Assembly: GCA_964572225.1 (NCBI GenBank) | Contig: CAZNFR010000005.1 | Location: 1,383 to 65,382, forward strand | DNA length: 64,000 nucleotides | Source of the DNA: an uncultured Bacteroidaceae bacterium | Lineage (GTDB): Bacteria; Bacteroidota; Bacteroidia; Bacteroidales; GCA-2748055 | Reading direction: 5' to 3' | The notes under the pieces: generated by a model | Database searches by the model: none | The model's input: the letters and a program-made list of their open reading frames with translations, nothing else | What the model was told of the DNA's origin: nothing | Shown: positions 1 through 64,000 of the stretch, in pieces | Layout: every line of letters starts with the position of its first letter | Position numbering within the stretch: the stretch's first letter is position 1 | Position numbers and translations under genes: made by a program

Positions 1-1
1 T

Positions 2-391
2 CAAAAGTTAAGAAAAGAGAACCGAAACTATATACTGATTGGTCCGGGAAGATGGGGGACGCAGGACCCTTTCATCGGAATACCCGTAAACTGGTCGCAG
101 ATTTCCGGGGCGAAGGTAATTGTCGAAACCAGCATGGAGGGTTTTCCATTGGATGCTTCCCTGGGTTCCCACTTCTTTCATAATGTGACCTCCATGAATG
201 TGGGTTATTTTTCCATTCAGCATAATTCCAGTGATGAGTTTATAGATTATAATGCACTGAAGGAACAAAAAGTGATTGAAGAAACGGGTTACGTCAGACA
301 TGTACGCTTTGATGAACCGGTTTGTGTGGTTATGGATGGGAAGAAACGAATCGCCATTATCCATAAATTCAGTTGCCGGAGTATTGAATAA
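2..391 (+). CDS. C-terminal fragment (5'-truncated by window) of a PEP-synthase/PPDK-like protein, paralogue of 402..3416
   Basis: Frame open from nt 2: QKLRKENRNYILIGPGRWGTQDPFIGIPVNWSQISGAKVIVETSMEGFPLDASLGSHFFHNVTS. It aligns with the C-terminus of the next ORF (KRNYVLIGPGRWGSSDPWLGIP...SQGTHFFQNLTS). Confidence 0.85.
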   Translation, partial: QKLRKENRNYILIGPGRWGTQDPFIGIPVNWSQISGAKVIVETSMEGFPLDASLGSHFFHNVTSMNVGYFSIQHNSSDEFIDYNALKEQKVIEETGYVRHVRFDEPVCVVMDGKKRIAIIHKFSCRSIE

Positions 392-401
392 TGAATGAAT
401 T

Positions 402-3400
402 ATGACAGATCCACTTCATACCCGTGATAATTTTTTTGATGCTCTTTCGGTTGATTTCAGTCTTACCGAATTCGGAGGATTGATGCAAAAAAGGATCAGA
501 AAGGTATTAATCATAAGCAGTAGTTACGATTTTTTCATGCTGGAAGAGGATGGCAGAATAGATGAACAGATCTTCAATGAGTATGTATCACTTAACCTGC
601 GTTACCCTCCGGTTTTTATAAAGGCAAGCACTGCAGCTGCAGCTTTGAGGATATTAAGCAAGGGAGATATCGATCTGATCATTGAGATGTTGAACATTGG
701 TGATGTTAATACATTTGAACTGGCCAAGGAGCTGAAAAAAGGGTACCCTGACACTCCCATTGTTGTTCTGACTCATTTTAACCGGGAAGTTTCTATGAAG
801 CTTCAGAATGAAGATCTGAGTGCGATTGACTATGTTTTTTGCTGGCTGGGGAATGCGGATCTTTTGCTTGCCATAATCAAGCTGATTGAGGATTCCATGA
901 ATGTGGACCACGATGTAAATGAAGTGGGGGTTCAGGCCATACTGCTCGTAGAAGATTCCATCCGATACACTTCGGTTTATCTTCCTCTGCTTTATAAGAT
1001 CGTGCTCAAACAATCCAGGGATTTCATGAAAGAAGCCCTTAATGAGCATCAAAAAATGTTGAGGATGCGGGGCAGACCCAAAATTCTGCTGGCAAAAACC
1101 TATGATGAGGCTGCTGCGCTTTTCCACAAGTACAAGAATAACCTCCTTGGGATCATTTCGGATGTGAGTTTTAAGGTCAATAACAAGCGGGATCATAAAG
1201 AAAAAATGGGGTTGAAATTATGCGAGCTGGTTAAGAGCGAGGATCCGAATATTCCGGTACTTTTGCAATCTTCAGACAAGAATAATAAGGAATATGCTGA
1301 TTCCTACGGGGCAGGTTTCATACATAAATACTCCAAAACCCTTTCACTTGAATTAAGGAATTTCATTATCCGGAATTTTGCTTTCGGTGAGTTTATTTTC
1401 AGGGATCCGGACACCGGGAGGGAGGTAGCACGCGCGAGCGATCTGCAGTCCCTTCAGCATCTCATTCTGAGGGTCCCCGAGAAAGTGCTTTCCTACCATG
1501 CATCCAAAAATGATTTCTCGAAATGGTTGAACGCCAGAGCCATTTTTCCGGTAGCCCAACTGTTCAAATACCTGAGAGAGGATGATTTCGAGAATATTTC
1601 GGAAGTGAGATCCTATATCTACGAAGCAATTTCATCCTTCAGGGTTAGTAAGGGGAGGGGGGTTATTGCCAAATTCGATAAGAACAGCTTTGATGAGTAT
1701 CTCGCATTTTCCAGAATTGGTGAGGGTTCCATTGGGGGGAAAGCCAGAGGTCTGGCTTTTATCAATCTTGTGATCAAGGAATACCGCTTATATAATAAAT
1801 TTAAGAACGCGATTATCACCATTCCACGGACCGTGGTGCTGAGTACCGATGTTTTTGATGAATTCATGGAGGTAAATGACCTGTATAAGGTGGGCTTGTC
1901 TGACCGGTCCGATGAGGAGATCCTTGATTCTTTTGTGAGGGCAAAACTGCCTGGCTGGGTTCACCAGGATCTTTATGCTTTTATTTCGGTTATCGAAAAT
2001 CCCATTGCAATTCGCTCCTCCAGCAAACTTGAGGACTCTCATTATCAACCATTTGCCGGTGTGTATTCGACCTATATGATCCCTAATGTGAAAACAGATC
2101 ATGCACTTACCATTCGAATGCTGACCAATGCAATCAAATCTGTTTACGCCTCTGTTTATTATAAGTCCAGCAAAGCATATATGACCGCTACATCCAATGT
2201 GATCGATGAAGAAAAAATGGGAATCATCCTTCAGGAGGTTTGTGGTTCAACTTATGGAGACCGGTTTTATCCTACTTTTTCCGGGGTTGCGAGGTCAATC
2301 AATTTTTATCCTGTAAAACCCGAGAAGCCCACAGACGGCATTGCCAACATTGCTTTCGGTCTGGGGAAGTACATTGTTGACGGGGGAATATCCTTACGAT
2401 TTTCTCCAAGATACCCGAAAAAAGTGCTGCAACTATCTTCTCCGGAAATGGTGATGAAGGATACACAGAAGTATTTTTATTCACTTGATCTTTCGAGTGA
2501 TAGTTTTAAAACTTCGGTGGATGATGCCGTAAACCTCTTCAAGCTCAGAATTGGTGAAGCTGAGAAAGACCATACACTAAAGCATGTGGCTTCTACTTTC
2601 GATTTTGAAAATAACATGATCAGGGATGGAATATGGGATAAGGGAAAAAGAGTCATTACCTTCTCCAATATCCTAAATCACGATGTTTTTCCCCTGGCTG
2701 AGATTTTAAGGACCTTGCTTGATATTGGGCAAAAGGAAATGAACCTTCCCATTGAAATTGAGTTTGCTGTAGAGATGAATGTTCCCAGGGATACCCCTCC
2801 TGTTTTTAATTTTCTTCAGATAAGGCCGATTGTGGACAATGATCAGACCATAAGCTATCATTTGAACAGCATAGATCCGGCAGATACCATACTTATTTCC
2901 GATTCCGGATTGGGCAATGGTATTTTTACTGGTATTCAAGATATTATTTACATCAATCCTGATAAGTTCGATGCTTCCGGAAACACCTTACTGGCAAATA
3001 AAATTGAACAATTAAATGATAAAATGAGGGAGGAGAAAAGAAATTATGTACTGATCGGGCCGGGACGATGGGGTTCCTCCGACCCATGGCTGGGTATTCC
3101 CATCAAATGGCAGCAGATAACCGAAGCTAGGATCATTGTAGAGTCCGGGCTCGACAATTACAGAATAGATCCAAGTCAGGGTACCCATTTTTTTCAAAAC
3201 CTGACCTCCTTCGGAGTAGGTTACATTACGGTTAATGCTTATAAAAAGGAAGGGTTTATCGATTTTAGCTGGCTTAACTCCATGCATGCGATTTTTGAAG
3301 AGGGAACGGTGCGGCATATTCGTTTTGAAAAGGAACTGGAAATTGTCATTAATGGTAAAACCAATAAGGCGGTCATTTTTAAGGAAGGAAAAGGACTGGA

Positions 3401-3416
3401 GAAAACGGAACCTTAA
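402..3416 (+). CDS. Receiver-domain / PPDK_N (ATP-grasp) 'PEP/pyruvate-binding domain' protein with C-terminal His-swivel-like domain
   Basis: 1004 aa. PEPS/PPDK nucleotide-binding motifs GSIGGKARGL, AIRSSSKLED..FAGVYST, ILQEV, SGVARS, FGLGKYIVDG, EIEFA, LQIRPI. Two N-terminal REC-like folds. No PEP-binding TIM barrel. Confidence 0.85.
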   Translation: MTDPLHTRDNFFDALSVDFSLTEFGGLMQKRIRKVLIISSSYDFFMLEEDGRIDEQIFNEYVSLNLRYPPVFIKASTAAAALRILSKGDIDLIIEMLNIGDVNTFELAKELKKGYPDTPIVVLTHFNREVSMKLQNEDLSAIDYVFCWLGNADLLLAIIKLIEDSMNVDHDVNEVGVQAILLVEDSIRYTSVYLPLLYKIVLKQSRDFMKEALNEHQKMLRMRGRPKILLAKTYDEAAALFHKYKNNLLGIISDVSFKVNNKRDHKEKMGLKLCELVKSEDPNIPVLLQSSDKNNKEYADSYGAGFIHKYSKTLSLELRNFIIRNFAFGEFIFRDPDTGREVARASDLQSLQHLILRVPEKVLSYHASKNDFSKWLNARAIFPVAQLFKYLREDDFENISEVRSYIYEAISSFRVSKGRGVIAKFDKNSFDEYLAFSRIGEGSIGGKARGLAFINLVIKEYRLYNKFKNAIITIPRTVVLSTDVFDEFMEVNDLYKVGLSDRSDEEILDSFVRAKLPGWVHQDLYAFISVIENPIAIRSSSKLEDSHYQPFAGVYSTYMIPNVKTDHALTIRMLTNAIKSVYASVYYKSSKAYMTATSNVIDEEKMGIILQEVCGSTYGDRFYPTFSGVARSINFYPVKPEKPTDGIANIAFGLGKYIVDGGISLRFSPRYPKKVLQLSSPEMVMKDTQKYFYSLDLSSDSFKTSVDDAVNLFKLRIGEAEKDHTLKHVASTFDFENNMIRDGIWDKGKRVITFSNILNHDVFPLAEILRTLLDIGQKEMNLPIEIEFAVEMNVPRDTPPVFNFLQIRPIVDNDQTISYHLNSIDPADTILISDSGLGNGIFTGIQDIIYINPDKFDASGNTLLANKIEQLNDKMREEKRNYVLIGPGRWGSSDPWLGIPIKWQQITEARIIVESGLDNYRIDPSQGTHFFQNLTSFGVGYITVNAYKKEGFIDFSWLNSMHAIFEEGTVRHIRFEKELEIVINGKTNKAVIFKEGKGLEKTEP

Positions 3417-3615
3417 TAAGTATAATACTCAGCAACATGGGGTTTCGGTATACCCTTAATTATCAAATTAATTATGATGAAAGTCATGTATTTAACATGC
3501 TTAAAATCATATAATTATAGAGGATAAAAATTTGGAAATCATGACTTTTAAAATCAAATTTACATACCAATAAAGAGGAATACTTACATAAAAACAACCA
3601 TTAAATTTCATCGCT

Positions 3616-4953
3616 ATGAATGTAGATCATATAATGAATGAGCTAATCAAGAAAACTCCCGGTGAAGCTGAGTATCACCAGGCTGTTCATGAAGTTCTTG
3701 AATCGATCGAAGAAATATACAACGATAATCCCCAATTTGAATCGGCCCAGATTATTGAACGATTAATTGAACCGGACCGGATCCTGATCTTCAAAGTTCC
3801 CTGGGAGGATGATGAAGGAAAGATCCATGTGAATCGTGGATTTCGGGTTCAGTTTAATAATGCGATCGGTCCTTACAAGGGTGGATTGCGATTTCACCCC
3901 AGTGTGAATCTCAGCATCCTGAAATTCCTGGGGTTTGAACAGATTTTCAAAAACAGTCTCACTTCCCTGCCCATGGGTGGAGCCAAGGGTGGATCCGATT
4001 TTGATCCCAAAGGGAAATCGAATCGTGAGATTATGCGCTTTTGCCAGTCGTTTATGCTTGAATTATGGCACCTTATCGGCCCTGATACCGATGTTCCGGC
4101 AGGGGATATTGGGGTTGGAGGCCGTGAGGTAGGTTATCTGTATGGGATGTACCGTAAGCTTGCCAGAGAGAATTCCGGAGTTATTACCGGAAAGGGACTG
4201 AATTGGGGCGGATCTTTGATCAGGCCTGAAGCTACGGGGTTTGGAGTCGTATACTTTGCTCAGGAAATGCTAAAAACTGCCGGTGAAACTTTCAAGGATA
4301 AGAAAGTGGCCATTTCGGGTTTTGGCAATGTTGCCTGGGGTGCAGCCCTAAAAGTCACCGAGCTGGGAGGAAAGGTAATTACCCTTTCTGGTCCTGATGG
4401 TTATATTCATGATCCTGAAGGAGTTAGCGGTGAAAAAATCAATTATATGCTGGAGCTCAGGGCCACCAATGAGGATATCGTAAAGCCCTATTCCTATGAG
4501 TTTGAAGGGGTTGAGTTTGTACAGGGCAAGCACCCCTGGGAAGTTCCCTGTGATATTGCTCTTCCCTGTGCCACCCAGAATGAGTTAAACAAGGAGGATG
4601 CTGAAAATCTGGTGAAAAATGGCTGTCTTTGTGTAACCGAAGGTGCCAATATGCCCTGCACACCTGAAGCTATTGAGGTATTGCATGATAACCGGATCCT
4701 TTATGCTCCGGGTAAGGCATCCAACGCGGGAGGAGTTGCAACCTCGGGTCTTGAGATGGCTCAGAATTCCATGAAGATTAACTGGAGCAGAGAAGAAGTG
4801 GATGGCAGACTTCATCATATTATGTCAAACATTCATGAGAACTGCGTCAGGTACGGCAAGAAAGAAGACGGATATGTTGATTATGTAAAAGGTGCAAATA
4901 TTGCCGGTTTTCTGAAGGTTGCCAATTCAATGCTTGACCAGGGAATGTTCTGA
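3616..4953 (+). CDS. gdhA: Glutamate dehydrogenase (NADP-specific GdhA type)
   Basis: 445 aa. GPYKGGLRFHP, LPMGGAKGGSDFDPKG, DVPAGDIGVG, RPEATGFG, SGFGNVAW, KASNAGGVATSGLEM. Confidence 0.97.
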   Translation: MNVDHIMNELIKKTPGEAEYHQAVHEVLESIEEIYNDNPQFESAQIIERLIEPDRILIFKVPWEDDEGKIHVNRGFRVQFNNAIGPYKGGLRFHPSVNLSILKFLGFEQIFKNSLTSLPMGGAKGGSDFDPKGKSNREIMRFCQSFMLELWHLIGPDTDVPAGDIGVGGREVGYLYGMYRKLARENSGVITGKGLNWGGSLIRPEATGFGVVYFAQEMLKTAGETFKDKKVAISGFGNVAWGAALKVTELGGKVITLSGPDGYIHDPEGVSGEKINYMLELRATNEDIVKPYSYEFEGVEFVQGKHPWEVPCDIALPCATQNELNKEDAENLVKNGCLCVTEGANMPCTPEAIEVLHDNRILYAPGKASNAGGVATSGLEMAQNSMKINWSREEVDGRLHHIMSNIHENCVRYGKKEDGYVDYVKGANIAGFLKVANSMLDQGMF

Positions 4954-4959
4954 TGAGGA

Positions 4960-6264
4960 TCAGGAGATAAACTGGCTGAGGTATTTCCTGAATTCCTGGT
5001 AATCGTTTGGAAGGGCTGTTGATTTTTTTTCCCTTGTCAGGTATTGCCTGAGTTGTTCCGGGAGATTTATTTCGGTTCCGGTAACTTCTTCCACGCTCTC
5101 CCGGAATTTTGCAGGATGTGCGGTTTCCAGAAAGATTATCTCGCTGTCCGGATGGTCTTTCCGATATTCCATCCCGGCCAGATAAGCTGTTGCTCCATGT
5201 GGATCAGGAAGGTAGCCTGTTTTTTCAATACACGCGGCAATTCCTTTTCGAATCTCATCATCAGCGTAAGAATAACCTGAGATCATCCGGCTCATTTCTT
5301 TATGTGAATGACCGAAAATTTCCAGCATTCTCTCAAAATTGGAAGGGTTACCCACATCCATGGCATTGGCAATGGTTGCAAGGGAGGGGCGGGGAGTAAA
5401 CTTTCCCTTTAGAAGGTATTCGGGAATAACATCGTTGATATTGGTTGAAGCAATAAAATGATCCACCGGAAGACCCATTTTCCATGCAATCAATCCTGCG
5501 GTAATATTTCCGAAATTGCCACTTGGAACGCTGAAAACCAGTTTTTTGTCTTTATTCTTTCTTTGTCTGAAAGCATTAAAATAATAAAAGGACTGTGGTA
5601 AAAGCCTGGCGAGGTTAATGGAATTGGCAGAGGTCAGATACAACTCGGTTTTTAATTCAGGATCGGAAAAAGCCTGTTTTACCAGATTCTGGCAATCATC
5701 AAATGTTCCTTCGATCTCGATCGCTTGGATATTCTGACCGAGGGTGGTAAACTGCTTTTCCTGGATCTCGCTAACCAGTCCTTTAGGGTAAAGAACATGT
5801 ACGCTTATCCCATCCACTCGGTAAAAGCCGTTAGCCACAGCACCACCGGTATCGCCCGATGTAGCTACCAGAACATGCACCTCTCCATTCACATCCGGGG
5901 TGAGGGCAGCGAGCATTCTTGCCATAAACCGGGCTCCGACATCTTTAAATGCAAGTGTGGGACCATGGAATAGTTCAAGACTGTAAAATCCCTCATCGAT
6001 CTCTACCAGTGGTACCGGGAAATTAAGTGCCTCCTTTACCAGAGGTTCAAGGGTACCCCCGGGTAGATCCTCCTCAAAGAATAATCCGGCCAACACGGTC
6101 GATAGTTCTTCAAAACTAAGTTTATCCTGTTCATCCATAAAAGAATCCGGAATTAAAGGGATCACCTCCGGCATATAGAGTCCCTTGCCCGGGGCCAGGC
6201 TGCGGGTTACTGCTTCGGTTAGATCTACCCGGTAATTTCGGTCTGCTGTGCTGTAATAATTCAC
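4960..6264 (-). CDS. thrC: Threonine synthase
   Basis: 434 aa. ELFHGPTLAFKDVG (PLP Lys), VATSGDTG, SANSINLARL, SVPSGNFGN, ETAHPAKF. Confidence 0.96.
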   Translation of the reverse strand: MNYYSTADRNYRVDLTEAVTRSLAPGKGLYMPEVIPLIPDSFMDEQDKLSFEELSTVLAGLFFEEDLPGGTLEPLVKEALNFPVPLVEIDEGFYSLELFHGPTLAFKDVGARFMARMLAALTPDVNGEVHVLVATSGDTGGAVANGFYRVDGISVHVLYPKGLVSEIQEKQFTTLGQNIQAIEIEGTFDDCQNLVKQAFSDPELKTELYLTSANSINLARLLPQSFYYFNAFRQRKNKDKKLVFSVPSGNFGNITAGLIAWKMGLPVDHFIASTNINDVIPEYLLKGKFTPRPSLATIANAMDVGNPSNFERMLEIFGHSHKEMSRMISGYSYADDEIRKGIAACIEKTGYLPDPHGATAYLAGMEYRKDHPDSEIIFLETAHPAKFRESVEEVTGTEINLPEQLRQYLTREKKSTALPNDYQEFRKYLSQFIS

Positions 6265-6274
6265 CTTATCAATT

Positions 6275-7201
6275 TTAGGTTAGGATTCTTGTCCCTGAGT
6301 TTGAGATCCGGGAGACGTAAGTATGGTTAGGAATATTGAGGTCTGTATAGTGACTGCTCATGTGCTCTGCGATGATCCGGGCATCTTCCGCAGAACCTGA
6401 CAGGGCAAATACCGATGGGCCGGAACCGGAAATATTTACTGCTCTGTAGCCAAATGAACGTAGTTTTTTCTTGAGATCCCTGTATCCTGGGATCATTTCT
6501 GCTCTTACAGGCTCTGCAATCCGATCTTCAACTGAACTTTCAATCCGGTTAAAATCTGATTGAAGAAATCCCGTAACCAGAGAAGCAAGATTTCCCGCCT
6601 GCACAAGGGCGTCTTTCACGGAGATTTTTTCCGGAATCAGCTTCCTGCTTTCTTTAGTTTGAATTTCTATTTGGGGATGAACAAGGGTACAATACAGCTT
6701 TTCAGGAGCATTTAGTCTGATTATATCGAATGGATCATAACTTCGGATCAAAACGATATTCCCAAGCAGTGCAGGAGCGATATTATCAGCATGGGTACTG
6801 CCACTTGCAATAAACTCACCGGCAAGTGCACAGGGGATTAATTCCATGGGACTCAATCCGCCACTCAACAGGATATTCACTCCAAAGACCGCTGCGGCAC
6901 AACTGGCGGCACTTGAGCCTATACCTGATCCGGGATTGATTTTTTCACGAAAAATTAGATCAAATCCCTGTTTGGATCCAAGCTCTTTCAAAAGGGCACT
7001 TACGGCCACCGCAGCCACATTCAGTTCCGGATTTTCAGGTAGACTGACCCCGGACTTATTCACAATGCGAAGCTTGGATTCCTGATTCGGTTTAATTTCC
7101 AGTATATCGCCAGGCTCATCGAGGGCAAATCCCATAAGGTCAAATCCTGGGCCTATATTGGAAACGGTTGCCGGTGCGTATATGGTAACTGATTTAAGCA
7201 T
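6275..7201 (-). CDS. thrB: Homoserine kinase (GHMP family)
   Basis: APATVSNIGPGFD, PGSGIGSSAAS, HADNIAP, ISGSGPS. Lies between thrA and thrC. Confidence 0.93.
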   Translation of the reverse strand: MLKSVTIYAPATVSNIGPGFDLMGFALDEPGDILEIKPNQESKLRIVNKSGVSLPENPELNVAAVAVSALLKELGSKQGFDLIFREKINPGSGIGSSAASCAAAVFGVNILLSGGLSPMELIPCALAGEFIASGSTHADNIAPALLGNIVLIRSYDPFDIIRLNAPEKLYCTLVHPQIEIQTKESRKLIPEKISVKDALVQAGNLASLVTGFLQSDFNRIESSVEDRIAEPVRAEMIPGYRDLKKKLRSFGYRAVNISGSGPSVFALSGSAEDARIIAEHMSSHYTDLNIPNHTYVSRISNSGTRILT

Positions 7202-7203
7202 AC

Positions 7204-7875
7204 TTATCTTTGGTTGTTCAGGAACAGGTTCAATTGTTCATTCCCAAACTGAGTTAGACTGGAAAGTTTCATATTGGCAATCCCGTAACCAGGCAGATCT
7301 TTATGGGCAGGATCCGGTACCGCTACTACTTTCATGGTAGCGGCTCTGGCTGCAATAACTCCGTTAAGGGAGTCCTCAAAGGCCAGGCACCGGGAAGGAT
7401 GAACACTCAAAATGCTGGCGGTGGTTATATAGACCGCCGGGTGGGGCTTACCATATTCCTCTGTTTCTGCTGTGTTTAGTAATGAAAAAAAGGATCTGAG
7501 ATTAAACCGGTCGACAAAAGTTTCAATAAGTTCCATGGAAGAGGAGGATGCGAGTGCCATATTTAACCCCGTATTCCTGAAGAAATCAAGGATGTATTCG
7601 GCTCCGGGCATAAGTTCGGCTTCCTCGAGAAAGAACTTCAGAATTTTTTGGTTGTATATTCTTTCAATTTTTTTGAAATCTGGATTTGGCCAGGGCCTGT
7701 GGTGGTACCAGTAATGGATCTGTTCATCGGTCCTCATCCCAAAAGTTGCCTGTTGCATTTCTTCATCTATCTCCATTTCAAGAAGACCAGAAAAGATCTC
7801 TCTTTCCGTTTTCTGCCAGTAGGGCTCGGTATTGATGAGAAGACCGTCCATATCAAAAATCACTGCCTTGATCAT
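7204..7875 (-). CDS. HAD-superfamily phosphatase (YniC/HxpB, beta-PGM-like subfamily)
   Basis: IFDMDGLL motif I, ALASSS motif II, GKPHP motif III, FEDSLNG motif IV. Start taken at MIKAV (7875) rather than the ORF-track start 7899, which overlaps thrA. Confidence 0.88.
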   Translation of the reverse strand: MIKAVIFDMDGLLINTEPYWQKTEREIFSGLLEMEIDEEMQQATFGMRTDEQIHYWYHHRPWPNPDFKKIERIYNQKILKFFLEEAELMPGAEYILDFFRNTGLNMALASSSSMELIETFVDRFNLRSFFSLLNTAETEEYGKPHPAVYITTASILSVHPSRCLAFEDSLNGVIAARAATMKVVAVPDPAHKDLPGYGIANMKLSSLTQFGNEQLNLFLNNQR

Positions 7876-7885
7876 TTTCCTTGTT

Positions 7886-10312
7886 TTACACGTTGGCAAT
7901 TCGAATTATATCCGCAAAGATGCCTGCTGCGGTTACTGCGGCGCCTGCTCCGTATCCGCGGATCACCATGGGTTCTTCGCGATATCGTTCCGTTGTAATC
8001 AGCACAATATTATTGCTGGCAGCAAGCTCATACGCCGGATGAGCCGGATCTACCTCTAAAAGCTCTACTTTGCCCTTCCCTTCGCTAAGGCTTGCAACGA
8101 ACCTCCATCTTTTTTGTTTCTTTTCCAGAACCTTTCTTTTTTCTTCAAATTCTTCATCCAGCAGCCGGATCTCTTTCCAAAAATTATCCTGGTCGCCCGA
8201 GAAACATTTTTCCGGCAGGAAAGATTTCATTTCAACATCCTCCTCTTCCATTTTATAACCGGACTCCCTGGAAAGTATCAGGAGCTTTCGCATAACATCC
8301 TTGCCACTCAGGTCAATTCTCGGATCCGGTTCGGAAAAACCATTTTCTTTGGCCAGTTCAACAGCCCTGCTGAGTTTTATTTCGCCTGAAAGGGTATTAA
8401 ATATGAAGTTGAGAGTACCAGATAGAACTGCATCAAGCGCCAGGATCCTGTCACCGCTCCGGATCAGGTCATTGATGGTATTGATAATTGGAAGACCTGC
8501 ACCGGCATTGGTCTCGAAGCTGAACTTGACACCTTTTTTGCGGGATTTCATTTTAAGTTCATGGTAAAGGCTGTAAGACGAAGAGCAGGCGATCTTATTT
8601 GCAGTCACTACAGAGACATACTGATCAAACAATCTTCCATAAAAGGAGGATACATACTCACTGGCTGTACAATCGATAAAGACCTGGTTCCTGAGATTGA
8701 GTCTTTTCATTTCGGCCAGAAATTTCTCCAGATCCGCCTTTTCACCCTGGTCGAGGACGGCCTGATAATTGTCGAGGTCTATTCCTTCCTCGTCCAAAAG
8801 CATTTTCCGGGAATTAGTGATCCCAATTATCTTAATGTTAAGGTTATGATCCCTCATCAAATGTGAGGATTGTTGTTTGATCTGGGCAATGAGGTCCTTT
8901 CCGACAGTTCCTGTTCCTGCCAGGTAAAGGTGAAGGTCTTTGTAATGGGAAAGGAAGAATCCTTCATGGATCACATTCAGTGATTTTCTCAACTGTTCTT
9001 GTTGGATCACCACAGAGATATTTCTTTCAGATGATCCTTGTGCAGTTGCAATAACCGAAATACCGTTCCTTCCCAGGGAGATGAACAGATTTGCTGATAT
9101 TCCGGGGGTATTTCTCATTTTTTCCCCGACTATGGCAATTATGGAGAGGGCCCTTTCAACCTCAAGGTCAATTATATTTTTGATCTCCAGTTCTATGCTG
9201 AACTCTTCACGAATGGCCTTAACTGCTTTTTCGGTATCGGAAGGATCGATGGCAAAACTTATGGAGTATTCTGAGGATGCCTGTGTGATCAGAATAATAT
9301 TCACTTCCCTGGAGGCAAGGGCAGAAAAAAGCCGCATGGAAATTCCTGTGACCCCGGGGAGACCACTTCCCTGGAGAGTGATCAGATCTATGTTGTCAAT
9401 GGAAGAGATTCCCTTAATGGGACTTTCTGAAAAATTCTCGCCCGACTGGCTGATCAGAGTTCCTTTTGCAGCCGGATTGAAGGTATTCCGTATGGTGATC
9501 GGAATATTCTTTTTGTAAGCGGGATGGAGAGTGGGTGTATAGAGAACTTTGGCACCGAAGTGAGATAACTCGAGAGCTTCGGAATAGCTGAGGCTGCTGA
9601 TCACATAGGCTTTGCTTACCATACGCGGATCGGCCGTCATGAATCCATCTACATCTGTCCAGATTTCCAGTGCCTCCGCATTCAGGGCTGCAGCAATAAT
9701 GGCTGCTGTATAATCAGATCCCCCACGACCCAGTGTGGTGATCTGCCCTTTTTCGTTTGATGCGATGAATCCGGGAATTACCGCTATGGATTCCAGGTTT
9801 CTCAGAGATTCCCTGATTGAAGTGTTTGTCAGCCCGAAATTCACGTTGGCTTTGCCGTGAGTATTGTCCGTTTTTATGAAATTCCTTGCATCTATGCATC
9901 TGGCGGAGGAGAAAGAATTGCTTATAATGAAGGAAGAAAGTCTTTCACCAAAACTAAGCAGGTGGTCCTGTGTTTTTAGGGCGAGGTCCCTTACAAGGTA
10001 CACCCCGTAAAGCAGATCTTCCATTTCATCGAAGAGGGTGTTAATATGATTAATACAGGCCTCTTTTTTTTCAGGGATCAGAAGTTCTTCCACGGCTTCG
10101 AGGTGCCTTTTCCTCATTTTGAAAAGATCGTCTTTATACTCTTCCCTGCCCTCGGAGGCATTCCGGCTCATTTCAATGATCTGATCGGTTACCCCTCTGA
10201 AAGCGGAGACCACAACGACTATGGGGCCTGATTGCTCCTCAACAATTTTGATTACATTTCTGATGCTGGAAGGGGAGCCAACCGAGGAACCGCCGAATTT
10301 TAAAACTTTCAT
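7886..10312 (-). CDS. thrA: Bifunctional aspartokinase/homoserine dehydrogenase
   Basis: 808 aa. MKVLKFGGSSVG, LGRGGSDYTA, WTDVDG, two ACT regions, GTGTVG, VTANK, FETNAGAGLP, GYGAGAAVTA. Confidence 0.96.
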   Translation of the reverse strand: MKVLKFGGSSVGSPSSIRNVIKIVEEQSGPIVVVVSAFRGVTDQIIEMSRNASEGREEYKDDLFKMRKRHLEAVEELLIPEKKEACINHINTLFDEMEDLLYGVYLVRDLALKTQDHLLSFGERLSSFIISNSFSSARCIDARNFIKTDNTHGKANVNFGLTNTSIRESLRNLESIAVIPGFIASNEKGQITTLGRGGSDYTAAIIAAALNAEALEIWTDVDGFMTADPRMVSKAYVISSLSYSEALELSHFGAKVLYTPTLHPAYKKNIPITIRNTFNPAAKGTLISQSGENFSESPIKGISSIDNIDLITLQGSGLPGVTGISMRLFSALASREVNIILITQASSEYSISFAIDPSDTEKAVKAIREEFSIELEIKNIIDLEVERALSIIAIVGEKMRNTPGISANLFISLGRNGISVIATAQGSSERNISVVIQQEQLRKSLNVIHEGFFLSHYKDLHLYLAGTGTVGKDLIAQIKQQSSHLMRDHNLNIKIIGITNSRKMLLDEEGIDLDNYQAVLDQGEKADLEKFLAEMKRLNLRNQVFIDCTASEYVSSFYGRLFDQYVSVVTANKIACSSSYSLYHELKMKSRKKGVKFSFETNAGAGLPIINTINDLIRSGDRILALDAVLSGTLNFIFNTLSGEIKLSRAVELAKENGFSEPDPRIDLSGKDVMRKLLILSRESGYKMEEEDVEMKSFLPEKCFSGDQDNFWKEIRLLDEEFEEKRKVLEKKQKRWRFVASLSEGKGKVELLEVDPAHPAYELAASNNIVLITTERYREEPMVIRGYGAGAAVTAAGIFADIIRIANV

Positions 10313-10372
10313 AAAGCTGGATTTTTACAAGGCCGGAGAGTGATTTTGTTTATGATATAATCCTATATGTAC

Positions 10373-11248
10373 TTAAATACCTGATACTTCAACACTCCGG
10401 TCTACCTTCCGTATCAGCCCCTGAAGGACATTTCCCGGACCCACTTCAGTAAAAGAAACTGCTCCTGCTTCGATCATGGCCCTTACGATCTGTGTCCATC
10501 GTACCGGACTGGTTAACTGGTCAATCAGCTTTGATTTAATTACCTCCGGATTTTCGGAGGGGGCAGCATCGGTATTCTGAAAGACAGGACAAACCGGTTG
10601 GCTGAAGTGAGTTGAATTTATGGCTTCGGCCAGCTCTTTTCGCGCAGGCTCCATAAGCGGAGAATGGAAAGCCCCTCCCACTGAAAGCTTTATGGCTCTT
10701 TTAGCACCGGCAGCACTCAGCTTCTCAATGGCCAGGTCAATACCTTTAACCGAACCGGAGATCACAATCTGACCGGGACTGTTATAATTGGCGGGTACCA
10801 CAACTTCATCAATTTCTTTACAGGCTCTTTCCACAACCTCATCCTCCAGTCCGATGATTGCTGCCATGGTTGAAGGCTCAGCCTCACAGGCTTTCTGCAT
10901 GGCCAAGGCTCTATTATAAACCAGCTTTAGGCCGTCTTCAAAACTGAGAGATCTGTTCGCAACCAGGGCAGAAAACTCCCCCAGTGAATGACCCGCAACC
11001 ATATCTGGGGTGAATTCTGAACCCAAACTTTCGGCTAAAAGAACAGAATGTAGAAAGATGGCGGGCTGTGTAACCCGGGTTTGCCTGAGATCCTCATCTG
11101 TTCCTTCAAACATCAGATCGGTGATGCGGAACCCCAGAATCTCATTGGCCTGATCAAATTTATTCTTAATATTTTCACTTCCTTCATATAATTCTTTGCC
11201 CATTCCTGAAAACTGGGCTCCCTGGCCGGGAAAAACAAAAGCCTTCAT
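10373..11248 (-). CDS. fabD: Malonyl-CoA:ACP transacylase
   Basis: FPGQGAQ, AGHSLGEFSAL, ANYNSPGQIVISG, SVGGAFHSPLM, EVGPGNVL. Confidence 0.97.
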   Translation of the reverse strand: MKAFVFPGQGAQFSGMGKELYEGSENIKNKFDQANEILGFRITDLMFEGTDEDLRQTRVTQPAIFLHSVLLAESLGSEFTPDMVAGHSLGEFSALVANRSLSFEDGLKLVYNRALAMQKACEAEPSTMAAIIGLEDEVVERACKEIDEVVVPANYNSPGQIVISGSVKGIDLAIEKLSAAGAKRAIKLSVGGAFHSPLMEPARKELAEAINSTHFSQPVCPVFQNTDAAPSENPEVIKSKLIDQLTSPVRWTQIVRAMIEAGAVSFTEVGPGNVLQGLIRKVDRSVEVSGI

Positions 11249-11276
11249 ACTTAGTTCCTTTTTTTTTAGTTTGAGG

Positions 11277-11284
11277 CAAAAATA
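11277..11284 (-). promoter_or_regulatory. Bacteroidota sigma70 -7 element for fabD
   Basis: TATTTTTG on the minus strand (TAnnTTTG), 29 nt upstream of the ATG. Confidence 0.6.
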
Positions 11285-11370
11285 GTCAGTAGAAATCTAA
11301 TAATTTACTATTTAAAGTAAAATTTGTGTAAACTGAAAGAATGAATGGTCTTGCAGAATAAGATTGAAAT

Positions 11371-12009
11371 TCAGGAAAGCCTTGAGCCGATAAGGTGAAA
11401 GAACTCCTCTCTTGTGTCTCCATTGGTTAAAAACTCACCGGTAAAAGCCGAGGTGGTGGTGACGGAAGTAGATTTTTGTACACCTCTCATTACCATGCAC
11501 ATATGTCTTGCTTCAATAACCACTGCAACCCCCAGAGGACTGAGAGTCTGATCAATGCAATCGCGGATCTGAATGGTTAATCTTTCCTGGACTTGTAATC
11601 TTCGGGCAAAAGCCTCGGTAACCCTGGCCAGTTTGCTAAGTCCGGTAATTACCCCATTGGGAATATAGGCTATGTGGACCTTTCCATAAAAGGGCAACAG
11701 GTGATGCTCACAAAGGGAAAAAAGTTCAATATCCTTTACCATTACAATCTCCTTGTACTCCTCTTTGAAAAGAGCGGATTTCAGGATCTGAACAGGGTCG
11801 ATTCCATAACCCTTGGTAAGATACTGTAAAGCTTTGGCTACCCTTTCCGGAGTTTTTTCGAGGCCTTCTCTTTGAGGATTTTCTCCAAGGAAGGACAAAA
11901 TATCTTTATACCTGGCAGATATTTCTTCGGTAACCCCTTTATCAAATCGGGTTACTTCTTCAAAACCGTTGCCATTTCCATTTTCCGGGTTTCGTGATTC
12001 TATTTTCAT
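11371..12009 (-). CDS. folE: GTP cyclohydrolase I
   Basis: [50 protein letters not shown]. Start taken at MKIESR (12009). Confidence 0.95.
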
Positions 12010-12099
12010 GTATATATTCTTTGACCTGCGGTAAATCTGGCAGGGTAACATTTGGCAATGAGACTGGAAAAACTTGCAAATTAAGCGAATAAGCGGGAG

Positions 12100-12513
12100 T
12101 TATTCCCCATAATACTCGACAAAATTATTTTCAGTTTCATCTATGCGGATCTTATGAAGTTCCACACCCAATTCTTTTACTCCGGGAATGAGTTGTTCCC
12201 AAATTTTGACAACCAGGTTTTCCGTGCTGATTATGGTATCAGAGAGAAAATCAACCTCAAGATTGAGATTTTTATGATCCACTTTTTCAATTATTTCTTT
12301 TTTAATAAGTTGCCCAAGTTTTTTCAGGTCACAGACATAACCGGTCTGAGGATCTATTTCTCCTTTTACCGTAACCCACATTGTATAGTTGTGTCCATGC
12401 CATTTGGGATTGGAACATGCTCCGAAAATTTCGGAATTCCTTTTATCCGACCAGTTTTCATTGAATAGCCTGTGTGCAGCGCTGAAACGTTCGCGTCTTG
12501 TTACGAGTACCAT
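12100..12513 (-). CDS. queD: 6-carboxytetrahydropterin synthase / 6-pyruvoyl-tetrahydropterin synthase family
   Basis: FSAAHRL, CSNPKWHGHNY, VDHKNLN, STENL, ETENN. Adjacent to folE. Confidence 0.9.
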   Translation of the reverse strand: MVLVTRRERFSAAHRLFNENWSDKRNSEIFGACSNPKWHGHNYTMWVTVKGEIDPQTGYVCDLKKLGQLIKKEIIEKVDHKNLNLEVDFLSDTIISTENLVVKIWEQLIPGVKELGVELHKIRIDETENNFVEYYGE

Positions 12514-12584
12514 TGTTTTTAATTGTTTTCAATATGTAATTGGACAAAGGGAAGGAAGATTTTCGCATTCGAAGGATAATGTAC

Positions 12585-12592
12585 TAAATTTG
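12585..12592 (+). promoter_or_regulatory. -7 element for mqnB-mqnD-hldD
   Basis: TAAATTTG, 31 nt upstream of ATG 12623. Confidence 0.6.
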
Positions 12593-12622
12593 AACCGGTT
12601 TTGCCAGTCCAAACGGTATTTT

Positions 12623-13327
12623 ATGTCAAACAGCAGCAATTCCCCTCCCCGCATCCTGATTGTAGTCAGTTCGATCACTGAGCTTAATCTAATGGAAGAA
12701 ACACTCCTCATCCGGAAAAGTTTGGAAAGGGGTCTTTACTATTCCTCTCTTCCGGGGGTTCAATGTGATTTTCTTTGTCCGGGGCCCGGATTGTTTCCCC
12801 TTGTTTACCGGCTGGGGCAAATTCTAAGCAGGAGTACCTACGATCTGGTAATCAATGCAGGTATTTGTGGCAGTTTTTCCAAAGACCTGAAAAACGGATC
12901 TCTGGTAAATGTGAGAGAGGATTGCTTTGCAGATTTTGGGGCAGAGGATCAGGGCAGGTTTCTCAGGGCCGGGGAATTGGGTTTGCTGGATCCCGATGAA
13001 TTTCCTTTTGAGAATGGGTTCATTGTGAATTCACCCGGACCCTATTCGCATTTTTTCGACAAACTGCAAGCGGTTCGGGGAATCAGCGTTATGAGGGTTA
13101 CCGGTACGGAGGAGACGGCATCTCTTTGGAAAGAATTATACAATCCGGTTGTTGAAAGTATGGAGGGTGCCGGGTTTTTTTATGTATGCCGTATGGAAAA
13201 TACTAACTTTGTACAGATCAGGGCGGTTTCCAACCGGGTTGGGAAAAGAGATCTGGCATCCTGGGATATTCCAGTTGCCATGAGGGCCCTGACAAGTTTT
13301 TTAAAGGATCTCTTAAGGCATGACTAA
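12623..13327 (+). CDS. mqnB: Futalosine hydrolase
   Basis: PNP/UDP-phosphorylase fold motifs DLVINAGICGSF, VESMEGAGFFYVC, QIRAVSNRVGKRD..W. Immediately upstream of mqnD. Start taken at 12623, after a TAAATTTG box. Confidence 0.85.
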   Translation: MSNSSNSPPRILIVVSSITELNLMEETLLIRKSLERGLYYSSLPGVQCDFLCPGPGLFPLVYRLGQILSRSTYDLVINAGICGSFSKDLKNGSLVNVREDCFADFGAEDQGRFLRAGELGLLDPDEFPFENGFIVNSPGPYSHFFDKLQAVRGISVMRVTGTEETASLWKELYNPVVESMEGAGFFYVCRMENTNFVQIRAVSNRVGKRDLASWDIPVAMRALTSFLKDLLRHD

Positions 13328-14180
13328 GAAAAAAATACAACTGGGCTTTTCCCCTTGTCCCAACGATACCTTTATGTTTTTCGCCCTTGTACATGGTCTC
13401 ATTGATACCGGCGGACTCGAATATGAGATTGAAATGTCTGATATCGAAGATCTTAATCGAAGGGTGCTCGATGGAAATTTACTTTTATCCAAGATCAGTT
13501 ATGCAGCATTTCCCGAAGTATCGGATCGATATAGAATTCTGAATGCCGGAAGCGCCCTTGGATTCAGGAACGGTCCTCTGGTGGTAAGCAAACGGCGGAT
13601 CTATCCTGATGAACTTTTTGATGCCCTGATTGCGATACCCGGGGAAATGACCACGGCCAATTTTTTGTTACAGAATTTTTATCCCGATGCCCGTAAAAAA
13701 CGAACTTACCTTTTTTCCGAAATTGAAGAAGCAGTACTTTCCGATGAAGCAGATGCCGGATTGCTCATACATGAAAGCAGGTTTACCTATTTATCCAAAG
13801 GATTAAAGCTTGTGGATGATCTTGGGGAGAAATGGGAAGATGCCTGCCATTTGCCTGTTCCCCTGGGTTGCATTGTCGCTTTGCGGGAGATGGGAGATGA
13901 GTTAACGACACAGGTAGAGAAGCACATAAGGGAAAGTATACAATTCGCCTTCCAGAATCCCAGAGTCCCACTCGACTGGATCAAAAAATTTTCCCGGGAG
14001 CTTTCAGACGAAGTTATTCATCAGCATATTGATCTTTATGTAAATTCTTTTTCGCTTGAGCTGGGGGAGGAAGGCAGAGAAGCCGTGAATTTTTTATACG
14101 AGCAGGGGTTGAAAAGCGGGGTCTTCAACATAACCGATAAAGAATGGTTTTTTACGAATTCGAAACAGAACCGCATATGA
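13320..14180 (+). CDS. mqnD: 1,4-dihydroxy-6-naphthoate synthase
   Basis: LGFSPCPNDTFMF, KISYAA, GSALGFRNGPL, AIPGEMTTAN, LIHESRFTY, PVPLGCI, HIDLYVN. Confidence 0.93.
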   Translation: MTKKKIQLGFSPCPNDTFMFFALVHGLIDTGGLEYEIEMSDIEDLNRRVLDGNLLLSKISYAAFPEVSDRYRILNAGSALGFRNGPLVVSKRRIYPDELFDALIAIPGEMTTANFLLQNFYPDARKKRTYLFSEIEEAVLSDEADAGLLIHESRFTYLSKGLKLVDDLGEKWEDACHLPVPLGCIVALREMGDELTTQVEKHIRESIQFAFQNPRVPLDWIKKFSRELSDEVIHQHIDLYVNSFSLELGEEGREAVNFLYEQGLKSGVFNITDKEWFFTNSKQNRI

Positions 14181-15142
14181 TAGTAATTACTGGAGCAGCC
14201 GGATTTATAGGATCCAATATGGTTAGCAGACTTAATGAGGAAGGATATAAGGACCTTATTCTTGTAGATGATTTCAGCAGGAATGAAAAAGAAAAGAATT
14301 TTCGGAATAAGACCTTCGCTTCCCTGATTAAACGAATGGATTTTCCCCATTGGCTCAGGGAAAATCAACGTCAGATCGAATTTGTGTTTCACCTGGGTGC
14401 CAGGACAGATACCACCGAACCGCGCAGGGAGATCTTTAACGAACTGAATTTGGATTACTCAAAAACAGTCTGGAAAATCTGCACCGAATTTGGGATCCCA
14501 CTGGTTTATGCTTCTTCTGCCGCAACCTACGGTGAAGGAGAATTGGGATATAAGGATGATCACGATATTATTCCGGTTCTTAAGCCTCTCAATGAGTACG
14601 GGCGCTCCAAGAATGAATTTGATAAATGGGTACTTAAACAGGAAAAATTTCCCTTTTTCTGGGCAGGTCTTAAATTCTTCAATGTTTATGGCCCGAATGA
14701 GTACCATAAAGGCCGGATGGCGTCGGTTGTTTTTCATGCATTCAATCAGATCCGTGAGAAAGGGGAAATGAATTTGTTCCGCTCCCATAATGAACAATAT
14801 AAGGACGGGGAACAGTTGCGCGATTTCATTTATGTTAAGGACGTAATTGATGTGATGTTTTGGATGATGGAAACCCGGAAAAATCCGGGGATCTATAATC
14901 TCGGAACCGGAAAGGCACGTACGTTTCTGGATCTGGTCAGTGGGGTCTTCCAAGCTATGGACAGAAAGCCTGTTATTCATTTTATCGATACCCCGGAAGA
15001 CATCCGGGATAAGTACCAGTACTTTACCGAGGCGACCATGGGAAAACTCAAAACGGCTGGGTATCCAGGTGAGTTTACGACTCTCGAAAGAGGGGTGGAG
15101 GACTATGTTCAAAACTATCTGTTGGCAGGTTCTTATAATTGA
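14177..15142 (+). CDS. hldD: ADP-L-glycero-D-manno-heptose 6-epimerase
   Basis: MIVITGAAGFIGSN, YASSAATYG, PLNEYGRSK, FFNVYGPNEYHKGRMASV, RDFIYVKD. ATGA overlap with mqnD. Confidence 0.93.
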   Translation: MIVITGAAGFIGSNMVSRLNEEGYKDLILVDDFSRNEKEKNFRNKTFASLIKRMDFPHWLRENQRQIEFVFHLGARTDTTEPRREIFNELNLDYSKTVWKICTEFGIPLVYASSAATYGEGELGYKDDHDIIPVLKPLNEYGRSKNEFDKWVLKQEKFPFFWAGLKFFNVYGPNEYHKGRMASVVFHAFNQIREKGEMNLFRSHNEQYKDGEQLRDFIYVKDVIDVMFWMMETRKNPGIYNLGTGKARTFLDLVSGVFQAMDRKPVIHFIDTPEDIRDKYQYFTEATMGKLKTAGYPGEFTTLERGVEDYVQNYLLAGSYN

Positions 15143-15220
15143 AATATCTTTACAGGATAAGTTGGTTTCAAGAAAAAAATCAACCAGACTGTTTACTAAC
15201 ACACCATTGCTTCCTACGGG

Positions 15221-17026
15221 ATGAAAACAGAACTTGCACGTAGCCTGAACAACTTCCTTTCTTTGTTGATCGTTGCCGGGATTTTTTATTTCCTTATTCC
15301 GCTTGTTTCTTTAGTATTGCTATTGCCCGGGGCCCTTCTACTCTTGTCGGCTCTTGATTACCGGACTCAAAATCGTAAACCCGATTATCTTTTCGGACTG
15401 GAAACAGGGAACGAATTTCTGAGCCGAAAGGGAGGCATATGGTTATTACTAAAATACCCGGTTATTTTTCTTGGGCTGGTTTTTGATCTTGTAATCTGGA
15501 TACTTAATGGGGTTTTGGTCCTTTTTCGTTTCTTTACCGATGCATTGTTACTGGTAAGAGAAGTTCTTTTCTGGGTTTTTCATGCCGTGATCTGGTTTCT
15601 GGGTCTGTTTGTTCCACCCTTGGTAATTGTATTCAGGAGCTTCATTCATTATTTTTTAAGATGGCCCTGGTGGATTTACCGTTGTACTTTCCATAACACA
15701 AAGCTTGCCTTTTACTGGCTTTTCCTCAGGATCGCTTTCAGGGGAGCTTTCCTTGCCTTGTTCATCCTTTTGATTTTTTATGGAACGGCAGTGATTATTG
15801 AAGTTTACCCTCTGATCTATGTCGGGTTGGCCTTTGCTCTGCTTCCCCTTACCTGGGCATATACCGAAATCGGCGCTCTTCGCCAGAGAGACAACCAGAT
15901 TACCTCCTACAAGCGGGTAAGAAAACTTTTTTCCAGAGGGATGGAATCTGTCAGAGCTGTCCTTTTTTATCTTTCTTCCCTGGTGGTATTGCTTGTGCTT
16001 CAGATTTTACTTTACATGCTGGGATGGATACCCGACGTGGGATTCAGTCTGCTGGGGATTAGCCTGAACATAGGAACGCTTATCAGTATTGTAATTCTAT
16101 TTATGGCAGTTATACTGCTATTTTCCAAGTTTCTTATTCCTCCCTATATTTTGCAGGACCGAAAGCATGAGAACAATCTTTCCTCCTCCCTTTATTTCCT
16201 TGGAATCATCGGTAGGAAATTCCTACGATACCTTTTTGCCCATGTTCCTGCTCTGGTTTTTGGTGTTTTCCTTATGCTTCTCCCTGCAATTATTATGATT
16301 ACCGCCGGATGGATCAGCATCAATATAAAAAATACCGTTCTGGATACCCGTATCAACTCCATGGTCCAAAAGGAGAAGAAGGCTGAAGGGATTGAAGCAT
16401 ACCGGATAGGGGCCAGAACCGACCAATTGAGATACTATAGAGAATATCCTTTCAATTTTATTTCCGGTTTCAGAGGAATTAAGGAGGAAATGAAACGAAA
16501 TCAGTGGTTATCTGCCAATATTGATTCATCCCTAGAGAATATCAGAAGATCCGAAAGGATGTTCAATCAGGATGTTGACTCCCTGAAAAATGAAATCTCC
16601 CTTTTAGAGGCCAAAACCGATTCCATAAGCAAGATAAGAGCCGACCTGAGGAAACAAAACCTGCAACAAAAGATTGAAGAATTCAACATTTGGAAATTAT
16701 CGAGACAACAGGATATTTTCAGAGAGACTGCCCGGTTGGAAAGTTCCAAAAATCTGGTAAAACAACTGCCCCTGGTATTTCTTTTCTCGGCTATTTGGGC
16801 TTCGCTGCTTGGGGGACTCATCCTGGCGGTTTTCATCTCCTATCTTGGGAATCTCTATTTTGAGCTTTATTCTCTGGGGGAGGACAGTAAACCCACTTAC
16901 CTTAGACAATTATTCCATAAATTCAGAGAAAAGGATAGGAATCAGCCCTTACTTGGATTTACCCTGCTTTTCATCCTGTTAACAGGGATGGGGATTGCCT
17001 GGTTTTTCCTTTACTTATCGAACTGA
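15221..17026 (+). CDS. Hypothetical polytopic membrane protein with a soluble coiled-coil-like insert
   Basis: 601-aa ORF with many hydrophobic segments and a charged helical region (~aa 370-515). No family recognised. Confidence 0.75.
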   Translation: MKTELARSLNNFLSLLIVAGIFYFLIPLVSLVLLLPGALLLLSALDYRTQNRKPDYLFGLETGNEFLSRKGGIWLLLKYPVIFLGLVFDLVIWILNGVLVLFRFFTDALLLVREVLFWVFHAVIWFLGLFVPPLVIVFRSFIHYFLRWPWWIYRCTFHNTKLAFYWLFLRIAFRGAFLALFILLIFYGTAVIIEVYPLIYVGLAFALLPLTWAYTEIGALRQRDNQITSYKRVRKLFSRGMESVRAVLFYLSSLVVLLVLQILLYMLGWIPDVGFSLLGISLNIGTLISIVILFMAVILLFSKFLIPPYILQDRKHENNLSSSLYFLGIIGRKFLRYLFAHVPALVFGVFLMLLPAIIMITAGWISINIKNTVLDTRINSMVQKEKKAEGIEAYRIGARTDQLRYYREYPFNFISGFRGIKEEMKRNQWLSANIDSSLENIRRSERMFNQDVDSLKNEISLLEAKTDSISKIRADLRKQNLQQKIEEFNIWKLSRQQDIFRETARLESSKNLVKQLPLVFLFSAIWASLLGGLILAVFISYLGNLYFELYSLGEDSKPTYLRQLFHKFREKDRNQPLLGFTLLFILLTGMGIAWFFLYLSN

Positions 17027-17226
17027 TCATGCAATTTATTGAGATCACGCACAAAAGCACTGATTTCATCCTCATCAAATCCTTTTTCCCTTGCTGCTTC
17101 TTCGAGGGTTCCCCAAACCGGTTCACCACAGGCAATGCATTTAATCCCTTTTTCTGAAAGGTATTTTACGGCTGCTGGCAATGTGGTTACCAGGTCATCA
17201 ATGCTTGTTTCTTTCCTTATAATCAT
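17011..17226 (-). CDS. DUF1858-like small protein (CxxC)
   Basis: 71 aa. IRKETSIDDLV..LPAAVKYL...GIKCIACGEPVWGTLEEAAREKG. A TAATTTTG box lies upstream. Confidence 0.8.
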   Translation of the reverse strand: MIIRKETSIDDLVTTLPAAVKYLSEKGIKCIACGEPVWGTLEEAAREKGFDEDEISAFVRDLNKLHDQFDK

Positions 17227-17248
17227 ATCCCTTGTTTTTAAAGTTCCG

Positions 17249-17256
17249 CAAAATTA
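17249..17256 (-). promoter_or_regulatory. -7 element for the DUF1858-like gene
   Basis: TAATTTTG on the minus strand. Confidence 0.55.
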
Positions 17257-17288
17257 ATAATTTCCGGAGATTAAAAATCCCGATCGCC

Positions 17289-17843
17289 ATGCATAGAAAG
17301 AAAGCTTTGGATCTCTTACACCAATATATCCAATCGGATAAAATGATCAGTCATTGCCTCAGCTCGGAAGCCGTTTTGCGTGCAGCAGCCAGAGAGCTCA
17401 ACGAAGATGAGAATAAGTACGGATTAGCCGGATTGCTGCATGATCTGGATGTTGAGATCACCGCCGGAGAACCGGAAAAACACGGACATAAAACCTTAGA
17501 GATCCTCAGGAAAGAAGGACTGGATGAAGAGATCCTTGAAGCCATCGTGCTTCACAATGAAATGAACGGGTCGGGGGAGAGGACCTCCAGGTTTCATCAT
17601 GTCCTGGCTGCAGGTGAAACCATTACCGGGTTGATATTTGCAACTACCCTTGTTTATCCCGAGAAAAAGATTGAAAACGTAAAGTATAAGTCTATCCGGA
17701 AGCGAATGAAGGAAAAGGCTTTTGCAGCTTCGGTTGATCGCGACATTATTATGGAATGCGAAAAGGCGGGAATCCCCCTTGATGATTTTATCCGGATCTC
17801 CGTGGATGCCATGAAAGAAATATCTGATGATATAGGTCTGTGA
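17289..17843 (+). CDS. HD/HDIG-domain metal-dependent hydrolase
   Basis: MISHCLSSEA, AGLLHDLD, AIVLHN, KEKAFAASVDR. Start taken at MHRKK (17289). Confidence 0.85.
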   Translation: MHRKKALDLLHQYIQSDKMISHCLSSEAVLRAAARELNEDENKYGLAGLLHDLDVEITAGEPEKHGHKTLEILRKEGLDEEILEAIVLHNEMNGSGERTSRFHHVLAAGETITGLIFATTLVYPEKKIENVKYKSIRKRMKEKAFAASVDRDIIMECEKAGIPLDDFIRISVDAMKEISDDIGL

Positions 17844-17847
17844 AAGT

Positions 17848-19155
17848 TTAGTCCCTTCTCAGGGAGTTTGCAATCTGATACCCAACGATTCTTTCATATC
17901 GTGAGGTTGTACCGTAAAAATAAACCAGAATTATATAATCATTCTCCGTCTCATAATAATTACCTTCCACAAATCCCAGGTCTGCTTTTTCAGAACCGGT
18001 TGGGGCATAGGCGATCTGGTAATTATAGTACCCCTGCTTAAGAGTGAGGGTTAAATGATAAGTTTTGGACTCAAAATCATAAATCATACGATTTTTCTCA
18101 TTCAACTGCCAGTTCGTGATTCCGCCAAAAACGTAAAAATCACCATCTACAAGGGGTTCTGCCCAGGGAAGGTCAAAATAAACATTCACATAATCGGCAT
18201 CTGTGTCGCTGTTCTTCTCTTCCTGTATTTCAATGAAAAACTTGCCGTTTAGATCATCTTCAAAAAAATAAGGCTTGTTATCCCTGGGTTCATCGGGAAA
18301 AAGCTGAACATGAAAACGATCGTTTTCAAACTCAATATTTCGAATATAGGGGGATTTATACCTCATGCTTTTAATATCAAACCATCGGAATTCCCGCCCA
18401 GCCATAAATACATTTTCCATTTGATAGTCGTAATCCATAACCCCGTTACGGTCGAACAAAGGTTTCAGATCGTCTATGGAATTGTCCCATCTTCCATTTT
18501 GGAGTATTCTCACCTTGATGTCATTGAAAGGATCTTCAATTCTGAATGATCCATAACCAACCCGGAAGTTGATCTGGTGTCCTATATCCCTGTAAATAGA
18601 CATCACGGGTCTTTGAATGTTAACATCCACATTCATGATTTTTTCAGCTACCATGAACTTTTTGATCAGAACCAGGTCATTTTCATCAAAATTCTCATAG
18701 ACAACCAGAGCATAGTTGCCCGAAATCCTGAATTTTACATCGGGGTTGGGGAGCTTCAGGGTATAATTTATATAACTTGTGTAGGTATTAAAAGAATACT
18801 CGTATTCTTCAATCTGGTTCTGGAGACTACCTTCGATGAATTCACTTTCCGGAAGCGGTGTGGGCTTCCATTCAGAATCACAATGAATAATTTTATAGTT
18901 ATAGTTTCGGATTTCCTGACTGAGATCATCGAACTTGAGTATGAGACCTGTTTCTCCCCTTAAGTCGATTATGGGATAACTTAAACGCCAGCCCTCCCTG
19001 AACAAAAGGACTGACCGAATATTATCCTTAAATATATTTTCACTGAGAGTATCGCCGGGAAAGAATTGTGCCTTGATCCCACCAGAAGCCAGAAGAGAGA
19101 TCAACATTGAAAGCAAGGGCAGGAAAACCGGTTTTTTTCGAACAGATTTTTTCAT
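17848..19155 (-). CDS. DUF5103 protein (type IX secretion translocon plug-like), signal peptide
   Basis: 435 aa. Signal peptide ending in KAQ; LKFDDL, YKIIHCDSEWKP, SGNYALVVY, LTLKQGYYNYQ, EGNYYETENDY match the DUF5103 family as I recall it. Confidence 0.8.
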   Translation of the reverse strand: MKKSVRKKPVFLPLLSMLISLLASGGIKAQFFPGDTLSENIFKDNIRSVLLFREGWRLSYPIIDLRGETGLILKFDDLSQEIRNYNYKIIHCDSEWKPTPLPESEFIEGSLQNQIEEYEYSFNTYTSYINYTLKLPNPDVKFRISGNYALVVYENFDENDLVLIKKFMVAEKIMNVDVNIQRPVMSIYRDIGHQINFRVGYGSFRIEDPFNDIKVRILQNGRWDNSIDDLKPLFDRNGVMDYDYQMENVFMAGREFRWFDIKSMRYKSPYIRNIEFENDRFHVQLFPDEPRDNKPYFFEDDLNGKFFIEIQEEKNSDTDADYVNVYFDLPWAEPLVDGDFYVFGGITNWQLNEKNRMIYDFESKTYHLTLTLKQGYYNYQIAYAPTGSEKADLGFVEGNYYETENDYIILVYFYGTTSRYERIVGYQIANSLRRD

Positions 19156-19265
19156 TGATTGTTATTGATATAGCGTTATTTAAATAACAGAATGTCCCTA
19201 TTTATGTTGTGGAACATTGGCTTAAAATTAACAAAAGCAGAAATATATATACTTTCATAAATCTA

Positions 19266-19323
19266 TATCTTTGCAGATGCTCAATTAATTCATGTTCAAA
19301 CTAAGTAAAAATCTGTATTTTTG
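19266..19323 (+). promoter_or_regulatory. Two tandem -7 elements upstream of nqrA
   Basis: TATCTTTG at 19266-19273 and TATTTTTG at 19316-19323. Confidence 0.6.
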
Positions 19324-19352
19324 CTTCAGTTTTTAAAATAACAATAAAAATT

Positions 19353-20705
19353 ATGCCGGAAACTATTAAGCTGAGGAAGGGTCTTGATATTAAGCTACAA
19401 GGAAAAGCGGATAAAATCTACATGAGAGCTGAAAGAGCAACCTCCTACGCTGTTAAACCTACCGACTTTCAGGGTATAATGCCCAAACTGGTTGCGAAAC
19501 CCGGGGATGAGGTTAAGGTTGGATCGGTACTCTTTTTTGACAAGTACAATCCTGATGTAAAGTTTACCTCTCCTGTGTCGGGTAAAGTTAGTGCCATTAA
19601 CAGAGGAGAGCGCAGGAAGATTCTTGAAGTCGTTGTAGAGCCGGATCCCCAGGATGATTTTATTGAGTACAAGGTTGGTGAACCTTTCTCCTTGGGCAGA
19701 GAGGAGATTATCCGTTTGTTACTTGAGAGTGGGATGTGGCCAACCATTCAGCAGCGTCCTTATGCTGTTATTGCCAATCCGGCAAAGAAACCCAAAGCGA
19801 TATTTATTTCCGGTTTCGATAGTTCCCCGCTTGCACCGGATGTTGATTTTCTGGTAAAAGATTTTGAAAAGGAGTTTCAAAAGGGAATTGATGTACTTTC
19901 CCGTTTGACCGAAGGTAAGATTCACCTCAGTCTTAATGCAGATTATCCTTCGTCAAAAACCTACAGCAGGGCTAAAGGAGTGGAATTGCATTATTTTAAT
20001 GGGCCCCATCCCTCAGGAAATGTGGGGGTTCAGATTCATCATATTGACCCGGTGAACAAGGGAGAGTATGTATGGTATATTCGTCCCATGGATGTGATAC
20101 GAACGGGAAAGTTTTTTATGGACGGTAAAGTGGACAATTCTGCTTTTGTTGCCCTTACCGGATCAGAGGTGATAAAGCCGGTATATTACAAAATGATCAG
20201 GGGAGCCTGTATATCCAATCTTATCCGGGATAATATTAAAGGGGATAACAACCGTTACATTACCGGCAATGTACTTACCGGCACTGCAATTTCCCGAAAC
20301 GGCTACCTTGGGTTTTACGATAATCAGATAACCGTAATTCCCGAAGGGGATCATTACGAGTTTCTGGGATGGGCAACCCCCGGGTTTAATGAATTCAGTA
20401 CATCGAGAACCTTCTTTTCATGGTTGCAGCCTGATAAAGAGTACCGTCTCGATACGAATCTAAAGGGTGGTAAGCGCGCATTTGTCATGACGGGTCAATA
20501 CGAGAAAGTTTTTCCGATGAATATTTACCCGGTACAGCTCCTGAAATCAATCCTCGTGGAAGACATAGATATGATGGAGAAACTGGGTATTTATGAGGTT
20601 GCAGAGGAAGATATGGCACTTTGTGAATTCGTTTGCACCAGTAAAACCGATGTGCAGCACATTTTAAGAACCGGTCTTGACCTTATGAAGAAGGAGACCG
20701 AATAG
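19353..20705 (+). CDS. nqrA: Na+-translocating NADH:quinone reductase subunit A
   Basis: IKLRKGLDI, RGERR, GPHPSGNVG, GNVLTG, EVAEEDMALCEFVCTSK. Confidence 0.96.
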   Translation: MPETIKLRKGLDIKLQGKADKIYMRAERATSYAVKPTDFQGIMPKLVAKPGDEVKVGSVLFFDKYNPDVKFTSPVSGKVSAINRGERRKILEVVVEPDPQDDFIEYKVGEPFSLGREEIIRLLLESGMWPTIQQRPYAVIANPAKKPKAIFISGFDSSPLAPDVDFLVKDFEKEFQKGIDVLSRLTEGKIHLSLNADYPSSKTYSRAKGVELHYFNGPHPSGNVGVQIHHIDPVNKGEYVWYIRPMDVIRTGKFFMDGKVDNSAFVALTGSEVIKPVYYKMIRGACISNLIRDNIKGDNNRYITGNVLTGTAISRNGYLGFYDNQITVIPEGDHYEFLGWATPGFNEFSTSRTFFSWLQPDKEYRLDTNLKGGKRAFVMTGQYEKVFPMNIYPVQLLKSILVEDIDMMEKLGIYEVAEEDMALCEFVCTSKTDVQHILRTGLDLMKKETE

Positions 20706-20755
20706 TTGGATGGCCCGTTCACGTTAAAAATAACAATGAAATTCAAATCTTTGTG

Positions 20756-21934
20756 ATGAAAGGATTAAGAAAATATATTGATAAGATCAAGCCTCAATTT
20801 GAAAAAGGGGGTCGCTTCGAAAAACTTCATTCTACTTTTGATGCATTCGAGACCTTCCTTTTTGTTCCGAATAAGGTAACCCGCAGGGGTACTCATATTC
20901 GTGACAAAATAGACATGAAAAGGACCATGTCCATGGTAGTTTTTGCAATGGTTCCGACCCTGTTATTCGGTATCTGGAATGCCGGCCATCAGCATTTTAT
21001 AGCCATTGGAGAGAATGCGGATTTATGGACAAAGATGCTCTACGGACTCATCCGGATTCTTCCTATCATCGTTGTATCTTATGTTACCGGTCTGGCCTTG
21101 GAATTTATTTTTGCACAGATCCGGGGGCATGAAGTAAACGAGGGTTTCCTGGTAAGCGGAATGTTGATCCCGCTTATTATGCCGGTTGATGTACCTTTAT
21201 GGATGGTTGCCGTATCCACTGCCTTTGCGGTGATAATTGGCAAGGAAGTATTCGGGGGAACCGGAATGAATATTTTAAATCCGGCTTTAACCGCCAGAGC
21301 CTTCCTGTTTTTTGCCTATCCCAGCGAAATGTCGGGAGACCTCGTTTGGGTTTCCGGATTAAAATCGGGTGAAGGGATTCTGGATGCCTATTCCGGTGCC
21401 ACCATACTCGGTCAGGCTGCTGTGGGTGGTGAAACTTTCACCAACGGCCTTGGCAATACCTACACCACAATGGATATGTTTATCGGAACCATTCCAGGTT
21501 CCATTGGAGAGACTTCAACCCTTGCCATATTACTGGGCGCTTTTATCCTGATTTTTACAGGAGTGGGCAGTTGGAAAATAATTCTTTCAACCTTTGCCGG
21601 AGGAGCGGCCATGGGTATTTTATTAAATGTTTTCGCCGTTAATCCCTTTATGCAGATCCCATTCTGGGAGCAACTGATCCTGGGTGGATTTGCTTTTGGT
21701 GCGGTCTACATGGCGACAGATCCCGTTACAGCGGCGCAAACCGAGAAAGGCAAATGGATCTATGGTTTCCTGATTGGATTCCTGGCAATATTAATAAGGG
21801 TGCTTAATCCTGCATATCCCGAAGGAGTGATGCTGGCCATCCTCCTTATGAATGTGTTTGCCCCTCTCATTGATCACTATGTGATAGAAGCCAATATTAA
21901 AAAACGACTTAAAAGAGTCAGAGTAACTGCATAA
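20756..21934 (+). CDS. nqrB: Na+-NQR subunit B
   Basis: HIRDKIDMKRTM, GKEVFGGTGMNILNPALTARAF, DAYSGAT (FMN-Thr), YMATDPV. Confidence 0.96.
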   Translation: MKGLRKYIDKIKPQFEKGGRFEKLHSTFDAFETFLFVPNKVTRRGTHIRDKIDMKRTMSMVVFAMVPTLLFGIWNAGHQHFIAIGENADLWTKMLYGLIRILPIIVVSYVTGLALEFIFAQIRGHEVNEGFLVSGMLIPLIMPVDVPLWMVAVSTAFAVIIGKEVFGGTGMNILNPALTARAFLFFAYPSEMSGDLVWVSGLKSGEGILDAYSGATILGQAAVGGETFTNGLGNTYTTMDMFIGTIPGSIGETSTLAILLGAFILIFTGVGSWKIILSTFAGGAAMGILLNVFAVNPFMQIPFWEQLILGGFAFGAVYMATDPVTAAQTEKGKWIYGFLIGFLAILIRVLNPAYPEGVMLAILLMNVFAPLIDHYVIEANIKKRLKRVRVTA

Positions 21935-21945
21935 CCCAAAACATC

Positions 21946-22677
21946 ATGAAGAATTTCAGTAACCTCTACATTTTTATCTTTTCCTCAGCAATGGTTATCA
22001 TAGTTGCAGCTCTGCTCTCCTTTGTTGCTGAAGAGCTCAAACCCCTGCAGGAAAGGAATGTTGAACTTGAAAAAAAGACGGATATTCTCAGATCTGTGAA
22101 TATGACCGAAGGAATGGATACAGTCCGCAACAGGGATATTTTCATTGAGGAAAGATTCTCCAACTTTATAAGCGAGAGCTTTGTATTGAATTCCGAAGGT
22201 GAGGTTCAGGAAGGCCTGGATGCATTTGAAATCACCAAGGACCTTAAGGCAGAAATTGACAAACCCGCAGAAGAAAGAAATCTTCCCGTTTTTGTTTTTG
22301 AAACCACCGAGAATGAAAAAAACTATATTATTCCTGTGCGGGGCAAAGGTCTGTGGGGACCCATATGGGGGTATGTGGCAATTAAGGAGGATCTTACCAC
22401 CATTGCCGGTACGGTTTTCGATCATTCCAAAGAAACTCCGGGACTCGGTGCTGAGATTAACGAAGGTTGGTTCCAGGCCGAATTTGAAGGCAAAAAGATC
22501 TTTAACGAGCAGGGAGAATTTACCAGTATCAAGGTCGTGAAGGGAGGAGCCGACCCGAATGATCCTCATAGTGTGGATGCTGTATCCGGAGGTACCATAA
22601 CCAGTAACGGTCTTCAGGATATGCTCGAAGATTGTCTGAGTCCTTATATCCCGTTTTTTAAACAACGAATGAATTAA
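21946..22677 (+). CDS. nqrC: Na+-NQR subunit C
   Basis: GKGLWGPIWG, HSKETPGLGAEI, VDAVSGGTITS (FMN-Thr). Confidence 0.95.
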   Translation: MKNFSNLYIFIFSSAMVIIVAALLSFVAEELKPLQERNVELEKKTDILRSVNMTEGMDTVRNRDIFIEERFSNFISESFVLNSEGEVQEGLDAFEITKDLKAEIDKPAEERNLPVFVFETTENEKNYIIPVRGKGLWGPIWGYVAIKEDLTTIAGTVFDHSKETPGLGAEINEGWFQAEFEGKKIFNEQGEFTSIKVVKGGADPNDPHSVDAVSGGTITSNGLQDMLEDCLSPYIPFFKQRMN

Positions 22678-22688
22678 AGCAAAAGATT

Positions 22689-23333
22689 ATGAGTGAAAAG
22701 GAACCCTTATTCTCAACCAAGAATTTAAAACTGTTAAAGGAACCCCTTAACGATAACAATCCCATTACGGTTCAGGTATTGGGTATTTGTTCTGCACTTG
22801 CGATAACCGTGCAGCTTAAACCATCTGTGGTCATGGCAATATCGGTAGTTGCAGTAATGGGCGTTTCCAATGTTGTAATATCGTTGCTCAGAAAGATGAT
22901 TCCTCCAAGAATCAGGATAATCGTTCAATTAACCGTAATTGCCACTATGGTGATACTCGTCGATGAGATTCTGTCGGCTTTCGCCTACGATGTAAGCAAA
23001 CAGCTTTCTGTTTTTGTCGGGTTGATCATAACAAACTGTATCATTATGGGACGACTTGAAGCATTTGCCATGGGTAACAAAGTCTGGCCTTCGTTTCTGG
23101 ATGGGATCGGAAATGCTGCCGGATATGGCGTCATCCTGATTATAGTAGCATTTTTCAGGGAGCTGATGGGTGCCGGAACGCTCTGGGGTTACCAGGTGAT
23201 GCCGGAAGCTTTTTATGAAGCCGGTTATGCCAACAACGGACTTATGATCCTGCCTCCTATGGCATTGGTTACGGTGGGAGTAATTATCTGGGTGCAAAGA
23301 AGCAGGAACAGGAAGCTCATTGAAGAAAACTAA
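22689..23333 (+). CDS. nqrD: Na+-NQR subunit D
   Basis: NNPITVQVLGICSALA, FVGLIITNCIIMGRLEAFA. Confidence 0.96.
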   Translation: MSEKEPLFSTKNLKLLKEPLNDNNPITVQVLGICSALAITVQLKPSVVMAISVVAVMGVSNVVISLLRKMIPPRIRIIVQLTVIATMVILVDEILSAFAYDVSKQLSVFVGLIITNCIIMGRLEAFAMGNKVWPSFLDGIGNAAGYGVILIIVAFFRELMGAGTLWGYQVMPEAFYEAGYANNGLMILPPMALVTVGVIIWVQRSRNRKLIEEN

Positions 23334-23348
23334 AAAAAAATCGCTAAA

Positions 23349-23966
23349 ATGGAAAACCTCGTTGACATATTTGTAAAGAGTATCTTCATAGACAATATGA
23401 TCTTTGCCTACTTCCTGGGTATGTGTTCATACCTGGCAGTATCAAAGACCGTAAAGACATCGACCGGATTGGGCATTGCGGTCATCTTCGTCCTGGGCTT
23501 TACCGTGCCTATCGATTTTCTGTTGCAGGAATATGTTCTGAAACCCGGTGCACTAAGCTGGGTTAGTCCGCAATTCGAGGATGTTGACCTGAGCTTCCTC
23601 AGTTTTATTATGTTTATTGCAGTGATCGCCTCCATGGTTCAGCTTGTGGAAATGATTATCGAGAAATTTAGTCCGTCACTCTATTCCTCTTTGGGTATCT
23701 TTTTACCGCTGATTGCGGTAAACTGTGCCATATTGGGAGGTTCTCTCTTCATGCAGGAAAGGGAATATGCAAACATAGCCGAAGCTACTTCATTCGGGCT
23801 TGGTTCCGGTGTGGGTTGGTTCCTGGCAATTGTGGGAATTGCAGCGATAAGGGAGAAAATAAGATATTCCAACGTTCCCGCGCCCCTCAGAGGGCTCGGT
23901 ATTACATTCATCATCACCGGACTGATGGGAATTGCATTTATGAGTTTCATGGGTATTAAACTTTAA
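23349..23966 (+). CDS. nqrE: Na+-NQR subunit E
   Basis: [32 protein letters not shown]. Confidence 0.96.
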
Positions 23967-23982
23967 CTAGTAGTAAAAAGAT

Positions 23983-25236
23983 ATGGTATTTCTGACAACA
24001 GAATTAGGGGTAATCCTGGTAAGTATTGCGGTATTCCTCGGGGTAATTTTAACTCTTGTACTGGTGCTGCTTTATGCCAGAACTAAACTTACACCCCAGG
24101 GTGAAGTAGTCCTGAAAGTAAACGACCAGGAATTTGAAGTCCAGCCCGGATCCACGGTACTTTCCACTTTATCCAATCAGGGGATCTTCCTGCCATCGGC
24201 ATGTGGTGGAGGTGGTACCTGTGCTATGTGTAAATGCCAGGTTCTGGAAGGAGGTGGATCCATCCTTCCCACTGAAACAGGATTCTTTACAAGGAAAGAG
24301 CAGCAGGAAAACTGGAGGCTGGGCTGCCAGGTGAAAATCAGGGACAATATGGTTATTAAGGTTCCTGAAGAAGTGATGGGTATTAAAAAATGGGATTGTG
24401 AAGTAGTGTCGAACAGGAATGTGGCCACCTTTATTAAGGAATTTGTTGTAAGGTTGCCGGAAGGAGAGACCCTGGATTTTCAATCGGGGGGGTATATTCA
24501 GATAGACGTTCCTAGGGTAGATGTGGATTTCAAGGATATGATGGTTGAGGAACAATTCAGGGATGAATGGGATAAGTTCAACATGTGGGACTTGAAAATG
24601 AAAAATTCGGAAGAAACTTTCCGGGCCTATTCCATGGCAAATCATCCGGCTGAAGGGAATATCGTGATGCTGAACATCAGGATAGCAACTCCCCCCTGGG
24701 ATCGTTCCAAAGGTCAGTTTATGAAAGTAAATCCGGGTGTTTGCTCTTCTTATATATTTTCCCGTAAGCCAGGTGACAAAGTGACCATCTCGGGACCCTA
24801 TGGAGAATTTTTCATTAAGGATACCGATAAGGAAATGGTCTACATTGGCGGGGGTGCAGGGATGGCTCCTCTCAGATCCCATATTTTTCACCTTTTTCAC
24901 ACCCTCAAAACCAATCGAAAGGTTTCTTACTGGTATGGAGCACGTTCCAAAAGAGAAATCTTTTATGAAGAACATTTCCGGAAGATCGAAAAGGAGTTTC
25001 CCAACTTTAAGTTTAATATAGCCCTTTCTGAACCCTTGCCGGAGGATAACTGGAAGGGATATACCGGATTCATTCATCAGGTAGTGTACGAAGAATATCT
25101 CAGTAAACATGAAGAACCTGAGGAGGTTGAATTTTACCTCTGTGGCCCCCCGATGATGAACGAAGCTGTTATGAAAATGCTCTATGATCTGGGAGTACCT
25201 GATGAAATGGTTGATTTCGACGATTTTGGAGGTTAA
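23983..25236 (+). CDS. nqrF: Na+-NQR subunit F
   Basis: [14 protein letters not shown] (2Fe-2S), [32 protein letters not shown]. Confidence 0.97.
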
Positions 25237-25250
25237 AAAAAAATTAAAAT

Positions 25251-26285
25251 ATGAATATTTACAGATTTGCAGGATCTCTGATTGCGGGGATCCTGCTTTT
25301 ATTTGCTTATTCCTGCGAATCGGGAAAGGATTTGGTTTATTTAAAACTTTCCGGCTTTGCACAGGGAACAACCTACAATATCACGTATGGTGTAACCGAC
25401 TCCCTTGATTATTCCCAGAGTATTGATTCTCTGTTGCGGGATTTTGACAATTCCATGTCCACCTATGAGGAAGGATCACTTATATCAAGGATAAACCGAA
25501 ATGAGGAAGATAAGTTGGATGACCGTTTTCTGAAGGTTTTGGAAGTTGCTGGGGAAGTTTATGAAGCCTCAGAGGGTGCCTTTGACCTTACGGTTATGCC
25601 CCTGGTAAATGCCTGGGGATTTGGTCCCGGAAGAAGAATGGAGATGGAACCCAAGACCATAGACAGCTTATTGCAGTTTGTAGGCATGGACAAAATCCGG
25701 GTAGAGGGAGGCCGGCTTATTAAAGACAAAGCAGGAATCAGTCTGGATGTTAATGCGATTGCTCAGGGATTGTCGGTTGATGAAGTAGCTTCTTTCCTGA
25801 AGTCAAAAAACATTTCTAATTACATGGTCGAAATCGGAGGCGAGGTGAAAACCCTGGGACTGAATCCGAAAAAGCAAGTTTGGAAGATCGGAGTCGACAG
25901 ACCTGAGTACGGTAATTATCTGCCTGGTCAGAACCTTCAGGTTATTCTTGAACTAGAGGACAAAGCCCTCGCTACCAGTGGTAATTACCGTAAGTTTTAC
26001 GAGCAGAACGGAGTGAAGTACTCTCACTCTATCGATCCTATAACCGGTTACCCTGTAATGTCTCAGTTGTTGAGTGTAACCATAATATCGGATGATTGCG
26101 TGGTAGCCGATGCATACGCGACCGCCTGTATGGTATCGGGATTGGAAAAGGCAAGGGAAATGATACAATCAACAGAAGGGGTGGAGGCTTATTTTATTTA
26201 CAATGACGATAAAGGGGAATACCTGACCGATTATACCAAAGGATTTTCAAAATATATCTATAAAGAAACAGGATCAGAGGACTAA
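25251..26285 (+). CDS. apbE: FAD:protein FMN transferase (lipoprotein)
   Basis: Lipobox AYSC; GFAQGTTYNI, LDVNAIAQG, VEIGGE, ATSGNYR, ADAYATA. Follows nqrF. Confidence 0.94.
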   Translation: MNIYRFAGSLIAGILLLFAYSCESGKDLVYLKLSGFAQGTTYNITYGVTDSLDYSQSIDSLLRDFDNSMSTYEEGSLISRINRNEEDKLDDRFLKVLEVAGEVYEASEGAFDLTVMPLVNAWGFGPGRRMEMEPKTIDSLLQFVGMDKIRVEGGRLIKDKAGISLDVNAIAQGLSVDEVASFLKSKNISNYMVEIGGEVKTLGLNPKKQVWKIGVDRPEYGNYLPGQNLQVILELEDKALATSGNYRKFYEQNGVKYSHSIDPITGYPVMSQLLSVTIISDDCVVADAYATACMVSGLEKAREMIQSTEGVEAYFIYNDDKGEYLTDYTKGFSKYIYKETGSED

Positions 26286-26476
26286 ACCTGAGGTTTTTCT
26301 GCCTCACATGCGCCGGCTCCGCAACCGCATGTGATCCCCTGACTTTGAAGTTCCGGAGTTGAAGAAGCGCAACTGCTTCCCTTGAATTCGGCCTTACGGT
26401 CAAATAACATTTTTATCCCGATTCCAAGTAAACCGAGACTTAATAAAACTACAGCTAACAACAGCACTTTAAGCAT
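26282..26476 (-). CDS. nqrM: NqrM-like (DUF539-like) small membrane protein with 4 Cys
   Basis: 64 aa from ATG 26476. N-terminal TM helix, then FKGSSC...GITCGCGAGAC, matching the NqrM pattern TM-GSC...CxC...C. Adjacent to apbE. The symbol is tentative. Confidence 0.6.
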   Translation of the reverse strand: MLKVLLLAVVLLSLGLLGIGIKMLFDRKAEFKGSSCASSTPELQSQGITCGCGAGACEAEKPQV

Positions 26477-26537
26477 AATTATCTCCTTTACCAATTAACA
26501 TTTACGGACAGGATTGGTTCATTCTTCCAGGTCAGTA

Positions 26538-26756
26538 TCAACTGCAGCCAGGGCAACCTTGTTTGGAGTCACGGTACTTGTTGTGGCATTTCATCTCCTC
26601 ATGTTTGACACAGGTAATGCCCAGTTTCTTCATGTTCTTGTTATGTCCCACCTGATAAGCGGGAAAACGCCCTTTCTTTCTTACCAAAATTGAAATTCCC
26701 ATCCCCAGCATTGCAGCGGAAATGAGTACAAAGCTTATAAGTATTAATTTAATCAA
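26538..26756 (-). CDS. Small single-TM Cys-rich hypothetical protein, distant paralogue of 26282..26476
   Basis: 72 aa, TTG start. TM helix, KKGRF, GHNKNMKKLGITC, C-terminal CPGC. Confidence 0.7.
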   Translation of the reverse strand: MIKLILISFVLISAAMLGMGISILVRKKGRFPAYQVGHNKNMKKLGITCVKHEEMKCHNKYRDSKQGCPGCS

Positions 26757-26796
26757 AACTTGAACAATTTAAGCCTGGTTGTTGTCCTTAAAACGA

Positions 26797-26804
26797 CAAA
26801 ATTA
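26797..26804 (-). promoter_or_regulatory. -7 element for the two small Cys-rich genes
   Basis: TAATTTTG on the minus strand. Confidence 0.55.
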
Positions 26805-26875
26805 ATTAATTATTAGGTTTGTAAACCATAATCTGAAACATTTCTGTCCACCTGATCAATCTCATTTATCCTTCG

Positions 26876-26883
26876 TATTTTTG
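26876..26883 (+). promoter_or_regulatory. -7 element for the E1 alpha/beta gene
   Basis: TATTTTTG. Confidence 0.6.
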
Positions 26884-26920
26884 TAGGTCAGGAAGTAAAA
26901 TTCAAGTTAAGCCAACAACT

Positions 26921-29344
26921 ATGCCTAAGCATCCTAAGAGTGAGTTTAGTTTCAATGATTTCAAAAATGAAGTCCTCCAGGATTACCACCTGGCCCACAT
27001 GAGCAGGCAATGCTCCGTTCTTGCAAGAAAGGAGGTACTTACGGGAAAGGCAAAGTTTGGAATATTTGGCGATGGGAAGGAAGTAGCCCAAATAGCCATG
27101 GCCAAAAGTTTTCAGCCCGGCGACTGGCGTTCAGGTTATTACCGGGATCAGACCTTTATGTTCGCCACGGGTATGTCCACCCCTGAAGAATTTTTTTCCC
27201 AGTTATACGGAGATACCGATCTGGAATGGAACCCGTCCAATGGAGGCCGTTCTTTCAACAACCATTACGGAACGCGGTATATTGATGAGGAAGGATACTG
27301 GAAATCGCAGACAGAATCGGGAAACTCTGCAGCAGATCTTTCCCCAACGGCCGGGCAAATGCCCAAAATTGTAGGATTAGGTTATGCATCGAAGCTATAC
27401 CGGAGTAATCCTGATCTTGACAAAGAAAATAAGTTTTCAGTTGAAGGTAACGAAGTGGTATTCGGAACCATTGGAGATGCAAGTACTGCTGAGGGCCATT
27501 TTTTCGAAAGTATCAATGCTGCCGCAGTGCTCGAGATCCCTGTAGCCATTGCCGTATGGGATGACGGTTATGGGATCTCGGTTACCAAGGATTATCAAAT
27601 CGTCAAGGCAAGCATTAGTGAGGCCCTTAAAGGGTTTATTAAAGAGGAAAATAAAAACGGAATTTACCTTTATTATGCCAGAGGATGGGATTACGCGGGC
27701 ATGTGCAAGGTTTTTGAAGCAGGAATCGCCAAAGCCAGAAATGAACATATTCCTGTTCTTTTCCATATTGACGAAATGGTGCAACCTCTCGGACACTCCA
27801 CCTCCGGCTCACACGAACGATATAAATCCAAAGAAAGACTTGAGTGGGAAGAAGAACATGATCCTCTCCTGAAAATGCGGGAGTGGTTAATGGAACAGAA
27901 CATTGCCTCCGCTGAGGAACTTGATAGTATTGAAGAAGAGGCAGGAAACCGGGCAAAGGAAGCTCAGGAAAAAGCCTGGGATAATTATATCAACCCCATA
28001 CGCAAGGAAAAGGAAGCCCTTTTGTCCATAATTAACAATCGTTCCTGCAAATGCAAAAATGATAACTTCGATAAGATTGAATCGCTTTCAACCGATCTTA
28101 AAAGAATTGCAAACCCTATTCGTAAGGATATAATAAGCACTGCGAAACGAATACTCAGGCACGTGTGCATTGACTGTCCTGTAAGAAATGAACTACAGAA
28201 CGACATTGGAATCTGGCTCGCAGAACAAAAGCAGAGAAACAACCAAAGATATAGTACTACACTTTATAATGAATTCCCCAGATCTGCCCTTAAAGTAAAA
28301 GAAATAAAACCTAAGTATGATCATGATTCGAAGTTGTTGAATGCCCGCGAGGTATTGCGCGACAATTTTGATGTTTTATTCAGTAAATACCCAGAATTGC
28401 TTACGTTTGGAGAGGATACGGGAAAAATTGGCGATGTGAATAAGGGACTTGAAGGCCTGCAGGATAAGTACGGAGAATTAAGACTTTCGGATACCGGCAT
28501 CCGAGAAACCACCATCCTGGGTCAGGGAATAGGATTAGCAATGAGAGGGTTAAGACCCATAGCTGAGATCCAGTATTTTGATTACCTTTTGTATGGATTA
28601 CAAACCCTGAGCGACGATCTTGCCAGCCTGCATTACCGTACAAGGGCAGGTCAATCAGCCCCGGTGATTATCCGGACCCGTGGGCACAGACTCGAAGGAA
28701 TATGGCATTCAGGCTCCCCTATGGGAATGGTAATTAATGCCATCAGGGGAATATATGTTTGTGTCCCCAGAGATATGACAAGAGCCTCAGGAATGTATAA
28801 CACCTTGCTTCAGTCAGATGACCCTGCACTGGTGATCGAACCACTGAATGGATATCGCTTAAAAGAGAAATTGCCTTCCAATCTTGGGGAATTTACCGTA
28901 CCCCTTGGAAAACCCGAGATCCTTGTTGAAGGAAGCGATGTTACCCTGGTTACCTATGGTAGCTGTGTCAGAATCGCTCTTTCCGCAATTGAACAGCTGA
29001 AGGAATTCGATATTCATGTGGAGCTTATTGATGTGCAGACATTATTGCCTTTCGATCTTGATCATATGATTGTGGAGTCGGTCAGGAAAACCAATCGGGT
29101 GGTATTTTTTGATGAGGATGTTCCGGGGGGTGCAACCGCTTATATGATGCAAAAAGTGCTGGAGGAGCAGAAGGCCTTTTTCTATCTTGATGCTGAGCCA
29201 CGAACTCTTTCCGCCAGGGAGCACAGACCCGCCTATGCCAGTGATGGAGATTATTTTTCAAATCCCAATGCGGAGAATGTATTCGAGCTTATCTATGAGA
29301 TGATGAATTCGGCTGATCCTTCCAAATACCCGGCTATTTACTGA
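26921..29344 (+). CDS. 2-oxoacid dehydrogenase E1, fused alpha/beta subunit
   Basis: 807 aa. GDGKEVAQ, TPP motif GDASTAEG..WDDGYGIS, GHSTSG; beta part GEDTG, DTGIRE, EIQYFDY, HSGSP. Confidence 0.92.
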   Translation: MPKHPKSEFSFNDFKNEVLQDYHLAHMSRQCSVLARKEVLTGKAKFGIFGDGKEVAQIAMAKSFQPGDWRSGYYRDQTFMFATGMSTPEEFFSQLYGDTDLEWNPSNGGRSFNNHYGTRYIDEEGYWKSQTESGNSAADLSPTAGQMPKIVGLGYASKLYRSNPDLDKENKFSVEGNEVVFGTIGDASTAEGHFFESINAAAVLEIPVAIAVWDDGYGISVTKDYQIVKASISEALKGFIKEENKNGIYLYYARGWDYAGMCKVFEAGIAKARNEHIPVLFHIDEMVQPLGHSTSGSHERYKSKERLEWEEEHDPLLKMREWLMEQNIASAEELDSIEEEAGNRAKEAQEKAWDNYINPIRKEKEALLSIINNRSCKCKNDNFDKIESLSTDLKRIANPIRKDIISTAKRILRHVCIDCPVRNELQNDIGIWLAEQKQRNNQRYSTTLYNEFPRSALKVKEIKPKYDHDSKLLNAREVLRDNFDVLFSKYPELLTFGEDTGKIGDVNKGLEGLQDKYGELRLSDTGIRETTILGQGIGLAMRGLRPIAEIQYFDYLLYGLQTLSDDLASLHYRTRAGQSAPVIIRTRGHRLEGIWHSGSPMGMVINAIRGIYVCVPRDMTRASGMYNTLLQSDDPALVIEPLNGYRLKEKLPSNLGEFTVPLGKPEILVEGSDVTLVTYGSCVRIALSAIEQLKEFDIHVELIDVQTLLPFDLDHMIVESVRKTNRVVFFDEDVPGGATAYMMQKVLEEQKAFFYLDAEPRTLSAREHRPAYASDGDYFSNPNAENVFELIYEMMNSADPSKYPAIY

Positions 29345-30832
29345 TCAAATATCCCTGCGGTTCTTTTCGAAACTCCTTTTAACCTGTGGTTCACCTTGTT
29401 TAAACCGCCGTATACCGATGTTAAAACTGGCAATAAAGATGCTGACAAAAGGATTAATCAGGTTAAAAAATGCAAAAGGCAGATAATCAAGGGTAGGCAC
29501 TCCGAGCACCCGTGATTGAGTAGCTCCGCATGTATTCCAGGGAATAAGCACACTGGTTATGGTTCCTCCATCCTCCAGGGTACGGCTCAACACCTCCGGC
29601 TTTAATCCACGTTCCCGGTAGGTATTGGCAAACATCCTGCCAGGAACGACTATAGAAATGTACTGGTCGGATGCAGTTATATTAAAGAAAATACTGGTTC
29701 CTATAGTGGTAGCGACCAATGAGCCCGTAGATTTGGCAAATCGGATCACTGAACTGGTTATCCTAACCAATAACCCGCCCGATTCCATGGTTCCACCGAA
29801 TACCATGGCAGAAAGAATGAGCCAGATGGTATTTAGCATTCCGGCCATACCTGTGGAAGATAATAGCTCAGTAACCATTTCATTGGAAGTTGGAATATTC
29901 ACATTTCCGTAAATCGCCTGCATAACAGAAATATAGGACGCTTTGAAAAAGTTATCCGTGACTCCGGAGATCTCTGAAATAAGATGGGGCTGAAAAATTA
30001 TCGCAAATAGCCCTCCCAGCAAACTGCCGGCAAGAATGGACGGGAGAGGAGGAACCTTAAGGATAATAATGGTAAGCAGGATTGCAGGAACCAGGAAGAG
30101 CCAGCCGTTTATCACAAATTTCTCTTCAATGGCAGAAAGGACAAGGTTTATGTTATCAAGATCGGTATTAAAGTCGTAGGTAAATCCCATCACCAGAAAA
30201 ATAACCAAGGTGATTAATATACTTGGGCCGGTAGTAATGATCATATAGCGTATATGAGTGAAAAGATCGGTACCGGCCATGGCAGGAGCAAGGTTGGTTG
30301 TGTCGGATAGGGGTGACATTTTATCACCAAAATAGGCTCCGGAGATGACCGCACCAGCCACAATTCCTTCTTTAATTCCCAAAGCCGTCCCAATCCCGAT
30401 CAATGCAATCCCGATGGTAGCTATGGTTGACCATGAGCTGCCGGTAGCAAGAGATACAATGGCAGTTATGATCACACAGGCAAAAAGGAAAATAGAAGGA
30501 TGAAAAACTTTTAGTCCGTAGTAGATCATTGCCGGAACCACTCCGGAAATTACCCAGGTGCCTGCCAGAGCCCCAATTAAGAGTAATATGAGTATTGAAG
30601 GCATGGCCGAACTGATCGATTTTACGATTCGGGTACGCACATAAGACCAGGAGTTCCCAAGGGTAACAGCAATACCTCCCGCCACCGCAGCAGCCAGGAT
30701 CAATACCACCTGGTTGGCGCCATCCAGGGTGTGATCCCCAAAAAAGTTTACGTTGAGACTTAACAGAGAGATCAGAAAAATTATCGGAACCAGTGCCTGC
30801 AATAAATTGGGTTCACGCCCTTTATGCTCCAT
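29345..30832 (-). CDS. nhaC: Na+/H+ antiporter NhaC
   Basis: ATGSSWSTIATIG, SGAYFGDKMSPLSDTTNLAPA, SRTLED, LIPWNTCGA. Confidence 0.94.
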   Translation of the reverse strand: MEHKGREPNLLQALVPIIFLISLLSLNVNFFGDHTLDGANQVVLILAAAVAGGIAVTLGNSWSYVRTRIVKSISSAMPSILILLLIGALAGTWVISGVVPAMIYYGLKVFHPSIFLFACVIITAIVSLATGSSWSTIATIGIALIGIGTALGIKEGIVAGAVISGAYFGDKMSPLSDTTNLAPAMAGTDLFTHIRYMIITTGPSILITLVIFLVMGFTYDFNTDLDNINLVLSAIEEKFVINGWLFLVPAILLTIIILKVPPLPSILAGSLLGGLFAIIFQPHLISEISGVTDNFFKASYISVMQAIYGNVNIPTSNEMVTELLSSTGMAGMLNTIWLILSAMVFGGTMESGGLLVRITSSVIRFAKSTGSLVATTIGTSIFFNITASDQYISIVVPGRMFANTYRERGLKPEVLSRTLEDGGTITSVLIPWNTCGATQSRVLGVPTLDYLPFAFFNLINPFVSIFIASFNIGIRRFKQGEPQVKRSFEKNRRDI

Positions 30833-31035
30833 AAATGAATTGAAGATTTAAAGCGAAAGATAAGGATTATATTTTAAAAACCCTTTTCCCCTTTCCATGG
30901 AGAATAAGCAGGGAAGGGTTGTTAAAAAGATTCTAAATAATCCGGAAATTGGGAATATTTTTATTAATTTGACACTGATTTAACTGTCATTTGTTTTTTT
31001 GTACATCCGGTTATTTGAATGATCAATCATAAGCA

Positions 31036-31623
31036 ATGGATCTGAATATTGATTTTTTCGAGATTAAAAACGACAGAGTTGCATCAAAGGGTCTGGTACT
31101 AATTTCTGAACCCTTTCTCAGCGATAGCTATTTCAAGAGATCGGTTGTATTTCTTACCGAGCTCTCCGATGAAGGATCAGTTGGTTTTGTTCTCAATAAA
31201 CCGGTAGACTTAAAACTTCAGGAAGTTATAAATGATTTTCCTCCGTTTGAAGCGGTCATAAGTATAGGTGGACCGGTTAATACCAACACGGTTCATTATC
31301 TGCATACCCTGGGTGATAAGATCCCTGATAGCGTGCATGTTAAAGATAATATCTACTGGGGTGGCAGCTTCGATGTTGTTAAAGAACTAATCGATTCCGG
31401 TGATTTGAGCAGTAATGATATTCGGTTCTTTTTGGGATATTCAGGTTGGTCACCCAATCAGCTTGAAGATGAACTAAGTGAAAATGCCTGGCTGATAGCT
31501 GAACTAAGCAATGATTTGATTATGAACGGAGTTGAAGCTAATATCTGGGTTGATATCCTGAAGAAGATGAAAAATAAGTACAAGGTCTGGGCAAATTTTC
31601 CGGAAAATCCCGGAATGAATTAA
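31036..31623 (+). CDS. YqgE/AlgH family protein
   Basis: FKRSVVFL, GFVLNKP, GGPV, RFFLGYSGWSPNQLEDEL, PENPGMN. Confidence 0.92.
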   Translation: MDLNIDFFEIKNDRVASKGLVLISEPFLSDSYFKRSVVFLTELSDEGSVGFVLNKPVDLKLQEVINDFPPFEAVISIGGPVNTNTVHYLHTLGDKIPDSVHVKDNIYWGGSFDVVKELIDSGDLSSNDIRFFLGYSGWSPNQLEDELSENAWLIAELSNDLIMNGVEANIWVDILKKMKNKYKVWANFPENPGMN

Positions 31624-32111
31624 GGAATAATATCCGTAAGAAAGGACATATTGCTGTTTGCTTTCACCAAAAGGGTTTTAAGTCCGGCCTTTCTTCCCGC
31701 TTCCATATCCGTTTCCCTGTCTCCAACGAACCAGGACCGTAAAGGGTCTATGTTAAACCTGGAAATTGCCTTCTGGATATTGATATACCCCGGTTTTCGG
31801 CAAAGACACTTTTCATTGTCGCTGTGATGGGGACAATAGTATATTTCGGCAAGATCGATGCCTGAATTTTTAAGCTGAAGGGTCATGAGATCATGAATGG
31901 CCGTTACGTCCTTATGGGTATAAAGGTTTTTGGAGATCCCCCCCTGATTGGTAATAACGATGAAAATATATCCCCTGTCCCGCAGAATTTTTAAAGTTTC
32001 AATAATGCCGGGATTAAGGAAGAAATCACCGGTGCGGAAAATATAATAGTTGCTCTCTTCATTATTCAGAACACCATCGCGATCAAAAAAAACAGCTTTT
32101 TGTTTTATCAT
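31620..32111 (-). CDS. gmhB: D-glycero-D-manno-heptose 1,7-bisphosphate phosphatase family (HAD IIIA)
   Basis: FFDRDGVLN, ITNQGGI, CPHH...CLCRKP, FVGDRETD. Confidence 0.85.
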   Translation of the reverse strand: MIKQKAVFFDRDGVLNNEESNYYIFRTGDFFLNPGIIETLKILRDRGYIFIVITNQGGISKNLYTHKDVTAIHDLMTLQLKNSGIDLAEIYYCPHHSDNEKCLCRKPGYINIQKAISRFNIDPLRSWFVGDRETDMEAGRKAGLKTLLVKANSNMSFLTDIIP

Positions 32112-32126
32112 CAGTGAGTTACGCCC

Positions 32127-32738
32127 TTAGAAATTATTGAGAAATACGTTAATAAGCCGGGGATTGATCAGAATGGGAAAGATAAATCCAAAAATTGCAC
32201 CCCATAGATGTGCATCATGGTTAATATTATCCCTTCCTGATCGACTCATATAGGTTGAATATGCAAGATATAACACCCCGAATAGTATTCCGGGCATAGG
32301 GATCACCCCATAGAAATAAATCATTTCCATGGGCGAAAAAAATATACTCATAAAAAGGACTGCCGAAACAGCTCCGGATGCCCCAACCGAAACATAATTC
32401 GGATTGTTTTTATGTTTGAGATAACTGGGAATGGAAGCAACCACTACCCCGGCAAAATAAAGCAAAATATAAAAAAGCTTTCCCGAGGGAATCAATCCCT
32501 GATTCTCCAGCATCTCAAAGATTTGTTCTACATACCTTCCAAATGAAAAAAAGACAAGCATATTCACGATCAGATGGATCCAGTCGGCATGAACAAATGA
32601 ATGAGACAAGAGTCTGTACCACTCTTTTTTGGTTCTTACTTCATAAGGAGAATAATCGAGTTTACTGAAAAGATCGGGCCTCTGAAAGCAGGTCAGGGAA
32701 ACAAGGACAGTCGATATCAGAATAATTAGGGTAATCAT
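32127..32738 (-). CDS. Rhomboid intramembrane serine protease
   Basis: WYRLLSHSFVHADWIHLIVNM, GASGAVS (catalytic Ser), HDAHLWGA (catalytic His). Confidence 0.92.
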   Translation of the reverse strand: MITLIILISTVLVSLTCFQRPDLFSKLDYSPYEVRTKKEWYRLLSHSFVHADWIHLIVNMLVFFSFGRYVEQIFEMLENQGLIPSGKLFYILLYFAGVVVASIPSYLKHKNNPNYVSVGASGAVSAVLFMSIFFSPMEMIYFYGVIPMPGILFGVLYLAYSTYMSRSGRDNINHDAHLWGAIFGFIFPILINPRLINVFLNNF

Positions 32739-33754
32739 AAATGGATTATTTTGTAGATCAATTCTTTAAGCAGATCACCCTGATCGGCCGAGGGATTCCC
32801 ATAGCCTTTCGATTTAACATCGGCCTCACGAAGGAAGGATATTATATCAATGGTTTTTCCTGCACTATAGATCCTGGCTGCTTCCTGATAATCCTTCAGA
32901 AAATATGGCGAGACCTTGAGTACAGAAGCCAGGTTGCTATTGCCTGTTTTTTTCTCCTTGTGGAGCAGAAGTACCTTGGAAAAAAAGAAATACAAACCTG
33001 CAAGGATCTGAGGCATGGAATTTTTTCTTGGATTGGATGCAAAATAACGAATGATCCGGTTCGCTTTTACCATATCTCTTTTGATCAGGGCATTCTGCAA
33101 CTCAAAAGTATTGTACTCCTTACTGATCCCGATATTCTTTTCAATCATTGCCGAGGTAATGATGCTCAGGTTTTCGGGAAGGATTATCAGGAGTTTCTCT
33201 AATTCTTTTTCGATCTTTGAAAGGTCATTTCCCAGGAACTCGGTTAGAAGAACAGCCGCCTTGGGTTCAATCTTTTTAGACCTTTTTTTTAGAACATCCG
33301 AGATCCACTGTGGTATACGGTCATCGTACAATTTGTCGGATTCAAAATAAACCGATTTTTCCCTGAGAATTTTATATAGTTTCTTTCGTTTATCGGGCTT
33401 CCGGTACTTGTAATTTATGACAAGCAGGGTCGATTTCAACGGCTGTTCAAGATAGTAAACAAGGTCATCCATATCCTTTATTTCCTGGGCTTCCTTAACA
33501 ACGACCAATTGCAAGCTACCCATCATCGGGAATCTTCTGGAAACATCAATGAGGGTTCTGACGGTGGTGTCCTCTCCGTAGAGCATGGTAAGATTGAATG
33601 CCTTCTCTTCTTCGGGAATTACATTGGCCAGAATGTATTCTGTGATTTTATCAATAAAGTAGGGTTCCTCTCCTGCGAGGAAATACACAGGATGGTAGAT
33701 CCTGTTTTTCAGATCCTCAAGAATCTGGGTATAGGTATAGTTATTCTTTATCAT
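32735..33754 (-). CDS. holA: DNA polymerase III delta subunit
   Basis: PVYFLAGEEPYFID, FNLTMLYG, RRFPMM..QLVVVKEAQ, IEKELEKL, NIGISKEYNTFEL. Start taken at MIKNN (33754). Confidence 0.93.
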   Translation of the reverse strand: MIKNNYTYTQILEDLKNRIYHPVYFLAGEEPYFIDKITEYILANVIPEEEKAFNLTMLYGEDTTVRTLIDVSRRFPMMGSLQLVVVKEAQEIKDMDDLVYYLEQPLKSTLLVINYKYRKPDKRKKLYKILREKSVYFESDKLYDDRIPQWISDVLKKRSKKIEPKAAVLLTEFLGNDLSKIEKELEKLLIILPENLSIITSAMIEKNIGISKEYNTFELQNALIKRDMVKANRIIRYFASNPRKNSMPQILAGLYFFFSKVLLLHKEKKTGNSNLASVLKVSPYFLKDYQEAARIYSAGKTIDIISFLREADVKSKGYGNPSADQGDLLKELIYKIIHL

Positions 33755-33813
33755 TTCTGCGTACCCTCCGGGTTTATGCCCGGCCAGGATTAATATCAAA
33801 GGGTAAAATTGCT

Positions 33814-33821
33814 TATGTTTG
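33814..33821 (+). promoter_or_regulatory. -7 element for the HsdR_N-like gene
   Basis: TATGTTTG, 14 nt upstream of the ATG. Confidence 0.5.
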
Positions 33822-33834
33822 TGGTCGAGAAACC

Positions 33835-34299
33835 ATGAACATACCCGGCTTAAAAATACCAACTTATTCTTTCAAAATAAAATCGGAAGAAGGACGCAGT
33901 TTGATATTTGATCCTTTTCGTAAGAAGTTTGTACGATTAACACCCGAAGAATGGGTAAGGATGAATTTTGCCATGTTTCTGGTGGAAGATAGAGGCTTCC
34001 CTGCCGGCAGGATGGTTATTGAACAATCCCTTAAGTTCAATCAGCTAAGCAAAAGATGTGATATTCTGGTTTATAACAGGGAAATGGACCCTTTGATCAT
34101 GGTTGAATGCAAGGCTCCGGAGGTAAAGATCGGTAAAGGAGTTTTTGATCAGATATCAATGTATAATCTCACTTTCAGGGTAAAGTACCTCATCGTAACG
34201 AATGGTTTAGAGAATTACTTCTGCAGGATCAATTTTGAAGACAGGAATATAGAATTTCTTGACAGGATTCCTGACTACACCGACTTAGAAAAGGGTTAA
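33835..34299 (+). CDS. Stand-alone type I restriction HsdR N-terminal-like (HSDR_N_2) protein
   Basis: IFDPFRKKFVRLTPEEWVR, KRCDILVY, VECKAPEV, QISMYN, TNGL. Confidence 0.88.
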   Translation: MNIPGLKIPTYSFKIKSEEGRSLIFDPFRKKFVRLTPEEWVRMNFAMFLVEDRGFPAGRMVIEQSLKFNQLSKRCDILVYNREMDPLIMVECKAPEVKIGKGVFDQISMYNLTFRVKYLIVTNGLENYFCRINFEDRNIEFLDRIPDYTDLEKG

Positions 34300-34811
34300 A
34301 AAACAAGTTGTAAAAAAAATTCATTTTTCCATCCCCCCGGTGTTTTTATCCAGGCAAGCTTTTCGCCTGTGATCCTGAATCCCTTTTTAAGAAACAGACT
34401 GATGCTTTCCTGATTATTCTCAAGGATATTGCAATAGAGCTGTTTAAGCAAAAGAATGTTTTTGCAATAGTCTATTAAGAGATCCAGAGCTTCCGACGCG
34501 AGGCCTTTTTTTCTTTCCTGTGGATCACCGATAAGGATGCCAGTGCCGGCCCTCAGGTGAAAGGGGTCAAAATCGAAAAGATCGATTGCACCGAGGGGCC
34601 GGAAGTCTTCAGATCTCTCAATCATAAATCTGAGTTGCTTTGTTTCGTATATATCCTTCGATCCGGTTTCAATATACTTCTTAAGTTCGTATCGTGAAAA
34701 AGGTAATAATGTGGTACTCAAATGCCAAATGGAGGTATTGTTTTCCCATCTGTACAGATATTCAAGATCCTCGGGTTCCGGTGCCCTGAGTCTGACAAGT
34801 TTTCCTTCCAT
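34296..34811 (-). CDS. GNAT (RimJ/RimL-like) N-acetyltransferase
   Basis: LRAPEPEDL, YRWENN, GAIDLFDFDP, KGLASEAL, LYCNI, LFLKKGF. Start taken at MEGKL (34811). Confidence 0.88.
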   Translation of the reverse strand: MEGKLVRLRAPEPEDLEYLYRWENNTSIWHLSTTLLPFSRYELKKYIETGSKDIYETKQLRFMIERSEDFRPLGAIDLFDFDPFHLRAGTGILIGDPQERKKGLASEALDLLIDYCKNILLLKQLYCNILENNQESISLFLKKGFRITGEKLAWIKTPGGWKNEFFLQLVF

Positions 34812-34821
34812 TATTTTACTT

Positions 34822-37575
34822 TTAGTAGCCGGGAATTTTTTCCATTTCCCGGATAAATGCATCCTGATATCCCATCTTTTGCAGTCTTTTCAGTTCATCC
34901 AGTGCTGCCTCCATGCCTTCAAAATCACCAATAATATAACGGAATATTCCGTCATCACCCTGAATTTCCCGGATACCTATAAGCGGTTTAAAATAGTTTT
35001 TTCCAACAGGTACTTTCAATGCCCTTAGTTGTATGGTCAGATTTACTGAGCTTTTGCTGGTTGTGTTTTCAACAGAAGTTGTCCCAAATCGTTCGAGATC
35101 AATGATAAAAGCATCCAGATATCCCCGGTTCCTGAGTTCCTGAAGGTCTGTGGCTGCTTCCTCCTCGCTTTCATACTGGCCATAAATAATCCGGTAAAAA
35201 CCATCATCACACTTTTTCACTTCCACTTCACTGAGATGAACATAATTTTTGGCGTTAGATGGCATTTTCAGTGCCGCTAGCTGGATCCCAAAATGATCGG
35301 AGGTAGAATTAATAAGGGTACTTGCCAGACCGGAATGCTGTTGCAGGTTGGTACGATTGATAACCCTTGCACTGGGGAATTCCTGGAAGGCAATTGAGTT
35401 TTTAACTTCCTCGGCATGCCGTACGGAATAGAATAGCCCTAATGTGTAGAGGTAGCTCGAATCCACAAGAACCTCGGTTACCTCCTCCTGGGTAATCCGG
35501 TTTACCGAGGAGAAATAGGATCGGGGAAGTGGAGATTCTGACTGGGTTAGAAGGAGGGTATACTGGCTACTTCGTTTGGGTTTAAGATAATCGGGAATTT
35601 CAATGGGTTCAATGGTAATATTATGCTCATTTGAAGGAAGAATCTTAATTTCCACGCTTCGATTCAGTTTTCTTCCTTCCGGATTATCACTTCCGTCCGG
35701 ATTGGTATTCATCGCCAGATTATTTGTCTCCCCTAATCCGCGGGTGACAAAACGAGTTCTTTCAATTCCTCTGGAAACCAGGTATTCAAGAACCGAGTTG
35801 GCCCTGCGTTTCGATAGTTCAAGGTTATACCCGGGAGTTCCTTTACTATCTGTGTGGCCAATAATTTCGATATATAGTTCCGGATATTTGAGCATCAGCT
35901 GATACAATCGTTCGATCTCCAGGATAGCTGTGTCTTTAAGTTCGGATGAATTATAATCAAATAGCAGGTTCTTCACCACAAGATATTCCCCGGAACTAAC
36001 CTCTGTGGATGTTAATTCCAGATCCAGGTTTAGCTCTGAACGCTCAAAATCCTTCTCGACTGAGAGTCGTTCCACAAGGGTTTCATAATTGGAAGCACTG
36101 GCAGTAATGGAGTATAATCCCGGATGGATCACAAGACTGAATTCTCCGGTTACCCGGTCTGGTTTGAGTGTGTCCCGATAGTTTTCATCTCCGATTTTAC
36201 CAACAGTAACACGGGCATCTTCAGGAAATTCTGCATCGTCCATGAGCTTCAGCTTCCCTTTAAGGGTTATTTTCATTTCCGTGACCGGAGGAAGTATAGT
36301 TAACTCCTTGATGGCGGCGTGGTTCTCTTCGGGAAGGATCGGACCTGCATACAGAGCAGTCCTGTTTTTCTCGACCGGGTAGAAAAAGAAATTGTCATCT
36401 GTGGAATTGACCGGGTAGCCCAGGTTTACGGGTACGGTCCATCTTCCTCCGGGTTGCAGATCTGACCTGTAGGTGTCGAATCCCCCCATTCCATCATGGC
36501 CCTGGGAGGCAAAATATAAGGTAAGCCCATCCTCAGTAATAAATGGACTGTTTTCATGATAGATGGTATTAATGGTGGGGCCCAGATTTTCGGGTTCCTC
36601 CCATTTTCCACGTGCATTTAATGTGGTTCGAAAAATATCCTGTCCACCCAGACTTCCTTTGCGATTACTCACAAAATAAAGGGTTTTTCCATCGGGTGAA
36701 ATGGATGCATGAATTTCCCAGAATCGGGAATTTACGGGTTTGTCCAACTTTGCCATCGGAGTCCAGCGATTTCTTTCAAAAAAGCTGACATAAATGTCCG
36801 CTCCGAAGTTATTCATTCTGACCAGGTAAAGTGTGTTTCCATCCGTGGAAATGGAGGTTGGATAGGCATCTCCGTCCGATTCAATCTGTGGGGTAATATT
36901 GACGGGGTTCGACCAGATATTCTCACTTTGTTTTTTTACCATCCAGACTGCCTGGTAGAATTTTTCCTGTGTCATATAAATCAGGGTATTCCCATCACCC
37001 GACAACACCGGATTATAATTTTTTGCAGATTGCGGTATGATATCATCCAATAACCGGGTTTTTACATTCACCGGTTCTTTCATATATTTTTCCGCCCTGT
37101 TACAGGCCTGGATTTGTTTATCCACGAAATCAATTTCATATACATCATTAACCCGGAGGGTTTTTTTGTATTGATTAAAGGTTTCTACAGCCTTATCCAA
37201 CCGATTATCAATCTGATAGGCGGTAGCCAAAAGGAAGAGAGTATGGGGGGGTGATTTATCTTCAGAGAAAGTGCTTTCGAAATATTTTTCCGAGATATGC
37301 TCAATGGCATACTCAAGGTAGGGGATCGCCCTGGATTTCTGTCCGGGGATATTCAGATAACATAACCCAATGCGATAGTTAATATTTGCATTTTGTGAGT
37401 TTGCCCGGTACAATCTTAAATAAGCATTCAGTGCTTCTTCGTATTCTTCTGACATTAAAAAGTATTCCGCATCCTGAAAGTAAACGCGAAGATTTTCATC
37501 CTCCTGCGCCTGGCAATGAAGGTGGACACAGAGAAGAGAAAAAACTCCTATAGCTGAAATGAAAAATAATTTCAT
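34822..37575 (-). CDS. TPR + PD40 + carboxypeptidase-regulatory-like + OmpA_C + 3x SPOR-like protein (PorE-like)
   Basis: 917 aa. Signal peptide (..CQAQ); TPRs; PD40 repeats (ASISPDGKTLYFVSNRKGSLGGQDIF); OmpA motifs GHTDSKG..YNLELSKRRA..NRSVE; three C-terminal QL..YR..G.F...EA..L..GY.DAFI repeats. Confidence 0.88.
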   Translation of the reverse strand: MKLFFISAIGVFSLLCVHLHCQAQEDENLRVYFQDAEYFLMSEEYEEALNAYLRLYRANSQNANINYRIGLCYLNIPGQKSRAIPYLEYAIEHISEKYFESTFSEDKSPPHTLFLLATAYQIDNRLDKAVETFNQYKKTLRVNDVYEIDFVDKQIQACNRAEKYMKEPVNVKTRLLDDIIPQSAKNYNPVLSGDGNTLIYMTQEKFYQAVWMVKKQSENIWSNPVNITPQIESDGDAYPTSISTDGNTLYLVRMNNFGADIYVSFFERNRWTPMAKLDKPVNSRFWEIHASISPDGKTLYFVSNRKGSLGGQDIFRTTLNARGKWEEPENLGPTINTIYHENSPFITEDGLTLYFASQGHDGMGGFDTYRSDLQPGGRWTVPVNLGYPVNSTDDNFFFYPVEKNRTALYAGPILPEENHAAIKELTILPPVTEMKITLKGKLKLMDDAEFPEDARVTVGKIGDENYRDTLKPDRVTGEFSLVIHPGLYSITASASNYETLVERLSVEKDFERSELNLDLELTSTEVSSGEYLVVKNLLFDYNSSELKDTAILEIERLYQLMLKYPELYIEIIGHTDSKGTPGYNLELSKRRANSVLEYLVSRGIERTRFVTRGLGETNNLAMNTNPDGSDNPEGRKLNRSVEIKILPSNEHNITIEPIEIPDYLKPKRSSQYTLLLTQSESPLPRSYFSSVNRITQEEVTEVLVDSSYLYTLGLFYSVRHAEEVKNSIAFQEFPSARVINRTNLQQHSGLASTLINSTSDHFGIQLAALKMPSNAKNYVHLSEVEVKKCDDGFYRIIYGQYESEEEAATDLQELRNRGYLDAFIIDLERFGTTSVENTTSKSSVNLTIQLRALKVPVGKNYFKPLIGIREIQGDDGIFRYIIGDFEGMEAALDELKRLQKMGYQDAFIREMEKIPGY

Positions 37576-39059
37576 TTTTCTCTGGATGTTTTCCCGGACT
37601 CCTGCTCATTTATGAAATCAATGGTGAACTTATTATCGCCTGGAGTTAAAACCTTCAGGCTATCTGATCTCACATCATACCCAAGGGTAAATTTTTCTCC
37701 TGTTTCCTGGTCCGTAACAATAATTCTGAAGTTGTACTGGAATTTTTTCGGTTTTAGGGCCAGTGCATCATTCCGGGGGAGGATACGTACACGGTAGATA
37801 TCTTCAATACTGTTATTATCAACCCCCTCAAATAAAGCAAGATATCCTGCATCCCCTTCTGCCACAGGCTGATAAAATCGATTGTCGTTGGTGGTGTTTA
37901 TAGGAAAACCAATATTAACGGGCTTTTGCCATTTCCCGTTCCCATCCTTTTTGCTATAAAAAATATCAAATCCTCCCATATTGAAGTGCCCTTTAGATGT
38001 AAAATACAGGGTCTCACCTTCATTCAAAAGATTTGGGCAATCTTCATCTGCTTCAGTGTTAATCGCGGGTCCGAAGGAGATCAACTCTCCCCAGCTGCCA
38101 TCATTCTCCAGGTTTGCATAGTAAAGATCAGAGCCTCCGGCACCCCCTCTTCTTTCGGAGGCAACCAGGATTCCCCTGCCGTCGGGTGTAAAAGAGGCAA
38201 AGTGTTCATCTTTGGTGCTATTTATATTTTTCCCCAGCTTTTCAGCCTTTGACCAGACATTATTATTAAGTTCACTAAAATAGATGTCTTTCCCGGTAAA
38301 ACCATTCTCTTTGGTAAGCAAAAGCTTCGTGCCATCTGCTGAAAGAGAGGTCGGAATCATATCTCCATCAGAACCCACCTGAGGAGTAATATTTACCGGT
38401 TCAGTCCATTTATCATCTACTTTTCGGCTGAACATAACCGCATCGTAAAATTTTTCTTTTCTCATGAAGACCATCACATCCTCCCTCAAATTCACAACCG
38501 GCTGGTAATTCACCCCTCCATTGTTAATATTGCTTCCGGCACTTATTTTTTCAATGTTGAGAGGGGAATCCTTAATGATCTTGGCTCTTTCACAGGCTGC
38601 GACCTCATTTTCTACGATCCTGACATTATAGTTTTTTTCGAAATTCCTTATATCCCGAAAGGTTTCGTAAGCTTCCAGGGCTTCGTCAAGGCGATTGTCA
38701 ATTCTGTAGGCATTACCCAGATAAAACCATGCATGATGTGGGGCTTTCTTTATATCAAAATTTCTTTCCTTGTACTTCATGGTTGTACTGGTGACGGCTT
38801 TTTCCAGGTATGGGATAGCAAGCCTTTCCAGTCCTTCGATATTTAGATAAGACATTCCGACCCGATAACTGAGATTGGTATTTTCGGGGTTCAATCCGGC
38901 CAGTTGTTTGAACAGGTAAACGGCCTCTTCGAACTCTTCGGTGGCAAAGAAAAACTCGGCATCATCAAAAATCTCTTCCTGTGAGCTATTCAGTTTTTGC
39001 GCGAAAACAATGGAATAGCAGTTTATGAGTGTGAACAATAGGAGTATTGTTTTTTTCAT
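37572..39059 (-). CDS. TPR + PD40 secreted protein without OmpA domain
   Basis: 495 aa. Signal peptide (..VFAQ); same TPR/PD40 core as its neighbours; short C-terminal tail. Confidence 0.85.
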   Translation of the reverse strand: MKKTILLLFTLINCYSIVFAQKLNSSQEEIFDDAEFFFATEEFEEAVYLFKQLAGLNPENTNLSYRVGMSYLNIEGLERLAIPYLEKAVTSTTMKYKERNFDIKKAPHHAWFYLGNAYRIDNRLDEALEAYETFRDIRNFEKNYNVRIVENEVAACERAKIIKDSPLNIEKISAGSNINNGGVNYQPVVNLREDVMVFMRKEKFYDAVMFSRKVDDKWTEPVNITPQVGSDGDMIPTSLSADGTKLLLTKENGFTGKDIYFSELNNNVWSKAEKLGKNINSTKDEHFASFTPDGRGILVASERRGGAGGSDLYYANLENDGSWGELISFGPAINTEADEDCPNLLNEGETLYFTSKGHFNMGGFDIFYSKKDGNGKWQKPVNIGFPINTTNDNRFYQPVAEGDAGYLALFEGVDNNSIEDIYRVRILPRNDALALKPKKFQYNFRIIVTDQETGEKFTLGYDVRSDSLKVLTPGDNKFTIDFINEQESGKTSREK

Positions 39060-39144
39060 TCCAGGCAGAGTTTAAACCATTTAAGACAAAGAAACCCGGT
39101 GGTAAGATAATATTTTACCACTTTGATTTCAAAATGTTACAAAT

Positions 39145-39152
39145 CAAATGTA
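39145..39152 (-). promoter_or_regulatory. Internal -7 element upstream of the 495-aa TPR/PD40 gene
   Basis: TACATTTG on the minus strand. Confidence 0.55.
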
Positions 39153-39212
39153 CAATTTTCCGTGAATATTGACCGGGTTAAATGAAAGCCTGTGAAAATC
39201 CCGTATAAAAGA

Positions 39213-41081
39213 TCAGTTATTGACCTTAAGTTCGTCCGGAACCTCTACCTCTTCCAGTTCAATCCATTCAAAGGGACGGGTCGTGATCCTGAATTCAACG
39301 CGACGGTTAAGCATTCTTCCTTTTACTGAGTCTCTTCCGTCGGGTGTGGTATTCATGGCAGCGGGTTTATTTTCGCTGAAAGCCCGGAGTGTCAGCCTTT
39401 CCCTGTCTATCCCCTTGCTTACCAGGTATTTAATAACCTCCGAAGCGCGACGCTCGGAGAGAATCTGGTTATAGGCATCGGGTCCTTTGGAGTCGGTATG
39501 ACCGTGCACCTCAATTTTCAGCTGGGGATATTCATTCATGGCTTCGGTAAGATCATTCAGTCTTCCTTTTGCTATATCGTTTAATGCATAGCTGTCGAAA
39601 TCAAAGAATACAGGTCTGATATTGAAGCGGAGCTTTTCGGGTTCTTTGATTTCTTCTTCAACCAGTACCGGTGTTAATACTGTTGTATCGGGTATAATAG
39701 GTTCTGAATCCATTTCTGAGATATCTTTTTCTTCAACAGCTTGTGCCTCTGTTTCTCCAAGGATGGGTGTTTCTTCTTCCTCAAGTGCAATATCCTCAGT
39801 CGGGAGAGTTTCCACCCTGTAAATGTCACCACTTCCAATGCCTTCAGGATCATACCTTGTAATATAACCCTGAACATCCTTTTCTTTCCCCAGTGGATAA
39901 AAGAAAACATCATCATCGGTTGTATTCAGGGGGAAAGGAAGGTTTACAGGTTCGGACCAGTTTCCATCATCGCCCAGGGTGGAATAAAAAATATCATAGC
40001 CTCCAATGGTAGTATGCCCTTGAGAACTAAAGAACAGGGTTTTGCCGTCGGGGGTAAGAAAGGGACTATCTTCGTTTAATGAGGTATTAATAGTACTACC
40101 CAGATTTTGAGGTTCGCCCCAGTCTCCGTTTTGCATTTTACGGGAAAAGAAAATGTCCATTCCTCCCAGGCTTTCGCTACGATTACTGGTAAAGTAAAGA
40201 GTATTGCCATCGGGAGAGAGAAATGCATGTGATTCAAAGAATTTTGAGTTTATCGGCTTTCCGATATTCTCTGATCTCGACCATGTCCGGGCACGGTACT
40301 CGCTTACCATAATATCTGCATCGAAATTGGAGATTTTTGACAGAAACATTTTAGTCCCGTCATAGGAGAGAGAAGTGACGTATTGATCCCCATCCGATTG
40401 AATCTGTGGAGTCACATTCACCGGGTTTGCCCAGCGGCTACCCTGTTTTTCAACAAAATAAACCGCATCATAGAATTTCTGCTCCGATACGTAAGCCATA
40501 AATTCACCGTTGCCTGAAAGGACGGCATTGAGGTTATCAAGACCCGTATTTAGCGGTGTTCCCAGATTCTCAATCCGGATTTTTGCCGGGTTTTCTATGG
40601 ATAGCTTAGCCCTCTGGCAGGCCTCAATCTGTTGAAGGGTGTATTTGATTTCAATCTCATTCTTAGCCTCCAGTTTATCTATATACCGATTATAGGCAGA
40701 GATGGCAGAATCAAGCTGGTAGTTGATACGGTAGGCATTACCCAGGAATAAAAGTGCATCAAAAGGGGCACGTTCTTCATTGAAAATACCTTCGCGATAA
40801 TTTCCGGCAATATTTTTCACTGCCTCTTCAAGAAAGGGGATTGCTTTTTCCTTTTCCCCGCTGATATTGAGATAGCATACCCCAATTTTATAATTAATAT
40901 TTGCATTATTCTGGAAGCCCGCATCGTAGACTTTCATGAAGGCAGACAGAGCGTCCCTGTAATCCTCCTCTTCCATAAAGAAAATGCCATCAAAAAAATT
41001 GACCCGGTCTTCATCCTTCTGTGAATAGGAAAAACTACAGCCAAGCCCTATAAGCAGAAGGATCAGGGATATTTTTCTCAT
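39213..41081 (-). CDS. TPR + PD40 + OmpA_C protein (PorE-like)
   Basis: 622 aa. Signal peptide (..SYSQ); PD40 repeats; acidic linker; VFFDFDS, GHTDSKGPDAYNQILSERRA, NRRVEF. Confidence 0.88.
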   Translation of the reverse strand: MRKISLILLLIGLGCSFSYSQKDEDRVNFFDGIFFMEEEDYRDALSAFMKVYDAGFQNNANINYKIGVCYLNISGEKEKAIPFLEEAVKNIAGNYREGIFNEERAPFDALLFLGNAYRINYQLDSAISAYNRYIDKLEAKNEIEIKYTLQQIEACQRAKLSIENPAKIRIENLGTPLNTGLDNLNAVLSGNGEFMAYVSEQKFYDAVYFVEKQGSRWANPVNVTPQIQSDGDQYVTSLSYDGTKMFLSKISNFDADIMVSEYRARTWSRSENIGKPINSKFFESHAFLSPDGNTLYFTSNRSESLGGMDIFFSRKMQNGDWGEPQNLGSTINTSLNEDSPFLTPDGKTLFFSSQGHTTIGGYDIFYSTLGDDGNWSEPVNLPFPLNTTDDDVFFYPLGKEKDVQGYITRYDPEGIGSGDIYRVETLPTEDIALEEEETPILGETEAQAVEEKDISEMDSEPIIPDTTVLTPVLVEEEIKEPEKLRFNIRPVFFDFDSYALNDIAKGRLNDLTEAMNEYPQLKIEVHGHTDSKGPDAYNQILSERRASEVIKYLVSKGIDRERLTLRAFSENKPAAMNTTPDGRDSVKGRMLNRRVEFRITTRPFEWIELEEVEVPDELKVNN

Positions 41082-41242
41082 CTCAATAGGTTTTTAATTA
41101 TAGTCCTTATAAATATAAGGGGATTATCAGAATAAATGAAACGCTAAACCGGCATTACTGTTTCATTATTCGTAAAAAATATCCTTACCCATACTAATTA
41201 TGTGTGAAATTTGAACTTTCACAGATTCAGTCTGCCGTTTTC

Positions 41243-44200
41243 TCAGGTCCGGTCCTCTTTTTTCTTCCTTCGTCTTTCAAACAAGATGAGGAAAAGAATC
41301 ACCAATCCTTCAGCGAGAAGTATCAAAAGGGTCAGTCTGGCTCCCCGGCCGGATTTTCCATGGTCCTTTTCGGACGGTTCAAATTCATCTATGGTTTTTT
41401 CCTCGAAGGGAAGATCGCCCTGCAGGTATTTTTCAATTACCTCGGAAAGTTGCCCGCTGGTAAAACCGTAACTTTCTTTTAGAGGGGTTAAATATTCAAT
41501 GAGATCCCGGAGATTATACAAGGGGGTTTGTCCGAGGTTAACATCGGTAAGAGCCTTGTTAAGACCAGAGTAATCAACAGACAGCCGGTTGAGTTCGTCC
41601 AGCATTTTCTCCACATAAAACCGGGTCATCCCATCAGAAACTGTTTGGTAAACAATTTCCTCACTCATATCTTCAAGACTGAGAAGGTATTGTATCAGTT
41701 CCGGTATGGTGGTAATTCCCATTTCCCTGAGGTTAAGATCCAACAGGATGTCTCTCAGAGCACCATCCGAATTTGTGATCAGGTAATCCAGGAATTCGTA
41801 AAGGTCAATGTATTCAACATAATGCCTGAAATGATCGACCACTTCTTCTTCTTCAAGAGCCCGGTTATTTTCAGATTCTCTAAGGAGGTACCTGTATAGC
41901 TCGTGAGACCAGGGAGTATCTGCTTCCATTTCTTTCAAAACTTCTTTCAGCTCATCACTGGCATTTTTGAGAATAATCCGCAATATTTGTGAAGTAGGGA
42001 TCTCTTCCGCCCTAAGCATAACGTCGATAAGGTCGGTAGTAATGTCTTTCTCCCTGTCCGATTCCCTGAGCAGATAACGGTACAACTCACTTCTTCCCAT
42101 ATCCACAATCTCCCCGCGGTCTATAGATTCCAGGAACGCCCGTGTATCTCCTTCTGAAAGGACAATTAACCGCTCAAAAAGCCTGATTGCATTGGTAGAG
42201 GCAAAATAATCAGCAAGCATCTGATTAATATCCGTATTCGTATAGCCATTGTCCGGTGCCTTATCCCTGAGATGGGTAATCAGTTCACCAAAGGATTCGA
42301 TACCCTGATTCTCGGGATCGATGCCAAGAAGTGTTTCTTTGAGATTGCCGTTTGCAAATGCTGAAAGGTCCCTGATCAGTTTCTCTATATCCCTGTAGTT
42401 CTGGGTTTTTGCCAGGGCTTTGGTCACATCAGACGGGGAATACTTGCCTTTATCAGTGTTGGAGTAGAGGTTATCGATCAATTCCTTTCGGTTTTGTATT
42501 TGGCTTTTTTCCGGATCCAGCTCCTCAAGATAGTTTTTCAGATTTTCATCGGAATTTTCCTGAAGATTGCCAATAAGCTTTTCCAGTGCGTACAATTCAT
42601 CGACACTGGTAATCAACCGGTCTACATCACCATCCGTAAACTCCTGATTTTCTGATTCATTGAACAGATGAAGGATAAGCTCATCTTTGTTTTCTATTCC
42701 CTCTTCTTCCGGATCCAGCCCCATGAGATAATCGAGGAGGGAACCGGTTGCGGCACCCAGAAGAAGATCTCTGAAAAGCTCAGCCTGTGTAAGTCCGCCG
42801 GCTCCGGGTGACAAAACTGCGGCCGGACCTGAGCCTGTGCCTGAAGTTCCTGCCCCTGGAGTCTGCCCGGGAAGAAGGTTTGAACCAGCCCGACCGTCTC
42901 CAGGTACTTCCCGGGTATCAATCTCAGTCAGGGGTTTTTCCGGATCCATGATCCTGAGCTGCTTTTGTATAAGATTGCCCTTATCGTCGGTGAGGGTGAG
43001 AACCACGGTATTTTCCCCTGGCCTTGGATCAAATTCCACTTTTTGCTCCCTTCTGCCGGCTTCGACCGATTCACTAAAATAGTTTTGTCCCTGATTAAGG
43101 GCATTGACCTGAACGGTTGCATCTTTGGAAGCCCTGAACCTGATTTCCACCGGTTCACCTTCCTTGGCATAAATCAGAGAGTCGGAAAGAATCTTCAACA
43201 GTTCTTCCTCTTCTCTTTGGTCAGTTATGGTTGGTACTGCACTAAGAATTATCGGGGTTGCAAAAATGAGCCCACTTGGCCCGGTCACATTCCTGGATAG
43301 TTCCAGTTCTTCTATTTTACTATGAAATTTGTCACTATCAAATACCAACTGGTATTGTCCTTCAGGAGCTTTAAATTTGAAACGCCCATCCCTGTTTGGA
43401 TTAATGGTTGAAAGAGTGTCGGCCGAGCCTTTTTCCACCAAAGAGATCTTTACTTCGGAGGAATCCACTTTCACTCCCATATAATCCAAAAGACCTTCAA
43501 TTGCAAACATCCTGGGATTATCCGGACTGTAAATGGTAATCCGGTGGATATCATGCCTGCCATTCCCCGACTGATCGAATCTTGAATAGTAAGCTGCCTG
43601 ACCGTTTTTTACCGGATTAAAAAACTGATCATCGTCTGTGCTGTTGATAGAATATCCGATGTTAACGGGTTTTGCCCATGAGCCGTCTGCATTTTTTCGG
43701 CTCATGAAAATATCGTACCCTCCCATGTTATAATGACCATAGGAACTGAAGAAAATCTTTTGGCCATCTTCCGTAATAAAAGGATTATCATCGTTGTAGG
43801 GGGAATTGATCACGTTTCCAAGGTTGGTAGCTTCACCCCATTCTCCATTGGGTAATCGCTCCGAACGGAAAATGTCAAGTCCGCCAAAGGAGCCCTTTCG
43901 GTTGGAGGAAAAGTAGAGTGTCTTTCCATCCCTGGAAACACTGGCATGGGATTCCCAGTATTTAGTATTAATGTTCTCGTTAAGTTTCCGGAGAGGGGTC
44001 CATTTCCCGTTAATCAGTTTGGTTACATAAAGATTCCCGTCAAATTCATCGTTCCGGTAGATGTACATTTCGGTTCCGTTATAGGAGAGGCAGGTAGGAT
44101 AAACATCCCCGTCAACCCCAAGTTCGGGGACAATATTCCGGGGAGCAAGCCATTCCCCATTTACCTTTTCTGTATAAAAAATGGCATCATAGAACTGAAG

Positions 44201-44794
44201 CCTGGAAATAAAGGCCATTTTGGTTTCATCGCCCGATACAACCGGATTGATGTCGGCAAAACGGGTATTGATCTTTGATCCCAGGTTTTCTGAGTCGATA
44301 TCAATGGGTTTCTTCATCAGACTCTCTGCCGCATCTACGGTAGCAATCTGTCTTTCCACGAGTTCAACATCATAAATCTCCGGATCCAACCTTACCAGGA
44401 ACAGATTGAAATACTCCCGTGCTTTGGAAAGCTGGTTGTTGATCCTGTAAGCAGTACCGAGGTAATATAAAACCTCAAGAGGAGCTCCGGTTTCCCGAAA
44501 GGAGTTTTCCTTAAACTTGGGATTTATATTTTCGGCTGCCTCTTCAAGGTAACGTATGGACTTGTTTTTTTCGTAAGGATTGTTGAGAAGACATACCCCG
44601 ATCTTGTAATTAATGTTATCGTTGTCGGGGAACTGCCGATGGATTCTCAAGTAGAGAGGGAGCGCTTCATTAAACTCTTCAAACAGAAAATAAGATTCAG
44701 CCTGAAGAAAAAGCTCTCTGAAATCTGTGTTCTGAGAATAACTTGAAGAGAATGATAAAAGGGTGATTATGAGAAAGAAAACGGTTTTTTTCAT
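41243..44794 (-). CDS. TPR + PD40 + beta-sandwich + helical-repeat protein with C-terminal membrane anchor
   Basis: About 1183 aa from MKKTV (44794). Signal peptide; TPR/PD40 core; Gly/Pro/Thr linker; ~7 helical repeats; final TM helix and RRRKKK tail. Confidence 0.85.
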   Translation of the reverse strand: MKKTVFFLIITLLSFSSSYSQNTDFRELFLQAESYFLFEEFNEALPLYLRIHRQFPDNDNINYKIGVCLLNNPYEKNKSIRYLEEAAENINPKFKENSFRETGAPLEVLYYLGTAYRINNQLSKAREYFNLFLVRLDPEIYDVELVERQIATVDAAESLMKKPIDIDSENLGSKINTRFADINPVVSGDETKMAFISRLQFYDAIFYTEKVNGEWLAPRNIVPELGVDGDVYPTCLSYNGTEMYIYRNDEFDGNLYVTKLINGKWTPLRKLNENINTKYWESHASVSRDGKTLYFSSNRKGSFGGLDIFRSERLPNGEWGEATNLGNVINSPYNDDNPFITEDGQKIFFSSYGHYNMGGYDIFMSRKNADGSWAKPVNIGYSINSTDDDQFFNPVKNGQAAYYSRFDQSGNGRHDIHRITIYSPDNPRMFAIEGLLDYMGVKVDSSEVKISLVEKGSADTLSTINPNRDGRFKFKAPEGQYQLVFDSDKFHSKIEELELSRNVTGPSGLIFATPIILSAVPTITDQREEEELLKILSDSLIYAKEGEPVEIRFRASKDATVQVNALNQGQNYFSESVEAGRREQKVEFDPRPGENTVVLTLTDDKGNLIQKQLRIMDPEKPLTEIDTREVPGDGRAGSNLLPGQTPGAGTSGTGSGPAAVLSPGAGGLTQAELFRDLLLGAATGSLLDYLMGLDPEEEGIENKDELILHLFNESENQEFTDGDVDRLITSVDELYALEKLIGNLQENSDENLKNYLEELDPEKSQIQNRKELIDNLYSNTDKGKYSPSDVTKALAKTQNYRDIEKLIRDLSAFANGNLKETLLGIDPENQGIESFGELITHLRDKAPDNGYTNTDINQMLADYFASTNAIRLFERLIVLSEGDTRAFLESIDRGEIVDMGRSELYRYLLRESDREKDITTDLIDVMLRAEEIPTSQILRIILKNASDELKEVLKEMEADTPWSHELYRYLLRESENNRALEEEEVVDHFRHYVEYIDLYEFLDYLITNSDGALRDILLDLNLREMGITTIPELIQYLLSLEDMSEEIVYQTVSDGMTRFYVEKMLDELNRLSVDYSGLNKALTDVNLGQTPLYNLRDLIEYLTPLKESYGFTSGQLSEVIEKYLQGDLPFEEKTIDEFEPSEKDHGKSGRGARLTLLILLAEGLVILFLILFERRRKKKEDRT
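41426..42784 (-). repeat. About seven tandem ~63-65-aa alpha-helical protein repeats
   Basis: GLDPEEEGIENKDELI / ELDPEKSQIQNRKELI / GIDPENQGIESFGELI in repeats 1-3; ELYRYLLRES identical in repeats 4 and 5; DLNLREMGITTIPELIQYL / DVNLGQTPLYNLRDLIEYL in repeats 6-7. Confidence 0.75.
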
Positions 44795-44844
44795 TTTTTC
44801 CAGATGAATTAATAAGCCATAGCCGGCCACTCACAGACTATCAG

Positions 44845-44863
44845 CAAATGTATAAATTTATAC
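44845..44863 (-). promoter_or_regulatory. -7 element overlapped by a perfect 14-bp palindrome, upstream of the TPR/PD40 array
   Basis: TACATTTG (minus strand, 44845-44852) overlaps GTATAAATTTATAC (44850-44863). Confidence 0.55.
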
Positions 44864-45000
44864 CATTGAATTGAATTTATCATAATCTGTAAGATGCAAA
44901 TCTTTAATTATTTTGATGTAAGCAATTGATTCTTATATCAATTGTCAGTAAAAAACGGGTAAAATCATGCCCGGACTTACCTATTATTCCTTTTACCGTT

Positions 45001-46956
45001 TTAAATTGCGTTTCGTTTCAATCCGAGGATATTTTTCCACAACAGGATAAAGTCGTTTATCATCCTGTAATCCCTTGCGTAATCGAGGTTTATTCCTTCC
45101 GTTATTTCGGAAGGGATATCCTCATCCATAAAATTACAGGGGCTGAAGATTCCTTTTTTCAGGACCGGTAGGGCTGAATTGTCCACTCTGGTGCAATAAC
45201 CTATCCAGGTGAATTTTCCTCCCAGGACCTTCAGGGCCTGAAGAAATAACCTTGCGTAACTTCGTATGAAAAGCGGAAGAACGGGAAACAGGATAATGAT
45301 AAAAAAGGATGAAAGGATATCAAACAGCCGTTTAAGTCTGCGGTTTTTCCCACGGGAAACCGAATTAAAGTGAATAAGATAAAGCTCACCAGAGGTATGT
45401 ATGGAATTGCTGCCGATGATGTAGAGACTTTCCGGTGGGGCTATTTTATATTCAATTCCGGTCTGACTCAAATGAGTCATATTTTTAATGATTTCAGCAG
45501 AGGAAATGTCCCTTGCACAGAAAACTACTTCTTCGACATTGTAAACCTTCAGAATTTCCGGCAATTTCTCCAAATTGCCCAGGTATTCAGTTCCGGGTGC
45601 GGTTCCGGGACTTACAATGCCAATAATCTCCGGACGTATTCGGGTCCGGTTTAGAACGGAACTCACCCTCCCGGCTTCCTCCCGGCTACCGATAATGATC
45701 AGCCGTTTCTTGCGATTGGCATAAAATTCATAACCTTTAATGCCCAGCAGATTAGCCGACATCCTGTGAAGGAGAAGAATAATAAGCACCCATGCACTTC
45801 CAAGAAGAATAAGCGCTCTTGAAAACCTTAAGGATTCAGGAAGCAAAGCATAAAGTACAAGTATGATCAATGTTCCGGTAATGTGACCCTTCAGCAGGTT
45901 CCATAGTTTTATGGGTTTTTCGTACGCGCCCGAATAATATAAGCTAAGCAGCCAAACGCCAATATAAACAGGAACAATGTACCTGGTAAATTCCCCGGGA
46001 TAATAGTTGGGAATCCCGAACTTGAACTGTTCCCAAAAAGGGGTTAGAAAATAGTACCCGAGGAAAATCAGGGTAGCATCCAGGACGGGCTTATATATCC
46101 GGTTTACAAATCGTTTGATTATGGAAAGGGTGGCCCGGAAATAAATGGCCAGGTTAATCAGGAAAGAAAAAGCCCTGGCATTTTTCTTCGAGAAATGTTT
46201 CCTGGCAAAAATGATCATGGCCTTGTAAAAAACAAGCACATAATTGATGCTGCCTTTCTTCGTACTTTCACCCTTATAGTGGATTATGTTGGTTTTCGGG
46301 AAGTAAATTACCTTGTATCCTGCCAAATTGATGCGGTAGCTCAAATCCACATCCTCTCCGTACATAAAAAACGTTTCATCCAGCAACCCCGTTTTCTGAA
46401 GGGCTTCTTTCCTGAGAAACATGTAGGCTCCCGATAGCACTTCCACTTCATTGATTTCATATTCAGGAAGATAACCCAGATGGTACCTGCCAAAAATGCG
46501 GGATTTGGGAAAGAGAGCAGAGAGACCAAATATCTTGAAAAAAGAAACCAGGGGTGTGGGTAAAGAACGTTTGGATTCAGGAAGAAATTTGCCCCTCCCG
46601 TCGATCATATGGATTCCGAGGGCACCCACTGAAGGATGACCGTCCATATACTCGATACATTTTACAAAACTATCTTCCTCAACGATGGTGTCAGGATTAA
46701 GCAGCAGGCAATACCTGCCCCGGGCCAGAGAAAGAGCCTGATTGTTCGCTTTACTGAATCCAAGGTTTTCCTGATTCTCGATTAGACTTACAAAAGGAAA
46801 CTTTTCCTTTATAAGGGCATTGGAACCATCGACCGAATTATTATCGACCACAAAAATCTCAGCCTGAATATTCCGAATCGCTTTTTCAACAGAATGAAGA
46901 CACTGTTCAAGGAAGTGTTTTACATTATAGTTTACGATGACGATACTAAGATCCAT
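45001..46956 (-). CDS. GT2 glycosyltransferase fused to a TM region and a degenerate WcaJ/phosphoglycosyl-transferase-like C-terminus
   Basis: LSIVIVNYN, VVDNNSVDGS, LLNPD, FFMYGEDVDL; TM helices; LIIIGSREE Rossmann-like part; RLKRLFDIL. Confidence 0.85.
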   Translation of the reverse strand: MDLSIVIVNYNVKHFLEQCLHSVEKAIRNIQAEIFVVDNNSVDGSNALIKEKFPFVSLIENQENLGFSKANNQALSLARGRYCLLLNPDTIVEEDSFVKCIEYMDGHPSVGALGIHMIDGRGKFLPESKRSLPTPLVSFFKIFGLSALFPKSRIFGRYHLGYLPEYEINEVEVLSGAYMFLRKEALQKTGLLDETFFMYGEDVDLSYRINLAGYKVIYFPKTNIIHYKGESTKKGSINYVLVFYKAMIIFARKHFSKKNARAFSFLINLAIYFRATLSIIKRFVNRIYKPVLDATLIFLGYYFLTPFWEQFKFGIPNYYPGEFTRYIVPVYIGVWLLSLYYSGAYEKPIKLWNLLKGHITGTLIILVLYALLPESLRFSRALILLGSAWVLIILLLHRMSANLLGIKGYEFYANRKKRLIIIGSREEAGRVSSVLNRTRIRPEIIGIVSPGTAPGTEYLGNLEKLPEILKVYNVEEVVFCARDISSAEIIKNMTHLSQTGIEYKIAPPESLYIIGSNSIHTSGELYLIHFNSVSRGKNRRLKRLFDILSSFFIIILFPVLPLFIRSYARLFLQALKVLGGKFTWIGYCTRVDNSALPVLKKGIFSPCNFMDEDIPSEITEGINLDYARDYRMINDFILLWKNILGLKRNAI

Positions 46957-47031
46957 TGTAAGCCTGATAGTTGTGAATTAATATTTTACCCACATTCGCA
47001 ACCGAATAACCTAACGGAAAGTCAGGGTTTT

Positions 47032-48261
47032 CTAATCTTCAATGATCTGATTTCTTAACAGATCATCCAGGTTCTCTCTTTTCCTGATAAGGCTGGCCTC
47101 CCCGTTTTTGATCATCACCTCGGCAGGTCTGAACCTGGAGTTATAATTGGATGCCATGGTAAAACAGTAAGCACCTGCATTTTTAAAAACCAGGTAATCA
47201 CCTTCGCTTATTTCAACCAATTTCCGGTTCCAACCAAAGGTGTCTGTTTCACAAATGTATCCGACTATGGTGTATATCCTGGTTTTACCTTCCGGTCTGG
47301 AAACATTAACGATTTCATGGTAAGCGTCATAAAACATCGGTCTTATCAGGTGATTTAATCCTGTATCGAGTCCGGCAAAAACCGTAGCAGTGGTTTGTTT
47401 GATCACGTTTACCCTGGCAAAGAAATATCCGGCTTCACTTACCAGGAATTTACCGGGTTCAAACATCAGGGTGAGTTCTTTTCCATATTCCCGGCAAAAA
47501 TCGTTAAACCGCTTTGAAAGAGTTTTACCCAATTCTTCGATGTCGGTGGAAACATCGTCAGCTTTATAGGGTACCTTGAATCCGCTTCCATAATCAATGT
47601 ATTCAAGATCCCTAAATTCACCGGCAGTTTTAAGAATGATCTCGGAAGCATTCAGAAACACCTCCACGTCAAGAATATCCGAACCTGTGTGCATATGTAG
47701 TCCTTCAACCCTCATATTGTTTGTTTCAACAACCCGGTGCACATGTGCCATCTGATAAATGGAAATGCCAAATTTCGAATCGATATGGCCCGTCGAGATC
47801 TTTTGATTTCCCCCGCCCATAATGTGGGGATTGATCCTGATGCACACCGGAATCCTGTCCCCGTATTTGTGTCCGAACTGCTCCAGAATGGAGATATTAT
47901 CAATGTTGATCCTCACTCCCTCCTGCACAGCCAGATCTATCTCCTCAAGAGAGACACAATTCGGAGTGTAAATAATATCCTGGGGCAAAAAACCTGCTTT
48001 TAAGCCCATCCAGACCTCCTGTATGGAAACCGCATCAAGTCCGGAACCCAGTTCACGGAAATACTTAAGAATATTGACATTGGTAAGGGCTTTGCACGCA
48101 AAGTTGATTTTTACCCGGGTATCTTTGAATGCATGGGTTATCTGGTCATATTGTGCCTTCATCCTCGAAGTATCATAAACGTAAAGGGGGGAGTCAAATT
48201 TTTCCACAAGAGTCAGAACCGGCACATTGTCAATTACATAACGTCCTTTTTTTAATTCCAT
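47032..48261 (-). CDS. lysA: Diaminopimelate decarboxylase
   Basis: NFACKALTN (PLP Lys), HIDSKFGI, HMHTGS, EPGKFLV, GYICETD, GAYCFTMASNYNSR. Confidence 0.94.
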   Translation of the reverse strand: MELKKGRYVIDNVPVLTLVEKFDSPLYVYDTSRMKAQYDQITHAFKDTRVKINFACKALTNVNILKYFRELGSGLDAVSIQEVWMGLKAGFLPQDIIYTPNCVSLEEIDLAVQEGVRINIDNISILEQFGHKYGDRIPVCIRINPHIMGGGNQKISTGHIDSKFGISIYQMAHVHRVVETNNMRVEGLHMHTGSDILDVEVFLNASEIILKTAGEFRDLEYIDYGSGFKVPYKADDVSTDIEELGKTLSKRFNDFCREYGKELTLMFEPGKFLVSEAGYFFARVNVIKQTTATVFAGLDTGLNHLIRPMFYDAYHEIVNVSRPEGKTRIYTIVGYICETDTFGWNRKLVEISEGDYLVFKNAGAYCFTMASNYNSRFRPAEVMIKNGEASLIRKRENLDDLLRNQIIED

Positions 48262-48290
48262 TCAGGATTAATTGTTAAAGGTTGAAAAAA

Positions 48291-48298
48291 CAAAGATA
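48291..48298 (-). promoter_or_regulatory. -7 element for lysA
   Basis: TATCTTTG on the minus strand. Confidence 0.6.
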
Positions 48299-48369
48299 AT
48301 GTTTGTTGTTTAATCCCCCTTGCATTTCGCATTCCCAAACATTACTTTAGCCGCAATTAAAGCCGGTAA

Positions 48370-48999
48370 ATGAAATATCCTTCACAATTACTTGAAGATG
48401 CGGTTCATGAGTTTTCCAAGCTTCCGGGGATCGGAAACAAGACGGCTCTTCGGCTTGTTTTGCATTTATTAAAGCAGGACAGGGAAGAGGTCAGTAATTT
48501 CGGAAATTCCCTGATCCGCCTGCGGGAAGAAATAAAACATTGCAAAGTATGTCATAATATTTCCGATACTGAGACCTGCTCCATTTGCTCCGATTTGAAA
48601 AGGGATAAGAGCATTCTCTGTGTTGTTGAAAGCATTCGTGATGTTATGTCGGTTGAAAATACGAGACAGTTCAACGGGCTATACCATGTATTGGGAGGAG
48701 TCATTTCACCCATGGACGGGATAGGTCCGGCCGATCTGAGTCTGAGATCGCTCGAGGAAAGAGTAAAAAAAGAACCAAATGAAATCATCGAGATTATTCT
48801 GGCCCTTCCTGCCACCATGGAAGGAGATACTACCAATTTTTACATTTACCGCAAGTTAAAGGATACAGAAATCAGGATTTCTACTATTGCCAGGGGTATT
48901 GCCGTGGGCGACGATCTTGAATATGCAGATGAACTTACCCTGGGCAGAAGTATCCAGAACCGCACTGATTTTGAACAATCCCTCGGAAAAAGAAGTTAA
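48370..48999 (+). CDS. recR: Recombination mediator RecR
   Basis: [17 protein letters not shown]....CSIC zinc finger, CVVES, YHVLGG, TMEGDTT. Confidence 0.97.
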
Positions 49000-49005
49000 A
49001 CTCCA

Positions 49006-50469
49006 ATGAACGCAGCCTTGCTACTCGGGATCATTTTCCTCTATTTCACCGTTCTTTTCATTCTTTCCTGGCTGACAGGGCGTAAGGCTGATAATGCATC
49101 ATTTTTTATAGGGAACCGGAAATCTCCCTGGTACGTGGTCGCCTTTGGAATGATTGGTGCATCGCTTTCCGGAGTAACTTTCATTTCAGTACCGGGCTGG
49201 GTAGGGGATAGTCAGTTTTCCTACATGCAGATGGTGTTGGGATACCTCCTGGGATATTTTTTCATTGCCAATGTACTAATGCCTTTGCACTACCGGCTTA
49301 ACCTTACTTCGATCTACACCTACCTTGATCAGAGATTTGGAAAGAAATCCTATAAAACCGGAGCTTCCTTTTTTCTGGTTTCGAGAATCATCGGAGCTTC
49401 ATTCCGGTTGTATCTGGTTGCCTCGGTCCTTCAATTTACCATTTTCCAGTCATTGGGAATACCCTTCGTAGTTACGGTGGGGGTTACCATTGCCCTGATC
49501 TGGCTGTATACTTTCAGGGGAGGAATAAAAACCATAATCTGGACAGACAGTCTTCAAACCCTGGGTATGCTGATGTCGGTGGTCATAGCCCTTCTTCTGA
49601 TCGGACGGGAGATGCAACTCGATCCAGGAACCATGATAAGCATGATCAGGGAAAGTGATTATTCAAGAATCTGGTTTTTCGACGACTGGAAAGCAGAACA
49701 ACACTTTGTCAAGCAATTTATCGCCGGAGCATTTATCGCCATTGTTATGACAGGCCTGGATCAGGATATGATGCAAAAAAACCTTAGTTGCAGAAATATC
49801 CGGGAAGCCAAAAAGAATATGTACTGGATGAGTATATCGCTGGTGCCTGTGAACCTCCTTTTCCTGAGTCTTGGAGCAGTTTTGTTTATTTATGCTGAAA
49901 AAACCGGAATTCAAATTCCCGAACAGACCGATAATCTTTTCCCCCTTATAGCCACCGGTGGGTATTTGTCCGTAACCCTCATGGTTTTCTTTATCATCGG
50001 ACTGGTAGCAGCCGCATATTCAAGTGCCGATTCTGCCCTTACTTCCCTTACAACCTCTTTCACCTATGATATCCTGGAAGCAGGCGAAAAGGACGAAGCC
50101 GAGCTGAGAAAAACCCGGATTGCGGTACATATTATGATCAGCCTGGTACTCGGAATGGTAATCATGATTTTTCGCGCGATCAACGACGAGAACGTGATCT
50201 CTGCCATTTTCCGGGTTGCAGGATATACCTATGGGCCTTTGCTCGGACTTTATTCCTTCGGACTTTATACCCGGAGGAAGGTTTTGGATAAAGCCGTACC
50301 CTTTATAGCCATTCTTTCACCCGTCCTTACTTACCTGATAAATTATCATTCCGAATCCTGGCTAATGGGTTACAAATTCGGTTTTGAACTTCTGCTGTTA
50401 AACGGATTGATCACCTTTCTGGGACTTACCCTTTTTATGAAAAAAGAAAGGACTGAGAAAAGGCTTTAG
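49006..50469 (+). CDS. Sodium:solute symporter family transporter
   Basis: FFIGNRKSPW, SLSGVTFISVPG, TGLDQDMMQKNL, AAAYSSADSAL; about 13 TM segments. Confidence 0.92.
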   Translation: MNAALLLGIIFLYFTVLFILSWLTGRKADNASFFIGNRKSPWYVVAFGMIGASLSGVTFISVPGWVGDSQFSYMQMVLGYLLGYFFIANVLMPLHYRLNLTSIYTYLDQRFGKKSYKTGASFFLVSRIIGASFRLYLVASVLQFTIFQSLGIPFVVTVGVTIALIWLYTFRGGIKTIIWTDSLQTLGMLMSVVIALLLIGREMQLDPGTMISMIRESDYSRIWFFDDWKAEQHFVKQFIAGAFIAIVMTGLDQDMMQKNLSCRNIREAKKNMYWMSISLVPVNLLFLSLGAVLFIYAEKTGIQIPEQTDNLFPLIATGGYLSVTLMVFFIIGLVAAAYSSADSALTSLTTSFTYDILEAGEKDEAELRKTRIAVHIMISLVLGMVIMIFRAINDENVISAIFRVAGYTYGPLLGLYSFGLYTRRKVLDKAVPFIAILSPVLTYLINYHSESWLMGYKFGFELLLLNGLITFLGLTLFMKKERTEKRL

Positions 50470-52247
50470 TTTTTTCCTACCGCATAAATTTCCCTCAAAA
50501 CATCCTTATAATTCTCATAGAGAACTTTCCTTTTCAGTTTGAGAGTGGGTGACATTTCACCCGATTGAGGGCTCCATTCTTCCACCACCAGGCGAAACCT
50601 CTTGATATGTTCGGTCTGCCCCAGCTTTTTATTGATCTCGTTTACCTCTTTCTGAAAGCGGTTTATTAGCTCGGGAATGCTTATCAGCTCAAGGTTATCT
50701 CTGTATTTTACCGAGTGAAGGGACGCCCAGTTATGCAGAAATTCGAAATTGGGGGAGATCAGAGCGCTTGCGAACTTCTCATTTTCACCAACCACCATCG
50801 CATTCTCGATAAAGAATGATTCCTTCATTTTATTTTCGATTACCTGTGGGGCAATGTATTTCCCACTCGAAAGCTTGAACATTTCCTTCTTGCGATCCGT
50901 GATTTTAAGGTACTCACCCTCAACCAACTCACCTATGTCGCCGGTATGTAACCATCCCTCCTCGTCAATTACTTCCCGGGTGAGCTCCGGCTCCTTATAG
51001 TATCCCATCATAATGTTTGGACCTTTGCATAGGATTTCCCCGTCGGGTCCTATCTTCATCTCCACATTTTCCAGAACCGGACCCACAGTTCCGAAACGGA
51101 CCTTTTTTGGAGTCAGGGTATTGACCGCAATTACAGGCGAGGTTTCAGTGAGCCCGTATCCCTCCAGAACCCTTATCCCTGATGCCCAAAAAATGCGTGC
51201 CAGTCTGGGTTGAAGCGATGCACCTCCGGAAACCACCGTTGTTACATTTCCACCCATCCCTTCCCTCCATTTAGAAAAGATCAGCTTATCCGCAAGTTTT
51301 AATCTTACCCGATACCAAAGTCCATTTTTTTCATCACTATACCTGAGTCCCAGATTTACCGCCCAGAAAAAGATTTGTTTTTTCAGATAGGGCAGGTCCT
51401 TTCCCTTACCAATGATCCTGTCGTATACTCTTTCCAGCAATCGGGGTACGGAATTGAACATTTCCGGTTTTATGTCCTTCAGGTCCTGTACAATGGTTCC
51501 CATATTCTCTGCGTAATAAATGCTCATTCCCTTATACTGGAAATGGTAGTTCATCATTCTTTCATAAACATGGCTCAGGGGAAGAAAGGAGAGGACCTTA
51601 TGGCGGTGGTCCAGTTCATGGGCATGAGATGTGCTTACGAAATTGGTTACCAGATTTCGGTGTGACAGCATCACTCCTTTGGGAAATCCAGTGGTACCCG
51701 AGGTGTAAATCAAGGTTACCATCTCTTCCTCTCCGATTCCGTCCTTGATCTTCTCTAGTTCTTCCTGGTATGTATCTTCGCTTTCTTCTCCTTTGCTGAG
51801 GATCTCTTTCCAATGAGAAGCACCTTCAATCTCGTTGTAAGTGAAAAGTCCGCTGATCCGTGGGTTTAGGTCCACCAGCGGCCTGATCTTTCCATAAAGC
51901 TGGGCATCCGATACAATTACCAGTCTGGGCTCGGAGTGCGTTAGAATATAAGTGTACTCCTCCACTGAAATGGTGGGGTAAATTGGGATATGAACGATTC
52001 CTGCCTGACTCAGGGCCATATCCATGAAATTCCATTCGGGACGGTTATTCGAAATGCTGGCTACGCGGTCCCCTTTTTTTAAACCCATGGCCAGTAACCC
52101 ATAACTTAATAAATTGGCTATCCGGATGTACTCACTGGCAGAATACCTTACCCAGTCACCTTCATCTTTACCGGCCAGGACATCGGTTTTTTCAGAAAAT
52201 CTTTCTTTATACCTCCCAAGAAGGTCAAAGGTTCTTTTAACTTCCAT
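50466..52247 (-). CDS. fadD: Long-chain fatty acid-CoA ligase (AMP-dependent synthetase)
   Basis: IYTSGTTGFPKG, EGYGLTETSP, WLHTGDIG, ITDRKKE, SPTLKLKR. Confidence 0.9.
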   Translation of the reverse strand: MEVKRTFDLLGRYKERFSEKTDVLAGKDEGDWVRYSASEYIRIANLLSYGLLAMGLKKGDRVASISNNRPEWNFMDMALSQAGIVHIPIYPTISVEEYTYILTHSEPRLVIVSDAQLYGKIRPLVDLNPRISGLFTYNEIEGASHWKEILSKGEESEDTYQEELEKIKDGIGEEEMVTLIYTSGTTGFPKGVMLSHRNLVTNFVSTSHAHELDHRHKVLSFLPLSHVYERMMNYHFQYKGMSIYYAENMGTIVQDLKDIKPEMFNSVPRLLERVYDRIIGKGKDLPYLKKQIFFWAVNLGLRYSDEKNGLWYRVRLKLADKLIFSKWREGMGGNVTTVVSGGASLQPRLARIFWASGIRVLEGYGLTETSPVIAVNTLTPKKVRFGTVGPVLENVEMKIGPDGEILCKGPNIMMGYYKEPELTREVIDEEGWLHTGDIGELVEGEYLKITDRKKEMFKLSSGKYIAPQVIENKMKESFFIENAMVVGENEKFASALISPNFEFLHNWASLHSVKYRDNLELISIPELINRFQKEVNEINKKLGQTEHIKRFRLVVEEWSPQSGEMSPTLKLKRKVLYENYKDVLREIYAVGKN

Positions 52248-52343
52248 AGCAGAGTTTTAGTTGTGTTCTGTAGTTTATCGTCCCAGACAGACCCCAATTC
52301 GCCCGGGAAGTCTGAGTATTAGGTTCATAGTTTCCTTAACCGG

Positions 52344-52351
52344 CAAATATA
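52344..52351 (-). promoter_or_regulatory. -7 element for the fatty acid-CoA ligase gene
   Basis: TATATTTG on the minus strand, about 97 nt upstream of the ATG. Confidence 0.55.
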
Positions 52352-52520
52352 GGTAAAACCTGATATATTTTTCGAATGTTTTTTTCGGGAAGAAAAGGAT
52401 TTTATACACTCTTACGTAACCTTCTCATCCTCAGTGGTTAAAAATGATATCCTTTTTTGATTTTTCGACCCAAACAATTAGTGCAGGGAATTGTTCCTTA
52501 AAGTATTATACCCTGTTGTT

Positions 52521-53390
52521 ATGAAAAAAAGTGTATTAGTGATTGCCGGAGTTTTATTCGGTTTTTTTTGTTTGTCCGCCCAGGATCTCCCTGCTTACGC
52601 CATTTATAATGCAGAAGGAAAACCTGTCAAATGGAAAAAGATGAAGGAAAGCCTGAAGGATTCGGATGTGGTTCTTTTTGGCGAAATTCATAATGATCCT
52701 ATTGCACACTGGTTGCAGCTTAGGCTTACACTTGCCTTGTTTGAAATCAATGAGGAGAAGATCGTTTTGGGAGCGGAAATGTTTGAAACTGACAACCAAT
52801 TGATACTCGATGAGTACCTTGATAAATTTTTTGACGATAAAAGATTTGAAGCCGGGGCGCGGTTATGGAGCAATTATCAGACCGATTACAGACCTCTTGT
52901 TTTATTTGCCCGTGAACAGGGTATTCCCTTTATTGCCACCAACATTCCGAGACGTTATGCGAATATGGTTTTTCGAAATGGGTTTTCCATGCTGGATTCC
53001 CTTTCAGCAGAAGCAAAACAGTTGATCGCGCCTCTGCCCATTCCCTACGATCCGGATCTTCCCGGTTACAGGAATATGCTTCAGATGGGGATGGGGCATT
53101 CGGCCGATAGCGAAAACTTTCCTCGTTCCCAGGCGATTAAGGATGCAACCATGGCTCATTTTATTCTTGAAAACCTTGAGCCCGATCATATTTTCATCCA
53201 TTTTAACGGGGCTTATCATTCCGATAATTATGAAGGGATCGTATGGTATTTGAATACCTATCGGGAAGGATTGAAAATATCGACCATTTCCACGGTATAC
53301 CAGGCGGATATTGAGGAGTTTGAAGATGATAATCTGTCGAAAGCCGATTTTATCATCGTAGTTCCTGAAGATATGACTAAAACCTACTAA
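52521..53390 (+). CDS. ChaN family (haem-uptake/TIKI-like) exported protein
   Basis: VLFGEIHND, GAEMFE, NYQTDYRPLV, IATNIPRRYA, QAIKDATMA, HFNGAYHS. Start taken at MKKSV (52521). Confidence 0.85.
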   Translation: MKKSVLVIAGVLFGFFCLSAQDLPAYAIYNAEGKPVKWKKMKESLKDSDVVLFGEIHNDPIAHWLQLRLTLALFEINEEKIVLGAEMFETDNQLILDEYLDKFFDDKRFEAGARLWSNYQTDYRPLVLFAREQGIPFIATNIPRRYANMVFRNGFSMLDSLSAEAKQLIAPLPIPYDPDLPGYRNMLQMGMGHSADSENFPRSQAIKDATMAHFILENLEPDHIFIHFNGAYHSDNYEGIVWYLNTYREGLKISTISTVYQADIEEFEDDNLSKADFIIVVPEDMTKTY

Positions 53391-53420
53391 AGGGTTCCGG
53401 GTCCTGCTTCAAGGGTATTT

Positions 53421-56045
53421 TCAGATCAGCTTAAGTATTTCTCTTACCTTATTTATAGAGGCATCAATGCCGCCGGGATTTTTTCCTCCTGCCGTTGCAA
53501 AGAAGGGTTGTCCTCCTCCTCCGCCCTGAATTTCCCCGGATACTTCGCGGATAATTTTGGATGCATCCAGTTGTTTGGTCTTAACCAGGTTTTCGGAGAT
53601 CATTATGGAAATATTCGCCTTGCCTTTAATGTCTGCTCCGAGGACAAGTACAAGATTGGTAAGATTGTTTTTTACCTGGAAAGAAATATCTCTAAGGAGG
53701 GATGCAGAATTCACCTCAATTTTCTCTCCTACGAAATTGATCCCGTTGATATCTTCCGTTTTTTGAGAGATCTGCTTTGAGATTATGGCTTTCTTTTCAG
53801 CCATTAGCTGTTCCAGTTCCTTTCCGGTTCCTTCCAGTTCTTCTCTCAATTGCTTTACACTGCCAGGGAGGTCTTTACTTGCCGGGAAAAGTGAGCGAAT
53901 GGTTTCATATTCCTGGTTCCTTTCCTGAACAAATTCCAGGGCTTTTTCACCTGAAACGGCCTCGATTCTTCGGATTCCGGCGGCAACAGCACTTTCTTTA
54001 AGAATGAGAAACAGTCCGATCTGGCCGGTTGCTTCCGCATGGGTTCCACCACAGAGTTCCACGGATTCCCCGAAGCGGATGACCCGCACACGGTCCCCGT
54101 ATTTTTCCCCAAAGAGAGCCATCGCGCCCATTCCCATAGCCTCTGCTATTGGCATTTCCCGATGTTCTTCACGAGGAATATTCTGACGGATCCTGCTATT
54201 AACGATCTTTTCAATTTCCAGTAATTCTTCCTGGGTTATTTTGGAGAAGTGGGAAAAATCGAACCGCAGGTAATCGGGGTGAACCAGACTTCCCTTTTGT
54301 TCCACATGATCCCCCAGAACCTCTCTGAGGGCATGATGCAGAAGATGGGTGGAGGTGTGGTTATTTACGGTATTAATCCTCATTCCGCTGTTTACCACTG
54401 CGGTAAATTCAATTGTGAGATCCTTTGGGAGCTCTTTGGTTATATGGACAATAAGCTCGTTTTCCTTTTCAGTCTGTATAATACTGTATTTTTTCCCAAC
54501 ACCTTCAATATATCCTGTATCCCCTACCTGTCCGCCGCTCTCAGCATAGAACGGGGTCTGATTGAAAACCAGCTGGTAAAGGTCCTTTCCTTTCTGACTG
54601 ATCTTTCTGAATCGGGTAATCTTTACCCTGGATCTGAGCTGTTCATACCCGGTAAATTCAGTGCCTTCCGTTTCTTCCAGAATGGTCCAGTCACCCGTCT
54701 CCTTGCTGGCATCCTCCCTCGACCTTCCTTTTTGAAGGGTCATTTCCCGGTTGTATTCTTCCATGTTCACTTCCATGTTTTTTTCCTGGAGGATAAGCCG
54801 GGTAAGGTCGATGGGAAAGCCATAGGTGTCATAAAGTTCAAACGCGGTTTTTCCACTTACCAGGGTAGAATCCGTTTTCCTGTTTTCCTCCGTAAGAGTT
54901 TCAAGCAGGCTGATTCCTTTGTCGAGGGTGCGAAGGAAGGATTGCTCTTCCTCCCTTATTACCCTTTTGATCAATTCCTGCTGTGCAGAAAGCTCAGGGT
55001 AGGCTGTACCCATAAAGTCGGTCAGTGGATCCACGAGCTGATAGAGAAAGGGTTCATTTTGACCAAGAAAGGTGAAGGCATACCGGACTGCCCTGCGGAG
55101 AATTCTGCGAATCACATACCCGGCCTTATTATTGGAAGGTAACTGTCCGTCGGTAATCGCAAAAGAAATGGCCCGGATGTGATCAGAAATTACCCGCATG
55201 GCAATGTCGTTTGAAGGATCCTTACCATAGCTGATTCCGGTTAGTTCCGTAATTTTGGAGATCAATCCCTGAAAAATATCGGTATCATAGTTGGATCTTT
55301 TTCCCTGCACTACCATGCAAAGTCGTTCAAACCCCATCCCCGTATCCACATGCTTTTGAGGCAGTGGATGTAGCTTACCACCGGCATCCCTGTTAAACTG
55401 TATAAATACCAGGTTCCATATTTCAATTACCTCAGGATGATCTGCGTTAACCAGTTCACGACCTGATTTATCCTTCTTTTTCTCCTCAGGTCTTATATCC
55501 ACATGGATCTCTGAACAGGGTCCACAAGGTCCCGTATCACCCATTTCCCAGAAGTTATCTTTTTTAGAACCTGTAAGGATTTGATTTTCAGGAAGATATT
55601 CTTTCCAGATATTCATGGCCTCCTCATCCAAATCGGTATTATCCTCCTTATTACCTTCAAATACCGTGGCATACAGGTTTGAAGGATCAATTTTCATCAC
55701 CTTCGTCAGGAATTCCCAGGCATGATCAATGGCTTCTTTTTTGAAATAATCGCCAAAAGACCAGTTACCCAGCATTTCAAACATGGTATGATGATAGGTG
55801 TCTTTCCCAACCTCCTCAAGATCATTATGTTTTCCTGATACCCTCAGGCATTTCTGGGAGTTTGCCACTCTTTTGCTCTCCGGTTTCCGATTCCCCAAAA
55901 AGATATCTTTAAACTGGTTCATCCCAGCATTGGTAAACATAAGAGTGGGGTCATTTTTAATGACCATAGGTGCTGAATCAACGATGAAATGGTCCTTCTC
56001 ACGAAAAAAATCAAAAAACGCCTGTCTGATCTCACTGGAATTCAT
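53421..56045 (-). CDS. alaS: Alanine--tRNA ligase
   Basis: DPTLMFTNAGMNQFK, HHTMFEMLGNWSFGDYFK, DTGMGFERL, NHTSTHLLH, ELCGGTH, GGGGG DHHA1 end. Confidence 0.98.
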   Translation of the reverse strand: MNSSEIRQAFFDFFREKDHFIVDSAPMVIKNDPTLMFTNAGMNQFKDIFLGNRKPESKRVANSQKCLRVSGKHNDLEEVGKDTYHHTMFEMLGNWSFGDYFKKEAIDHAWEFLTKVMKIDPSNLYATVFEGNKEDNTDLDEEAMNIWKEYLPENQILTGSKKDNFWEMGDTGPCGPCSEIHVDIRPEEKKKDKSGRELVNADHPEVIEIWNLVFIQFNRDAGGKLHPLPQKHVDTGMGFERLCMVVQGKRSNYDTDIFQGLISKITELTGISYGKDPSNDIAMRVISDHIRAISFAITDGQLPSNNKAGYVIRRILRRAVRYAFTFLGQNEPFLYQLVDPLTDFMGTAYPELSAQQELIKRVIREEEQSFLRTLDKGISLLETLTEENRKTDSTLVSGKTAFELYDTYGFPIDLTRLILQEKNMEVNMEEYNREMTLQKGRSREDASKETGDWTILEETEGTEFTGYEQLRSRVKITRFRKISQKGKDLYQLVFNQTPFYAESGGQVGDTGYIEGVGKKYSIIQTEKENELIVHITKELPKDLTIEFTAVVNSGMRINTVNNHTSTHLLHHALREVLGDHVEQKGSLVHPDYLRFDFSHFSKITQEELLEIEKIVNSRIRQNIPREEHREMPIAEAMGMGAMALFGEKYGDRVRVIRFGESVELCGGTHAEATGQIGLFLILKESAVAAGIRRIEAVSGEKALEFVQERNQEYETIRSLFPASKDLPGSVKQLREELEGTGKELEQLMAEKKAIISKQISQKTEDINGINFVGEKIEVNSASLLRDISFQVKNNLTNLVLVLGADIKGKANISIMISENLVKTKQLDASKIIREVSGEIQGGGGGQPFFATAGGKNPGGIDASINKVREILKLI

Positions 56046-56158
56046 TCTTACTATTTAAATTAATTTTAAATTATATAAAACTTGTAACATTAAAGATGAA
56101 AGGCCTGTAAAAATCAATGCAGGCCGGGTAATCGGTTGTAAAATTAATTTATTTCATT

Positions 56159-56166
56159 TACATTTG
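56159..56166 (+). promoter_or_regulatory. -7 element for the M23 cluster
   Basis: TACATTTG, with TTG about 20 nt upstream. Confidence 0.6.
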
Positions 56167-56210
56167 GCGTCTACCCGAGATTAATTTGTTGTTAGTATTG
56201 ATTGTTTACC

Positions 56211-57164
56211 ATGTTCAGGGCTAAGTATTATTATAATTCCGAAACATTGCGTTTTGAGAAGGTAAAATCAACTTTCTCAGAAAATTTGAAGAAAGGAGGA
56301 GTCATTCTCCTGGGAATCGGAGTATTGGTCATTGGATCCAGGTTGCTTCTCGATGATAAACTGGAAAGTCCAAAAGTAAAATACTTCACCAAAAGAAATA
56401 CAGAGCTCAGGGAGGCTTATCAGACCCTCAATTCTGAATTAACCAAAGCCGAACAGGTTTTATCGGAGATTGGCTTGAGAGACGATAATTTATACCGTTC
56501 GGTTTTTGATTTGGAGCCCATTCCCAGTTCGGTTCGGGAAGCAGGTTTTGGGGGATCTGACGAGTATAGCGCGGAGCTTTATTCCAGAAATTCTGAATTT
56601 GTGTACTCTACTGCCCAGAAACTTGATCAACTTTCAACCAAAGCCAGGATTCAGTCAGTATCCCTTTCCACATTATACAGAAAAGCCAAAGAGCAACGGG
56701 AACTTCTTCGCCGAAAACCATCCATACAACCCATTTCTCCAGCCGACAGATTTTGGCTCACTTCTACCTTCGGCTATCGATGGGACCCATTCACAAAGGC
56801 ACGCAGAATGCATCAGGGCATAGACCTGGCAGGAGAGGTTGGTTTGCAGATCTATGCCAGTGGAGATGGGGTGGTTGTGGCGGCCGAATATAATCACCAT
56901 GGATATGGTAATGAAGTTGTGATTGATCATGGGTTCGGTTATGAATCCATTTATGCTCATCTGGATGAGATTCTGGTGAAAAAAGGGCAAAACGTAAAAA
57001 GAGGCGAACTTATTGGAAAACTTGGTTCCACCGGCCGTTCTACGGGACCTCACCTTCATTATGAGATTCGGAAGAATTCCCAGCCAGTAAATCCCATGTA
57101 TTTCTTCTACGAGGACCTTACTCCCGGGGAATATGAGGAAATTATCGCTCTTACCCTTCCCTGA
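56211..57164 (+). CDS. M23 family metallopeptidase (paralogue 1)
   Basis: N-terminal TM and coiled coil; MHQGIDL (HxxxD), GRSTGPHLHYE (HxH). ATG at 56211. Confidence 0.92.
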   Translation: MFRAKYYYNSETLRFEKVKSTFSENLKKGGVILLGIGVLVIGSRLLLDDKLESPKVKYFTKRNTELREAYQTLNSELTKAEQVLSEIGLRDDNLYRSVFDLEPIPSSVREAGFGGSDEYSAELYSRNSEFVYSTAQKLDQLSTKARIQSVSLSTLYRKAKEQRELLRRKPSIQPISPADRFWLTSTFGYRWDPFTKARRMHQGIDLAGEVGLQIYASGDGVVVAAEYNHHGYGNEVVIDHGFGYESIYAHLDEILVKKGQNVKRGELIGKLGSTGRSTGPHLHYEIRKNSQPVNPMYFFYEDLTPGEYEEIIALTLP

Positions 57165-57273
57165 TCAGGGAAAACCCGCATTTTGTCATCAAAATTGTTA
57201 ATTTAATCACACTATTTTTAGGCTAACTGATTGATTTTTTATTATTTTTAGCCCAATTCAGACCCTTCTGTCT

Positions 57274-58239
57274 ATGAGCAGGAACCGATTTGTATTTAAG
57301 CCCGATAAACTTGAGTATCATCAGGTTGGTAATAACCTGAGTTACAGGGTGGGAAGAATACTTTGGATTACCGCATCGGGCCTTTTGGGTGGTTTTTTAA
57401 TAATCCTCTTTTATTCCCTCTTTTTCGATACGCCCCGGGAAAGGGAATTGAGAGAAGAAAACAGTTCTCTGTCCAGGGACCATGAATTGCTTTCCCAGAA
57501 ATACGAAGAGCAGGTGGATACAGTTTTACGGGAACTGGTCAGAATTGATGGAAATATTTACCGTGCAATTTTCGAGACCGAACCGCTCAACAGCCCCACG
57601 GAAAAATCCCGGATCCGGGATTACAGTCACTTGTTCAAACTGGTAAGTAAAATTATTGTCGACAGCACCGTGAATGAATTGAATGCGCTGATTAGGGATG
57701 TCCGCTTAAATTCGTTGGAATATGTCAATCTGGAAAGAAACCTGTCCCGAAAACAGGAAATGCTTGCTGTTATCCCGGGGATTCAGCCCATAAAGAATGA
57801 TGACCTTACCCGGCTTGCCTCTGGTTATGGTGAACGTATGCATCCCTATTATAAAATTGTCAAGTTTCACAGCGGGATAGACTTTACTGCACCTACCGGC
57901 ACAGAAGTATATGCTACGGGAGGTGGAACTATAGAAGAGATTGACCGTACAAGGAGGGGAAAAGGGAATACCCTCGTTGTTAACCATGGTTTTGGTTATA
58001 AAACAATTTACGCTCACCTCGACGATTTTAATGTGAGAACCGGGCAGAAGGTTGAGCGGGGTGAAGTGATCGGTTGGGTTGGGAATACCGGATTATCGGT
58101 TGCGCCACATCTTCATTACGAAGTGTTGTTAAATGGTGAAAATATGGATCCGATACATTATTTTTTCCTTGACCTTGATCCGGTTAAATACGATAAGATC
58201 ATTGAATTATCAGCAAAATCAGGACAATCATTTGATTAA
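57274..58239 (+). CDS. M23 family metallopeptidase (paralogue 2)
   Basis: TM and coiled coil; FHSGIDF, GLSVAPHLHYE. Confidence 0.92.
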   Translation: MSRNRFVFKPDKLEYHQVGNNLSYRVGRILWITASGLLGGFLIILFYSLFFDTPRERELREENSSLSRDHELLSQKYEEQVDTVLRELVRIDGNIYRAIFETEPLNSPTEKSRIRDYSHLFKLVSKIIVDSTVNELNALIRDVRLNSLEYVNLERNLSRKQEMLAVIPGIQPIKNDDLTRLASGYGERMHPYYKIVKFHSGIDFTAPTGTEVYATGGGTIEEIDRTRRGKGNTLVVNHGFGYKTIYAHLDDFNVRTGQKVERGEVIGWVGNTGLSVAPHLHYEVLLNGENMDPIHYFFLDLDPVKYDKIIELSAKSGQSFD

Positions 58240-58251
58240 CAAATACTCATT

Positions 58252-59229
58252 GTGTTGAAAAAGAAATTCAGGTACAATCCGGAAACCTTAACCTTCCAGC
58301 CCGACAGCCCGGTGCTGAGGGTAAGACTGATTCGTTCTTTGCCGGTTTTGGGTATAGCTCTGGTGTTTGTTTTAACTACCTTGCATCTTTTCCAAAATAA
58401 ATTCAAGTCACCCACGGTCTTGAAATTTGAGAAGCAAAAGGCCGAGTATTCTTTAAAGTTCCGGTATCTTTCGGACAAGATTCAAAGTGCTTCGGCCGTT
58501 TTAGAGCATATTCAGTATAATGATGATCATATCTATCGAACGTATTTTGAAGTGCCTCCCCTGCCAGCTTCCCAAAGGGACGCAGGATTTGGTGGAAACG
58601 CAGGTTCACCCGGATTCTATGGCACCGAATTCATCTCTCTTCTCCGGGAACTTGACGAAGAGCTGAATTCACTCTCCAAAAAGCTGAATATTCAGTCAAA
58701 GTCCTACAAGGAGATCATGGAATTAATTAAGGTGAAGGAGAAGAGGCTGGCAGCCCGGCCTGCCATCCAACCCTTAAGCATAAAGGATCTGACACGGTTC
58801 GGTTCAGCCTTTGGAATGCGGATGCATCCCATTTTGCAAGTGAATAAAATGCATGAAGGAATCGATCTGACTGCTCCCAGGGGTACGCCGGTTTATGCTA
58901 CAGCCGACGGAACGATTGGTTTTGCTTCATTTACTACCGGGGGGTATGGGAATAAAATTATCATTGACCATGGCTACGGATATCAGACCCTTTATGGTCA
59001 TCTTTTTAAAATGAATGTGGCTCCCGGTGACAAAGTGAAAAGGGGTGATGTAATCGGCACTGTTGGGTCCACAGGGCTCTCCACCACACCACACCTTCAT
59101 TACGAGGTGATCGTCAACAACCGGAAAGTTAATCCGATCCACTATTATGCCAATGACCTCTCGGCCGATGAATTTGATAAAATGATAAGACTGCTTTCCG
59201 AAGCCGATCCTTCCTTCGATATCAATTAA
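58252..59229 (+). CDS. M23 family metallopeptidase (paralogue 3)
   Basis: KFRYNPETL N-terminus, TM, coiled coil; MHEGIDL, GLSTTPHLHYE. GTG/TTG start. Confidence 0.92.
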   Translation: MLKKKFRYNPETLTFQPDSPVLRVRLIRSLPVLGIALVFVLTTLHLFQNKFKSPTVLKFEKQKAEYSLKFRYLSDKIQSASAVLEHIQYNDDHIYRTYFEVPPLPASQRDAGFGGNAGSPGFYGTEFISLLRELDEELNSLSKKLNIQSKSYKEIMELIKVKEKRLAARPAIQPLSIKDLTRFGSAFGMRMHPILQVNKMHEGIDLTAPRGTPVYATADGTIGFASFTTGGYGNKIIIDHGYGYQTLYGHLFKMNVAPGDKVKRGDVIGTVGSTGLSTTPHLHYEVIVNNRKVNPIHYYANDLSADEFDKMIRLLSEADPSFDIN

Positions 59230-59394
59230 TCGGAAAAACCATACTCACGAATCGAAATCCTGCAATTCGGACAGGAACTTTTGAACATTCTTTTTATTTT
59301 CAGGCAAATTTTTTTTTGAGCGCAGACTTTTAGCTGCAGAATCGACCGGAAGTATTCAAGGATCTTAACGAATCTTTGTTTTTTTATATCAATT

Positions 59395-60600
59395 ATGACA
59401 AAATCAATACAAAATAGAATCCCTGAAGTGAAAACCAGCCGCATTCTGGTTATATTGATATTACTGGTGATCCCTTTTTATTCGATGCACTCGCAGGTTC
59501 CGGGTGATTATTCCGGATTCCGGGATAGAATGAAAATAAAGGACAGAGCAGGGGCAAGGCTTACCATCAATCCGCCCGACAGTTCACTGATTGTCGGAGC
59601 CTGGACGGGCAGAGACCTTGTTCCACTCAGGACGATCAGGATTATGGCAGTAGGTGATATCATGCCCGGAACCGATTATCCTGATCCTTCCTATCTCCCT
59701 CCTTCCTGCTCCGAGTTGTTTGATCCGGTTCGCAGCCTGCTTTCCGGAGCCGACCTGGCTGTCGGAAACCTGGAGGGGGTATTTTCCTCCCGTGGAGGTA
59801 GTCCCAAGAATTGCAATGATCCGAAAACCTGTTACGTCTTCAGGATGCCCGACGATTATCTCGATTGCATAATGGATGCAGGATTTGACCTGCTTGGGGT
59901 TGCCAATAATCATGTAAATGATTTTGGGTATCAGGGAAGGTTGAATACCATTGATCTTCTGACCCGCAAAGGGGTTCCCTTTGCCGGATTCCCCTCTCAT
60001 TCCTATACCATCGTTGAATCGGCGGGGTTGAAAATCGGATTCTGTGCCTTTGCCCCACATACCGGAACGCTCGATCTCAAAGATTATAATGCAGCCGCTG
60101 CCCTTGTGGGTATCCTTAAAGAAAAGACTGACCTGGTCATTGTTTCCTTCCATGGAGGGGCAGAGGGCCGGGATCATCAACACGTTACCGGGAAAGATGA
60201 GATTTACCTTGGTTACAACCGGGGGAATATCCGTTACTTTTCCCAACGCGTCATTGAAGCGGGAGCAGATCTGGTTTTTGGCCATGGCCCCCATGTGGTA
60301 AGAGCCATGGAATTTTATCAGGGTAAACTGATTGCCTACAGCCTGGGTAACTTTTGTACCTACCGTAGGTTCAATCTCTCCGGTCCTAATGCCTATGCCC
60401 CGATCCTGGAAGTGGAAATGGATGAATTCGGAAATTTCCAATATGGAAAAATCCATTCTTTTCTTCAGCTCGGGGAAGGTGGACCCGTTCCTGATCCTGA
60501 AGAAAATGCTTTCAACCGGATAAAGGATCTCTCGAATTTTGATTTTCCTGATACCGGTCCCCGCTTTGAAACTAAAGGAAACTTTACTCTGCAGAAATGA
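59395..60600 (+). CDS. CapA/PGA_cap family metallophosphoesterase-fold exported protein
   Basis: AVGDIM, GNLEG, ANNHVND, SFHGG, GHGPHV, YSLGNF; N-terminal hydrophobic signal. Confidence 0.9.
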   Translation: MTKSIQNRIPEVKTSRILVILILLVIPFYSMHSQVPGDYSGFRDRMKIKDRAGARLTINPPDSSLIVGAWTGRDLVPLRTIRIMAVGDIMPGTDYPDPSYLPPSCSELFDPVRSLLSGADLAVGNLEGVFSSRGGSPKNCNDPKTCYVFRMPDDYLDCIMDAGFDLLGVANNHVNDFGYQGRLNTIDLLTRKGVPFAGFPSHSYTIVESAGLKIGFCAFAPHTGTLDLKDYNAAAALVGILKEKTDLVIVSFHGGAEGRDHQHVTGKDEIYLGYNRGNIRYFSQRVIEAGADLVFGHGPHVVRAMEFYQGKLIAYSLGNFCTYRRFNLSGPNAYAPILEVEMDEFGNFQYGKIHSFLQLGEGGPVPDPEENAFNRIKDLSNFDFPDTGPRFETKGNFTLQK

Positions 60601-62057
60601 GATTTATTGCAACATTCCTGTTATCCGGGTTGTGGATGTCCGGATTCACCCAGTTTAATGCCGACAGCCTTTTTAGTACCGATAGTATTGACTTCCTTAT
60701 TCCCACATTTCGGGGCAATACGGAAAGAAACTTTTATGGGGATGGAAGGATCAACCGCCTGGATCTGATATGGAAATTTGAACTGGGCGAGGGAATTACG
60801 GTTATCAGCCGAAAATTAGGTGAGCGAACCTGGCAGGGAGCCGGATGGACGGGTCAGCCTCTGTTGATTGCAGAAGGAAAGGATACCTTTGTTATTCAGG
60901 GGGCTTATGATCATCATCTGAGGAAGATCAATGCCCTAACCGGTAAAGAAGTTTGGAGATACAAGTATGACGATGTTATAAAAAGTACCGGTACAATCTG
61001 GGCTAACAGAAACGCCCGAAACCGGGAAGAATCCATTGTCATTATGCAGGGAAGCAGACTCGGGATCCATCATTACCTGGACACCGATTTTGTGCCCAGT
61101 TACCGCGGGATTTCCTATTTCACCGGAAAAGAATTATGGCGACTCGATGTGGAATTTACCGACTCCTACAGCCGGGATGTGGATGCCTCATCGGTCATGT
61201 TTGACGATACTGCCTATATCGGACTCGAAAACTCCCGTTTTATCGTCTTTAATCCGGATCCTGCCAGGGCAAGCCTGAAGGACAGTATGCTTCAGCCAGA
61301 GATTTATGAATATCATGATCTCTATACTCCTGAAGATGTAAAAAAGCATGGCGGAAATGTGGTTACCGAATCATCCCCGGCCATACTTGGTGACAGGATT
61401 TACCTGGCCTCGGGATCAGGACATGTATATGGTTACCACCTCAGGAAGAGAAAGATTGACTGGGATTTCTACATTTGTTCAGATATGGATGGATCGGTAG
61501 TTGTAACCAGAGACAGTTGTATTCTGGTTTCAGTTGAGAAACAATATATAAAAGGAGAAGGGGGTGTATTTAAACTGAATCCGGAATATATCGGGGATTC
61601 TGCAGTCGTTTGGTACCAACCCGTAGGAGATACATCCTATTTTAGCTGGGAAGGAGGAGTTATAGGAACTGCAGGTGTAAACGACCGGTATATAACCGGA
61701 GGGCAAACCGCCCTGGCCGTTTTTACCGCACTCGACGGATACACCTACCTGGTTGCACACGAAGAAGTGAGAAAAGATACTCTGGTTACCGGACCGGACG
61801 GGAAAAAACAGTTTCACCCACCAGTCCTGGTTAACAAACTGGAAACCGGACCCGGGATCGCTTCCCCCATAATTACGGCCGACAGAATTATTGTTCCAGG
61901 CTATGAAGGATTATTCTTATACAGCTATTTGCCCGATGGCAAAACGGAATTGCTGGACCGCCTGGGGGTGGCCTTTGAAGCAAGCCCGGTCATCTGGGGC
62001 AATAAACTGTTTATCGCCGGAAGAAACGGTTTTTTCTACTGCCTCGGAGAAAAATAG
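60597..62057 (+). CDS. Secreted PQQ-like beta-propeller protein
   Basis: Signal peptide; repeated xxG...W blades (TGKEVWRY, TGKELWRL, KIDWDF, VVWY); TFRGNTER and GWTGQPL motifs. ATGA overlap with the capA-like gene. Confidence 0.8.
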   Translation: MRFIATFLLSGLWMSGFTQFNADSLFSTDSIDFLIPTFRGNTERNFYGDGRINRLDLIWKFELGEGITVISRKLGERTWQGAGWTGQPLLIAEGKDTFVIQGAYDHHLRKINALTGKEVWRYKYDDVIKSTGTIWANRNARNREESIVIMQGSRLGIHHYLDTDFVPSYRGISYFTGKELWRLDVEFTDSYSRDVDASSVMFDDTAYIGLENSRFIVFNPDPARASLKDSMLQPEIYEYHDLYTPEDVKKHGGNVVTESSPAILGDRIYLASGSGHVYGYHLRKRKIDWDFYICSDMDGSVVVTRDSCILVSVEKQYIKGEGGVFKLNPEYIGDSAVVWYQPVGDTSYFSWEGGVIGTAGVNDRYITGGQTALAVFTALDGYTYLVAHEEVRKDTLVTGPDGKKQFHPPVLVNKLETGPGIASPIITADRIIVPGYEGLFLYSYLPDGKTELLDRLGVAFEASPVIWGNKLFIAGRNGFFYCLGEK

Positions 62058-62116
62058 AGATTCAGATTGATTTTTGTCTGCATTTTTCTTACTTTGGGAT
62101 TCAATTCAAAATCCCT

Positions 62117-62455
62117 ATGCCTTACAAGGAGCCCACAGTCGAAAAACTTTTCTACTCTATAGGAGAAGTGGCTGAAATCTTTAACGTAAATACCTCACTA
62201 ATCCGATTTTGGGAAAAGGAATTTACCATTATCAAGCCTAAAAAAAACAAAAAGGGAAATCGGTTATTTACCAAAGAGGACATTGAAAACTTCCATATAA
62301 TCTACCATCTTGTCAAAGAAAGAGGTATGACACTTAAGGGCGCCCAGAAAAAAATGAAGGAAAACCGGGAAGATACCGTAAATAATTTCGAGGTTATACG
62401 AACCCTGGAAGGGATCAAACAAATGCTGCTGGAAATTAAGGAAGAAATGGATTAG
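62117..62455 (+). CDS. MerR family transcriptional regulator (Bacteroidota short type)
   Basis: YSIGEVAEIFNVNTSLIRFWEKEF..KPKKNKKGNRLFT, GMTLKGA. Confidence 0.92.
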   Translation: MPYKEPTVEKLFYSIGEVAEIFNVNTSLIRFWEKEFTIIKPKKNKKGNRLFTKEDIENFHIIYHLVKERGMTLKGAQKKMKENREDTVNNFEVIRTLEGIKQMLLEIKEEMD

Positions 62456-62636
62456 CTGTACAAATCAGGACAATTTCCCTTTTTCTGACTACCCATATTA
62501 TTTCAAAGACAAAAATGATGGTAACAGGGAAACAAATATTAATGAACAATTTTAACGGTATTGACTTATAGCAATAATGGCAGGAATATGATCTTTCATT
62601 TAGGGTAAATCCCAAGCAATCAAAAAAAGTAAACGA

Positions 62637-63731
62637 GTGATTTTAAAAGACATAATTTCCTTTTTCGATGAGTTTGCTCCCTTTCCACTGCAGGAGTCTT
62701 ATGATAACTCGGGTTTGCAAATAGGAATTCCTGACCAGGAGATCAATGGGGCACTGATCTGCATTGATGTAACAATGTCAGTACTGATGGAAGCTGCAGA
62801 TCATGATCTCAACCTGATCATCTCTCACCATCCACTTATTTTCAATTCCCTGAAATCCCTTACCGGAAAAAGTGAAACGGAAAGAGTTATCTTCGAGGCT
62901 GTCCGCCGGAACATCGCTGTTTTATCTGTTCATACCAATGCAGACAGCGTTGCCAACGGGGTAAATGGAAAGATTTGCGATAAACTGGGTCTGGTGAACA
63001 GAACCATCCTTGTCCCGGCAGTTGACCGTCTGCTTAAACTGGTATTTTTCGTACCGGAAGACCATGCTGAGGGGGTGAGGAATGCTGTTTTTGAAGCCGG
63101 TGCAGGGGTAATCGGAAATTATGACCAGTGTAGCTTTAACGCTGCAGGTCAGGGTACATTCAGGGGTGGGGAAAAAGCGGACCCTTTTGTGGGGGAAAAA
63201 GGAAAGTTGCATTTTGAAAAGGAACTTAGAGTGGAAACCATTCTTCCCGTTTACCTGAAAAATAAAATTGTATCCGCTCTGATCGCCGCTCATCCCTACG
63301 AAGAAGTGGCCTATGATCTGTATCCCCTTTCCAACACCTGGCCCGGGGCAGGAATAGGCATTTTGGGTGAGTTTGAAGAAGAAATGGAAGAACACGAGTT
63401 TCTCAATGCCCTTAAGGTTGTTTTCAATGCCGGTTGCATTCGATATACCGCTCTTCTCGAAAAGAAAATAAAAAAAGTGGCAGTTTGCGGCGGAAGTGGA
63501 AGCTCATTTTTGAAGAAAGCCATTTCCATGGGAGCAGATGCATTTGTAAGCGCCGATTTCAAGTATCATCAATTCTTTGATGCCGAAGGAAAAATCCTGA
63601 TCGCAGATATCGGACATTATGAAAGTGAGCAATTTACAAAAGAACTTTTTTATGAAGCCATGTCAAAAAAATTCCCTAAATTTGCAGTTCGTTTGTCGGA
63701 AGTAAATACAAATCCTATTAATTACCTATAA
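62637..63731 (+). CDS. Nif3-like dinuclear metal-centre hexameric protein (YqfO type with PII-like insert)
   Basis: QESYDNSGLQIG, ISHHPLIF, HTNAD, AHPYEEVAYD, VAVCGGSG, IGHYESEQ. GTG start. Confidence 0.92.
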   Translation: MILKDIISFFDEFAPFPLQESYDNSGLQIGIPDQEINGALICIDVTMSVLMEAADHDLNLIISHHPLIFNSLKSLTGKSETERVIFEAVRRNIAVLSVHTNADSVANGVNGKICDKLGLVNRTILVPAVDRLLKLVFFVPEDHAEGVRNAVFEAGAGVIGNYDQCSFNAAGQGTFRGGEKADPFVGEKGKLHFEKELRVETILPVYLKNKIVSALIAAHPYEEVAYDLYPLSNTWPGAGIGILGEFEEEMEEHEFLNALKVVFNAGCIRYTALLEKKIKKVAVCGGSGSSFLKKAISMGADAFVSADFKYHQFFDAEGKILIADIGHYESEQFTKELFYEAMSKKFPKFAVRLSEVNTNPINYL

Positions 63732-63736
63732 GTTCT

Positions 63737-64000
63737 ATGGCTGAACAGAAATCGAGAATTGAAGAAACTGCGGAAATATCTGTTGAAGATAAATTGAAGG
63801 CACTTTTTCAGCTTCAGCAGGTTGATTCCGAAATTGACAAGATCAGAATATTGAGAGGGGAGCTTCCTCTGGAAGTTCAGGATCTGGAAGATGAGATTGC
63901 GGGTCTTCAAACGCGAATTCAGAACCATGAGGAAGATCTGAAAACCCTGGATCAGAGCATCTCCGGAAAGCAACAGGAGATCCTGAATGCACAATCACTC
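63737..64000 (+). CDS. C4-type zinc-ribbon/coiled-coil protein (DUF164-like), 3'-truncated by window
   Basis: Not in the ORF track because it has no stop in the window. MAEQKSRIEETAEISVEDKLKALFQLQQVDSEIDKIRILRGELPLEVQDLEDEI; this family usually follows Nif3 in Bacteroidota. Confidence 0.85.
   Translation, partial: MAEQKSRIEETAEISVEDKLKALFQLQQVDSEIDKIRILRGELPLEVQDLEDEIAGLQTRIQNHEEDLKTLDQSISGKQQEILNAQSL

Follow-up and report, generated by a model that had tools for sequence, protein, structure and literature searches.

Paralogous ATP-grasp proteins encoded beside glutamate dehydrogenase genes in Bacteroidales and other bacteria: a conserved family that probably controls or serves the enzyme

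The Bacteroidales, an order dominant in the gut and in many anaerobic habitats, assimilate ammonium mainly through glutamate dehydrogenase (GDH), and the Bacteroides enzyme is reported in older biochemical work to be rapidly and reversibly inactivated. To our knowledge, the switching of GDH activity in this order is not understood. Two established systems offer functional analogies: GlnE/GlnD, by which a central nitrogen-assimilation enzyme is subjected to signal-controlled covalent modification (glutamine synthetase/PII), and PknG-GarA/OdhI of the Actinobacteria, a Ser/Thr kinase and an FHA protein dedicated to post-translational signalling on enzymes of the 2-oxoglutarate/glutamate node (GDH, 2-oxoglutarate dehydrogenase). 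With respect to domain content, enzymes with a PPDK_N-type ATP-grasp domain have to be considered. As far as we know, all characterised ones act on non-protein substrates, namely PEP synthase, PPDK, rifampin phosphotransferase (RPH), glucan water dikinase and PigC/RedH. RPH lacks the PEP/pyruvate TIM barrel, possesses a swivel His domain of the classical type as well as a domain for rifampin binding, is associated with antibiotic resistance and is widely mis-annotated as PEP synthase. Finally, the tandem-receiver protein PleD contains a first receiver that is phosphorylated and a second, degenerate one serving as adaptor, both ahead of an enzymatic GGDEF output domain.

The window analysed here (64,000 nucleotides of an uncultured Bacteroidaceae bacterium) begins with two genes of a family that combines several of these elements. 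An open reading frame at positions 2..391 of the forward strand, open at its 5' end, encodes the C-terminal 129 aa of paralogue A, a part of its His domain with the motifs GPGRWG and LGSH(57)FFHN (His codon at nt 170-172). Its stop at 391 is separated by 10 nt from the start of paralogue B (402..3416, + strand, 1004 aa), and gdhA (3616..4953, + strand, 445 aa) follows on the same strand. An earlier note had described this arrangement and the position of the His codon correctly, and its suggestion that the two genes are paralogues was verified by an identity of 38-39% across about 970 aa. The gene of paralogue A runs across an assembly break: it starts on another contig of the genome, C25, whose end shares 96 nt, with a single synonymous mismatch, with the start of contig C5, and the rejoined protein has approximately 1159 aa. 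Upstream of A, C25 contains korA (614 aa) and korB (342 aa), the latter ending 78 nt before A. The alpha subunit scored 641 bits with TIGR03710 (cut-off 483) and the beta subunit, which is of the TPP-binding PorB/KorB type, 235 bits with TIGR02177, which is under the cut-off of 262; together they make up a two-subunit 2-oxoacid:acceptor (ferredoxin) oxidoreductase (korAB) that is presumably specific for 2-oxoglutarate. The gdhA product is a family-I hexameric-type GDH (PF02812, ELFV_dehydrog_N, 173 bits; PF00208, ELFV_dehydrog, 303 bits; NF010633, 810 bits at a cut-off of 743) and also passed the NADP-specific model NF006929 (719 bits, cut-off 536). A second GDH of the genome (C17:2286-3626), 62% identical to gdhA, is flanked by a TatD-like gene and an asparaginase gene, and no family member lies near it. 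In the 199-nt spacer between B and gdhA (3417..3615, no strand assigned, 25% G+C) neither a terminator nor a perfect Bacteroidetes -7 box (TAnnTTTG) was predicted, positions 1-6500 gave no Rfam matches at E values up to 1, and promoter and terminator scans performed no better than on shuffled sequence.

All domains of B are encoded on the + strand. The protein starts with a pseudo-receiver (REC1, residues 33-175, 498..926) that has the (beta-alpha)5 fold but is degenerate: at the phospho-acceptor position 95, B-type proteins have E/S/T and A-type proteins L/I/V, and an invariant Trp148 stands in place of the conserved Lys. The adjacent REC2 (residues 178-326, 933..1379), in which a helical insert follows beta1, contains the acidic pair, Asp, Ser/Thr and Lys of a genuine receiver; E184/D185, D254 (codon 1161-1163), S290 and K309 showed no or almost no variation among 81 sequences of the A and B types, and the fold was confirmed by AF2 and Foldseek. 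A beta-hairpin and helical linker (residues 330-420, 1389..1661), whose equivalent in A weakly matched DUF5752, leads to the PPDK_N-type ATP-grasp domain (residues 443-817, 1728..2852). Its motifs for the binding of nucleotide and metal do not vary (GGK447xR449, R538-SSS-xx-E544-D545, E604-K605, Q611, E785/E787 and Q806), and with PPDK_N (PF01326) B reached 123 bits and A 131 bits. The AF2 model of B (pLDDT 81.7) had RPH (PDB 5hv1, E 1e-11, 434 columns), PleD and PPDK (1dik) as top Foldseek matches. Paralogue A carries in addition an N-terminal module of about 190 aa with the motifs KELACIN, AWQYPE and EGPFLKEE, for which neither a PDB profile search nor scans of 46 members with Pfam returned a significant match; a GAF-like nature is unsupported.

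The same catalytic residues are kept in A and B. The proposal that the two proteins are opposing kinase/phosphatase-like regulators was therefore rejected. Conservation also bears on the possibility that A and B are non-catalytic partners, i.e. scaffolds, assembly or chaperone-like factors or allosteric binders of GDH or KorAB in which ATP binding only senses the energy charge. The invariance of the ATP-grasp catalytic and metal-binding residues and of the His motif points to catalysis rather than to binding alone. A 1996 title on trans-acting gene(s) affecting GdhA activity (Baggio & Morrison), cited in the reference list of PMC4539542, could be quoted in favour of such a partner; it could not be linked to the family, none of the B. 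thetaiotaomicron genes of checked function being a member. We thus regard a purely non-catalytic role as highly improbable.

The ATP-grasp domain is followed by a C-terminal domain of roughly 180 aa (B residues 826-995, 2877..3386), with which the protein stops. In 149 diverse representatives of 50%-identity clusters R889, G891, G898, S925, G927 and H929 (codon 3186-3188) were invariant, His929 being part of the context G-R-W-G and S-x-G-[ST]-H-F-F-x-N. Although the domain was modelled well (pLDDT 87.9), Foldseek did not disclose a match in the PDB (best E 0.02, TM 0.3 or less). The idea that it is a swivel domain was abandoned, as the Foldseek search was negative and hhalign against the swivel domain of the genome's own PPDK gave a probability of 0.3%. 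Hence, equating the conserved His with the classical dikinase His is unsupported at the fold or profile level, and a phospho-carrier role of His929 would rest on analogy only. A site for catalysis or ligand binding would likewise agree with the many invariant polar residues of the domain.

In databases, members of the family are named 'phosphoenolpyruvate synthase' or 'PEP/pyruvate-binding domain-containing protein'. These names would suggest ordinary PEP synthases, next to gdhA by inherited synteny without meaning. B scored only 49 bits with the PEP synthase equivalog NF004881 (cut-off 883) and 25 bits with TIGR01418 (cut-off 740), and it matched neither the swivel domain (PF00391, GGxTSHAA) in Pfam nor the PEP/pyruvate-binding TIM barrel (PF02896); both domains are missing from A as well. 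The term 'dikinase-like' therefore holds for the ATP-grasp part of the proteins and not for the remainder. Domain content has already refuted the PEP synthase reading, to which we give practically no credence: A and B are not PEP synthases; the family to which they belong is large and uncharacterised, and its members are ATP-using proteins under signal control. With PpsA/PPDK they share the nucleotide-binding domain and its conserved motifs. RPH resembles them in the combination of a PPDK_N-type ATP-grasp domain with the lack of the TIM barrel, but A and B have the unmatched C-terminal domain in place of the swivel, two receivers before the ATP-grasp domain and no identified equivalent of the rifampin-binding domain, and their genes are tied to GDH and korAB. 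Compared to PleD, the order of the phosphorylatable and the adaptor receiver is reversed, and the output is the ATP-grasp and His-domain core. A description of the family was not found in a literature search of incomplete coverage.

The earlier note had proposed surveying gene neighbourhoods for a co-occurrence with gdh, and the outcome was clearly positive. Members of the family occur in 224 of the 251 sampled genomes of the order (about 90%). Among close relatives, gdhA started within 500 nt in 14/62 loci and lay within 10 kb in 21/45, while korB was located directly upstream in 45/62. Throughout the Bacteroidales, gdhA was the immediate neighbour of a family member in 33 of 88 loci and in 24 of 61 GTDB families, at a chance expectation of about 0.1%; since the 100 sampled loci were the highest-scoring matches to the B protein of the window, the resulting 37% may overstate the order-wide rate. 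The gene was found downstream on the same strand (28 cases) or upstream and divergent (7 cases), korB was adjacent in 15/88 loci, and neither of the two was nearby in 49/88. Within four genes on either side, the 100 loci contained gdhA 44 times, an A-type paralogue 30 times and korA and korB 17 and 16 times, respectively; as an internal control, every other neighbour recurred in at most 8 loci. Recurrent metabolic neighbours included, besides korAB, a NuoE/NuoF/GltD-FdhA-like oxidoreductase and serC/serA. Two different GDH paralogue types take part in the adjacency. Mapped onto the tree of B, it requires a minimum of 19 state changes and thus has been gained or lost many times. The varied gdhA arrangements and these state changes, together with the two GDH clades and the other phyla described below, also argue against meaningless synteny. 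A presumed location of the B. thetaiotaomicron pair between BT1970 and BT1973 turned out to be wrong, BT1971 being a catalase and BT1969 a malic enzyme.

Outside the close relatives, GDH adjoined the family in six of the seven cases examined, including Ignavibacteria- and Aminicenantes-type contigs, and was situated directly beside a member in L184/185, L186-188, L191, L192 and L193. The GDH of these distant loci belongs to a different clade and is only 33% identical to that of the window. Hence the adjacency is far above chance in several lineages and arrangements, and in the clade of the window it extends to korAB. In the Ignavibacteria- and Aminicenantes-type lineages the two units are fused or provided with a nucleotidyltransferase domain. 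They are accompanied by a metallophosphoesterase gene, which is co-oriented with the family in the Aminicenantes-type loci. Natural fusions of 1620-1655 aa unite a B-like core and an A-like unit, which lends support to the earlier suggestion that the pair acts together, possibly as a heterodimer; in a single protein of this kind, a B-like core is combined with the N-terminal module of A, a further core and a nucleotidyltransferase. The nucleotidyltransferase domain (NTP_transf_2/Pol-beta) occurs only in far relatives (P0155, P0271-P0286 and the 1060-aa proteins of L186, L188, L191 and L192) and is absent from A and B of the window. The Pol-beta-type domain in far relatives of A and the neighbouring phosphoesterase gene are reminiscent of GlnE/GlnD, although this is a functional analogy with no sequence relationship for the proteins of the window, and the presumed target would be GDH instead of glutamine synthetase. 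In these other phyla the plausible eraser is the separate metallophosphoesterase.

Some members do not possess a receiver at all, for example a protein of 773 aa in L193, the nucleotidyltransferase forms of 1060 aa and the first unit of a 1631-aa fusion. The constant part of the family is a two-domain core of ATP-grasp and C-terminal domain, to which receivers, the A N-terminal module and the nucleotidyltransferase are lineage-variable additions. This affects the idea of a self-contained phosphorelay, in which the ATP-grasp domain charges His929 and the phosphoryl group moves on to Asp254 of the protein's own or its partner's REC2, so that a dikinase-derived substitute of a histidine kinase would control gene expression or partner binding. 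The retention of all REC2 phospho-acceptor residues in both paralogues, the invariant His929 and the lack of a histidine kinase gene as conserved neighbour in the 100 Bacteroidales loci would agree with it. As cores exist in close functional relatives without a receiver, however, charging the own receiver cannot be the core function of the family, and the relay would have no output domain. We consider it quite improbable.

Thus, the functional link of the family to the 2-oxoglutarate/glutamate node is strong, and its position beside GDH genes in many bacterial lineages indicates that it probably controls or serves GDH. The explanation we tentatively prefer is that the paralogues A and B are ATP-grasp enzymes gated by signals, that they probably cooperate, and that they form a conserved module serving this node. 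The mechanism is probably an ATP-driven covalent control of GDH. The core would load a phosphoryl group from ATP onto His929 and pass it to a target, most likely GDH itself and possibly KorAB, whose activity would be switched with the nitrogen, carbon or redox status. Asp254 of REC2 would take input from a kinase, the N-terminal module of A would sense a ligand, and both proteins would act as a hetero-oligomer. Such a module would be comparable to PknG-GarA/OdhI in function, while the receiver-gated ATP-grasp proteins belong to entirely different families.

The evidence does not single out GDH, and the substrate may also be KorAB or a small molecule. In the latter case the core would be a dikinase or ligase phosphorylating or activating a metabolite of the 2-oxoglutarate/glutamate/redox node, with receivers that only tune it and a GDH adjacency reflecting a shared pathway. 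This would conform to the substrates of the characterised PPDK_N enzymes, to the partial NCBIfam matches of B (PEP synthase and PigC/RedH) and RPH as best structural match, to the many invariant polar residues in the C-terminal domain, as expected of an active site, and to the recurrent metabolic neighbours. On the other hand, there is no obvious substrate-binding domain besides the C-terminal one, the linkage tracks GDH across two GDH clades and not a whole pathway, and the paired units, sensor modules, nucleotidyltransferase fusion and dedicated phosphoesterase resemble a regulatory set of writer and eraser. A small-molecule enzyme is for these reasons unlikely in our opinion. The most far-reaching version of the preferred explanation is possible, if somewhat doubtful as a whole. 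It states that the family constitutes an unrecognised, multi-phylum post-translational control of GDH and possibly of 2-oxoglutarate:ferredoxin oxidoreductase. The PPDK-type ATP-grasp domain would charge the invariant His, located in a new domain of carrier or catalytic function, and A and B together would place a covalent mark on the enzyme, with inputs through the two-component receivers of A and B and the ligand-sensing N-terminal module of A; in other phyla the fused nucleotidyltransferase would add a second kind of mark and the metallophosphoesterase would be the eraser.

If this is true, A and B would be the first case of dikinase-fold enzymes with a protein as substrate. Should the direct target be something other than GDH, a widespread annotation error is still corrected, a new kind of response-regulator output is recognised and a new domain, conserved and carrying an invariant His, is defined. 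Its presence in about 90% of the sampled Bacteroidales genomes, its high conservation, its mis-annotation as PEP synthase and its tie to GDH across phyla make the family a candidate for the missing control of GDH that is concrete and can be tested.

The open reading frames of the window bore out every position that the earlier note had assigned to two paralogous "PEP synthase"-labelled genes, A and B, in front of gdhA. The 3' part of A (positions 2 to 391, + strand, as gdhA) is open at its 5' end and codes for 129 amino acids with the motifs GPGRWG and LGSHFFHN, in which the conserved histidine is residue 57 (codon 170-172). B (402 to 3416, same strand) begins 10 bases past the stop codon of A and encodes a protein of 1004 aa. 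A spacer of 199 nt with a G+C content of 25% separates it from gdhA (3616 to 4953, same strand; 445 aa), whose product passed the curated glutamate dehydrogenase (GDH) model NF010633 (810 bits versus a cut-off of 743) as well as the NADP-specific model NF006929 (719 versus 536). Within the spacer, neither a terminator nor a perfect Bacteroidetes -7 box was predicted; scanning from korA to gdhA for promoters disclosed a perfect TAnnTTTG box upstream of korA only. Positions 4960-10312 (- strand), convergent with gdhA, contain the threonine biosynthesis genes thrC, thrB and thrA, with a gene for a HAD-type hydrolase between thrB and thrA. In close relatives thrC is often found downstream of the locus too, which is probably plain local synteny.

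The beginning of A was recovered from another contig of the source genome, C25, as an assembly break splits the gene. The last 96 nt of C25 are the first 96 nt of contig C5, of which the window covers 1383-65382, except for one synonymous base (AAT/AAC), a mismatch probably due to strain heterogeneity within the MAG. Across this junction the frames of A join over 32 shared residues, giving a protein of about 1159 aa, and the two contigs should be joined. A starts 78 nt past korB (342 aa), which is preceded by korA (614 aa); the two genes encode a two-subunit 2-oxoacid:acceptor oxidoreductase (TIGR03710, 641 bits versus a cut-off of 483). Thus, the gene order at the rejoined locus is murI, LbH protein, korA, korB, A, B, gdhA. 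The genes for glutamate racemase (murI) and the LbH/gamma-carbonic-anhydrase-like protein (C25:37756-39147 and eight order-wide loci) recur immediately 5' of korAB wherever korAB precedes the A/B pair.

The earlier note had suggested that the pair controls GDH and that gdh should recur beside its homologues. A survey of gene neighbourhoods agreed with the latter: 33 of 88 loci of the order, from 24 families, had gdhA as an immediate neighbour. For this sample, the surroundings (about 20 kb) of 100 B-type genes were inspected, 88 of which had at least 2 kb on each side (61 GTDB families); since these 100 had been picked for scoring best against the window's B, the adjacency of 37% may exceed the true order-wide rate. 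By chance, direct adjacency would be expected in about 0.1% of cases (with two of roughly 3000 genes encoding GDH). gdhA lay downstream on the same strand in 28 loci, upstream and divergent in seven and on both sides in two, and it was within 8.4 kb in 40 of the 88. korB was directly upstream in 15 and an A-type partner present in 21, while 49 loci had neither gdhA nor korB adjacent. As an internal control, all genes up to four places away from B were clustered for the 100 loci. gdhA occurred in 44, the A-type paralogue in 30 and korA and korB in 17 and 16, respectively; no other recurrent neighbour within this distance was found in more than eight. Among 80 loci of close relatives, all of them Bacteroidales MAGs whose B is 62-77% identical to that of the window, an A-type gene was located immediately 5' of B in 62 of 74. 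For gaps of up to 500 nt, korB preceded the first gene in 45 of 62 cases and gdhA followed downstream in 14 of 62; with the range widened to 10 kb, a gdhA was present in 21 of 45. The family was detected in 224 of 251 genomes and 166 of 184 genera of the order. Among cultured species, Acetobacteroides hydrogenigenes very probably shares the B-gdhA arrangement; its protein WP_131837708.1 falls into one 90% cluster with the protein of locus L178.

Mapped onto a tree built from 89 B proteins, gdhA adjacency required at least 19 state changes, compared to 27-30 in the five label shuffles listed; inheritance accounts for part of it, yet gains or losses were numerous. GDHs encoded downstream are of the same type as the window's gdhA (median identity 77%), and the upstream-divergent ones, always beside an A-type gene, belong to a second paralogue group (61-64%). 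The source genome also has a GDH of the second type (C17:2286-3626, - strand; 62% identical to gdhA), which is unlinked to the family and flanked by TatD-like and asparaginase genes; its orthologues elsewhere are divergent from and adjoining an A-type gene. Genes for NuoE-like, NuoF-like and approximately 1230-aa GltD/FdhA-like proteins lie beside the family in five to seven Bacteroidales loci (among them L138, L146 and L162), and the same set was seen in two distant contigs (L190:1-5382, L193:328-6209). With these oxidoreductases, the module may have a third redox partner (NAD(P)H/ferredoxin).

A and B share 38-39% identity across about 970 residues. Pfam recognised a receiver and PPDK_N in B, and PPDK_N in A. 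The architecture was derived from an alignment of 81 A- and B-type sequences with column counts and an AlphaFold2 model of B (pLDDT 81.7). Residues 33-175 of B adopt a receiver fold (REC1). This domain is a pseudo-receiver, because at its phospho-acceptor position B-type proteins have E/S/T and A-type proteins L/I/V, and an invariant tryptophan substitutes for the conserved lysine. The second receiver, REC2 (178-326), retains E184, D254, S290 and K309 invariantly in both types and is apparently functional in each paralogue. It is followed by a helical linker (330-420), an ATP-grasp domain (about 436-817), all of whose nucleotide and metal motifs are invariant, and a C-terminal domain (826-995) with invariant G-P-G-R-W-G and S-x-G-[ST]-H929-F-F-x-N. 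A, and not B, is extended at its N-terminus by a module of about 190 aa; its motifs are strongly conserved, and Pfam and PDB searches revealed no relative of it. Several B-type matches (e.g., in genomes G067, G132, G055 and G058) exhibited one or two in-frame stops (TAA, TGA or TAG).

The public names of the family range from 'phosphoenolpyruvate synthase' and 'PEP/pyruvate-binding domain-containing protein' to 'response regulator' and even 'histidine kinase'. Full-text literature searches, whose coverage leaves out many subscription papers, yielded no description of it. A and B are not PEP synthases: B scored 49 bits on the PEP synthase equivalog with a cut-off of 883, and Pfam found in it neither a PEP-utiliser mobile domain nor a PEP/pyruvate-binding domain. 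Foldseek with the full model of B gave rifampin phosphotransferase as top match (E 1e-11), followed by tandem-receiver PleD structures and PPDK. The C-terminal domain modelled alone (135-sequence alignment, pLDDT 87.9, pTM 0.88) had no PDB match better than E 0.02, with TM values of at most 0.3, and hhalign against the swivel domain of the genome's own PPDK (GGMTSHAA) returned a probability of 0.3%. Hence, the His domain is not recognisably a swivel domain and, on present evidence, its predicted structure would represent a new fold.

Among 1.84 billion cluster representatives, searched exhaustively with HMMER, 1673 proteins carried this domain. It directly followed PPDK_N in all eight matches scanned by Pfam and was at the C-terminal end of the other full-length (about 1000-aa) proteins among the matches listed. 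In 149 diverse representatives R889, G891, G898, S925, G927 and H929 were conserved to 100%, and E914, W890, F930 and F931 to at least 98%. Judged by sequence, His929 is clearly predicted to be essential; by analogy, it may act as a phosphoryl carrier.

Starting from the distant matches of this search, seven contig look-ups were made, and only that of L190 revealed no GDH within 8 kb. One subfamily, one member of which is named Ignavibacteriae, consists of fusion proteins of 1620-1655 aa composed of a B-like core (ATP-grasp and C-terminal domain), the A N-terminal module, a second core and a Pol-beta-type nucleotidyltransferase. Because A-like and B-like units are fused here, this Rosetta-stone evidence suggests that they act together. 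On L184 and L185 a 430-aa GDH precedes the fusion protein by 81 nt, and a metallophosphoesterase gene follows the latter; divergent from the GDH preceding the 1631-aa fusion is a gene for a TPR and HATPase_c protein (L184:4493-6310 and L185:322-2139, both - strand). Aminicenantes-type contigs (L186-188, L191, L192) contain a string of a GAF-HD gene, a receiver-type member of 970-1001 aa and a metallophosphoesterase gene. Converging on it are a 428-aa GDH and, directly after, a 1060-aa protein made up of the A N-terminal module, a core and a nucleotidyltransferase. The HD-GYP-like GAF-HD gene directly 5' of the receiver-type member (L186:6785-8014, L188:6628-7842, L191:6754-7983, L192:6720-7934) hints at a link to cyclic-nucleotide signalling. 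On L193 two GDHs flank a 997-aa member and, after it, one of 773 aa that lacks receivers; 3' of the second GDH (14902-17649) are serC-like and serA-like genes and a gene for a Macro-domain protein; the Macro domain is a fold binding or hydrolysing ADP-ribose. Since the GDHs of L184 and L186 share only 33% identity with that encoded by the window's gdhA, the association follows enzyme function and not one gene lineage. The existence of receiver-less forms indicates that the core is the functional unit and the receivers are optional regulators. It also disfavours a purely internal His-to-Asp relay.

Taken together, the A/B pair is usually adjacent and sometimes fused, its linkage to GDH is strong and repeated, and korAB is linked to it in the window's clade. 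As the best, still tentative explanation, ATP would be used to load His929 with a phosphoryl group, which would be transferred to GDH and possibly KorAB, gated by signals entering through REC2 and the A N-terminal module. In other phyla the nucleotidyltransferase might be a second writer and the metallophosphoesterase an eraser. The main rival is a small-molecule dikinase working in the same metabolic corner. That the family is functionally tied to the 2-oxoglutarate/glutamate node is very probable.

Follow-up and report, generated by a model that had tools for sequence, protein, structure and literature searches.

An array of ancient PorE-related paralogues in Bacteroidales as a candidate Tol-Pal-like envelope scaffold

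Bacteroidetes are reported to have no identifiable tol-pal loci, and PorE has been read as a fused CpoB-TolB-Pal tether (PMC12204202). As no tol-pal locus can be identified in Bacteroidota, how their outer membrane is attached and how it is constricted at division are standing questions, and a locus that offers concrete genes for such a trans-envelope tether is of interest. Positions 34822-44794 of the window, by which we mean the whole 64,000-nucleotide stretch of DNA that was analyzed, hold four consecutive genes on the minus strand whose products share a head and differ in their tails. What does such a set do in the envelope? The genes, named A to D, are as follows.

34822..37575, minus strand: gene A, 917 aa; signal peptide, head, CRD-like beta-sandwich, OmpA_C-like domain, three SPOR-like modules
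37572..39059, minus strand: gene B, 495 aa; signal peptide, head, 70-aa tail
39213..41081, minus strand: gene C, 622 aa; signal peptide, head, acidic linker (aa 426-490), OmpA_C-like domain
41243..44794, minus strand: gene D, 1183 aa from MKKT; signal peptide, TPR, TolB-like propeller, two beta-sandwiches, Gly/Pro/Thr linker, seven helical repeats, TM helix, basic tail

The source is a microbial-mat metagenome, and the sequence is present in three DNA runs, and in no RNA runs, of the microbial-mat study.

The common head spans the N-terminal ~410 aa; its MAFFT alignment, in which identity to A is 32-44%, has 80 invariant columns, among them those of the motifs N.N(I/L).Y..G..YLN, AY(R/Q)I, FYDA(V/I), PVN(I/V)TPQ..SDGD, GH..MGG(F/Y)D, and N(T/S)T.DD.F(F/Y). 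An earlier reading made without database searches (the sequence-only reading) had described four consecutive minus-strand paralogues with a shared core and had quoted its motifs, and both descriptions held. It had also spoken of the same propeller head; the head is indeed common to all four proteins, but at this level of identity "same" is an overstatement, and the partners of the heads may differ. Pfam detected TPR and PD40 repeats in all four proteins. The propeller has about five blades by DSSP strand groups, a count that, like the length of the D stalk given below, is an estimate read from the secondary-structure strings of models. In the AlphaFold2 (AF2) models of both A (mean pLDDT, 80.9) and D (mean pLDDT, 74.9; 80 to 95 in the head), the fold is that of a TolB-type beta-propeller: the best Foldseek matches of the propeller were TolB structures (E value, 2e-10 to 8e-10; about 250 aligned columns; rmsd, 4.5 to 7 Å). 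Alignment and models thus support one kind of interaction head in all four proteins, made of a CpoB-like TPR block and a TolB-like propeller.

PorE (PG1058) of Porphyromonas gingivalis has this head as well, with a TPR block and a PD40 propeller of five blades, homologous over its full length to those of the array and followed by a CRD-like beta-sandwich and a peptidoglycan-binding domain of the OmpA_C-like type. To place the array relative to PorE, we used a tree of 268 heads that included 30 PorE orthologues from 30 genomes and 237 array-family heads. The PorE heads formed one clade (support, 1.0) and the array-family heads a separate one (support, 0.855-0.865), with a branch of 1.05 between them, so the expected monophyly of the heads was borne out and none of the array-family heads fell within the PorE clade. 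Scores with the PorE model NF052230 (cut-off, 600 bits) were 245.8 for A, 105.1 for B, 200.7 for C, and 107.2 for D, and the genome's real PorE, at 720.3 bits, lies on another contig (C34:5615-7555) than the array (C5). By these sequence criteria, none of the four proteins is PorE. The domain order TPR, propeller, CRD, OmpA_C is present in full in A, which adds three SPOR-like modules and has the same Asp/Asn/Arg triad; the CRD is missing from C and the OmpA domain from B and D, and D adds a helical stalk and a transmembrane anchor. Within the array family, A, B, C, and D each fell in an orthologue clade of their own that spans many genomes, that of B comprising 25 bare members (support, 0.999). 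Because each paralogue has its orthologues in other genomes, the duplications are ancient; recent local duplication, which had been suggested, is ruled out.

The P. gingivalis-type N-terminal lipobox occurs in none of the four proteins. Their signal peptides end in ...[A/S/G]-Q, as do those of about 230 homologues, with no conserved Cys, in keeping with the Q-rule that applies to signal peptidase I in Bacteroidetes. This pattern supports Sec export of all four, followed by signal peptidase I cleavage before Gln. We rejected C as a lipoprotein (GLGC, Cys15), as the Cys is missing from C orthologues, all of which end in ...SQ or ...AQ. The sequence-only reading had recognized the signal peptidase I sites with Gln at +1 and set them against the lipobox of P. 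gingivalis PorE; the sites stood, but the contrast is not specific to the array, since the genome's own PorE likewise has no lipobox Cys. Having no lipid anchor, C and A would be unable to tether the outer membrane on their own.

The tails are where the four proteins part. PorE residues Asp576/Asn584/Arg591 served as the reference for mapping the peptidoglycan-binding triad (PMC7192894). Both A and C combine a PF00691 match with the DAP-binding Asp/Asn/Arg triad expected of an OmpA_C-like peptidoglycan-binding domain. In C, as had been proposed, an acidic linker of 65 aa (20 acidic and 5 basic residues) leads to an OmpA domain of 71.5 bits in Pfam, in which the triad is Asp530/Asn538/Arg545; the sequence supports an intact peptidoglycan-binding pocket of the OmpA type.

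The tail of A has a beta-sandwich at residues 436-521, weakly CarboxypepD_reg-like and CRD-like, followed by an OmpA_C-like region at 538-646 (Pfam, 538-628; 67.6 bits) whose triad, Asp576/Asn584/Arg591, is invariant in 23 orthologues. Foldseek matched the A model to TolB, OprF/OmpA domains, and the PorE C-terminal domain (6top), and its OmpA domain to 3td5 with a TMt of 0.84. Beyond it lie SPOR-like modules at 672-740, 759-826, and 845-912. Two SPOR domains scored above the PF05036 cut-off of 21 bits (39 and 24.3 bits), and module 672-740, which has no Pfam match, shows in the AF2 model the beta-alpha-beta-beta-alpha-beta order of the other SPOR modules. The proposed composition of beta-sandwich, OmpA, and three SPOR-like modules therefore stood for the beta-sandwich, the OmpA domain, and two of the modules, with the third read from predicted structure. 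Sequence and model support for A the same type of peptidoglycan pocket as in C plus three SPOR-like modules. SPOR domains target denuded septal glycan and are shared by A with the division proteins FtsN, DamX, DedD, and RlpA; in A, unlike in those proteins, three tandem copies are joined to an OmpA domain and a head of the PorE type.

B had been described as having essentially no C-terminal module. Its 70-aa tail indeed gave no family match in Pfam and has no recognizable anchor, which predicts a soluble periplasmic protein. D is the opposite case, with two features that follow its linker.

41420..42787, minus strand: helical stalk of D, aa 670-1125, seven ~65-aa repeats
41246..41344, minus strand: membrane anchor of D, TM helix aa 1151-1172 (hydropathy), then ERRRKKKEDRT

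In each repeat, a long helix is followed by a short one, an "LDPE..GI" loop, and a further helix, and the seven repeats align in register with a mean pairwise identity of 22%. The stalk helices were modeled at pLDDT 60 to 88, and the top Foldseek matches of the D model were to TolB (8e-10). The stalk has no Pfam family match, its only match among PDB sequences was weak, to a CDPK in its EF-hand region (E value, 0.0045), and homologues of the stalk tail, which diverge fast, were found only on TPR and PD40 proteins. The TM helix and polybasic tail are kept in about 60 orthologues. The sequence-only reading was right about the repeats and the TM helix of D; in place of its single beta-sandwich there are two Ig-like domains. 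These data support that D is held in the inner membrane by a C-terminal stop-transfer helix, its C terminus being predicted to be cytoplasmic by the positive-inside rule, and the model supports a head that projects on a helical-repeat stalk of ~450 aa by way of a flexible linker and two Ig-like domains. A proton-relay role for the Glu in the TM helix was discarded: the Glu is not conserved, nor is any other charged residue in the helix.

Synteny in related metagenome-assembled genomes (MAGs), a check suggested with the sequence-only reading, was recovered: the combination of inner-membrane, bare, and peptidoglycan-binding members recurs in 42 complete arrays. An inner-membrane member was present in 40/42, a bare member in 40/42, and an OmpA and/or SPOR member in nearly all. 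Gene order is stable across the complete arrays, and the three classes persist in many families of the order. B-like heads matched in 111 of the 151 sampled genomes of the order, versus 4/150 other genomes in the phylum sample. Our literature search found no paper describing the locus. Altogether, the sequence data support a conserved array of ancient paralogues that form a sister family of PorE.

The ancestry of the heads raises the possibility that the four proteins are T9SS accessory anchors, whose heads would bind PorP/SprF-like shuttle barrels and anchor the T9SS itself, or type B cargo complexes, at the wall, septum, or inner membrane. In favor of this are the sister-group relation of the family to PorE and its match to the PorE model, which extends over the whole head; the genome also has seven PorP-like genes as possible partners, and operons that combine PorE homologues with SprF-like and type B CTD genes are known (PMC9143113, PMC12618676). 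Flavobacterium johnsoniae likewise has several PorE paralogues per genome (PorE-like proteins such as Fjoh_3950), thought to anchor complexes to the wall; their genes adjoin an SprF-like shuttle gene and a cargo gene, neither of which the array has, and the array, unlike those operons, includes members without a wall-binding domain. In the sample of the order, B-like matches were found in 111/146 SprA-positive and 0/5 SprA-negative genomes, but the latter are few and two of them come from one family. Moreover, the family is missing from 35 SprA-positive genomes, whereas 38/41 genomes have true PorE. None of the seven PorP-like genes is on the array contig, a classical pair of PorP-like and PorE-like genes sits on another contig (C21) of the same genome, and no PorP-like ORF was seen in 80 related loci; the array itself has no adjacent PorP/SprF-like gene. 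The T9SS plug-like gene noted at 17.8 kb is real (17848-19155; PF17116, 136 bits), but it lies 17 kb from the array behind unrelated genes, which gives a link between the two no support. The tie to the T9SS suggested earlier is thus weak, and we consider an accessory-anchor role unlikely.

The four genes might instead have separate, unrelated jobs, their array being the product of old tandem duplications in a stable core-genome neighborhood. Ancient paralogues that differ this much in sequence would fit this view, as would the variation in member number per array, from 2 to 5, with tails gained and lost within clades. The flanking genes, lysA, recR, holA, and a rhomboid gene, have housekeeping roles and are syntenic in any case. 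In the cultured Tenuifilum thalassicum, a single A-like gene occupies the syntenic site and the other family members are dispersed, so the array as such is dispensable. Against independent functions stand the persistence of the three classes and of their order across many families and, in the window, the overlap of the A start codon with the B stop codon (ATGA). On balance, we judge four unrelated roles to be improbable.

A further candidate partner lies directly upstream on the same strand, a 651-aa GT2 in fusion with the membrane portion of a polyprenyl glycosylphosphotransferase, for whose polysaccharide the array could be a periplasmic scaffold, as the TPR proteins of synthase-dependent exopolysaccharide systems are. 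Of the complete arrays, 30/42 have a GT2 homologue no more than 2.5 kb away, but 12/42 have no GT2 neighbor, the whole region is syntenic housekeeping DNA, and genes for outer-membrane export, Wzx/Wzy, and ABC export are absent from the locus. The OmpA and SPOR modules also point to peptidoglycan and not to a secreted polymer, and we regard this explanation as very improbable.

The architecture bears a likeness to Tol-Pal of Proteobacteria: TolB structures match the propeller best, the OmpA domain resembles Pal, and the TPR block resembles CpoB. D resembles TolA as an inner-membrane protein reaching across the periplasm on a helical region, and the SPOR domains of A imply a septal link, as for Tol-Pal. 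The differences are that the TolB N-terminal domain and the Pal lipid anchor are missing, that no TolQR genes lie nearby, and that D is anchored at its C terminus versus the N terminus for TolA. B scored 17.9 bits with the TolB model TIGR02800 (cut-off, 343 bits), and no canonical TolB was found in the genome, where the best match reached 59 bits. CHU_0125 of Cytophaga hutchinsonii, a Pal-like outer-membrane integrity protein, has the same TPR, PD40, and OmpA superfamily architecture, and its deletion phenotype shows that proteins of this kind can serve envelope integrity and not secretion alone (PMC5891637); the four proteins, at 121-234 bits against a cut-off of 620 for model NF053607, are not members of its family.

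That PorE-type proteins act as fused CpoB-TolB-Pal tethers is an idea already published, PorE having recently been proposed as a compact Tol-Pal substitute (PMC12204202). The array shows a sister family that has diversified by anchor swapping, with an inner-membrane version on a new helical stalk, wall-bound versions, a septum-targeting SPOR version, and a free version, a set kept together across many Bacteroidales families. From the earlier proposal of a modular scaffold with differing anchors, we retain that the tails are real, recognizable localization modules and that their combination recurs. We infer, with a probability of about 0.5, that these ancient paralogues form a layered Tol-Pal-like envelope scaffold, and the set may help to hold the envelope layers together. 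The heads would bind a common or related outer-membrane-side partner, or one another; the set would link inner membrane, wall, and outer membrane; and the envelope, division site included, would be stabilized, a Tol-Pal-like function in a lineage without canonical TolB. For B, the role would be that of a free shuttle or a competitor. The scaffold reading is weakened by the lack of a TolQ/TolR-like motor gene adjoining the array and of a conserved charged residue in the TM helix of D, by the divergence of the heads, by the missing lipid anchor of C and A, by the many close relatives without A, by the dispersed family members of T. thalassicum, and by the 40/151 genomes of the order that are missing the family. 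A stronger version, in which the array is the Bacteroidales Tol-Pal counterpart, with D as inner-membrane arm, C and A as wall and septum arms, and B as soluble TolB-like shuttle, forming with an outer-membrane partner one trans-envelope machine for outer-membrane attachment and constriction at division, seems doubtful to us. For annotation, the family cautions against calling every TPR-PD40-OmpA protein a T9SS component.

Two Bacteroidetes-type promoter motifs lie upstream of array genes, both as motif matches only.

44845..44852, minus strand: -7 motif TACATTTG, about 50 nt upstream of D
39145..39152, minus strand: second TACATTTG motif, about 86 nt upstream of B

A sigma-70 scan is ill-suited to Bacteroidota promoters, and TAnnTTTG is no more frequent in the window than expected by chance, so these sites are hints only; as such, they would fit two transcripts, D-C and B-A.

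Four consecutive ORFs on the minus strand, designated A to D, occupy positions 34822-44794 of the window.

34822-37575, minus strand, gene A, ORF of 917 aa
37572-39059, minus strand, gene B, ORF of 495 aa
39213-41081, minus strand, gene C, ORF of 622 aa
41243-44794, minus strand, gene D, ORF of 1183 aa counted from the MKKT start

Read as its longest frame, D begins at a GTG located 12 codons before the MKKT start. The stop codon of B and the ATG of A overlap (ATGA), and gaps of 153 nt and 161 nt separate B from C and C from D, respectively. MAFFT alignment revealed a common N-terminal head of ∼410 aa, with 32-44% identity to A and 80 invariant columns, among which fall the motifs quoted in the sequence-only reading. 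Pfam assigned PD40 repeats and TPR to all four proteins, OmpA to A and C, and SPOR to A. Thus, the ORFs, alignment and Pfam matches confirm, with minor corrections, the reported four-gene array with a common head and differing tails. Public records name these proteins merely "OmpA family protein" or "PD40 domain-containing protein," and we found no paper describing the array.

We then evaluated how the heads relate to PorE. A to D matched the PorE and CHU_0125 models with scores far under the cutoffs, and the true PorE of this genome is encoded on another contig (C34:5591-7588, 720 bits). A profile made from the four array heads gave 680-700 bits for the array members, 340 bits for a fifth paralogue (C34:31923-33245, cut by the contig end, so that its tail is not covered), 212 bits for a 696-aa paralogue on contig C14, and 129 bits for PorE. 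The fifth paralogue and the true PorE gene are 24 kb apart. A FastTree analysis of 268 heads placed the PorE orthologues (30, from 30 genomes) in one clade with a support of 1.0 and the 237 array-family heads in another (support, 0.855), with a long branch between them. A, B, C, and D each clustered with orthologues of other genomes, in clades of 5 (A; support, 0.998), 25 (B; 0.999), 25 (C; 0.999), and 81 members (D type, every one with a stalk of helical repeats and/or a transmembrane [TM] anchor). These separate clades indicate that the duplications are older than the divergence of many families, so the local duplication envisaged earlier does not hold. Tail gain and loss also occurred within clades. 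Together, these results establish that A to D are ancient paralogues within a PorE sister family and not local copies of PorE.

The tails were analyzed on AF2 models of A (23 sequences; mean pLDDT, 80.9) and D (26 sequences; mean pLDDT, 74.9, with 80-95 in the head).

Domains of A and D in the AF2 models
A, aa 29-166, TPR helices
A, aa 171-427, propeller strands
A, aa 436-521, beta-sandwich with weak CarboxypepD_reg matches
A, aa 540-646, OmpA-type alpha/beta domain
A, aa 672-740, 762-826, and 846-910, three beta-alpha-beta-beta-alpha-beta modules
D, aa 429-517 and 540-617, two beta-sandwiches
D, aa 620-667, disordered Gly/Pro/Thr linker
D, aa 670-1125 (window 41420-42787, minus strand), helical repeats (stalk)
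D, aa 1151-1182, TM helix

TolB structures ranked first among the PDB fold matches of both models, and A also matched OmpA-like domains, among them the C-terminal domain of PorE (6top); at the sequence level, the OmpA domain alone has solved relatives. Three SPOR-like modules had been proposed for A: modules two and three are SPOR by Pfam (39 and 24 bits), and module one (672-740) is SPOR-like on its predicted structure only. The C-terminal 70 residues of B matched no family, and C carries a 65-aa linker (20 acidic and 5 basic residues) followed by OmpA. The peptidoglycan-binding triad of PorE, Asp576, Asn584, and Arg591 (PMC7192894), was found in both OmpA-bearing members, as D576/N584/R591 in A, invariant across 23 orthologues, and as D530/N538/R545 in C. 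For D, the seven helical repeats and the TM anchor were retained from the earlier description, with two beta-sandwiches in place of one. When aligned, the ∼65-aa repeats keep their register and share 22% identity on average. Each contains a helix-loop-helix with the motif LDPE..GI....EL, which resembles an EF-hand loop yet is one residue out of register, and the single, weak PDB sequence match of the stalk (E value, 0.0045) is the EF-hand region of a calcium-dependent protein kinase. Since the TM helix and a polybasic tail are kept in ∼60 orthologues, D is predicted to be an inner-membrane protein anchored at its C terminus, with most of the protein in the periplasm.

The signal peptides of A to D and ∼230 homologues end in [A/S/G]-Q and lack a conserved Cys (Cys15 of C is not conserved), as had been noted for the array, and they match the Q-rule described for signal peptidase I substrates of Bacteroidetes (PMC5837995). 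The sequence-only reading had set this against PorE, which is a lipoprotein in Porphyromonas gingivalis. However, the PorE of this genome also has a Q-rule signal peptide (…AVPADA-Q) without a lipobox Cys, showing that nonlipidation is not peculiar to the array.

To follow the array across genomes, we used D as a query with one genome per species and obtained 80 loci, every one of them in a MAG of uncultured Bacteroidales or Bacteroidota. The neighborhood is conserved, with symporter, recR, lysA, and GT2 genes on one side of the array and GNAT, HSDR_N, holA, and rhomboid genes, then HAD, on the other. Among 42 complete arrays bounded by the GNAT gene, 40 contained an inner-membrane member, a count partly inflated by the D query, and 40 contained a bare member; SPOR-only, OmpA-only, and OmpA-plus-SPOR members occurred in 23, 18, and 18, respectively. 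The exact local order (inner membrane, OmpA, bare, OmpA plus SPOR) was repeated in 4 of the 42. Of 151 genomes sampled evenly across the order (∼137 families), 111 had a B-like match (E ≤ 1e-25) and about half had three or more, versus a match at E ≤ 1e-45 in just 4 of the 150 other genomes in a phylum-wide sample, suggesting that the family is essentially an expansion inside this order. In some close relatives, A is reduced to a 213-aa remnant of its tail or is absent (loci L022:18033-18674 and L029 of related MAGs), consistent with ongoing loss of the OmpA-plus-SPOR member in some lineages. The cultured Tenuifilum thalassicum (CP041345.1, 823616-846081) has a single A-like gene (821 aa) in the syntenic position, where GNAT, HSDR_N, holA, and rhomboid genes lie downstream of it; three more family members are scattered over its chromosome, with no obvious D-type member.

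The modules and their conserved grouping are real, which partly supports the proposed modular periplasmic scaffold, in which the four proteins may act jointly. The link to the T9SS is weak. SprA was present in 146 of the 151 genomes; the family was absent from all 5 SprA-negative genomes and also from 35 SprA-positive ones. True PorE was found in 38 of 41 genomes. Known PorE-like genes adjoin genes for type B cargo and for SprF/PorP-like proteins (PMC9143113, PMC12618676), whereas none of the 7 PorP-like genes of this genome is on the array's contig. In contrast to the array, C21:17583-19908, on another contig, is a classical pair of this known type, in which a 490-aa PD40 PorE-like gene immediately follows a PorP/SprF-like gene (188 bits). 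The T9SS plug gene noted earlier is real (17848-19155) but distant from the array.

PorE has been proposed to combine CpoB, TolB, and Pal in one fused tether, with possible trafficking to the septum, and no identifiable tol-pal loci are reported in Bacteroidetes (PMC12204202). We found no canonical TolB in this genome, and the SPOR modules of A and the inner-membrane stalk of D fit and extend the fused-tether proposal. Against the Tol-Pal analogy, no TolQR-like genes adjoin the array, and the D TM helix has no conserved charge.

Upstream of the array, a GT2 gene (45001-46956, minus strand, 651 aa) encodes an N-terminal GT2 domain joined to part of a polyprenyl glycosylphosphotransferase, namely its membrane and linker region (positions 2-279 of the 445 in the model); the catalytic C-terminal part is missing. 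A GT2 homologue lies ≤2.5 kb away in 30 of the 42 complete arrays. The entire array region is syntenic housekeeping DNA, and the sequencing runs that contain the sequence are DNA only, from a microbial-mat study. The TAnnTTTG motif occurs once upstream of D and once upstream of B, and both sites are hints only. Between the TACATTTG motif and the B start, in the putative 5' leader of B, is a hairpin with an 11-bp stem (39098-39122).
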